Assembly (NCBI RefSeq): GCF_964194025.1
Contig: NC_134479.1
Coordinates: 23,126,001 to 23,190,000, forward strand
Direction: 5' to 3'
DNA: 64,000 nucleotides
From: Convolutriloba macropyga
Taxonomy: Eukaryota
Shown one piece after another: positions 1 through 64,000 of this stretch. The notes below the pieces were generated by a model that saw only the letters and a program-made list of their open reading frames with translations, searched no databases and was not told the DNA's origin. The translations under genes were made by a program, and so were the position numbers. How positions within the stretch are numbered: position 1 is the stretch's first letter; the number at the start of each line of letters is the position of its first letter.

Positions 1-38
1 TGAAAAAAAAATTATTTCAACAAATCATGTTAGTAGTG

Positions 39-472
39 TTAGAGCATCATATGAAGCGCATAACGTATCACATAAACATCACTCATCTTTACAATTTTTT
101 TCACCAAAAAGATAGTGAGCAATATAAACACAAAATAAGCCTTACAATACAGGGTTTGGTTTTGAATAGGCTGGTGTCTTAGCAATTCATACACAGTTTG
201 AATTTTATCAGCAGAGGAAGCAAGCCTTTTATGTAAATATTTGTATGAAGCTAAGTTTTGTCCAAGTGGATCAGGAAAAATATACTTTCCCTTTCCCCGA
301 CAAAAAAAAGTGTCCAATGTGTTCCAATTGACTGAGAGGTTGAAACATTCACTACGATTAAACTGTTGTGAGATAGATTAACAGGGAAGTTGTCAGCTGC
401 GAACACACCTCGATACTTGTATTTCAAAAGTTTACATGCCTGAACAAGGTTGTTTGTTTCATCTTCATCCAT
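39..472 (-). pseudogene. Polinton adenain-like cysteine protease (frameshifted)
   Basis: ORFs 251-472 and 39-317 join to give YRGVFAADNFP..IVVNVSTSQSIGTHW..YIFPDPLG..PIQ. Catalytic His (GTHW) and Asp (DPLG) are present; the Q/C region is frameshifted. Confidence 0.88.
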
Positions 473-1690
473 CAGTTTGTAAAAATATGATTTTTTGAAA
501 CTCTTCGTGCAGAATCACTAAAGATAGTGCTTGCTTTATCCCCAATAAAAAAAATTTCTATATTGTTGGGTAATGCCGCTGAAAATTTAAGCTCAATTGA
601 AATAGAACAATTTGTAAGTTCAAGGTGAATAAAATCATGTGAAGCCTGCTTAGTGCAGGTGAGATCAAACACCATAATAGAATATTTGGGGTATTCAGAC
701 AAACTAATTCCATGCCCATTATCGATATAGGCTAAATCTGACATTGTTTTGAAGTACAAGCGTTTTACATCAACTTTATTTATGGGGCTGTCAGCAACCG
801 GGAGTCCATTTCAATAAAAAGAAATCTGCTCCAGATTAAATTTACGAAATTGAAAAGGATTGAGTTGTTTGCTTCCTAAGAAAGATTCGTTTGTGTTAAG
901 ACAAATGGCAAGACGTCGAATAGGCTCCCTGCTAAAAACATCTTCTTGTTTCCAACTTTGCAAGCCAGTGGAAGCCAAAAATGTTTTAGTTATAATTTCC
1001 AAGTAAAGGTAGGACGCTGGACTTGATAGTAAAGTTTTTTCAATTGCAGAGACCACGTCATCGTTCAGCGTCATTTTTCTAACATACAAATTAGCTTCAA
1101 TAAATTTAACCTTTTATGATTTTCCAGCATCGTCAGAAATTATAACAAAATTATCTATTGATCGTCGAAACGAAATTCGCAGACTGAAAAGATGACGATC
1201 ACATGTAAATAAAATCTACTGCCACTTTTCCATGAAAAGTACATTCGGTAGATTGTCTAACCAAAACTTTTCGTCTGTTAACTTCAGCTGTTGCTATTGA
1301 TTCAGGATTATCCTCGTACTAGTAATCTTGGCAAGCCAGCCAAGTATTTTTTGCATCCTTGTTGTCAGAAAATTCGGTTACAATGAAACTTTTGTAAGCA
1401 TAATTTCGATTCGCATATAAAATTTCTAATCAGTTGGCTGATACTGTAAAGCCAGAAAAGAGTGAATGTAAAACATTATTACAAAAGTAAGGAGCGTCTG
1501 TTTTAATTAAGTCTGCTGCATATCCAGCATCACATTTTAAATCAGCTTCAGATGCCTCAACAATCTTGCATTTGATTTCAAGGAAAAATTTTTGCTGATC
1601 AATAAAATTATTTCTGTCTCCAAGCATGGTTCTGTTAGGACTGTAAACTACTCCTACTTTTTGACAGAAGCTCCCATCAAAAGTTCCCTT
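472..1690 (-). pseudogene. Polinton major capsid protein (double jelly-roll, PY/hexon), disrupted
   Basis: Fragments GDRNNFIDQQKFFLEIKCKIV..NNVLHSLFS, YAYKSFIVTEFS, VDLFTCDRHL, EANLYVRKMTL, PIRRLAICLNTN..NPFQFRKFNL, NGHGISLSEYPK..VFDLT..ISIELKFSAALP match the Polinton MCP pattern; multiple stops. Confidence 0.88.
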
Positions 1691-2084
1691 GCCTGTTTGT
1701 GTTTTGAAATGGCTACTTTTCTTTTTTTTGCTAAGTTTTCTCGCTTTTGAACCTGAGAGTTTAGATCGTCTACGATTCATTCGTCTTTGTCTCATTCGCA
1801 GTGCCAATGAACCTCTTGTTTTCTTTTTGACTGTATTTGATATCGTGTTTTTCAGTGCTTGTTTTGGAGATTTTTTTACTGACAACTTCCATTAACTCTG
1901 GTACGCTCTGTAACAGAAGTTCTTTTCCAACACGTTTTGCTGCTGGTATAATAAATTTTCTGGCAAGAGGTAGAGCGATTTTTCCAATACCACTTGCTAA
2001 AGCTTCAAAGCCGCTACCTCTTTGCCTATAATGCCCCGAAAAATACGGCAATGCAGATGATTGATTGGTGTAGTAAGATTCCAT
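1690..2084 (-). pseudogene. Basic core/DNA-condensing protein precursor (pVII-like)
   Basis: MESYYTNQ..YFSGHYRQRGSGF..IALPLARK..AAKRVGKELL followed by an R/K-rich tract (RMRQRRMNRRRSK..KKKKSS). It sits between penton and MCP as in Polintons; one frameshift near 1880. Confidence 0.72.
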
Positions 2085-2089
2085 TGCTT

Positions 2090-2951
2090 TTACTCGCCCA
2101 ATTTTTTTAACTGTAACGTCAGAATGGCCTTACCGGTCCCTTAAAAGCGGACTAATTGACCTGTTTCGATGCGTATTTCTATAGAAATTGACTGAATCGT
2201 ATTTGAAAGAAGTTTTTTGTAGTCCAAATTCGAAAAAACTTTTCTGTGTGTTGGTTCAAGCTCGCAGACGCTACCGTTTTTGAACCGTTGTTTTGAATCA
2301 GTGACTCGTAGTAAAGATGCTTTTGCATCGCCAACTTATTGATAATCAATAATGTTTGTATAAATAAATATCAAATGTTTCCCGTTGCAAATATCAGCTG
2401 GAAAATCCCACAAAGAAGCCTTGGTATCATCTTTTTTGATCAGTTTGTTTGCAGTTTTTTTCTTTTTTATAACCAATGTCTGTTTTTCGTCCATCACTTG
2501 GAAATTTCATCGCTTGGAAACGTAATTCCTCGTAATTTCCTTAGACAATTTCAAATTTACCGGTACTTTTAATTTCTCTGAATAAAAAATTTGGTAAAAC
2601 AACTGTTCATATAATGATAGCTAACAACTGTGGGACTGTATCAAAAGGTCCTGGCATGAAAGCTAATCGCTCAACGTGGTACGGACGTGATATGACATTG
2701 GCTCCAGAGCTATTTCGTTGGTGATCTTCTAAACCACTTAAACTGTAAGAAGTTAGGACCCCGTTTGTTATGTGTTCTATTTTAGTTGGAAAAATAATCT
2801 CACTGAAATCTACTCTCCAGTCTCCCAACAAATGTATTTCATCATTGAAAAAGTTTCTGAATTAAGCCAATGTGTTTTGATCGAAGATCTCCATCGAAGC
2901 GGAGGACATTCCATGTACCGTAAATTCATCTTCAAAACGCTTAATTTCCAT
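2090..2951 (-). pseudogene. Polinton minor capsid protein (penton/PX), disrupted
   Basis: N-terminus MEIKRFEDEFTVHGMSSASMEIFDQNTLA*FRNFFNDEIHLLGDWRVDFSEIIFP; C-terminus IQSISIEIRIETGQLVRF*GTGKAILTLQLKK. Confidence 0.82.
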
Positions 2952-3937
2952 TTTGCACAGGATATTCTCGTACTACTTGGAGTTCGGCTTGATAGAATTT
3001 ACCCTGAATATTTTCCTTATCGGTATCAATAAGAGAGTACGTTGGAGGGTTCAATGTTGGGAAGGACGAAATTTCAAAAACCTCGTCTGCAAAAGACTGT
3101 TTTTAACCCTTTCCAAACGTCTCCTCTTTTTTCAGTATTCGTACAAGATCACCAACAAAAAATTTGGTTTTTGAGAAAATGTTGTATTCGCAATCAACGT
3201 TCCAAGCCGCGGAACGTTTTTTTTTGTTACTTTGTTTGGAGCAAGTTTGATTGTTCGATTAACTCTAGAATTGATAGTTTTAACAAATGAATCCAGTTGA
3301 TCTAGATATGAATAAGTCCACTTCTCTTCTAAGTATCTGTATGTTATATTCTTGAGGGAAAGTAATTTCTTTCAGCAAAAGTAGACTTTTTCTCACTGAA
3401 CGTACTGTATAAATGAATTCAGCGTTTGTTGTAAAGGTCTTTGAAAGCACCGAGGAACTCCGAGCCATCATCGACCCAAACTTTTTTAGGTTGCTTACGT
3501 TTGATCATCTCTTTGAAAGCCTCTGCAGTTTCTGTAGCATATTTTGATTTTAGTGGTTCAACCCTGAGAAATCTTGAGAGACAGTTAACTGCAACAAGAA
3601 ACTATTTTACACCACGGTTGTACTTTGCAAGTTTATCAACAAATGCTAGATCTACGGACCAGATCTCATTTAGGTCGTTAACAATTACTTTAAATCTTGG
3701 AAATCTGAGGCGACGTAAACGGTATTTGGTGAAAGATGGTCTCTTTTCCAGATACATTTTTACCTTTTTAATTGATAAATTACCCAAATTTTGCAGTCTT
3801 TTTGCGTTTCCAAATGACGCAGGTCCTTTTAAATAGAGGTTGTCAAGTTTCTTCGCATCATTTACAGAAAGCCCAGTCTTTTCTAATCGTGTCTTCGTCT
3901 GTCTTCTTTTTGCTCTCATCGACTTTTGTCTTTGCAC
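2941..3937 (-). pseudogene. Polinton retroviral-like (rve) integrase, disrupted
   Basis: LYLKGPASFG..WSVDLAFVDKLAKYNRGVK*FLVAVNCLSRF..VWVDDGSEFLG..FAERN..INSRVNRTIKLAP..IQGKFYQAELQ. DDE residues are visible; stops and a frameshift are present. Confidence 0.92.
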
Positions 3938-4646
3938 TTTTTCTTTTGTTTCAGATCTTCCTCATGGTTGTTTTTGTTGCTGCTGCTGTTTCTTTCGTTT
4001 TCGAGTCGGTTGCTCTTCCTCTTCTTCGCTGTAAAATTCATCGAGAACTTTTTTTTTGCATAAGTATTGTAAACCAAACGGGCTGCTATATCAAGTTCAC
4101 TCAATATTTTTGAATACTTTTGCAGGTCATTTTTTTGGTAGGTTGTTGTAAATTGTACAAGAAATTTGTCACATTCACTCGTTGAGGTTCATTTTCAATA
4201 TGGAGGACGTTTTTCTCTTCACTAATAGAAATAGTATTGGAATCAAAAAATTTTTTTCAGGATAATTGCAATTTTTTTTTATTTTAATCCATTAATTTTA
4301 GTTCTAGTTTTATTGAGTCAAACGCTGATTCCTTCCGTTTTTTCACTATGGGTTCCGTTTCACTGTCATCACTAACAAATATTTCTGATTTTACGTCATG
4401 TGGATCACTTCTTCCATCACCGGTACTCTTTGTTCTCGTGATCAATCTATCAGTGCTTGTCAGTGCTTGTGTCAGCATCTTTTATTGTTTTCCACTGCAT
4501 TGCTCAAAATTTGGATTAGATCTTTGTAGGAGTGATAACTGATTGGCTTTTTGTTGATATATTGGATTATCAATAATTTCTTCCTTGATTGGATTTTTTG
4601 ATATGAACATTCTCCCGGGGATCAAAACAAATTCTTCTGCTTGCAT
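3916..4646 (-). pseudogene. Polinton PZ-like protein, disrupted
   Basis: Starts MQAEEFVLIP and continues through ORF pieces 4482-4724, 4284-4478 and 3916-4104 (..TNFLYNLQQPTKK..). The assignment rests mainly on position between PW and integrase. Confidence 0.55.
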
Positions 4647-4909
4647 TACTTGACCTTTAAGTAAAGATGGCAAGAGAATCCTATTGCCTTGATAAGTTCT
4701 GATTTTCATGCCAAAATATATCACTTTCTCGTCAGACTTGTTTCCTTTAATAATAACTGCTGAAATGAATCTTGATTTTTAAGCAACTGCTTTTTACTGG
4801 AACATTGCCGTAGATTACATTGAGCAAACACTCACATAGAATGTTTATAAAAACTATTTGGTGCTTCTTTGAGAAACTTTCTGAAATTACTCTCAGACAG
4901 CTTGAGCAT
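4646..4909 (-). pseudogene. Polinton PW-like small protein, disrupted
   Basis: MLKLSESNFRKFLKEAP..(frameshift)CECLLNVIYGNVPVKKQLL..ELIKAIG. The CEC-LN---GNVP motif characterises the small ORF that follows the Polinton ATPase. Confidence 0.7.
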
Positions 4910-5520
4910 TTGCTTTAGCATACATAACTGTTTCCCTCTCATCTGTCAAGTTAGTTATAGCTGCTTTGGAGGAAGGTAGATCAAAAATTGTTGGACCTGG
5001 CTGTACAATATTTGAACAATAACGCAAAGAGTCTGAAGTTTTTGGATCCAAGTCGATGAATAAGTGTCAAAAGGGTTTATTTTGTTGCTAATTCGTAGCT
5101 TTCTTTTAAAAAACTTGTGTTGTTTAACTGTTTGCCAATATAGGTAATCTGCTGTATGTCTCTAGAACAAAATGATGTGGGTTGTGTTCAGATCAATTGT
5201 TCTTGGCCATTTACTCTGTTGGAAAAAGTTATGCTTAACGTAAAAGAAAGTTTCCTCACAAGAATTGTCAAAAACAAGCAGACATTTTTCCGATGTTAAA
5301 TGAATTCAAATCCAGAAAATTTTGTGGAAAAATTATTCAAGTTATGCTATATAGAGCTGAATTCTGGTTGCTCATGTTGATAGAAGTAATAAATGGATTT
5401 AAATTTTGGATAAAATGTTTTTCTCAGTAACATTTGGAAGATGAGCTCAGTTTTACCACAGCATGACGGCCCACAAACAGCCATGAATAGTCTATCGCTT
5501 GTTGAAATTATCTTTTTCAT
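4893..5520 (-). pseudogene. A32/FtsK-like genome packaging ATPase, disrupted
   Basis: MKKIISTSDRLFMAVCGPSCCGKTELIF (Walker A), CLLVFDNSCEE (Walker B-like), YVKHNFFQQSK..TIDLNTTHIILF, KPF*HLFIDLDPKTSDSLRYCSNI. Confidence 0.9.
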
Positions 5521-5807
5521 AGCTTCGGATTAGGAAGCGCGTAGCCAACTGTGCATGCAAGCAGTGAAAACCAAATTGTTGACTCTTCACAATCAAGATG
5601 AGAAAAACAGTTTCATCAAAGTTTGATCAAAGACACAACAATAAGAAACAGTATTATTATGAGTTGAGTTAAACACACTACTTCTGATCATTGTAGTCTA
5701 GTGTTACATAATTTCCAGGACCGTCTCTCTTGATTTTCTCCATTGAAAGCTAAGTCATTCAAACCCACTCCATCAGCGAAATGTATCTCATTTTCTTTAT
5801 TACTCAT
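5517..5807 (-). pseudogene. Small two-helix membrane protein of Polinton type, frameshifted
   Basis: MSNKENE..RRSWKLCN..LTQLIIILFLIVVSLIKL..STIWFSLLACTVGYALPNPKL*. The stop overlaps the ATPase start (ATGA). Confidence 0.6.
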
Positions 5808-5809
5808 TT

Positions 5810-6293
5810 GAAAAGAAGTTTTCATGAAAAGTGAATTTATTATTTTTCAAATTTAATGTTAGCTCATTAATTTGTTAGTCACTCTCTCAATCATAAAATA
5901 GTCATAAGTATTATATAAAGAGTCTTTTTCGTCCTTTTTGTATGTCACCTTGTAGTTCGCCTGCATACCAACACCAATCGCATTGTAGACAATTGAGTCC
6001 ACATTGCCTTCGCTGACTACTTCTTTGATTTCATCAGGGAGACTTTCGTCGTCCAGCGAGGCTAACTCGAACGGGGGTTGGCGACTTGTGCTTAGGTAAA
6101 GGGGTTAGTTTCAGTTTTTTCTTTTTCTCTTGTAAAGACATGGCACATTTGAAAGTCTTCAAGCAATGAAAGATTTTTTTTTCAGCGTCTCAATCTCAGC
6201 TAGATTGCAAAGAATTTGTTGTTTCCTCAGAAAAAATTGCGCCCCTGATTCTATTTTTTCCTCTCTGGCCAGAGAGAGTTATTTGATTATCAT
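5810..6293 (-). pseudogene. Unidentified decayed Polinton ORF
   Basis: Coding-like pieces (NVDSIVYNAIGVGMQANYKVTYKKDEKDSLYNTYDYFMIERV) between flanking element genes; no family recognised. Confidence 0.3.
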
Positions 6294-6892
6294 TCGTTAT
6301 GCAACTGCCTACTGTCAAACTTGGAGATAAATTCACTTGAAGAACTGAAGGAGCTACCTTCTCCACTGTTAGTCCCTACTTCATTGGCGGACAATGTTAG
6401 TCAATAGAAATATAACTGTGCTTTTCTTTTAGCGCAATGTCTTTTCTTTTGTTTCTCAGGAACTAAAGAGAGTGTAGAGCACAAGTAAAATGTTCAATTG
6501 TGGTAACAATTTCCTCAACTTTAGGGCATAAAAGGTTATCCAAATCTATCACTTCTTTCTGTAAAAGTGTTTGCAGTGATTCTGTTTTCTCTTTCTTTCC
6601 CCTTAGCATAAAACTTTCCTGAAGGAAATCGAAGTTTCATTGCAATAAAACTTTGAGATAGAAACCAGTAGGGATAATTGTCACTATTCCACGACAAATC
6701 GGTCAAAAACTTGCTTACCCACTGATTAGATTTTCTCGCACTAGCGGATAGTGAATTGTATGAAACTGGTGGTTGGAATAAGATTGCTTCTGAATAGTTG
6801 CTTGAGCAAATTGATAACTCTTAAATTATAAAACCGGATTTTTTATGGCGAAAACCATCAAAATCTAAAACGACAAATTCAGGAGTTAACAT
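6290..6892 (-). pseudogene. DEDD/DnaQ-like nuclease-fold protein of Polintons, disrupted
   Basis: MLTPEFVVLDFDGFRHKKSGFII*ELSI..LFQPP..WVSKFLTDLSWNSDNYPY..FYAKGKE..VIDLDNLLCPKV..CALH..HCAKRK: an N-terminal hhhDxDGF motif and a C-terminal C/H cluster. Confidence 0.6.
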
Positions 6893-7299
6893 TCCAGCAA
6901 ATTAAACAAGTTCCGTTGAAACGTTTTTACGAACAGACAAAACAGTAGTCCTGTCATGTGACCAATATAAGCGTTTGTGATTGGACAAGGTAAAACGTAT
7001 GAATATCCAGGGCCTTTCTGACTCTGCTCTGCAATAAACCCCGAAGCGTCATGAAGTATTGCATGTAATCGAAGGAATTTATATGATATAAGTTATGTGT
7101 CTAACGAGGAGTTTTCTATACCAATAAGGCCACCATATGTTCTCAACTTGAGAACTATTTCCAAGTTAATGTCTGGGTCTAGAAAAAGACATGCTGCCAA
7201 AAAGTATACAAACGGTTCACTATAATCCGGATAGTCAACTTTTATGTGCTCATAAATTTCATGAATGTTTATCATATCTATGGTCGCAATTGTTGTCAT
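6886..7299 (-). pseudogene. Putative phospholipase A2-like (HD) protein with one internal stop
   Basis: Reading through the TAA at 7093-7095 gives ..RTYGGLIGIENSSLDT*LISYKFLRLHAILHDASGFIAEQSQKGPGYSYVLPCP..GHMTGLLFCLF. Its stop overlaps the next ATG. Confidence 0.5.
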
Positions 7300-7607
7300 G
7301 CTGATTCTCAAACAGAGGAATAAGTAAACGAACATTTTCAAAATTTTTTTGAAATTTTTGTGTTTTGCCCCCATACTGCATAGGTGAATAAAGAGAAATC
7401 ATCAAAAAATCACTTTTGAGTGCTCTTTCATAGCGCAAAATCCATTTTAGACCATTTTAGTACTTTGAAAAACTTTTGAAAATTTTAGGCTTCTGGTGTA
7501 TTATATTGGATTTTTTATGTTTTCACCAAAAACATTTAGTAAGAGGCCAAAACTTAGGTAACACGTATTTCTATGTTTGCAACAGCGGAAATCTGTCATT
7601 TGCGTTT

Positions 7608-7832
7608 TGGGGCGGGGATTCGGACTCCACCCCCTACAAGACTTTTTACCACCGAAAAACTGATTTTCTCTTTGTGAAATAAAGTTTTTTGGATAAGTTT
7701 CGCCAGACTGCTCAACCCAAGAACTTCTCACAGGCTGGCTAAACTTAGACAAAAAACTTTATTTCACAAAAAAAATCAGTTTTTCGGTGGTAAAAAGTCT
7801 TGTAGGGGGGATCCGAACACCCCCCCCCCCCC
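7608..7832. repeat. Long imperfect subterminal palindrome of the Polinton end
   Basis: CCCCTACAAGACTTTTTACCACCGAAAAACTGATTTT..TGTGAAATAAAGTTTTTTG pairs with CAAAAAACTTTTATTTCACA..AATCAGTTTTTCGGTGGTAAAAAGTCTTGTAGGGG around a ~20-nt loop. Confidence 0.9.
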
Positions 7833-7890
7833 ACAAGCATATGCCAGATTCTCTTACTACTTACGCTATACAATTATTGCCGTAAAAGTA

Positions 7891-8703
7891 CCCAGGATGA
7901 TGTCCACCACCCACGACAGCAATTGGCCAGACCAAGTTTGGTCGCTGTCAGTGTGATTCCAGACCGATTATACCCTAAAATAGATATTGGCCCGGCCAAC
8001 TAAATTTTGTCCACATTCGGGGAGACCAAACACACTTTGGGCAACATCGGCCAGACTTAACAGACTTTGAACAATCCATTGGTGAGACCGAACAGACGCT
8101 GGGCCAGACCGTTGTCCAGACCATTCCCAGACATATCATAACACAGGCCAGAAAGTAGGCCAGACCCACTTAAACGTGTAGAAGCATTCAAAAAGTTTTG
8201 TAATTTTTTTCTTGAATTTTTTTCGGCGAGAAATGGTTATGAGATTTTTGTGAAAATTGGTGAAAAAACTATCGATTTAAAGAGCGATGCAATTATCAGA
8301 AATTCGTTCCATGAAGTAGTCTAATCATCTAGAAGCAGATGTTGGTTACAAATTTTGGGCTGTTTTCTTGAGAAACATTTAATGCAGTATACTTTTATAC
8401 ATTTTACAGAGGTCCGGCTTCTCTTTTGGCTGAACCTCTCTTTCTTGAATATGGGCATTGTCCAGACCAAACTCACCCAAATGTGGGTTTTGGATATACC
8501 AAAATGTCGCAAAGGACGTATTGGCCAGACCAAACAGTGCAAAATGTGGTTGTTGGCTTGACCGAACAGACCCAAAATTGCCATCGGCGAGACAGAAGGC
8601 GGGAACCAAATATTTTTTAGACCATTGAGTTGGGTCGCACCGGACCCCTTGTCCAGAACGCAAGTCGGTCTGGCCAATATTTGTCTTGGGTTCTCATCCT
8701 GGA
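7891..8703. mobile_element. Non-autonomous DNA transposon (CCC-terminus type) with CCAGAC subterminal repeats
   Basis: Left CCCAGGATGA..ACCCACGACAGCAATTGGCCAGACC; right end reverse-complements to TCCAGGATGAGAACCCAAGACAAATATTGGCCAGACC. Many GGCCAGAC repeats. Confidence 0.65.
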
Positions 8704-9580
8704 TCATAATCGGAATTGTATGCGTTTTTCTATTCATCGGTCTGGTTCAATGAACGTTCAATAACCATTACATTTATCGCATTCATTTATGGTGAAGCTT
8801 AAGTTGTACTGAGATTGTTTTGAATCCGTGATCGGCAAAACCACCGTCATTGCGCTGTTTATTTTAAGCAGAGCAATCGGTTTTATGATCCAGATCACCA
8901 ATTTAGACAAAACTTATTCAAATGTGTCTCTTATTTGACGTTTGGGAGCGTGAGTCCTCATAAAAAAAGTTCATTCTTATAATAATTCTTATTCAGTTTT
9001 CATTAAAACTCAAAATCTAGATCAGTTTTATACTTGTTTATTTGATAACTGGGACGCACACAGAAACAAAAACGAGGTTCAAAAATAGACTACAATAAAA
9101 AATATTAGCAAAATTTTTAACAGATAGTGATGTGAAAAACTCTGATTAGATGAAAATGAAATCCTGATACAGGTTGCGAACAATGATTCACAGTCTTAAC
9201 TAATTTTGATCTGAATTTTACACAAATCACCATAGTATCTTTTTCTAGCCAACGACCATAGTTGATGTAACTATTCGCTAAAAATGCACTTTTGTAACTT
9301 TGACGAGCAAAGTTGTTTTTTCTCTTTGTTGGTGAGTTTATACAGAAAATTTTCTTTCAAAAAAAAAATGGTTTACAAATGTTTCATTTTTGCCAAGTCA
9401 GATCTTGCGTGCACTGTTCATTTGGCACAGATCATAATAGCTAAAGATGGCTTGTTTGGGCACTTTTCGAAACTTTTCATATTTTATGTATTACTGCCTA
9501 CAGGTGATGTGATTTTAAACTATTTGTTCAAATTTTTGACGTTGTAGTTTTTAAGCTCGGTAAATCAGAAAAACCATATG

Positions 9581-10013
9581 CTCTAGTTCAAAACTAATGC
9601 CAAATTTGCAAACATTTGCAAATTTTTGACCAATACTGCCAAATTTGTAAAAAATTGCAATTAATCTCTTCACAAGATCATATTTGCAAAATTTTGCAAA
9701 TTAAATTTAAGTTTTCAAAAACTTGAAAACGTTGGGCCGAGTTCGTTCCGGTCGAGCTCTGCTTAATTTATCAATATGGGTTATTTTCCTAACCATTTCT
9801 CAGAAATTGCTTAATTTAATTGAAAAATGTTCTAAGTACACCTTGTAAACGATTTGTGTGGTAAAATCACCCTACAAGGCCAACTGCGAACTATATGAGA
9901 CACAAACATTCAGACCTGTTTGCAAGTATTTGTAAAATTAAGGCATTATTTTACAAAAATTTGCAAATTTCTTTATAAATAATTGCAAATTTGACATTGA
10001 GTTAAAACTAGGG
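9581..10013. mobile_element. MITE-like element with TTTGCAAA subterminal repeats, 2-bp TSD TG
   Basis: CTCTAGTTCAAAACTAATGCCAAATTTGCAA versus right reverse complement CCCTAGTTTTAACTCAATGTCAAATTTGCAA; TG flanks both ends. Confidence 0.7.
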
Positions 10014-11114
10014 TGGTTTTTATCTGATTTGATCGTCTTGCTTGTGCTTTGGACATCAGAACTTCAATATAACATTATTATTTGTTTGTTTCATAATAAA
10101 GAGGCTGAATAAGTTTTCCGAACCGCTAATTGCCATCTAGGTTTTCAACTGTTTTCTATTTTCAAACGAAAAGTTAATGGTACGTTGATCTTTCAATTTT
10201 TGGCGCCGTTCTATCAGTAATATTGACTTCAATCTTTAGAAGATTGTGTTTTAGCAAATGACAGCATTCTAAGTCATGCATAAATCGTTTGTTAAATTAA
10301 ACTCTATCTTCCTTGTTTCCTGATCCAAAAGAGTCGTTGTTGAGCAAGATTTCAGCACAATGTCTCATAAAATTTGAAACACGAAATTTAAGTCGGTGCC
10401 GGGAATTGTCATATAGTGCTCAAGTAAAATCCTTCTGATGTTTTCAAGCTCAAATATACATTTTGTACCGTTGGGGTCAGACCAGATGGTTAACTTGTAA
10501 GAGCTGGAAAGTTCCTTGTAAAAGATACATAATTTGTAATAACATGCACGTTGAATTATTAAATTGTAAATAATTGCCAGTTAATAATTTAACTTGTAAG
10601 AGTTTTTGGAAGGTTCTTTAAGGATATTTTGTTTGTTTCAAAACTTCATAACACATTGAAATTGCATTTTAGGGTTGATTTGATACAAAGAGTCTGACGC
10701 GTTTGAATTACCAAGTACTAATTGAATACAAATATTAAGGTTATCAGATAAGGCGCCAACATTTGAAGATTTTTTTTTCACTTAAAAGAGGTTACAGATG
10801 TTTGCTAAAAGCTTTCCCATTTCTAGGATTTATATTGAGTTTGGAACTGAGTTCTTTCAACATCTGCTGCTTTCAAAGTACCCGCAAATCAGAACCGTGA
10901 AAGAATTGTGAACATAAACTCCGTAATTGTAAACAAAGCAATTGAGCGATGAGCTCTGTTTTTTTAACACTGAGTGCGTCTCAAGCAGTATATCCAATTA
11001 TTGCTTCATCGTTCCGAGCTGAGGACATCATCATCAAAAAAACTTTATCGAATTTTAAAAAACTGGGAGAAAATTGACTTTAAAGCCGCACTTCTAAAGC
11101 TGGGATTATAACCG

Positions 11115-11541
11115 TGTTACAAAATAAATGTACAACATTGTCCAATCACAATTGAGTTTTTAAATACGAATTTGAATGAGATTATATTACATTCTAACAT
11201 ACGTAGAAAGTTCCGAAAAAGTTCATTTAACCTAATTTTAGGTAAATAAAACCACGCTGTGTTTCGATTAAGGTGATTTTTGGCTGAATATTTTTAGGTT
11301 CTCTACACGATTGTTGTCCAATTATGAACTGATTTTGACGTCAATAACATCAGACGAAACAACCTGGTAAATGAACATCGAAAAATCTTGCCGTCTAAGC
11401 TTCTCTTGTTCTTTAGGATTGAATTTACGTTGAAGTTAATACGTCTTAATAATTATATGTTGCGGATGTCACCTTGCTTGCTGTAATGGAGCTTATATGA
11501 ACGAGTTCAAATATCGAACTACAGTTCTTTTCTGAGTTACA
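11115..11541 (+). repeat. 5' LTR of BEL/Pao element
   Basis: TGTTAC...GTTACA termini; bases 11199-11541 align with 16881-17208. Confidence 0.8.
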
Positions 11542-11543
11542 TT

Positions 11544-11561
11544 TGGTGCGGAGACCTGGGA
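11544..11561 (+). promoter_or_regulatory. Primer-binding site, tRNA-Phe-like
   Basis: TGGTGCGGAGACCTGGGA 2 nt after the LTR; 15/18 match to the tRNA-Phe 3' complement TGGTGCCGAAACCCGGGA. Confidence 0.65.
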
Positions 11562-11919
11562 TTACGAATGTTGTTTCAAATTTTAAGTGACGATGTTCTT
11601 TGTACGTTTTATTGCCAGAACTTCTGACATTCCCAATGAAAATGGGAACATCAACCTCCCTTTTAGACAATCAGCAACAAATGTTGACTAATTGCACATC
11701 TCTTAAAATTAGTTATTAGTTAACCAGTTATTGATAATTTGTTTTACCAAATGAATACTCAAAAATGTTTTCATTTACCTCCTTACAACATTGTGTTGTG
11801 CATTGTTCAACTGGGTTTTTAAAATTGGGTTTCTCAGGTAACAGCTATCGAAATCAAGGAGACGGCTGGTCTGGGCAAGGCTCCCTGAGTATTTCTAGGA
11901 CCGAATGTGCTGAGTGATC

Positions 11920-14900
11920 TCAAAATTCGCCATTGGTGCATGTGCAATGTCCAGTTACAGAAATACAATATCCAGACGAATCCAATGAAGTGCAGGACTA
12001 TATGTGCGCAATTTTTCAATGACAAGGAGTTTGTCTCAAAACAAATAGCTGAAAACAACGAAACTTCAGAAACCTTAAGACAGAACAAAACAATTTTCCA
12101 TTTCAACCAACTGCTCCAGCAAGTCCAAACACCCAACAGCACAATGTGGAACCCGCTGTTCCTAATTTTCAAACCCCAACCCCCCCCCCGAGCCCTGTTT
12201 TCGCACCTAACATCACTGCTACTCTTCCGCACGCCCCTTTGATCAATCAGCCTCCCGTCCACAACACTTTTCAAAACAAAATTAACCGAGTACACCAAGT
12301 CGTACGTTCCGTTGCTTCTCCTGTCCCCAATATACCCAATATCCCTCTTGCTCAACAATTTGTGCCAACTGCGATTCATTGCATTTTCTAGAGCATATAA
12401 CGTCAATAGGCAACCAAGGCAATACTACTACCGTAAATAGTTTGCCTCCAAATGTACAGGCACATAGTTTACCATAAACTATTATTATTCCGCTACAAAT
12501 ATATTAGAACTCATCCCCTTTTGATTGATATGCAATCGCCATCATGTATACAGCAGTAGAGCCCAATTGCAACTGCCAATAATGCCGTATCTGGTCTATC
12601 CACTCCAACTTTTCAGCCAACACATCTTATAATGGGCCCACTCCGTTGAGCTGGAATGTTCCGCAGGTGTCTGCACCTGCCCCTCCAATAGCAGACAATG
12701 CGTCTACGATTAGGGAAATAGCTAGAAGAAATAACAAGCAAAGTGACACTTTGCCCGGATGGAAACTAGCATAACAGAATGGCGATCCATTGCAATGGCA
12801 GATTGATACGGTCAATTAAAAAGAGCGATTGACTCGCAAACGCTAACCGATCACGGTAAATTGACATACCTTAAAGCTCTCGTCACTGATAAAGACAAGA
12901 TTAAAATCTAAGGGTGTGTCTACTGTGGTTTGTACAAGCATGCACTGAGGACTTCAAAACTTAGTTTTGGCCAGCCAAAGGCAGTCGTAAGTGCAAACTT
13001 GGATAAAAACAATGTTTCAAGCCTCTTAAATTGCACAATAGTGATAACATCATCAACTATTCTGCAGCAATATCCAGCCTCGTCGGGGTCTTCAAGTCAC
13101 TATCATATGACGATGACTTGAGGAGCACTTCACTACTTAAGCAAAGGGTACAGAAGGTACCACCAATTATGAAGGAGTTGTGTCGCTCTTAAAAAGTTAA
13201 AAACCACCATGTTTAGTCTACCCTCCTTGACTTTAACGATTAGCTTAGAAAAAGCCTGAAGCCCAAAATCTTATGCAACAATGCGCAGCCATGGCAAAAC
13301 CTGAAAATAACAGCAACTCTGAAGCCAAGACCAAAACATTCTGAAAATTGTTTGCATCAAATTCAAAACAAAGGGAAACAAAGAAGCAAATGCCAACTTT
13401 GCCCACAAACACTTATTCTTGCTGCATTGTATGCAAAGGCAACCACTGGTTATGGGAGTGCCGAGTTTCCAAGAAAAACTTCAACCCAGAGAGCTAAGTT
13501 GTTGGCGGATAATAAACTGCGCACTTCGCGCTTACGGGACAAGCACACAAACCGACAGTGCCCTCAACCAAAACAGTACCGGGCGAAAGGGTGGAAAGAT
13601 TGCATAAAACAATATTGCATGGAGCAGAAAAGGTTTTCCCGAAAAAACAGTCAACAAACCCCAATATTGTTCAGAATTCTGGCAACACTGGTCAAATTGA
13701 AGCACCCACTAGTCAACAGCCGTCTAAAAAGACCACAACGACGTCATTTGTTACTGATATTAAGGTGCTACTTCAGGTGACTGAATTGCAGTTGCTCATG
13801 TCGTCCTGTCTAGATAGCAAGGCTTTAGTTTTGTGTGATACCGCCCGCAGTAACTCTTTTGTGGCCAGTATTCTCGCTTATAGACTCGGTTTGCACGGTA
13901 AAGCACTAAAGCTGGGAGTCAAAAGAATTAATACCGAAGAAGTAGTTGATACCACGGTTGTTAAAACCAACGAAACAGAAGGATTTTGAACCATTTACCA
14001 TCAAACTTTTCTTTAAAAAGGGTCTGTACGTGGGCTCCGATGTAACTGATGTACAACAGCTGCAGGAGACTTACACACACTTAGCCGTCATTGATTCCGT
14101 GACGTATTCCTATAAGGGCGTTGATATGATGTTCCGCCAAGGTGTCTTTCGAGCAATCCGCCATTTTGAACACTTCTCTGCCGCTGAGAAGCATTCATCT
14201 GTTGCCGTAAACTTACCCATAAGGGGTCTTAAGCGGTCCATTATCATCGAGTTTTCGTTTAACCTCAACGTGCTTTAACTTGGATATCGAACAAGGCAAT
14301 GAGTTAGCTAGTCAAGTAAAGTCATGGTACAACATTGAAGGATTCGGGGGCAAACATGCAGGTTAACCCACGATCTGCAGCAGACGCAAGGACTCACGAA
14401 ATCCTTGAAAACACCAGCGTACAAAACCCAGCTCTCGAAAAATTACTTCTCCTCCCTTGTGCAATTGAAGTATATCGAAAAACGATTGGCAAAGGAAGAA
14501 GATCTTACGGAGAATAATAGTGGTACCCTCAAAGAAGATCTAGATAAGGGATATGTAATTTAGTTTCCGGACGCTCAGGAGGTTGACAACCGGTCCGATT
14601 AAGAGTGGTACCTACACCACCATCCGGTTTTGAACCCGAACAAACCAGGTAGGGTGCGTAGGGTACTCAATGAAGCAGCAAATTTTCGCGGTGCCACTTA
14701 GAACAGGTCCTTGCTCACTGGCCCTCATCTGCTCTAAAAACTTATTTTTGAACTTCTCCGCTTCCGACAACAGTCATATACCGTCTCTGCCAACATCGAG
14801 GGAACGTTTCTACCTCAGGTTGGTGTATTACCATCAGATCAAACATCATTTTGCTTTCTGCAGCAAGAGGACTCCATAACTAACGTTGCGGTGAATAAAT

Positions 14901-16878
14901 ATATGCGAAATATTTTTTCGGCTACAGACTCGCCAACTCGCCAAAAGCGGTAAAAGCCATCTTTGAAAACTTTTACATGGACAATTACCTTGACTGTGTG
15001 AAGTAACCTGAGATATCAATTAATAGATCTAAGGACTTGGTCAATCTTCCCCATCTCAGTGGGTTCAAGCTTACAACATTTGGAAGCAATGTGTCAAATG
15101 TGGCTGATTGAATTGATGGTTCTTCTCAGTCTACTGAGCCCAAGGTTAATGTTTTATGCCACGAGGATTTATTGCGGCATAAAACACTACTGTTGGTGCG
15201 CTACTACTCTTGAAAGACATCTGGGGTCATACAGGACAACAATGGAACGACGTGCTCCCACAGAAACTGGTTCAATGGTTTCTGGTTTGGAGTGCGGCCT
15301 CACCAAATCTTCACAACCTCAAAATCCATCGAAGTAAGTTTAGTTGACTCTTTGATAATGTAGAAGTGCATCTGTCCGGTGACAGTTCCTAGGATACTTT
15401 CTGTGCTGTCGCATTCCTTTGAGCCCAAATAACATTCCCATTCTATGGGAATGTTAAAAACAGAGCTTGCATTTGTCTTGGGGTAAACGGGTGTGGCGCC
15501 GAAGAAAGTAATGACTGTCCCAATAATGAAATTGCAAGCATTTCTTCTTGCCACTCGACTGAAGAACGAAACTATGCGGGAACTTATTTTAACGGATAAC
15601 CAAAAATCCATTTGGACAGACAGCACGACTGTTTATCAATGCAATAACTCTAATGAGAAGCAACCAAACTCTGTTGCAAACTGCGTTTGCGAAACTTTGG
15701 AGTACACCAGCGTTGAACAATGGAATCCAAGTCACAATTAAGGATAATCCAGCTGACGCTGGTACGCGTGGAATGCCCGCTGAATTTTTGAAACTAAGCA
15801 GTTGGATCAAAGGTCCACATTTATTAACTAAGACACGTTTTCCGTTCGTCAAGAATAAAGGCGTCAATAATAACATCAAACTTGGCGTCAACCAAGCAGT
15901 CTCTATGGAAGACACATCTCTTGCTACAATTGTTAAAAAACAGACAACACCCGCTACCTCTTTAATCTCATTTGGTAACTTCAACTCTTACCGAAAGAAC
16001 GTAACTCGGGAATTGCCGCATGCATTCTCCAACCTTTACCGAAATATGCCGGCTACTGTAACATCGAGCGTAGCTTTACTGACCCTACTGAGAATGACAA
16101 AGCCGAGCATCATCTCCAGTACTTGGCGCAGTGAGAGTCTTTTGAAGCCGACAGGAGGTATCTTCATGACAATCAATCGCTTAAACGGAGCAGCCGAATT
16201 GCTACACATTCACTGTTCATTAGTAGAAAAGCACTAATCCGTTTCTCGGGCCTAATCAAGCGGTTAGGGAAAGTTGGGTTTAACGTAAAGTACCAAATAT
16301 TCTTACCTATACGTCACCAGTTTGCGAATCTGTTCCATGAGCATATCCATGTAAAGCATTACCATACGGGCGTCCATTAATTGTACAGGAACACTAAACA
16401 GTAGTGAAACTAAGATAATCTTTGCGTTCCGTCACAACGCACACTGCCTGTGATGCCCAGAATTCCAACGTAAAACTATGCAACCAATCATGTCTCACTT
16501 ACCTAAGGAGAGACATGCCTACCAGTACCACCCTTCACGAACACCTATGTTGACAACTTTCGGCCGTTTTATGTAACTGACCGCCGTACTACTGAGAAAA
16601 ATCTGGATTCCTTTTCACTTGTCTTTCTACTCGCTCCATGTGGAGATAGTTACATCCACTGACAACAGTTCTTGTGTTATGGGAGTTGAGCGGTTTGTGT
16701 GACGTAGGGCTACACCTGCCATGAACTGGTCGGACAATGGCAACAACTTTAATGGAGCGGAGAAACCATTCCCAGAAAGCATCGAAAAGTGGAATGTTGT
16801 CAACATTGCAGCTGAGCTATTCATTGGATGTTATTAAATTTATTTAAGTGGAGGTTCAATCCACCCAGCGCACCACAT
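11920..16878 (+). pseudogene. BEL/Pao gag-pol remnant, heavily disrupted and 3'-truncated
   Basis: Domain motifs in BEL order with many stops and frameshifts; the integrase breaks off after WRFNPPSAPH. Confidence 0.88.
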
Positions 16879-16880
16879 AT

Positions 16881-17208
16881 ATACGTTGAAAGTTCCGAAA
16901 AAGTTTTTTAACCTAATATTAGTAAAATATAACCACGATATGTATCGACTAAGGTGCTTTATATTTTCAGGTTTTCCCCACGATTGTTGACAGATTATGT
17001 ATAGATTTTGACGTCAATAACATCAGACAATAAAACCTGTTAAATGAACATCAAAAAACCTTGCCATCAAAAACTTTCTAAGCTTCTCTTGTTCTTTACG
17101 ATTGATATTACGTTGAAATTAATACGTCTTAGTGCTTACTTGTTTATATCACGTTGCTTGCTATATTGGAGCTTATATGAACGATTTCAAGTGTCGAACT
17201 GAGTTACA
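16881..17208 (+). repeat. 3' LTR of BEL/Pao element (5'-truncated)
   Basis: Direct repeat of the 5' LTR lacking its first ~85 bp; ends GAGTTACA followed by AATCG. Confidence 0.82.
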
Positions 17209-17219
17209 AATCGACTTCC

Positions 17220-17328
17220 AACATGTGCATCTTTGTTTGTTTAAGCATAACAAACAACGGGTTTTTTGTAGAAAACATGTGCATCTTTGTTTGTTTAAGC
17301 GTAACAAACAACGGGTTTTTTGTAGAAA
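17220..17328. repeat. 54-bp tandem duplication
   Basis: AACATGTGCATCTTTGTTTGTTTAAGCRTAACAAACAACGGGTTTTTTGTAGAA occurs twice. Confidence 0.9.
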
Positions 17329-18541
17329 AAGAATATACGCATTCATGAAAACGTTTGCATGTTGTTGGCGTTTACAATTTCGAGAAAAATAGATAAAAGA
17401 GAAATTTTTTGGGTCTAAATTTTTTGATAACCTCAGAGTTTTGTGAACAGTTGTATTATTGCAAACATGTATTTGTTTGTTAACGCTCAACTACTTAGTT
17501 CATCTAAGGAAATGCCTGAAAACAGCATTTTCCATATATTTTTTTTTAGTTTATACATGCTTTTTATCAGGATATTTTTTGATTTTGTGCCTCAATGCTG
17601 ATGAGGGATGACAACAATGTCAACAAAGATAAAAATCAATTATCGGTTCCAATGTGTTTAAATCAACATAGAACGACAAATTCCGAGAGATGTCAAAATA
17701 GGCCACATTTTGTCGACAATTTTCCGAAATTTGCGCGAAATTAATTGTACCCAAAAGTTACGCACCTAATTTCTTTGCAGAATGAGAACTCTTCAAAATA
17801 AATGTTTACTTTTTGTAGTGAAATTCTACACGCAGAGAGCTTCAAAACAAGATCACTTCTGTTACTCTTTGATGCCAAAAAAACGAAGAATGTCAGAACA
17901 GAAAATAGTGGGGCTTGCATATAGTTTTCACTTTTTTCAGAAAAGACGAGAACAAAAATTTGTTGAAGGCGCCAAAAATTAGAGTCAATTTTCCAATGTC
18001 TATTCAATTTGTTTATATATTAATAAAACATGTTTATATATGCTACATTTTTGATATATCATACTTTCGCCACGTTCTGATACTTTTTATTTAAAACCTG
18101 GTATCTCTGAGTCACATGACATCAATATCTATTTGAAGCTAAATTGTTTGTAATTTTTTAGTTTTTAAATTGTATTTTAATGGTGTTGTTCCCTAATAAA
18201 TATTCTTCTAAGTGGTCTTTTCTCAGTCAGCACTTCGCATTTGATCTTTATGAAATCTTGAAATAGCTCTTCTACAGTGAAAACCTACTAAAACTTTACG
18301 AGAAATATTTGTTTGTCAGCAGCTCATAGGGTATTAAATTTTTAAGATTATTAGGATCCATATTCCCTTTATAGACACTCTGACTTTCAGGAACTGGCAT
18401 GTTCTGTGATTCATCTTGTAAAATCACATTGTAGGAGCTATTTAGAATCTTACAGGATGATTGTTTTGGATTTTATGTGATATCAATCTACCAGATTGTT
18501 AGAAGATGCCCCTTTTTGTTATTATGTTCGATGAATCTTAC

Positions 18542-18722
18542 GCGTTATTGTGATTTGTAATGACTTTACAAGAACTCATGATCTGTCCCCACTTAGAGAA
18601 TGGTCCCTGAAGCGCAGCGTAGCATCGATTATCTTTGAATCCGAGTTTTCTCAATAATTTGGAATCATTTAAGCCTTTGAACATTGGTGGACATGCTCTG
18701 ATACCGGCTGGGAGGTTTCCAT
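18542..18722 (-). CDS. Probable exon encoding the N-terminal part of a C-type lectin domain
   Basis: TTTCAG acceptor, then DGNLPAGIRACPPMFKG..DNRCYAALQGPFSKWGQIMSSCK (CP..CY..W...C pattern), then a GTAAGA donor. Confidence 0.5.
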
Positions 18723-18789
18723 CTGAAACAGTTAATATAGTAATATTATATGCCAGAGCCCATGTCAACAGATTTTAATTATTTGCTGC

Positions 18790-18944
18790 TACTGAGACGC
18801 TGCGCGACTATGCATCGTTGATGCCAGATCAGGATTCAAAATAGTGCGACCAAAAAGTATGGTCCAGACAATGTATTTATCGTCTGAGAAGGTTACCCGC
18901 CAGACAACAAATTGTCGAATCATTTTTTACCTCCTTACTCCGGG
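18790..18944. mobile_element. Terminal fragment of the same DNA transposon family as 29067-30179
   Basis: CCAGAC..TGTATTTATCGTCTGAGA..CCAGACAA..ATTGTC.AATCAT..ACCT...ACTCCGGG matches 30040-30179. Confidence 0.7.
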
Positions 18945-21561
18945 TAAGCTAATTTTTGTAATTGTGAGACATTGTATAGTATAATAGCAATCAAAATGTT
19001 TTAATAAAAAATATTTTACTATGGCTAATTGCCTAAAAGCATAATGGTATAATAGCACCATTGTCGCCCTATCCCATACTACAATACTCTTTTTACATGT
19101 TTTACGATACTTTTTGTGGAATTAAAAAATTAAATTGGACGGTTTGTTTTATTTTGTCGCTGGTTCATAATGTACTGACGAAAATACTTTAAAAGAGGCA
19201 AAAATTGGAACTGAATGAAGACTCAACATCACAAAAAAGTTTCAAAACTTAAGACTTATCACTGGTTATGAAACAAAACTTTTCATTCATTCAAAAAATA
19301 ATAAAGAGTTTTTCAAATAAAGCTGCGTAACCATATCTTTGAAACAATTCTAAAAATTGAATCTGAGAAAGTGAGAACTTTTTTAATCAAGATTTGAATC
19401 TCTCGTCTTTTCTTTTCACCTTAATTTTCATTCCTCGTTTTTCAACCTCAATTTTCAATCTAACTTTTGCTCACCTTTTCTTCATATTATCAATACCAAA
19501 TACATCAGTTTCGCTATAAGTCCCAAAACATTCTCGCTTTCTTTTCAATACCAACTCTAGAAGGAACTATTTCAAGAAAGTTTCAAGAGACTCTAAAAAA
19601 TTAGATGGTTGTGACATGTGTTTTGAGTTATTCACAACAATTTATTTTTTTACTGATAATTCGACAGTGCTCATGTCAAACTTTTTTTGCATTTTCCAAA
19701 ATCTGAGCGGTATATTGCTGCTTAGTATAGTTTCTCTCGCAACCCGTGAAAAACATCTGATTTTGTGATTCAGTTCAATGAAGTGACCATTTTATCGTTC
19801 TGATCTCTATTGAGTTTTCAGTGCAGACGTAGATTACCTAGTCGAGGATGGAGGGTTATATTACGAGGCAGACTCTTAAAAGACTCTGCATTTTATGCAA
19901 CAAATTTCTGTCAGATTCCTGCATAAAAACAATTTTTCTGCAGAATTCATAAAAGATAACTATTTTTCTGCACGAGTCCTACACGATGACCATAATTCTG
20001 TCAACCAGATTCCGATAAGATACCACTTTTTGGGTAAAGATCAAAATTTGTCGGGTAAAATATTCATTAAACAAAACTTTAATTATTATGTGATATTTTG
20101 TCCCAGTTAATAAGTATCCTCCAACAAATTAACACTAATTGAGCCTGTAATCTATTATTGCAATTCTCAAACTAACAGACTCTTAATAGTGAAAAAAGAA
20201 GATGAAATCAGGAATAAAGGCTTTAAGTAATAAACTATTTGTATTTTATGAGGCACAATTAGTATGCCATATACTCTCTGGGCAGTACAAGCGTTTAAAG
20301 CCGAAAAAAACTAGATTAGTAATCCACAATATCAAGCAGACTTTTATCAGGAATTGTTTAGTATCCTTCATTTTTTCACTCATTCGATCAATAAGGCAAC
20401 AGAACCCGAAATAAATTTTTTGAGAAAATGAGTTCAGCTGAATAGACATTACCATTTGCAACGACTTCTGTGAGTTTTATCCACATTTTGCAAGACAACT
20501 TTTGTCAAAAATTAGTCATTGTTCCTGTAGATTCTGTCAGTTAATCGTTTTTTTTTCTCTGGTAGACTCTGCAATATAAACCATATTCTGACAGGATTCG
20601 GTATCGACAAAGGAGTGAAAACTGTATAATCAAAAAACTTGATATACATGAATGTAGAAAAAAATGGAGAACCGCATCCTAGTTTGGTTAACAAAAAAGA
20701 AAAAAAAAACAAGGATCGCATGTTTCTTTGCTTTGCACAGAAAATCCCTTATTTTAATTGTCGATTTGAAAAGCTTCACATTTCTTTATTTGCTAGATTC
20801 GCAGATAAGTATAAGCATCCTAACGTCTTTTTTTGTTTCGTGCGACGAATTTTAGTCTGGCATGCTCAAACCAGCAGTTCTCTAAAACTTCAAAGTTTCA
20901 TTAGAACATAAAAAATAACTCCTTTTTTACTCACTCCCGTTAATATTCTCTGGCCTCTTTTCGTCTTCAACGTACTAACTAAATAGATCCCGGTATGAAT
21001 TTAATTGTTTTTCACGCAATAACGCTTTATTGGAAGAGAGAAAAACCCTAATAATCTTTTTGGGCTTGTCTTGTTATCACAGCAATAAAAAATTTATCAC
21101 AGTCCTCTAGTATTGAAACTTAAAAAACGGTATATTCTCTCTAAAACCTTTAAAGTGTTAAAAGTTGTTACACAATTAAAATACTTATAAAACTGGCATT
21201 TTCAAATTTTCGGCGGCTCAAAAATATAACCGAGAAAAAAATCATGTAGGGCTATATATTGGCAGGAACATTGGCAGATATCATGCAGGAATATTCAAAG
21301 CGGAATTTGGCCGCCGTGTGTTCTGATTATTCATATACGCTATGTTAACTGATCGAATATCAGCTCATTGCTTCTTTCTCATTTTTTCTTCTAAATAGTT
21401 TCATAGAAGTTTCTCTTAATTTTAGAAGTTTTGTTTTTTTAAGTAATAATAATTTTAATGGAAATTATCATAAACGCGCTACTTTGGGTCCAAAACAGCC
21501 TTGAGCTAATTAAAACAGTAGATTTCTGAGTCGTTGTTAACTTTGAACTGTTCAAAAACAA

Positions 21562-22309
21562 CCCAGGTCACCACTTCTTAGTAGTCATTCAAAGATCATT
21601 TATGATATCATACAAATCATAACGTATTTCCTATTAAGATCCTTGTATGACTACTAAGAAATCATATATGACTACTAGGAAATCACATATAAGCCTTGTA
21701 TGGCTACAAAAAGCATATATGATCATAGTATGAATACCAAGAAACTATTTTTCAACTATTTTTAACCATTTATGTCTTTTAAAAATTTGTGATTCCCCGG
21801 CATCACTTTGCGATCCGCAAAAAGACCCAAACTTACAATATCATTTGCAAAGTTGGGCACTCAATTAAAGAGTAAGTCTAAATAGATCAATAAAGATCTG
21901 ATATTCTCTGAAGCCAACTTATACCTTTAAAAGTTCATTTATATAGAAATGTTTGAAAAAAAATTGCTGATAACCTCAAATTCGTTTTCTGAAAATATTT
22001 AACGTGGATAATTAATCCTTTAGCACATACAAAGAATCAAATACGGGAAATTGTGGAACCAATCAATGTTTCCTGTATCATATATGACCTTGTATGATTT
22101 CCAAGATATTTTTCAACATCAAAAAAAAATAAACAGTTTTTAGGCTTTGAATTTTTTTATATGATCCCTGTATGATTTCTAGGAATTTATATATGATCCT
22201 TGTATGACCACTAAGAAATCATACAAATCATATATGACCTTGTATTAATACTAGGAATCATACATGACCTAGTATGACTACTATGAATTTTGTATGATGA
22301 GAACCCGGG
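21562..22309. mobile_element. Non-autonomous DNA transposon with ATCATATATGAC subterminal repeats, 2-bp TSD AA
   Basis: CCCAGGT...ACCCGGG termini flanked by AA on both sides; dense GATCATA/GTATGAC repeats at both ends. Confidence 0.65.
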
Positions 22310-22966
22310 AATTTAAAGTTTTAATGCGTACACTACCGAGGAGAAAAATGCAAAAGATAGATTTTAACATTTTTCTGCTAATTCGCATATTTTCTCCAAA
22401 TAAAAAAGCGTTTTTATTATTCTGTGTACATAATTGTAGCAATTGCACATCTCTGTAGTTAGCAAGTGACTATCATCGTTTCTGAGGAGAGTGAAGACCA
22501 ATCTTTCAATTATTTGGTCAGAACTTTCAATTGTTTTTAATTGTTTAAAAAGAATTATTCGCGGGTCTTGTCAAGGGAGCTTAGTTTGGGCTAAAAAGTA
22601 TCTCACCTGTTAAACAAAAATTTCTATCAGACGCCCGTTCTAATTTTATCGAGTTATTTCTCTAAAGACTTCAGGTTCAGTTGAAAGAAAAAGTTTTTTT
22701 TTTAATTTGTGTCTCATTTCTTATATGACTGTTGTAACTTCACTTCTGTATGTTTTTTGAAATCACCCTTCAAGAATCATTGTTATCCCATTTATTTTAA
22801 AAACATCAGGCGTCAAGAATTCTCATTAAAGTCCGATACTGTAAATATCAAGTCAAATTTGGTTTCAATATTCGTTTGCACTTTATCAGTTTGTGGATGA
22901 TTTCAATCAAAATTTGTTTGAGATCAATGTTGGCACAATGATAACGTGATCAAAAATCATAGAAAC

Positions 22967-23552
22967 CTGCGTCAGATGGAGCAGTTGTAGTCGATTTAAC
23001 TGACGTCAGAGGGGTAACATTTGAATCGGAATCAACATTTGCTGTTGAAGTAATTGTTGTCTCAGGAGTAACTTGGCTTCTAAGTTCAAAATCCAGGTCC
23101 AATTCACATACTGCATATGGTTCCAGATCAGGCCTGTCCTTTCCAGTGCAAGATACGTCCCAGACAGTCTCTTCATCTGGGCTGAGAACACAAAATTCCT
23201 CACTGCCTTTATTGTTGGGTTCGCCTGCAGTGAAAAGTCCACTTTTCATTGCAGTAAGGTTTCCACATTGCCCAGGCGCCCATTGCTCAAAGAAGTCGCC
23301 AATTCCTGGAATTCGTCCTGTACCATTGCAGTAGCGAGGTCTTTCAAAACCAAGCCACATTGGAGATTCAGAATCAAAATCAGGAATTATATCGACCAGC
23401 CAATTTCGTATTGTATCGATTTCTGCCTTGCTCTGGGGTGCAAACACGTGAACTTTTTCCCACCTAAAATTGCCATATTTTTGGATGCATATTTTGTAGT
23501 TCAGTTCATCTTGAAAATCTACAATGCCAGAAGCTATTTTCACAGACAGAAG
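22967..23552 (-). CDS. C-type lectin domain (EPN type) plus Ser/Thr-rich stalk; probably an internal exon
   Basis: Open 197-aa frame: FAPQSKAEIDTIRNWL..MWLGFERP..GEPNNKGSEEFCVL..VWDVSC..YAVCE, then VTPETTITSTANVDS. Candidate AG|GT donor at 22967/22966. Confidence 0.8.
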
Positions 23553-24169
23553 CTAATTTGCCTTTCGACATTCTTAGAGCTCATTCCGTGTTTGATAGAA
23601 AAATTTTGAGGCTTCGCAGAAATAACTTTAAAATTTAAAGTTAGTTTCACGGACCATTGCTTGGTTCTCGTTAAAGGAAGGCAACTCTCAATGATGACTT
23701 CAAGTAAACCAACGTAACGCATATATTGTTGTCAATGTTTCCGTGCTTTTCAGCACAAAATGATGAAATGCACTTAAATGATGCTTTTTAAACGCATTCT
23801 CAATACGTGTAGGTTTTGTGCTTTTCGAAAGAGCCGACACGTTGTTTCCTACCAACGGATACCACCTCTTAACGTATTTTTCGGAACTTTTAAAAAGAAT
23901 TAACAAAACTTTGATAAATTTTAGTTCACTCTTTTCGATCTTTTCCGTTTGTGCCCCCATTTACAGAGCACGTGTCATTATATAGTAAATCAATATGTGA
24001 AACTTTTGCACGTGCGTCTGGGTGATGCAAATGATATACACGCAATATTGGTAAGCTGGGGGAGCTCAAACGGGAAAGATTTGTTTTTTTTTTCAATAAA
24101 ACGCTTGAACATCCGTGAATCTATTGGCATTATCAGCAAAGCGTTTTTCATTTATTTACATTTGAATTT

Positions 24170-24730
24170 ATATTTTGATTCAAAATTTGCAGCGCCAGTT
24201 CTGATTGTGTCTGGAATATGTTTTTCGTTGGAATCAAGTTCTGGTTGTGTCTGGAATATGTTTTTGGTTGAAATTAACATTTTATTTATTACCCACAACA
24301 ACAACTCAGGATAAGTACTCGTATCTGGAAATGTCATAGAGTTATTTTCAAATAGCCGACGTTGACGCACCTTGTGAAATTTGCATCACAATTGCGGCGC
24401 AAAACTGACTGAAAATAGACAGACACCACAGTAAAAGTTGGGAAAAAAGTTCTTTTGGTTCATATTTTGTTTCTTTTCATATCTTTTATCTGTTTGATGG
24501 ACCATTATTATGGCTCTTTTGTTGTTCGATGAGAAAAGCACCTAAAATTTTTTTTGTTTTGTCTTGGGTTCCTGAAGCGCATCTTGTAAGAATTACGAGA
24601 AGAGAAATGCGACAAAACAATTCGACCTAAAAGACAGTATGATATACCACTCTACTCTGAATTCCTAATAAGTTTTCTAGTTTCCGCCTTAATAACTTTG
24701 GTTGGCTAACAGAAATTAGCTGTAGAAGTT
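24170..24730 (-). pseudogene. Degenerate segment paralogous to 25840-26300; possible lectin-family 5' exon/stalk remnant
   Basis: Aligns with 25840-26300. Encodes a hydrophobic LLLWCLSIFSQFCAAIV stretch, a candidate ~46-nt GT..CAG intron and HIPDTT/LDSN repeats. Confidence 0.4.
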
Positions 24731-24994
24731 TCTACCGTCAAAATTTTGCAAAAAAAATACGAGTTTTGCATTGAAAAGCTGCGGGAAACATTTTTTTTCA
24801 CAAGCATAGAGCTCACATTTTTTCGCGTTGATATAAGTGAAGTCCCTAAATTTGTGTTAGATTTACTGATTTTCGGTTAATAGCGGTAAAACTTTAGAAT
24901 TGGGATTGAACTCAACCTTTAGTAAGAGAAACAGTTGTCGCTGGAATAAAATTTGGGTGAAAGTTAATCTTTGCAGCATAAATTACAGTTATCT

Positions 24995-25165
24995 CTCGAA
25001 TAGTATTTGGATTGCAGTCAGACAGAAACACTATTTGGATTGCAGTCCGCAAATTCTCAGAATAGTATTTGGATTGCAGTCAGACAGAAACACTATTTGG
25101 ATTGCAGTCGGCAAATTCTCAGAATAGTATTTGAATTGCTCTCGAATAAAATTTGGATTGCAGTT
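24995..25165. repeat. ~62-bp tandem repeat with TATTTGGATTGCAGTC subunits
   Basis: TTTGGATTGCAGT recurs five times in a higher-order arrangement. Confidence 0.85.
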
Positions 25166-25454
25166 GACTCTGGAAAAGCATTTGTGTTATAATCAACATT
25201 TAAATTGAGTAATTGGAGATTGGAGCGCGGTTTTTTACCGTTTGCTTGGGCTCAATTCTCCTATAGTTGTTTGTCTGTAACTCCGCCATAGCTGGCCCCC
25301 AGCCCGGTTGAGAGAAGGAGGAGGGGAACACACCCAAAACATACTGGAAAATCTCAAAAAGTTGTTCTTTAGTTCACCTGTAGATTTTTTCCGACAGTAT
25401 TTAACCTATTTCAGCTCTCGAAACGTCCTCTGATCAGAGAAAAACCCACTCGAA

Positions 25455-25837
25455 ACATTTGAAAACGACGTTACCGACGCTTCCTTACGTTTGAAAACGA
25501 CGATACCTATGCTTTCTTACGTTTAAAAACCGACGATACCGATGCTTTCTTACGCTTGAAAACCGACGATACCGATGCTTTCTTACATTTAAAAACCGAC
25601 AATACCGATGCTTTCTTACATTTGAAAAACGACGATACCGAATCTCGCTTGCGATAAAAAAACAACGATCCCGAATCTGTCTTACGTCTAAAAAGGACGA
25701 TACCGATTCTTTCTTATGTTTAATAACGAACAAAAACGACGATACCGAAATAAGGGCTTTCGTCGTTTTTGGCTGAAAAAAAAACGACGATTCCGACGGT
25801 TTCTTACGTTTTTTAACCGATGATTTCTCAACTAGGG
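25455..25837. repeat. 33-bp minisatellite ending in a CTAGGG transposon-like terminus
   Basis: Unit TTTCTTACGTTTAAAAACCGACGATACCGATGC, about 10 degenerate copies; it produces the spurious RRFLNVRKHRY repeat ORF. Confidence 0.85.
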
Positions 25838-25839
25838 TT

Positions 25840-26300
25840 GTAGGGAAATAACAGGTGTATCTGGAAAAACAATAGGATTGGAATCAACTTTTGCAGTTGG
25901 AGATACAGTTGTATCTGGAATATAATTTCGTTTGAAATCAACCTTTTTTCTTTATTGTCGACAACAACTCAAATAAGTACCTGTATGTGGAATTGTAATG
26001 AAGAATTAATTTTAAATAGACGGTGAGCCCACCTTGTCAAAATTGCATTACAATTGCGGATCAAAATTGAAAAGAAAGAGACAGACATCATAGTTAAAAC
26101 TGAGATTTTTTCGGTTCTTAATTCGTTTTTCTTTCATATCAATTATCTGCCTTAACCCGGTGATTTTGAGGCTAGATGTGAAACAGCAACCGGACTTACC
26201 CAGTATGATATCCCGCAGTGAATTTTCGATATGTTTCTGGTTTTCGCTTTATCAATTTTGGTTGGCTAACTATTATTAGCTGTAATAGTTATCCGGGAAA
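25840..26300 (-). pseudogene. Degenerate paralog of 24170-24730 with lectin-stalk-like repeats
   Basis: One minus frame reads VDFKRNYIPDTTVSPTAKVDSNPIVFPDTPV, similar to the lectin stalk VTPETTITSTANVDSDSNVTP. Confidence 0.4.
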
Positions 26301-26460
26301 CATTTTGCTGAAAAAATTGGGTCAACGACAAGATATTGAGAAAGATCCGGACAATTTTTGTCAGTGACAGTTTTGCCGACCCCTTTCACTTCATAGGCTA
26401 AAACGTAAACTTGGGCAGGCCCCATTTAAGTTTTCATCTTGGGCTTTAGTTTTTAAATTG

Positions 26461-26697
26461 ACGTTTTAGTTTCTGCTCTTAAATCAATGATGTAAAAACT
26501 TGAGCTTTTCGTAATCGGCAATGCAAGACACTTTCAATTAGAAAAAGTTGAACTAAAATTCCAAGCGTAATAATTTATAAATTATTACGCTTGAAGTTGT
26601 AGTTCAACTTTTTCTAATTGAAATAGTTTTGTATTACCGATTACGAAAAACTCAATTTTTTTTACATCATTGACTTAAGAGCAGAAACTAAAACGTA
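26461..26697. repeat. ~237-bp near-perfect loopless palindrome
   Basis: ACGTTTTAGTTTCTGCTCTTAA..CAAGCGTAATAATTTA|TAAATTATTACGCTTG..TTAAGAGCAGAAACTAAAACGT. Confidence 0.92.
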
Positions 26698-29066
26698 CTT
26701 AAGAGCAGAAAAAGTACTATACGACAACACCTAGTCTAAGTCCAGTGTCTCTATGCCTATATGGTTTTCATTTGTATCAGTTTTGTGTTTCTTGCAAATG
26801 TACAGATCCAGACTAATTTCAATGAAATTCTGCTTTTTATCATAGTGATCTGCGCGTTTCCAGATAAAACCCAGTGCTTCCTGGTGAATAAAAAAGGTAA
26901 AGTAACCGATACATAAATTCTCGTCGTTCATTTCTTCTGTATTGACAGTTTTTGTCTCTATGAGATCCAGTTTTACCTTTTTTCTGATTTTTTTTTTGAA
27001 AAAAAATGCAATTTTGTTTGTAAAAAAATTGACTTTAGTATATAGAAATCCTCTAAGAATAGAAGTCATCAATTTTAAATCACCATTACTGCTCTTCGGG
27101 TCGTAAACGATTCCTTGCCGACTTGGAATCCTTTGGCGTTTTCAAGCAACCTGATATAATCAATCCAGTGCGAATTCATCAACAGGCAAAATTGTCCATT
27201 TAACATCTGTTTCCATTCGATGAATTTTTATAGAGAATTTAGCTGAAAAGAGGTTTGCCGATTTCACCATCACTCTGAAAACTTGAAAAAAATGGGTCGT
27301 TCCGAAGTATTTTCAATTTCAATTTGTTGGAGTGTCATATGAGTCTTTGTAACAGATGCAGTCCATATGGTCCCGATTTCCACCATCACGGGCATTTTTT
27401 TATCTTAGACAACAACAATTGGCAGCTTTACAAACGATCATGGACAGGTCATTCTAACACGTGCTGTTTTGTAGATTTCATGTGATAAACCTCCAAATGA
27501 TCAATTGTCGTAATTGAGGAGAAGATTTTTGATTTCGTTTTTTGAGTATATATATATATATATATATATATAACATATATATGCAGGGACAGAAATGTAG
27601 GATACAGTAGCATTTAGAGGTCATGTTAACAAAAATAGTCATGTAAAAAATAAAATTATTCAAAATGAAATCAAAAATGTAGAAGTCATAATTTTTATGT
27701 AACCACTTGTTAGCTTCAAACTCTTTGTTGATTGCCTTTATTACAGCTGATTTCTCTCTATNNNNNNNNNNNNNNNNNNNNNNNNNNNNNNNNNNNNNNN
27801 NNNNNNNNNNNNNNNNNNNNNNNNNNNNNNNNNNNNNNNNNNNNNNNNNNNNNNNNNNNNNNNNNNNNNNNNNNNNNNNNNNNNNNNNNNNNNNNNNNNN
27901 NNNNNNNNNNNNNNNNNNNNNNNNNNNNNNNNNNNNNNNNNNNNNNNNNNNNNNNNNNNNNAGATCAAAATTAACTTGTCTCGCCTGAAGAGTTCTAAAT
28001 TAAGGACGTTTTTCTCTACAAATCTGAATAAATGTTCCTTAGAGCCCGCCAACCTACAAAATGTGTTGAACGCCTGAGTCGAGGTTCTCTCAGATTAATA
28101 GTTGAAGACTTGGGGTGAATAGCCTTTAAAGAAAAACTCATTTTCACCGCAAAGTTCAGGTATCTTTGAGAGATCAGGCGGTGAAACGGGTAAATTTTTG
28201 TAAGATATGCACTTTTAATCGGTGAATGTTTGTAGTTCGCATTTTTTTTGTTATTTTTACTACATTCACCATACACTTCATACCAAAAAACACGCGTGTT
28301 CGAATCTCCGACATCTGTAATGTATTTCACTTCCCCTTCCACTGCGCCAACTGTCACTTCATTCTACATTTCTTTTAAATCTAAATCAGATACACCACCA
28401 ATTTATAGAGATCATATGCGTTGAAGTTTAGTTTTCAGCGGACAATTTTTTTTAAAGTTAAGGGTTTTTTGGTAGTGATTTTGTTTATTTTCCCTGCTTT
28501 CACCCTATCCAGCGCTAAAACAGCAATTCTTACAACTATTCACCATATTCAACGCAATTCTTTTTTGTAGCAATTTTTAGTGTTGACACCTGGAATCGGT
28601 TGATGAATTAATGATTAACATCCTTAGGGTAACCTTCACCGCCTTTAACTTCCAAGTAGCCTACAAACTACTCCTTGGCCTCAGAGTTCTTTCACGAATA
28701 TGTGTCTACACCCCAGCACGAGTACCTGAGCCTGAAAATAGACGTAGGAGTACTTATATCAACGGATGAGTGCAGTCTATTTACAACTACCTAAGGGTAG
28801 AGAATATCCAAACAAAACCTACCTCTGATGTCTAACCCAAGTACCCATCCATGCTGTTGGAGGGCATTTCGATAAACCAAATAGTCAGCTGAAGGCGCTC
28901 AAATGGGCTGCACATGTGACTAAGTTGGAAAGAAAGTTGCCGAGATTGAGCATTCTATAGTTACAGTTATTTTGCTGGTAAAAAGATGTTCGAGCAGCTT
29001 TTTGTGGATCTCAAAGTCCTCAATTTCAAACTGAAAAAAAGCGCGTTTGCAGGATGATCCCAAGGT

Positions 29067-30179
29067 CCCGGGATGAGGTGGTGGAAGTATGAATTGGGTC
29101 ATCCAGACAGAAATTGGCCATGATCAGACAATGCAGACAAAAATTTGTCCATTATTCGCATTTTTGCGAATTATTGCGAATCTGTGCGAAACATTTCGAA
29201 AGAGCGCGTTCATTTCTCGACTAGACCGGACCACGCAAAATCTGACGACTATGATTCGAAGGCGCGTCTATTCGAGATTGTGCCCTATGATCAGGCAAAA
29301 CTATGATCAGACAAAAACTTGTCAAAACAAGGTATAATCTACGCAATTTTTCTGGTAGTGTTTTACTTAAAGTTTATCCATTAAAAATTAAAATGTTATA
29401 TTTATTAACATTTTACTTTTGAATGGATAAACTTTAAGTAAAACACTTCCAGAAAAATTGCTTTAATGATCCGTGAAACACAACTCACATATTTTCTATA
29501 GACACGAAGGTTTTTGCTGAATTGTGCTGCCTACAATTTAGTACCAAAAATTGGAGGTAAATTTTAGACAAAATATTTTTGTTTGATTTGGTTCTTGGAC
29601 AATTGTATGATATAACATTTCCCAGATCTTCGGTTCTGAGTATACTTTTTTTAAAAATTGATGTCCATGTGAGTGCTTCCTAATTATTTATCTACCGATA
29701 ACTAAGTATTGAACCAAGATACAAAATAATTTTTTCTATTACAGTGTTAACAGCAGTTTTAGTAATGTTTTACTTTTATGTGAGTATGAGACCAAAATAA
29801 CAGGACTATGATTCGCACTGTTGTGAACCTTCAAGCCCATTTTACGATTTAATGCGACTATGAGAGGGAAATAATCATACTATGTTTTGCACTGTTGCAA
29901 ATTTTCAAACCCATTTTTCGATTTAATCAGAAAATGAATCGATTGTTCTCAATTTTATTAACCGATTTAGGGCGATTTAGGAAGATTTTGCGGGACTATG
30001 ATTCGATTGAGTCCGCTTATGATTCGAATTAAGGCGTGCGACTATGATTCGTTGATGCCATATCATGAGTTGAAACTGTGCGACCAAAAAGTTTGGCCCA
30101 GACCTTGTATTTATCGTCTGAGAGGGGTACCCCCCAGACAAAACATTGTCAAATCATATTTCGACCACCTCAACTCGGG
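29067..30179. mobile_element. Non-autonomous DNA transposon, ~30-bp TIR, 2-bp TSD GT
   Basis: CCCGGGATGAGGTGGTGGAAGTATGAATTG versus right reverse complement CCCGAGTTGAGGTGGTCGAAATATGATTTG; GT flanks both ends; GACTATGATTCG internal repeats. Confidence 0.8.
29343..29461. repeat. ~120-bp palindrome nested in the DNA transposon
   Basis: GCAATTTTTCTGGTAGTGTTTTACTTAAAGTTTATCCATT..AATGGATAAACTTTAAGTAAAACACTTCCAGAAAAATTGC. Confidence 0.9.
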
Positions 30180-30206
30180 GTGAAATTGATACATTTAGTA
30201 TATACG

Positions 30207-30220
30207 TATGTGTGTGTATG

Positions 30221-30253
<33 letters not shown>
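30207..30253. repeat. (TG)n microsatellite
   Basis: Seen directly. Confidence 0.95.
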
Positions 30254-31865
30254 CTAACATGGAATGTGAAGAAACGATATGTTGGGTTTTCAATAGTTAA
30301 GAATCGTGATTGTGCTCGATTTATTTGATTCGACAGGTTCGGTTTCTTTAATTTTGTATGTTCAATTTTGAATGTAGGAAACCATATGTCTCTTTGGTTT
30401 GAAATCACAGACAGTCAAAAGAAACTGTCGTATGCACTTTGTGATTCAATGAACCCAATCCACATCAACAATCAATAAGCCTAGCGGATGCAGTCTCCAG
30501 GTGAGCAATAACAGGTTTTTTACTAGGATTATAAAGACGCTAGACATCGAAAACAGCTATTTTGAACTAAATAATAATTAAAATCCAAACATTACGTCGC
30601 AGCAATAGGTATAGCTTAACAAGACACCTGTTGTTCACTCGGCACAATAGGGCACAACTCAAGGGCAAACAGATCAAGAAAAAAGAACCAGAAGCATCGT
30701 TTTACACGACTGATCCGCCACACCTTCAACCGAATAGCGCGCCTGGTTCAAAGGACAATCCGGAACGATTTTCAAGACTTGATCGGCACTTCTCCGGTGA
30801 AGTGAACGTTTTGAAATGATAAATCAGTACTGATCACGTCTTATCTCAAGTCTTAAAACTTTTTAAGACATGTCAAGAGTTGTTCAGGACACATTAATCG
30901 AGTCTTGACCAAGACTTGGCAAGTCTTGAGTAAAGTCTTGAACATGTCTTGACAAGTCTTGATTATTGCGCGGTTAATATCAAATTAGAGTTTAGGAATA
31001 ATTTTTTTAATTAATGCATTTCAATAGCAGCGAAAGTTGGTTAAAATTGTTCTGAGAATTTTGTTAATCTGACCAAGTTATTTCTGAATTGAGCATATAC
31101 CGGTTTTATCTGAAAACCGGACCTGATCCAAGCGACCTACTCTCGGCGGAGCCCGTGATCTTGTTTGAAGACCCCTATACAGTTTCGTGGTGCCAGGCAG
31201 CAGGGTCTATCCAGTAGTGATGCCAAACAGATTCAAAACTTATTCTAACAATAAACATTTCAAAATGGCCCGAATTTAACGAATCTTGATCAAGAGTAGT
31301 TCCAGGATCCTACTTTGTATCAGAAAGATCGTTTTTCCTCCTAAAAGTCTTGGGAATTTAATTGCCAAAATAATTTAAAGACTCTTGCTCTCTTCAGGAT
31401 TAGGTTGAACAAATGGGGCAGAATAAAAGAGTCAATTTACAGAATCAAGAAATTTTGAGAAATCAACCTGGATTACCTAGAGGTCCCATTTTTTGCCTCA
31501 TGTTCTTAATTATTGGGTGGAAGAAAAGGATGCGTGATCACAGATTACAGAGGACCTCCTCAAGCAGTAGGATTCTCAATGGCAACAGAAGGTCTTTCCA
31601 AAACAATTAAAATTAGAGAGAAAAACTATAAATATTTCCTGGAGTGGGTTGTCATGCAGCTCATTTTGTGTTGCCCTTGTGAGAGTGTTGGTGATAGGGA
31701 GAATTTCGCTTTCCTTATATTAGCTCATACAATTGATTTGATATAACTTTTTTATGAATGAGCCTTCGTCAATATAGTCCAGAGAATAGCTTTTGAGAGT
31801 ATCTGGCTAAGGTTGCATTTTTAAGTAATTTGCAAAAATAAAAAAAAACGGATTTAAAAATTTTG

Positions 31866-31867
31866 TA

Positions 31868-31928
<61 letters not shown>

Positions 31929-31935
31929 GTATACA
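31866..31935. repeat. (TA)n/(TATG)n microsatellite
   Basis: Seen directly; a shorter (TA)n lies at 27547-27571. Confidence 0.95.
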
Positions 31936-34900
31936 TTATCCTCCAACCTCTTAAAATAAATTTCAAAAAATGTAATTAAGTTGATTTGCAGAGAAGATTA
32001 AAAAACGAAAAAGCAAACAAAGATTTCTATATCGCACAAATAGTCCTGCAAAAAAATATAAAAAAGGGTCTCTCAAATGAACACGAGTAACAAATAACTT
32101 AACAACTAAGGCAAAATGAGTTAAGTTGACACAGTTTAAACCTCTTAAAAATGCTTTATGCTTCAATTGAAATAATAAAAAATCTGCACAATTGTAAAAG
32201 TTTGTTTCGTTATTTTGAGGCAAATTAGTGCAACAAAAGCAATAAATCATAGTTTACTGATATGAGTTATTAATAGTTGATTTTCTGTTCATAACAGAGC
32301 ATCTGATAACGTTGAGAAAAATAAAGGTTCAATCTAAATGCAAACATCGAAAAAAAAACTGGTACGAATTGATGCTCAGACCAACCTAGTTTTAGCTATG
32401 ACTGAATAAACCAGAATCATGGAGAGCATTTTTGCGTCACATGAATATATTTAGCTAAAAAACGTTTTTTTATCAACCTTGATTTTGATATGACCACTAA
32501 AATTGGACTAAAGTTTTCAGATACTATATTTTGCGTTGATCAAGTTAAACCAGGAACTAAATGGAACAATCTGCATGAATTAGCAAAAAAGTGTGAAGTT
32601 CAATTACTTTGCGCAAGCGGTTCTAGTGCAAATCCTATGTATTGGTGGAGGTCACCAATCATACACTTTTCTATGATTTCATACGTGTCATTTATGGTTT
32701 TTAGTTCCTACACTTAGTCATATGGGGTATGATTTTAAAGTACTCCTACCAGGATCATAAAGGAAAATTTTAGTTCCACGACCTAAAGAAACAAGTAGTG
32801 ATCTTCAGGAGCAACAAATTGGTTTTTTATATGGTAATAAAGCAACAAAGAAAAATCAAAAACTTTTGTGATCAGATTAGGTGACACATGAATTGTATAT
32901 TTTTTTGTTAATAATACAAGGTTCCCAAAGATCTGAAAGACACTAATAGGAATTGCCAATTTATTCAATGGATGAGATCTTAAATACGTGATCTATTCTC
33001 AAGTACGTGATTTCATTGTAATTACGTGATCTCTTCTCACTATGGTACAGGTCAGTTTGGTTTGTATCAATACAAGCTTTTCAAAAGTTAATTTTTGTGA
33101 AATGTCCACATTTAAAATTACCACTCAGTAATCGAAACTCTACTTTCTCACAACCATCAAAAGAAGGTGATATCAAACGCCCCGTTTAAGTCAACTACAG
33201 TCACTTCTTAATGAGATGGTAAATTTTTTTAAAAGCTGTGTAAAAGTAACAAAAAGGAGCTGCTATACACTTCTCATATACAAACAAATAGATACATTAT
33301 TTCCGACGACTGCATTTTTGCTGCTTCTGTGTTTTTTATTTGATTTTTCCACTTCTTTTCTCATTTAAGATGGATAGCTGTAAATGGGTCTGAAATTGAG
33401 TTATAGTTTTCAGTTTTTAATCAAGTTTTGTTTAATCGCTCAACACTATCCATTTTTAGTTGAATGTGCGTTTCTCTTCATATTTTGCTAAAGATTTGTG
33501 TATGCCTCTATCCATGGAAGAATCTCTAACAACGTGATAGAGGTCTCTGACAGTGGCTGCATGGTCTTAGCAAACTACAAATGTGGCTGAGATCAGACTA
33601 ATCAAAACATGACATCAGAATCAAAAGGCATCACTTTACAGAAAAGGCATCACTTGACAGGTCTAGTGACCTTCTGGTGTCCTTTCGGGTTTTGTCTTGT
33701 TGTTTGTAAAATTATAAAAGCAAGCAATGAAATAAACACGAGAACTGATTTGTTATAACACGATCAGACGTGTAACAAAGTACTGAATAGGCTAAGTAGT
33801 CATAGAAAGTGGCTTCCGTCAAATTGAGCAGTTTTGGTACAGTTTTGGATATAAATAGACCAAGCCGATAAAAAAATTTTGATCCTACGACATTTAGCTC
33901 AAGAGAACAAGCTAGAACAAGCTTATCAAAGACTGCTCTGATCAGGTTCAAGGCGTGACCGGTACTCACATTAGACGACGTTTTTAGGGTTTTGACTATG
34001 TTTAGGGTTTTTTATTCAAAATGACACTAAAATGATAATAGCACTGCTGACAGCCACATCATAGGCACATCATGGAAATTTGTACATTCACAATGAATTA
34101 ACACCTGCACATTATTACTACAAACTCTGAATTCTTCAATCATCTTTTCTTTATCATCACTTATTTGGTGAGGAACCACATTCTTGAGTCAAAAATTTTG
34201 GTTGTTGACGATATTTGTCTTGAGTTTTTTTGTTGCTATCATTTTTTATAGGGATTATTTGAATAATCAAATGGTTCCTGTTGAGCCAGTTTTTTCTGAT
34301 CAGGAGCCTCCAAGTGTCCAAAGAACGCCTGTCAAGCGTAGAGTTTCTTGTATTTGTATTAATTTTCTCTTCAGTTTCTGAATTCATCAAACTTTTGTTT
34401 TTGTTCATTTAACTTATTCTTCATAAAATTAAATAGCAAATTTTTTGGTTTAAAATGCTGAACTTTCTGATACCTTCTCGAAACTTACAAGGAAGCTTGT
34501 TATCGCACATTTTTTTCAAAAATTAGAAAATGTTTGTGTAACGGCTGCTCTCCTATCAAAGTCGCGGAAACTTTACACCGCCCAGTTCGTTTCAGCGGTT
34601 TCAAATCTGTCCGGATATAGTGTTTTTTGCAGTTAACTTTTGTGAACTGTATTATCCGCTATGCTCTAGAATGCCATTGCATTACTTGATACTCAATAAT
34701 TTCAAATAACTAATTGATCAGCTTTGCTGAATAACAAACTTGTTTCAAATAATCAAATTTTGCTTGAGTTTTGGTTAATAACTCAAATTATAATTCGAAA
34801 ATGCAAAACCCCTTATGTGCAGCTCTAGGTAACTGTCCTAGCAACTGGTTAGGGTAAACAATTTCTATCTCGCAATGTTTTAATGTTCTGGGCGACCATT

Positions 34901-35396
34901 TCCCGATAGTCAAAGTTAACAAATGTGACCAAACTCGCACTTTAATCAAGGTTAACATATGTAACCAAATTCGCACTTTGTGCTTTCCAGCGCATTCAAT
35001 TGCTCAATAACGCAATTTGTGAACTATGCTAGGCTTCGTTAAAGCCAGTGAGAGAAACTGACTTTATGCTTTGCACAAAGTTTCTCTTACTTAGGAACTT
35101 CGTTCCAAGAAAAAAAGTTTTGAGAATATCAAAGTTAATTCTATTTTCACAAGTCAAAGTAAAGTTAAAACTGTACAATCACTAATATGATCTACAGAAT
35201 CATGACACGATAACAAGTAATTTACCGCTCAAGAAAGTGTGCTTCAATACGCACTGTATGTCAGTTAATAGGAAAGAATTAACAAGTTTCAACTGATTTT
35301 TAGTAGTTTTTTCAAGCTCCTTTTATGCTGCTAATCACGTGGATTTACATATCAAATTCAACTGTTGATTGGTTGCAATTAAAAATATCGACATAA

Positions 35397-38184
35397 TGTG
35401 AACATTTTTCCATAACCTCACTTTTTCAGTGTAAATTTGATGTCATGGGAAATTTGTTAACCATGTAGAAGTTTTGTCGAATATTCTGTATCAATAACAG
35501 GTTGATTCGCAATCCAATCGCAAAGAATCTGATGCAATACTGTTAAGTCGTAGTATCGTTTTGCTGGTGGTTGAGGTAGTTCGAATATGAATTAAAGTTT
35601 GACTTCATGAATGACGATTGCGTACTAATAATAATTGCTAAATATAAATGTTGAAGAAATTGAACAAATCCGTATGACTTCAATAGCATTAAATTTCACA
35701 TGTCACGCTATTCTAGCTTTAAGGCTTGAAATGGCCTCGAAGCGCTATTCAATTTGGTAATTGAGTTAGTAAGCTCAGCCGCCACATCGCCGGCCATGCT
35801 TTCCATCGAGAAAACATTTTTCAAGTTAGTACTGGGGCGAGCTTCACTACTGGTCTCTTATACACTCAGTCATTCGTTCGAACTATCGCTGATCGAATCA
35901 CACCGTCAGACCCATCGATGGTCTCCGTAACTCGACCTAGGTTGTAAAATCCACGCTTGTCACTATCTTCGATCAACCAAACGAGATCGCCTTCTTTGAG
36001 GGTTTCGTTCTCCGTAGATCGCCATTTTTGGCGAGTATTCAGAGTTGGCAGATATTCTTTACGAAGTTTGTCCCATATGAGATTTGCATAGGCTTGAGTT
36101 TGTCGAAAGAGCTTTCGATGATCAACAAATTCTTCCGCGCATGGTAGGTAGGGGAAGCAAACGTTCTTGTTGCCAAGCAAGAAGTGATTGGGGGTCAATG
36201 CTTCTAAGTCATTAGCATCTGAACTGACTGGAGTCAAAGGTCTTGCGTTTAAAGTCTGCTCAACAATACACATTCTTGTTGAAAGAACGTACTCGGTGAC
36301 TGTTCTGTTCCCCAATACTGCATACATTGCTTTCTTACAACTTCTCACCAACCGCTCCCATACTCCCTTAAAGTGAGGTGCTGCGGGTGGGTTAAACTTC
36401 CATCTGATTCCTCGTTGGATTAGATGTTCTTCGATCCCTTCTTTGTTCCTTGCGGCAACGCACTCTGCCAACTCTCTTTCAGCTCCAAAAAAATTTTGTC
36501 CCGTGGTCGCTGATGATCGTATTCGGTTCGCCTCTTCGAGCAATAAATCTCATTATTGCATTGAGACAACTGTCAGTGTGACCAACTTAGGTATCACTTC
36601 TATGTGCACCGCTCTCATAGTTAGACAAGTAAACAGACAACACCATCGATTTCGTTTCTGTGCCCAATCTTCACAAGGAAAGGGCCAAAGTAGTCAATTC
36701 CAACATTTGTAAAGGCTGTTGAAGCATCTAACCGCTCTTCGGGTAGATCTGCCATGACTGGTGCTATCGTTTGTGCTCTGCCTTTTCTGCAGGAAACGCA
36801 CTTGTTCTTCATTGATCTTAAGTTGTTCCGTATGCCTAGGATCCAAATCTTCTGCTGAACAATGTTTCTTACATGCTCAGTGCCCTCGTGTTGATTGTCC
36901 TTGTGCTCGTTTCGCAAGAATAATTCAACCGCATGATGTTTCCAATGTAGCAAAATTGGATGCTTTGCATTGAAGTCCAGTTGACTTTTGCCTATTCTGC
37001 CTTTGGCTCGAATAAATCTTTCTTCATCTATAAAGGGTGAGAATTGTAGAACTTTGCTGCCTTTTGGAATTTCGTTTTCAGCTTTGAGAGATTTCATCTC
37101 TTCACCAAACTGTTCTTGTTGTAGTAGCTTGAAGATTGATGCTTTTGCTTTTTCTCTTTCTTTAATGCTGACTACGAGTGTTGCTGGTTTGCGTTGATTC
37201 AATGCTCGCTGTAAGTATACCACTGTATTTACTAGTCTGTTAAAATTACTGAATCTTTCCCACTGAATAACAGCTTTCTTCTCTTCAGCCTGTATTATGA
37301 AGACCGATGAGGGCATATTCTCTTCTTCTGATGCAAAGATCAGGTTCACTTGCTCTGGCCCTTCACTTTCTGGTCGCTTCCACCAGGCCGGCCCAGTGAG
37401 CCACTCACTTCTCTTGAGTCCTTCAATGTTGATTGCTCTGGTGCCAATGTCCGCTGGGTTGTTGATACCGCTCACATGTTTCCACTGTGAAACATTCGTT
37501 GTATCTAGTATCTCAGCCACTCGATTGGCCACAAACACTTGTTGTTTACGATTGGAACTGAGCATCCACTGCAATACCGTAGTTGAGTCTGACCAAAAAC
37601 TGCAACTATTTATCTTCATTTCATGTTCCTTGACTATCTGTTCTTTCAACCTCACTGCCATGACTGCCGCTTGCAATTCCAATCGCGGTATTACGTCACT
37701 TTTCCAATACGTCACTTTTTCAGTGTAAATTTGATGTCATGGGAAATTTGTTAACCACGTAGAAGTTTTGTCGAATATTCTGTATCAATAACAGTTTGAT
37801 TCGCAATCCAATCGCAAAGAATCTGATGCAATACTGTTAAGTCGTAGTATCGTTTTGCTGGTGGTTGAGGTAGTTCGAATTTGAATTATAGTTTGACTTC
37901 ATGAATGACGATTGCGTACTAATAATAGTTGCTAAATATAAATGTTGAAGAAATTGAACAAATCCGTATGACTTCAATAGAATGTAGCATTAAATTTCAC
38001 TTGTCACGCTATTCTAGCTTTAAGGCTTGAAATGGCCTCGAAGCGTTTTCAATTTGGTAATTGAGTTAGTAAGCTCAGCCGCCACATCGCCGGCCATGCT
38101 TTCCATCGAGAAAACATTTTTCAAGTTAGTACTGGGGCGAGCTTCACTAGTAAGTTAGTAGAGTTAGTAAGCTCAGCCGCCACA
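35397..38184 (-). mobile_element. Rearranged, 5'-truncated BEL/Pao element (LTR stub + 3' end + LTR + RNaseH-integrase + LTR)
   Basis: TGTGGCGG..GTTCACA LTR at 35397-35786, near-identical copy at ~37700-38086, and an LTR-start stub at 38150-38184. Confidence 0.85.
35866..37715 (-). pseudogene. BEL/Pao pol 3' half (RNase H/A17 + integrase), few frameshifts
   Basis: IPRLELQAAVMAVRL, WSDSTTVLQW, FVANRVAEI, NPADIGTR, H..H..CVSC zinc motif, VGIDYFGP, WKFNPPAAPHFKGVWERLV, LTPNHFL, GRVTETIDGSDGVIRSA. Confidence 0.93.
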
Positions 38185-52609: not shown

Positions 52610-55600
52610 AAGAAAGCTTTCAGAGTTGCTATACATAGATATAGTCTACACAAAAAATCTAGACGCAATCCTAGCTTCTTTTGGTTTCAAAAATATTAAG
52701 GATAACCCGCACCTGAATGCGCACACCTTATTTATTCTTTTGAAAAAAGTCATCCCAACTAAATCATCCTCGGCAGGAATCAAAGTTAGTGTACGTCAAT
52801 TAAAAATTATAATAATTGTATTTCTTTTTTGACATAATATATAAAAGGTTTATTATGATGATTTTCCTTCTCTTGGACAACATTCAACTTCACAATTGCG
52901 TTCCCATAACCTTCAACTTAACATACCACCAAATTGCTTCAACTAAACAATCCTACCAAAAAAATTATCATTTAAACTCTTTATTATAAACACAAGCACA
53001 AGAAACCGAGGTAAACGCTTACTCGGTCATTACTGCTGCCAAATCTGCAGATAGACATCACCCTACTGGACACTCCTCCAAGCTTTACCCCACAATCAGT
53101 AATACTTAACCCCATCTATCACAGTCAAGCAAAAGTATAACAAGCTCAAACACAACCGCACCAAGTGAAGACGCAAAATTATTCAGGGTGTTTTGCAAAC
53201 GAACTCAGGATGTTTTGCAAACACAGCTTTTCAACAAACACCAACAATATCTGCTCCGCCAATACCTCAACCAGAACTATTTAACAACTCAACAAAATCG
53301 ATAAACTTTAATCGATAAACACAAGCAAAACGCAAGTCTCAGAACTTCCACGACCAATACTCACTGTGTCAAAAATAAACGAAATTTCTAAAGATTATAA
53401 TTCCTTCTCAAAAAGCTTAAATCCGGAGCCACTAAGCTCTTGGTATTCTTCACCAACTCCCTCATTAATTGCAAACAACTTTTTCAACGCACTGCAAGGG
53501 CCGGTAACTAATATCGAAAGACTGCTTTCACAAGCTGAGCAGAACCACTCAATTTAACGGAACCACTAATTTTCAAGTTTTTTTCGGTACACCGCCATCA
53601 AATAACACTAAATTCAAATTCTACGATTCCCATTCTGGACCAACACTCTCACCACTGTATCAGAAAACAACCAGAGACCACGCGTACTTACTCCAATCTA
53701 CCTTTATAATTCGATCTGAATTTGTTTGTACCCTCTCTAGATCTGTTTGGAGATAATAATAACGGAGAATAATTACGTAATACGGCTATACCAAAAAAAA
53801 CAAAATTGTATGATATAACATCTGTATAAAAAAGAGCAAAAGACCTAATTGAACATCAAATATCACGTTTTAAAAAGGCTGAATAAGTTGTTGGACAAAA
53901 CAATCTGATTTTTTAACCACAAGCCGCTGCTCCGCACGGTTTGGGTTCAACACTAATTCCTCGTCATCAATCCGATCATTTTGTAGAAAAATCAGCAGGC
54001 TAAAGTTTCTGTTAAAATCTTCGTATCCGTACACACTATGACTGCTCTCCGCGACATATTACAAATATGCAGTACTATAAGCTCAATAAGATTGGTGAAC
54101 GCAAGATCAAACCAACAGATGTACTCTACACAAAAATTCTAGACGCTATACCAGCTTCTTATGATATTAAAATATGACAAGTATCTTCCAAACCCGAGTA
54201 ATCACACATTATTTTTCCTGTTGAAAGAAACGACTACACAATTGAAGAACTGTTAACATTTTTCCCTGCTGACTTTTCAGGTCTAATCTGCCAGCATAAT
54301 TTCCTCCCACCTGAATCGTCCTTGGCAGCAGTCAGAGTTATTGTACCTCAATTAAAAGTTTTAATATATATAATTCCTTGATATACACAATATAAAAAGT
54401 TTTACTGCGATAATTGTCCTTCTCTTGGACAACGCTTAACTTCACAAATGCGTCCCCTAACTTTCAACCGAACACAAACACCAGTGCTCCCCCTTTTACC
54501 GAACCACCAAGTTGCTCCTACAGGGACGCTACAAAACAACTCACCCAAAAGCCCAAAAGTCATCTTTAAACTATTTAACAAAAAAAACACCAGCAGAAGA
54601 AACCGAGCAACGCGCTTACTCGGTCATTAAAACTTCTAAATCTGCAGATTGACCTGATCTTACTGGAGATTCCTCCTAGCTTTACACCACCAAAAGTAAA
54701 CTGTACCCATTCATCAGAGTCAAGCGCAAGTACACAGAGCGCGAGCGAAACAACACCAAGTGAACACACAAAAATATTGACATTTTCAGGTTATTTGCAG
54801 ACACAGCTTTGCAACAAACACCACTAAAACCTGCTCCACGGCTAGTACCACAACCACAATTATTAAAATACTCTGACACACCAAATTTCTCAACAAAGCC
54901 ATTGAACTTTGCGAACACATGAAAAACACAAAACTCAGAACTTTCACAACCAAGGCACACGGTATCAGAAATAAACAAAATTTAATAAAGATATTGATTT
55001 TGTTGCAGAAAGTTCAAATGCAGAGCCAATAAGCGATCAAATTTCATAACCAACTCACCCATAATTTGCAGGCATTCCTTTTAACCAATCAACAAGACCG
55101 GTAATTAATAGCAAAAGACTGCTTTCACAAGCTCAGCGGAACCACTCAATTTCACGGAACCACTCATTTTTAAATTTTCACGGTAGACTGGCGATAAATA
55201 AATCATAATTCTTTGGCTCCCGATGCGGACCAACACTCTCACCGCTTTATCGGAAAAAACAGACACCACAAATACTTACTCCACCCTTCCTTTAAAACTT
55301 GATCCGAATTTGGTTTTACCCCCTCTAGTTTTTTGGAGAGCAAAAAAACGGAGAACAATTACGTAACAGGAGAACACAAAGAATAACAAAGTTGTATAAA
55401 AAGAACACCAGTACAAAAACAAAGAGCCCAGCACATAATTAACCAACTAAATATATTGTTTTCAGTTGAAATTGTTGTTGGACAATGCAAAATGACCACA
55501 TTCAGCTGCTCCACACGTTTTAAGGCTCAAAAATAATCCCACATCTCTTATTTTTTAGTAAGAACACTATAAATTAGATCAATACACAAAAAACTCAGCA

Positions 55601-55860
55601 GGCTACATTGTTTGTCATAATCCTCACTCAGGATTATCTCACAAATGATTTAAAGGTTAATAATACTCGTAATTACATTTTTAATTTCATCCCCATTGCC
55701 TCTGAAACCTTATTCAACATTGATAAACGTAACATACCGACTCCGAAAAATGGCATACAACATCATATTCTTGCACTATAACAGCTCTACACAACATTTC
55801 ACAGATAATCAGTAATTTAAGCTCAACAAGATTGTTGATTGATCAATTATACCAACAGAC
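52610..55860 (+). pseudogene. Tandemly repeated (~1.5-kb period) accessory ORF remnant inside the Gypsy element
   Basis: 52610-54110 aligns with 54110-55860. The second copy translates HIIFPVERNDYTIEELLTFFPADFSGLICQHNF..YCDNCPSLG followed by P/Q/S/T-rich sequence. Confidence 0.55.
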
Positions 55861-56590
55861 TTTCCGATCCTACCTGCCAAAATTTCAATTTTTTCACAAA
55901 ATTGAACAATTCAAATACAAGCACTTGCCTTATATGCGAAACTCAGTGACAAAGAAAATATTTGCCACAAAGTCTTTCTTAAAAGAGGCTACTGGTGATT
56001 GGTGTTTTCACGACTCGGAAGAACATTCTCTGCAACGGAACTTGAAACTCGTACAGAACTTGCTAGGATAGGCCGTGTAAACAAGCGCCACTATGCTCCA
56101 TAACTAAAACATTTCGATCTGCTTAATGATCCCCACCGACAAGCTAACATTGAAGCAAAACAGGGTCGATTTCAAGTAGACCGTTATCGCCCCTTTGCTT
56201 TTCAAAACGGTAATCTTGTTTTTAATCCACGAGATCAAAATTGGATTCCAAAGGCAACGAACAATCTTTGGGCATTTTTTTCCAGGACGAACTTTCGCAT
56301 ATGAATACCATTTCATCAATATATTAGGATGGTACGAAAGCACTTGCAATAATTGTAAGAACATGGGTACTGTCACCAAATCACGCAAATTAAAGCAACT
56401 GTCACTTGGAAAACTAATGACAACAGGCACTGTCGAAATTTTGACGTGGGTAGATTAAACCCTCGAGTGATAAAATTTCAAAAGCGCGATCTTACTGAAA
56501 CACTAACGAATAAGAAAACTAATTCAGGACAAAAACAAAAAGCCCACTTCTACACTTGTTATTTTTCAAATCATCTTTTAGATGAATTAG

Positions 56591-56635
<45 letters not shown>

Positions 56636-56653
56636 GCTCTCTCTCTCTCTCTC
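56591..56653. repeat. (CT)n microsatellite
   Basis: Seen directly. Confidence 0.95.
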
Positions 56654-57258
56654 CATATAAGATGGACAATAAACCAGTACACATATGTAACAAGGACCGC
56701 TCTTATTACGCTACACAGTATTGAGTTAATTTTATTCAATACAAGGAAAGTTTCAATTTTGCTTCAGGCAAAGCTGCCTCAAAGTTTAGTGATGTACAAA
56801 TGACAATGCTTAGCAGAGCACCATCTGTTAAACCGTAAACAAATACTAGAATTGATTACGTTTTACCACAAGAGTCACAAGTCTAAAAAATTTGGAACAG
56901 TATGAACTTTCTTGTAAACAAAACTGGTTTGGTACAGTACATACATATATACATATAATTGTCGAAGTGGACTATGTTAATAGTCGAGTACTGTTGGAAA
57001 TGAACCGCACGAGTCTACCTGTTTTTAAAAAGCAATTCTATCTCGATAGGAATTTGATGTAAACCGCTGTTATTTTTTGTTAACGCAGTAATTTCCCCTT
57101 GTTGGATATATCATCGCAGGCCTCAAGAACACATTTGCTACCCCTAATTGCTCAAATATAACCTTCTTTTTAAGTGAAAGACAATTTCATCTCACCTTAA
57201 TCTACTCAATGTTTTGGGAAAATGCTAATTTATAACCAAAACAAGGTGCAAAATGTAG

Positions 57259-57732
57259 ATGAAGTCACAAGAAAAACTTTTTCTTTGTCAATTAAAGCAC
57301 AAAGTAAAGCTGATAATTTTGATCCGTACAAAAAAAAGAAGCAGATACCTTTTAATCATATCGCTTATGGCCTTACCCAATCAAGGAAGAAAACTATGTG
57401 AAAAAAAAATCATGCCTCATGAAATGGGACGTTGGTTTAGACAAATTAACTTACAGCACAAAAAAGGCATATTTAACCAGAGTGACTGGACTAACTCAAT
57501 AGTTAAAATGAAATTTGAGCAATTAGTAGATGATGCAGAAGAGAAATTAGACGATGAACAAGCTTTAAATTTTGCAGATTTAGCACGACGAGCTTTAGTA
57601 CAACTTCTTTACTCACTGTTTCAGAACCAATACACAAATTTTTTATCAAACTTTTCACGACAAAGAATTTACACTTCGTCGCCTACACTGGTGAGAAACT
57701 ATTATCGAGAACTATTCAAAAGTCTGGTTTAA
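57259..57732 (+). CDS. Hypothetical accessory ORF within the Gypsy 3' region
   Basis: 157-aa open frame with a helical-looking segment (FEQLVDDAEEKLDDEQALNFADLARRALVQLLY); no family recognised. Confidence 0.35.
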   Translation: MKSQEKLFLCQLKHKVKLIILIRTKKRSRYLLIISLMALPNQGRKLCEKKIMPHEMGRWFRQINLQHKKGIFNQSDWTNSIVKMKFEQLVDDAEEKLDDEQALNFADLARRALVQLLYSLFQNQYTNFLSNFSRQRIYTSSPTLVRNYYRELFKSLV

Positions 57733-58122
57733 AGACTACCCATGGTCCGTATTAAAAAGTCAATGTTTAATTTTTTTACGTTGTCTGTTTGACCTACTTC
57801 AATGACTTCATTCATTACAAGAATTACAAACCACCATCTCCTATGAAGCGAAAAAAATGCACTCTTCTGTAATAGTAAAAAATTTTCAAATTGAAATGAA
57901 GTTATTACAGAAAAAGTTAGCATTACACAAAAAATCTATAAGTAATTCTCATTTCCGGTACACAATGACTCTAACAAACGAAGAATCTCAACCCTTCCAA
58001 CTTCAGTTAAAGAATTTTATGATATATCAGTAGAATCACAACCAAATCAATTTTTTTTTCACTTCATTTTTATACCTTAAATCTGGATAGACAGAAACGC
58101 TCACAGTCTGTTTCACTTTCAG

Positions 58123-59062
58123 ATGAAATTTTTTGAGGATCACCCTGACACCACAGATGTCAACCTACCAACCTCTTGGTTTAACGAGCGCTCACCAATC
58201 CCTCCCAAGATCGTGCCGACGGAGTATGACCTCGTCATCCTGAACAACGACGAAATTCTGCCTCTTAGGCCGCTGTTATTGGTTCCTTCAGTGTAAGAAC
58301 AAGTTTGCGAGACGCAGACACCGGCTCTCTTCACGAAGGTGAACGATGCGACATATTTGCGGGTGAACTCTCTGCCTTCACCCGCAATTTCCTCTTCTTC
58401 TTCGGGTGAACAACTCTCACAGCAGCCATCAAATCTCTCACAGCAAAGTTCATTGTGGGCAGATGAAGTTGCGGCCGATCAATCTATTCGCTCGACACTG
58501 GCGACAGCAGTCCCCAAATTTGCCTTCACAAATGGATGTGAGCAAGCAGAACCTTAAAAGGAAGCTTACGTGGATGCTTCATACAATTCACAATAATTTT
58601 TGTTCTACGCCATTTCCATCTGACGAACAGTCTAAGGCACATCAATTTGAGGTTTCAGTACCAAAATAAGATCCTCGTACTACCTCATCTATGTATTGAT
58701 CCTAGCTATTGCGAAGGGACGTTGGGGAACCTTGACCTGACCAACAATTACTTCATCTTCAGCCCCTTTAACGCTAGGACACACCGCCCCAACATTTTTC
58801 CGATCGACTATGTCCAGTGCGTAGAAAGAGGCTACAAAAAGTGCATGTGTGGACAAACCTTCATTCTCCTCCACAGGTACTGGATTGCGAACAAGCATTC
58901 AAAACTGAGAGCCATTTGCCGAGTGACAATATATCCAGAACCACATTGCTATACTGATCTGCACCCCCGGGTTCTTCTTTTCTAGCAAGGGACAAGGAGT
59001 TTCTTGACTTCTTCCTGTACCCTGTCGATCCGGCCTCGAACTTTGAATTCAAGTATCGCTAA
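58123..59062 (+). pseudogene. Env-position accessory ORF of the Gypsy element (~310 codons, disrupted)
   Basis: Visibly GC-richer block starting TTTCACTTTCAG|ATG. MKFFEDHPDTTDVNLPTSWF.. is in frame with ORF 58339-58557, then a Cys/His-rich segment (58647-58985). Confidence 0.5.
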
Positions 59063-59648
59063 GGGTCACCGGCCCACCCCCAGGGTTACTGTTAGTACAA
59101 ACTGAGACCACAGTTCTCAAAACTCACAAAATTTACTTCCATATTTTTTGTTTGATTTTTTCTTTACTCTCATTTCTTTTTAAATTCCTTTTCGCTTTTA
59201 GAACAATTTTTTTTCTTGTTTCCTCCGGTCGGAGCTCACCCAGTAGAGATTAAACTTTTATAACGTTCAAAGTGTCAAGTAGCTCACATATTAGCTAATG
59301 ACGGATTCTAACCGGAAGGTAAGCCGATCGACACAACTTCTGTAAAGGAGATTAGCTGAAATCTCCTTGTACAACCAACAGCAACTACAGAGTGAAACCT
59401 TCCACCCAGCTGGCTATCAACCTCACCAAAAGACATTGGGACACAACTGGATACTCTGACAGGACTGACGTTACAGGCTAGCACACCCTATTACTGTATC
59501 CCTTAAAAACCCTACACCCGGAAAGATGTGGATCACCCACTGACGACTCTAGACACAATATTCACCTGTTAGGGTTCTCAGACAACGACACAATTTACCA
59601 ATTCCAACACTCAACGAGGATCACAAAGAACTCTAAATCCCAATTGGA

Positions 59649-59943
59649 TGTAGCAGTAGAAATCCTGAATGTACGCCTCCAGCCAATCAGAGACAGAGAA
59701 GACACTAATCTAATAAAGTAGCGCTAGCACAACTGACCACATTCAGTCTATTAGATGGTTGCACGATGTGTATACCATTGACACCTGTGCTGTATTATAT
59801 TACCACCGTAAGTTTATCTTCTCTGTTTTATAGAGTCGATTAGTCTGAGAGAACTAGGTAAGCCTACTTCGCGCGCAGAAATAAATAGCCCTAACTCTTT
59901 ACACCTTAAAGTTGTAAAAGGAGCCCCCATAGGGTCTGCCTTA
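59649..59943 (+). repeat. 3' LTR of Gypsy-type element
   Basis: Direct repeat of 40444-40745, followed by the GTTT TSD. Confidence 0.85.
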
Positions 59944-60768
59944 GTTTTAGCCCAGAATCCATACGTATTTTCCGTATGCTCTCAAGAAGCATAATGGTCA
60001 TGGCGGACAACAATATCAGACATTCCCAATGACATCAACTTTTTGTAACCTATCAGTAAAAATCTAGGTTGATCAGAACTCAAAAAAATTATTTAACACT
60101 ATGTGCCTTATACACGTTATACAGGTTTTGCTATGTTCCCATTGTGGATCACATATTGATAGATTGATTGGTGCTACAGTCTTTGGTTTCTTCAGCTTAA
60201 GCAGTTATAATATCAGAACCAGAAAGAAACGCTCTTTGAATGGTGGTTGTGTAGTAGAAGATTTAACCTTCTACAAAAAAGTCAATGAAGAAAGTGAAAT
60301 ATAATTAAAATGAGAGAGAAAACGCGCGCATAGTCTGAAAGAACCTATAATCCCTGTCATTCGCCCTGTTCCATATCAATATTGGGGCTCTCAAAACCCA
60401 GCCGCAAAAAGCTGATCGAATCTAAATATTGAGAAGCTCAATTGTCAACCATTCTCGTATTAAAACCGTTTTTTGCGTTATTTGAACGTAAACACTTTTG
60501 AACGCATTTTTTCAAGCCTGGACATGCGACTGAGGGAAAATCATATCAATTTCTAAATCATGTCTGCACACATGATGTCCCTGAATGCTCGTTCTAAGAA
60601 ATCATACGGCGCAATATAAAAAGTTCCATCCAAGAAGGGCGAACATTTTTTGTTTTTTTTACAAGTTTAAAGAGAACCATCATTGATCTTAGTTATTTCC
60701 CGAACTGGATTGAAAAAAAAACCGAACTGTTTTAAACTCAACGTCTCGAGTTTAAAACAGTTCGGGTT

Positions 60769-61900
60769 TCTGACCTTACCAAATGCGCTATCCAGGATCT
60801 AAAACACCTATTCTTATCAATTTATTGCTACAAGAGAACTTATAGCTAACATTACGAGTCATTTGACGCAATGGAATTTTGCAAGGTCATTGACAACGTT
60901 TACGCATTGGTGAAATATGCTTTATATTTTTCGTAAGTAAAATTCATTTGAAATCTACCTACTATTTTATTTGGACAACAGAAGGTGAGCGTAGATCGAG
61001 ATGTAAATCGACTACAAAAAATGAGACAAAAAAGCTTAATTCCCCGAAGCGAAACTCCAGAGTAGATCAGAGCTGGAGCAGGGTAATTCCAGCGTTAGTG
61101 CGCTATCAGAGCTGAAACGAGCTCCCCCAGAGTAGGAGACCTCTCAACTCTGGGTTTTGTCTTAACATAATAGAACACAGAGTAGGTCTACTCTTGATTG
61201 GGCCTTGACATGGTAGAACCCAGAGTAGGTCTACTCTGGAGTCTTTCTGGACAGAATTGATCACAGACTAGCTCTACTTTGGTGTCTGACCTTACCAAAT
61301 GCGCTATCCAGGATCTAAAACACGTATTTTCTTATCAATTTAATGCTACCAGAGAACGTATAGCTAACATTACTACATTTGATCCTAGCAAATTTTACGG
61401 GCTCATGGACATCTGTTACGAATTTGTGAAATATACATTCTATAATTCGTAAGTAGAATTCATGTGAAATCTACCTACTGCGATGTTCACAAGGGGAAAT
61501 TAAGAATGAATTAAATTTAGTTTTGAAATTCACAAATGAATGCAATTTTTCACCAAAAAATTTACAGTCAAACAAGCTGCCCATGAGCTAAAAACAAAAT
61601 TAGATATGAGTAGATGAAGATGTAAGTCGACTACAATAATAGAAACACAAAATGGGTAATTCCCCGAATTGAACCTCCAGAGTAGATCAGAGCTGGAGCA
61701 GGATAATTCCAGCGGTAGGTGCGCTAACAGAGATCAAACAGAGCTCCCCCAGAGCAGGATAAATCTCAACTCTGTGTCTTGTCTTAACAGAGTAGAACAC
61801 ATAGTAGGTCTACTTTTCATTGGGCCAGGACAGGTCTACTCTGGAGTCTGTCTTGACAGAGTTGATCAAAGAGTAGGTATGCTCTGGTGTCAGTCTTGAC
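60769..61900. repeat. Diverged tandem duplication (~520-620 bp units) with AGAGTAG subrepeats
   Basis: TCTGACCTTACCAAATGCGCTATCCAGGATCTAAAACAC at ~60769 and ~61285; CTCCAGAGTAGATCAGAGCTGGAGCAGG in both units. Confidence 0.85.
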
Positions 61901-61978
61901 AGAGATGATCACAGAATAAAACACTACGGATTCGCATTTAGCAGAGTACAAACCGCCTGTCTCGAAATTTGAACGGGT

Positions 61979-62210
61979 CCCTGGTTGAGATTGCATCCGG
62001 AAGTGACCTCTAAACAGACCGTTCCAGACAAAAGTCTTCTCTGATCAGACCATCCCAGGCCAAAATAACCTCTGATCAGACAAAATTGCGCTCGGAACAG
62101 CGTGTGCGCTCGAAGTGCGCTCGAAATCGTTTCTGATCAGACCTTGTCAGACCGAAATGAACTCTGATTGGACCGAAATCAGATCATTGTCACGACAATT
62201 TCTAGATGAG
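61979..62210. mobile_element. Fragment of a CCC-terminus DNA transposon with GATCAGAC repeats
   Basis: Starts CCCTGGTTGAG; contains CTGATCAGAC repeats like those in 7891-8703 and 29067-30179. Confidence 0.45.
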
Positions 62211-63769
62211 CGATCGCTCAGTTAGAAATTTAATTTTGGAAGGCCTCTTTAATGAATAGTATATTTTATCCGAGGAGCCATATGCTGCAAAAATTATTTG
62301 TAAATTTGTTCAAAGAACATTTTATAGTGCTCAAACCGAGCAGACGAAATAAATGAAGTGCTTACATCTTTATACCTATGCCGTGCATGGTTTGAAGGAA
62401 TCTGAAAAACATAAAATTAACCCTTTATTGAACAAAGACGAAAAACAAAATAAATAGTTGTTTTCCCAATTTGTTTATACATTAGAAGCTAATGTGTATG
62501 TTTACTATGGCTGAATATATCAGTTCAAATAGTTGTTAATATGTCTACAAAAATCTGCATCTGAAATCAAAAAAGCCAAGCAATGGTCAATTTTACAAAC
62601 TCGAAAATTTTTACGAAAATTTCTATGGCAGCCTATCAACCAAAATTTTTGATTTCATTTTTCATGCTCAAGGGCACAAGCCTGCAAGATCGACGAAATC
62701 AACGTGCCCGTGTTCAAAACTTTCATCATCATTTGTGGAAAAACTATAGTGATTTGTTGTCTTTGCAATGATAACCAGTACTTTGGCATCAGTGTAACAC
62801 AGTACTCGACCATGTTGTTGTATTCTGGTCATGTCATTTTTTGCTACTTATAGCTTATTTTTCAGAATCATTCAAGCAAGCAAGGTTTTCTGCTTTCGGG
62901 TCTTCATCTGTGCAAGACGCAAAGCCCAATAAAAACAAATGCCGATTGACTTTGATGTGCGCAAATTGCCATTGAAGTTTCTCTAGACTTAGTTACCCCT
63001 GGTTCTCTTTTGACTTCAGTGGCAATTAAATTTTTGACTATAAAAATTTGACTATTTAAAAAAATTACGCCGTAACAAAAAATCATTCCTCAACTACATT
63101 TGTTTATGAGAAATGTGAAAAATGAGTAGATGCGAATTCAATTAAAAATGTGAATGAAAGAAATTAAAAAATCGATTAAAAAATTTCAAAAAGGTAATAT
63201 TAATAATTGAATAATTCGATCTAGAATCATAACTATCGTCACTATGATTTCGTTCTCGTTTCATCTTTGGGAACCTGAGGAAACGTGGTCTCTGTTTACG
63301 AGCGTGATCCATGCCGATTCCAAGCCATTAGAATCACCAAGCGGTCGCCTGGTGATGACGACAGTGGGTTCAGTTCATCTCCGGAGTCGCCAACTGTTTG
63401 GCCCATCCCCTTGAAACGCTGCCAGTACCAAATGGAATGTTCTGAGACGTGATCTTCAAGATCGCTGCGTTTCGATGGATTGGACGAGGCAGTTGGCAGT
63501 TCCAGAGATTAACGAAACCTGCTGTCAACATCACAAGGCGATCAACTGGAGAATCAATTTGCTTCGAATCGGCTCGCAATAACCACGCTCAATGGATAGT
63601 NNNNNNNNNNNNNNNNNNNNNNNNNNNNNNNNNNNNNNNNNNNNNNNNNNNNNNNNNNNNNNNNNNNNNNNNNNNNNNNNNNNNNNNNNNNNNNNNNNNN
63701 NNNNNNNNNNNNNNNNNNNNNNNNNNNNNNNNNNNNNNNNCAAAAAACAAAGTAAGATTAGGGGTGAAA

Positions 63770-64000
63770 AGTGGTGAAAAAAAAACTTTGTTTCACCGCA
63801 AAGCGCCCGCATCTTTTAGCGTTGAATGCGGTGAATTTTTGCGATTTTTAGCGGTGAAAAAATTTTTTTTTTCACTGCATTCTGCTGGTAGCGCTGAAAA
63901 ATTTTTTTCACCGCAATCCTGCTGATAACGGTGAAAAAATTTCTTTCACTGCTTGAGCGTTGAAAAAAAATTTTTAGCGATAAAATTTTTTTTTTCACCG
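63770..64000. repeat. Array of alternating inverted TTCACCGC / GCGGTGAA motifs
   Basis: Repeated GGTGAAAAAAATTTTTTTTCACYGC mini-palindromes run to the window end. Confidence 0.8.

Follow-up and report, generated by a model that had tools for sequence, protein, structure and literature searches.

A broken Maverick/Polinton copy and its large family in the genome of Convolutriloba macropyga

Gene map, termini and decay of the window copy

The window, a stretch of 64,000 nucleotides of Convolutriloba macropyga contig NC_134479.1, begins with one arm (positions 1-7861) of an insertion whose full length is 18,380 bp. The gene map was obtained by tblastn of the open frames of sister copies against the window. 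It comprises 13 genes within 42-7299, all on the minus strand and read inward from the terminus in the order PLA2-like, DEDD-like, orf113, orf86, two-helix membrane protein, ATPase, orf99, orf256, integrase, penton, core, major capsid protein (MCP) and protease. The features, with the basis of each assignment, are as follows.

42-472, minus: adenovirus-type maturation protease, broken (tblastn map; Peptidase_C5 in sister copy)
475-1684, minus: MCP, double jelly-roll, broken (tblastn map, sister-copy model)
1718-2084, minus: basic core-like protein, N-terminal half amphipathic, pw position, frameshifted (tblastn map)
2093-2951, minus: putative penton/minor capsid protein, broken (tblastn map, position, motif)
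2947-4056, minus: rve integrase, broken (tblastn map; PF00665 in related copies)
3867-4646, minus: orf256, position of pz, broken (tblastn map, metagenome conservation; position only)
4649-4942, minus: orf99, position of vertebrate Maverick pm, broken (tblastn map; position only)
4896-5520, minus: packaging ATPase, broken (tblastn map; Pox_A32 in related copies)
5520-5825, minus: small membrane protein, predicted to have two helices, immediately ahead of the ATPase, broken (tblastn map)
5862-6120, minus: orf86, no named family, frameshifted (tblastn map, breakage alignment)
6037-6366, minus: orf113, no named family, broken (tblastn map, breakage alignment)
6293-6892, minus: orf197, DEDD/MAEL-like, labelled by motif, broken (tblastn map, motif pattern)
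6889-7299, minus: orf137, "PLA2-like", labelled by motif, broken (91% to sister frame)
7335-7486, no strand: single copy of a ~150-bp subterminal unit (several matches per related locus)
7590-7850, no strand: long subterminal fold-back hairpin (arms 7630-7710 and 7731-7809, 87-93% complementary)
7771-7861, minus: terminal inverted repeat of ~91 bp, minus strand beginning AGTAGT (87% identity to the other end)
7862-7867, no strand: target-site duplication TACGCT, host DNA (same 6-mer before the other terminus, L002:9476-9481)

The plus strand of the element is closed by CTTACTACT at position 7861, and TACGCT follows directly. The matching AGTAGT end lies upstream of the window (G000:C12:23115482; L002:9482) with TACGCT immediately before it, so that the 18,380-bp element is bounded by a perfect 6-bp target-site duplication. 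The second terminus, the duplication and the remnants of a broken pPolB gene (L003) were all located upstream, where the first-pass annotation had expected them. The short terminal repeat is a trait of the subfamily, since four sister copies have repeats of 41-99 bp, and a deletion in the window copy was rejected as the cause of its short left repeat. DNA folding of 7560-7861 yielded -94.5 kcal/mol (z = -16), a value equalled by none of 100 shuffles, and the ~150-bp subterminal unit forms tandem arrays with a period of 147-155 in relatives (L004-L009, L011, L012). An exact 6-bp duplication was present in 12 of the 16 terminus-paired elements examined, and a one-base mismatch in 2 further. The flanks do not match in one sister copy (L024/L025) and are reverse complements in one palindrome, which points to rearrangement after insertion.

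Each of the 13 window genes is interrupted by at least one in-frame stop or frame-shifting indel; alignments, in which overlapping frames are included twice, give totals of about 31 stops and 42 frame-shifting indels. The earlier estimate that about half of the genes require reading through stops was thus too low. The polymerase is broken as well; open core frames are absent, and the window copy is not an intact Maverick. Of 22 window fragments searched by themselves, no more than 2 had a relevant Pfam match, both weak, and the rve profile of the integrase was matched weakly by one fragment (E 0.008). The description as a single-strand train is true of the 13 window genes and not of the whole element, because immediately upstream two genes are encoded on the other strand; likewise, a full virion module can be ascribed to the family and not to this copy. 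A domesticated or defensive host locus is highly improbable, as no point in its support was found, no frame is preserved among the broken genes and the flanks consist of other repeats. Positions 1-7861 are very probably one arm of an 18.4-kb Maverick/Polinton between duplicated target bases. The copy is likely dead, and the large family to which it belongs has likely expanded through insertion by the integrase, with predicted protein-primed copying that starts at the ends.

Core and accessory genes

The Polinton/Maverick identity proposed earlier is borne out by the termini, the duplication, the MCP fold and the rve, Peptidase_C5, Pox_A32 and DNA_pol_B_2 profiles; apart from the weak rve match of one window fragment, the jelly-roll, ATPase and rve evidence comes from sister or related copies. 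A PDB sequence search with the MCP returned nothing significant. The structure predicted for the sister-copy MCP (pLDDT 86) matches Sputnik MCP (E 4e-15) and also PBCV-1, iridovirus and mavirus, and on this model the sister-copy protein is a double jelly-roll. PF00665 was matched in two related copies (E 7e-9, above the cut-off, in a sister copy, and 1e-8), Pox_A32 in one related copy above the cut-off (E 5.5e-5) and in another below it (E 2e-4), and Peptidase_C5 above the cut-off in a sister copy (E 4e-6). Of the 8 polymerase-core pieces scanned, all from related copies, 3 exceeded the PF03175 cut-off with weak scores (E 2e-9 to 7e-8), and the other 5 gave no PolB family match in Pfam. In related copies PolB begins with C2H2 fingers and holds an endonuclease VII-like insert; an OTU domain, which adintoviruses of both classes have in the N-terminal part of PolB, had no match among the Pfam or PDB sequence results. 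The penton (in Polintons a single jelly-roll protein) and core assignments are putative: the former lies one gene before the MCP and has the VGDxxAPLL motif common to published Polinton PX rows, the latter is placed by position, and neither found a match in PDB or Pfam.

The available text on animal Mavericks/Polintons (Polintoviricetes; Barreat and Katzourakis, 2021, PMC8097293) describes the same (AGT)2//(ACT)2 termini and 6-bp duplication, size and terminal repeat ranges that accommodate this element (12.7-24.6 kb and 46-1,447 bp), an int-penton-pw-MCP-protease block, an atp gene followed by two small genes, and a predominance of degraded copies. The conserved pm and pz genes of vertebrate Mavericks occupy the positions held here by orf99 and orf256. 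Unlike the Mavericks portrayed there, however, the ATPase block continues here into the integrase-capsid block, pPolB lies at the far end on the same strand, and one end bears a long hairpin.

The accessory genes at the terminal end had been put forward as additions indicating an undescribed lineage. The orf137 family (538 relatives at E<=0.001) has the conserved motifs GGxxG, HAxxHD and GPGY. Its likeness to PLA2 lies solely in the GxG loop and HD pair. None of 56 family members matched PLA2 in Pfam, orf137 had no match in PDB, and ESM Atlas, searched with orf137 and one distant relative, gave a best score of 0.85 and no usable family. PLA2X combines a parvovirus-like PLA2 domain with a C-terminal pX-like domain, to which orf137 does not correspond; its C-terminus is short and hydrophobic, without the basic pX-like tail. 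A DxE start and a C/H cluster are conserved in orf197, which had no relevant match in Pfam or PDB; its single-sequence model was poor (pLDDT 42), and a fold search with such a model is meaningless. The labels "PLA2-like" and "DEDD-like" are motif-based and found no backing in the library searches, all of which were negative. Orf99 and the core protein may resemble GasderminX and cupiennin, genes of Beta adintoviruses; library searches with both proteins gave no match. A PC4/MOSUB-like assignment of rev110, suggested by a motif, was supported by neither Pfam nor PDB; a PDB search with rev110 returned nothing significant, and a profile comparison with orf253 gave no match.

As far as the accessible parts of Starrett et al. 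(2021; PMC8502044) describe them, adintoviruses, since renamed Eupolintoviridae (PMC12451622), have PolB, rve, FtsK-type ATPase, adenain, hexon and penton in common with this family, their classes also swap modules, and their maps include PLA2X, MAEL, MOSUB and Adintoc accessory genes. They differ from the present family in that orf137 lacks the pX-like tail and stands ahead of the ATPase block, and in that PolB here has the C2H2 fingers and endonuclease VII-like insert. The gene order of the element recurs in marine metagenome contigs at 40-47% MCP identity; the whole virion module and orf99 are conserved there, and in 6 contigs the two-helix membrane protein gene likewise precedes the ATPase. 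It is rather doubtful that these relationships define a distinct, undescribed adintovirus lineage, in which a new accessory set would mix Alpha (PLA2-like, MAEL-like) and Beta (divergent PolB, cupiennin-like core, GasderminX-like orf99) hallmarks. The retained gene order, the weak PF03175 match, in line with the Beta class as outlined by Starrett et al. (an archetypal pfam03175 PolB being the mark of the Alpha class), and an orf137 family outside any named family and devoid of the tail would agree with such a lineage. However, the mixing of Alpha and Beta modules and the presence of MAEL and PLA2X are already published (PMC8502044), the PDB search with the core alignment did not return cupiennin, and the MCP tree, made by a quick method, contains no named reference Polintons. 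The window element is an ordinary member of the known Polinton/Maverick group, plausibly of a lineage uncatalogued in C. macropyga. Since the same gene order occurs in metagenome contigs and PLA2-like and MAEL genes stand on adintovirus maps, the argument for novelty is weak, and the "extra" genes are not special to the window copy.

Family size, mosaicism and spread

At least 869 sites in the genome match one degenerate capsid motif exactly (control 0); MCP matches comprise 4,802 loose candidates, and all 150 that were scored lie at 84% or above. At 869 or more, the copy number exceeds the vertebrate maximum of 287 copies given in the consulted part of PMC8097293. An animal record was rejected as an interpretation, as corals reach 2,800: in the available accounts, coral polintoviruses have up to 2,802 MCP genes (PMC11131425) and Mavericks make up 4.5% of the assembly of the acoel Praesagittifera naikaiensis (PMC6451197). 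A large expansion in marine invertebrates is common to all three; the present gene order and palindromic derivatives are not among the features described in those accounts. Among the 120 MCP matches listed, the only named relatives were three C. macropyga RefSeq entries, "uncharacterized protein F54H12.2-like" (58-82% identity), which are annotated as uncharacterised host proteins and not as virus. No relatives were found among phage records or IMG/VR viral contigs, and the sequencing-run search listed four DNA-type runs from one study and no RNA run.

In MCP, rev110 and polymerase core, identity between the window copy and the four sisters of its polymerase type is 91-94%, against 95-99% among the sisters themselves. 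Across copies, integrase (90-98%) and MCP (88-99%) are conserved, whereas the polymerase cores fall into three groups 65-70% identical in DNA; three polymerase/terminus types therefore have one capsid-integrase module in common. In 11 of 12 copies the terminus type agrees with that of the polymerase; five terminus-A copies were chosen by terminus, and the agreement may be a product of physical linkage. Nematode Polintons, in the available text of Jeong et al. (10.1101/2023.08.22.554363), also swap the polymerase on a common virion/integrase background within one genome and also have nuclease inserts in pPolB; their two polymerases, however, are ~16% identical in protein, whereas the three types here track terminus type.

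It appears unlikely that the family spreads solely intracellularly, as a DNA transposon, with capsid genes as passengers and no particles formed. The lack of relatives among IMG/VR contigs would accord with such a mode, as would the many polymerase-less and gene-poor derivatives that are inserted with target duplications. However, many of the 150 copies scored retain open capsid frames of 430-460 aa, the MCP is better conserved than the polymerase across subfamilies, and distant contigs keep a complete virion module. Under the preferred Maverick/Polinton reading, and following established Polinton biology, the element would be released as linear DNA and copied by pPolB from its terminal repeats; the ATPase would pack it into capsids of MCP and penton, the protease would mature these, and new copies would be inserted by the integrase. 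Co-resident copies may recombine, through which one capsid-integrase module would come to travel with at least three polymerase/terminus types.

As a dead insertion of a familiar type, the copy in the window draws its value from its family. With hundreds of copies of differing ages in one animal genome, module exchange becomes measurable, the matching of polymerase type to terminus sequence can be tested, and a search for Maverick particles in an animal is favoured.

Giant palindromic derivatives

Thirteen gene-poor giant palindromes have the same termini as the family. Their arms differ by 1-8% and each locus has its own duplication, for which reasons an assembly artefact was rejected. Such hairpin-shaped derivatives likely depend on the Maverick family, and they, like the polymerase-less copies, may be moved in trans because their termini are kept. 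A broader scenario is advanced tentatively, with somewhat less than an even chance of being correct. A recombining Maverick population, with one capsid-integrase module and several polymerase/terminus types, would be parasitised by high-copy satellites of ~16 kb that keep either of two helper termini and have a single accessory gene in their central loop. These would form when the end that bears the hairpin is copied over the end with the polymerase (cf. snap-back defective genomes), with polymerase-less copies having 2-3.5-kb arms as intermediates, and the orf137 proteins would be PLA2-related enzymes of a new family acting in virion entry. If the palindromes are helper-dependent satellites arising by end-copying, they would report directly on Maverick replication. 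Purifying selection on their central gene among copies was rejected, with pN/pS values of 0.33-2.04, near 1, over 21 pairs of 7 frames.

Integration, gene content and decay of the element

The first-pass annotation, made from sequence alone, predicted an upstream AGTAGT end with a matching TACGCT duplication, and both were found. The + strand of the window (G000:C12:23126001-23190000; host genome size 1.18 Gb) reads ...CTTACTACT up to position 7861, followed by TACGCT, and the second end lies in the upstream stretches at L002:9482, directly preceded by TACGCT. The element is 18,380 bp long and integrated with a perfect 6-bp duplication. Its terminal repeats align over 91 bp between the ends (87% identity); those of four sister copies span 41-99 bp, and the short repeat is therefore a subfamily trait. 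A long hairpin is located at the window end of the element (folding, z = -16).

Genes were placed by tblastn with natural open frames of related copies as queries. Thirteen were found on the minus strand at window 42-7299 and five upstream, namely two on the opposite strand, orf253, orf103 and pPolB, which had been sought there. The proposed single-strand gene train is thus real in the window but does not extend to the whole element, in which two upstream genes are oppositely oriented. About half of the genes had been thought to need reading through stops; in fact, a stop or frame-shifting indel interrupts all 13 window genes. With this breakage, the element is very probably a dead copy of a Maverick family. 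In MCP, rev110 and the polymerase core, it shares 91-94% identity with the four sisters of its polymerase type and these share 95-99% among themselves, which indicates longer decay of the window copy than of most sisters.

The Polinton/Maverick gene set was borne out in related copies by Pfam matches to rve (E 7e-9), Peptidase_C5 (E 4e-6), the ATPase family Pox_A32 (one copy, E 5.5e-5) and DNA_pol_B_2 (E 2e-9 to 7e-8), the polymerase family being detected in 3 of 8 polymerase-core pieces scanned. The jelly-roll capsid expected alongside ATPase and rve was also found: a sister-copy MCP model (pLDDT 86, built with 69 sequences) matched the Sputnik virophage MCP (E 4e-15), as well as PBCV-1, iridovirus and mavirus capsids. 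Of the refuting outcomes named in the first-pass annotation, none turned up in the checks run. The polymerase has C2H2 fingers at its N-terminus, together with an insert that resembles endonuclease VII but scored below the Pfam cut-off (pPolB at L029:3096-6707, L031 and L027). A candidate penton is assigned by its position, one gene ahead of MCP, and by a VGDxxAPLL motif that also occurs in published PX rows (PMC4028283, supplement 3).

Family size and module exchange

The window copy is ordinary, and the part worth following is its family context, namely module exchange and putative palindromic satellites. The family has expanded: a degenerate 24-base capsid motif occurs at 869 genome sites (control 0). 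Since the motif was carried by 16 of 17 coding copies checked, a sample skewed to well-preserved copies, 869 is a floor. A protein search gave 4,802 loose MCP candidates, a figure not equal to copy number. At least 869 exceeds the maximum of 287 among vertebrate Maverick counts (PMC8097293), but does not surpass the up to 2,802 coral MCPs (PMC11131425). For acoels, literature searches gave just a repeat fraction from one genome paper, which puts another assembly at 4.5% Maverick (PMC6451197); further Polinton/adintovirus sources are bioRxiv 2025.02.07.637071, PMC11161782 and PMC12451622.

The copies are mosaic. Modules were compared in 14 copies, 12 of them in the window element's wider group, where the polymerase core was scored in 11, one being too short. 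Across the 12, integrase identity is 90-98% and MCP identity 88-99%, and the 11 polymerase cores form three groups at 65-70% identity; the two remaining copies stand further off in all modules. Groupings by orf137, rev110 and orf253 each differ from the others. Where both were read, terminus and polymerase types match in 11 of 12 copies, which linkage alone could explain. One recombinant copy (L010-L011, G000:C15:38887311-38903695) combines a window-type terminus and orf253 with a polymerase of another type. Exchange of polymerases and transfer of modules have been published for nematode Polintons (bioRxiv 2023.08.22.554363) and adintoviruses (PMC8502044).

Accessory genes

The observations of the first-pass annotation were confirmed overall, its interpretation in part. 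The PLA2-like (orf137) and DEDD-like (orf197) labels hold at the level of motifs and found no backing in library searches. A search of 1.84 billion representatives gave 538 orf137 relatives at E<=0.001, in which the glycine loop, the HAxxHD helix and the GPGY motif are kept; this set is reminiscent of the parvoviral PLA2 motif. None of 56 family members matched a PLA2 family in Pfam, and PDB and ESM Atlas searches of orf137 gave nothing. The PLA2X of PMC8502044 has a basic pX-like tail, unlike orf137. For orf197, a DxE at the start and a Cys/His cluster were seen, with no support from Pfam, PDB or a fold search of a single-sequence model. On adintovirus maps in the same source (Suppl. Fig. S2), MAEL, a tentative label for orf197, accompanies PLA2X, MOSUB and Adintoc3, and MAEL is also a published marker of an insect polinton subgroup. 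The small genes orf99 and orf256 resemble pm and pz of vertebrate Mavericks (PMC8097293) in position alone.

Named MCP relatives made up 3 of 120 matches, all from the acoel Convolutriloba macropyga, which makes an acoel host likely. Related MCPs were found at 28 metagenome loci, 12 of them longer than 2.5 kb, and orf137 is present in four of these 12. Two of the 12 (L059 and L072; MCP identity 46% and 40%, respectively) repeat the order orf137, orf197, membrane protein, ATPase, orf99, orf256, integrase, penton, core, MCP, protease. The accessory block is therefore a lineage trait that extends beyond this host.

Palindromic derivatives

The 22-base terminus has 67 exact matches in the genome. 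Sixteen terminus pairs were examined, 14 drawn from the 17 pairs among these matches and two from elsewhere, and nine are palindromes of 14.9-18.1 kb with inverted arms of 6.2-7.2 kb, mostly 92-99% identical; eight of the nine have an exact 6-bp duplication. An arm-probe search added four more, all ending in AGTAGT, three with a terminus of another polymerase type and three with exact duplications.

Gene-poor giant palindromes of the family
L004-L009, L012-L013, L034-L035, L040-L041, L044-L045, L050-L053, L090-L097: thirteen palindromes that end in Maverick termini, most of them flanked by an exact 6-bp duplication

The sole Polinton gene detected in the first nine is a relative of orf253 (29-40%) in the central loop, and arm interiors at three loci tested gave no DNA match to coding copies. 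The central gene is open over 178-238 codons in 7 of 13 palindromes, with pN/pS near 1, and its motif occurs at no fewer than 137 genome sites (control 0), some in tandem arrays. Such arrays lie at G000:C1:2804175-2813923 and C11:27408485-27423214, with spacings of ~4.9 kb and 3.4-3.8 kb, respectively. Palindrome L050-L051 differs in that the 6-mer on one side is the reverse complement of that on the other, not its direct repeat.

In three coding copies (L018-L019, L036-L037, L042-L043), the polymerase is missing and 2-3.5 kb of the hairpin/orf137 end is repeated where the polymerase end would lie, which suggests end-copying as the route by which palindromes arise. By established Polinton biology, the element would be released as linear DNA, copied by protein priming, packaged and matured, and re-inserted into the genome; the derivatives may have been moved helper-dependently. 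No matching palindromic element appeared in listings of the mainly open-access literature searched.

Elsewhere in the window, 454-bp direct repeats (96% identity) at 35403-38149 enclose minus-strand frames that we take, from their appearance, to be a BEL/Pao retrotransposon remnant. The region 42891-55540 shows strong negative GC skew, several masked stretches and dispersed direct repeats of 0.8-1.3 kb with 70-94% identity.
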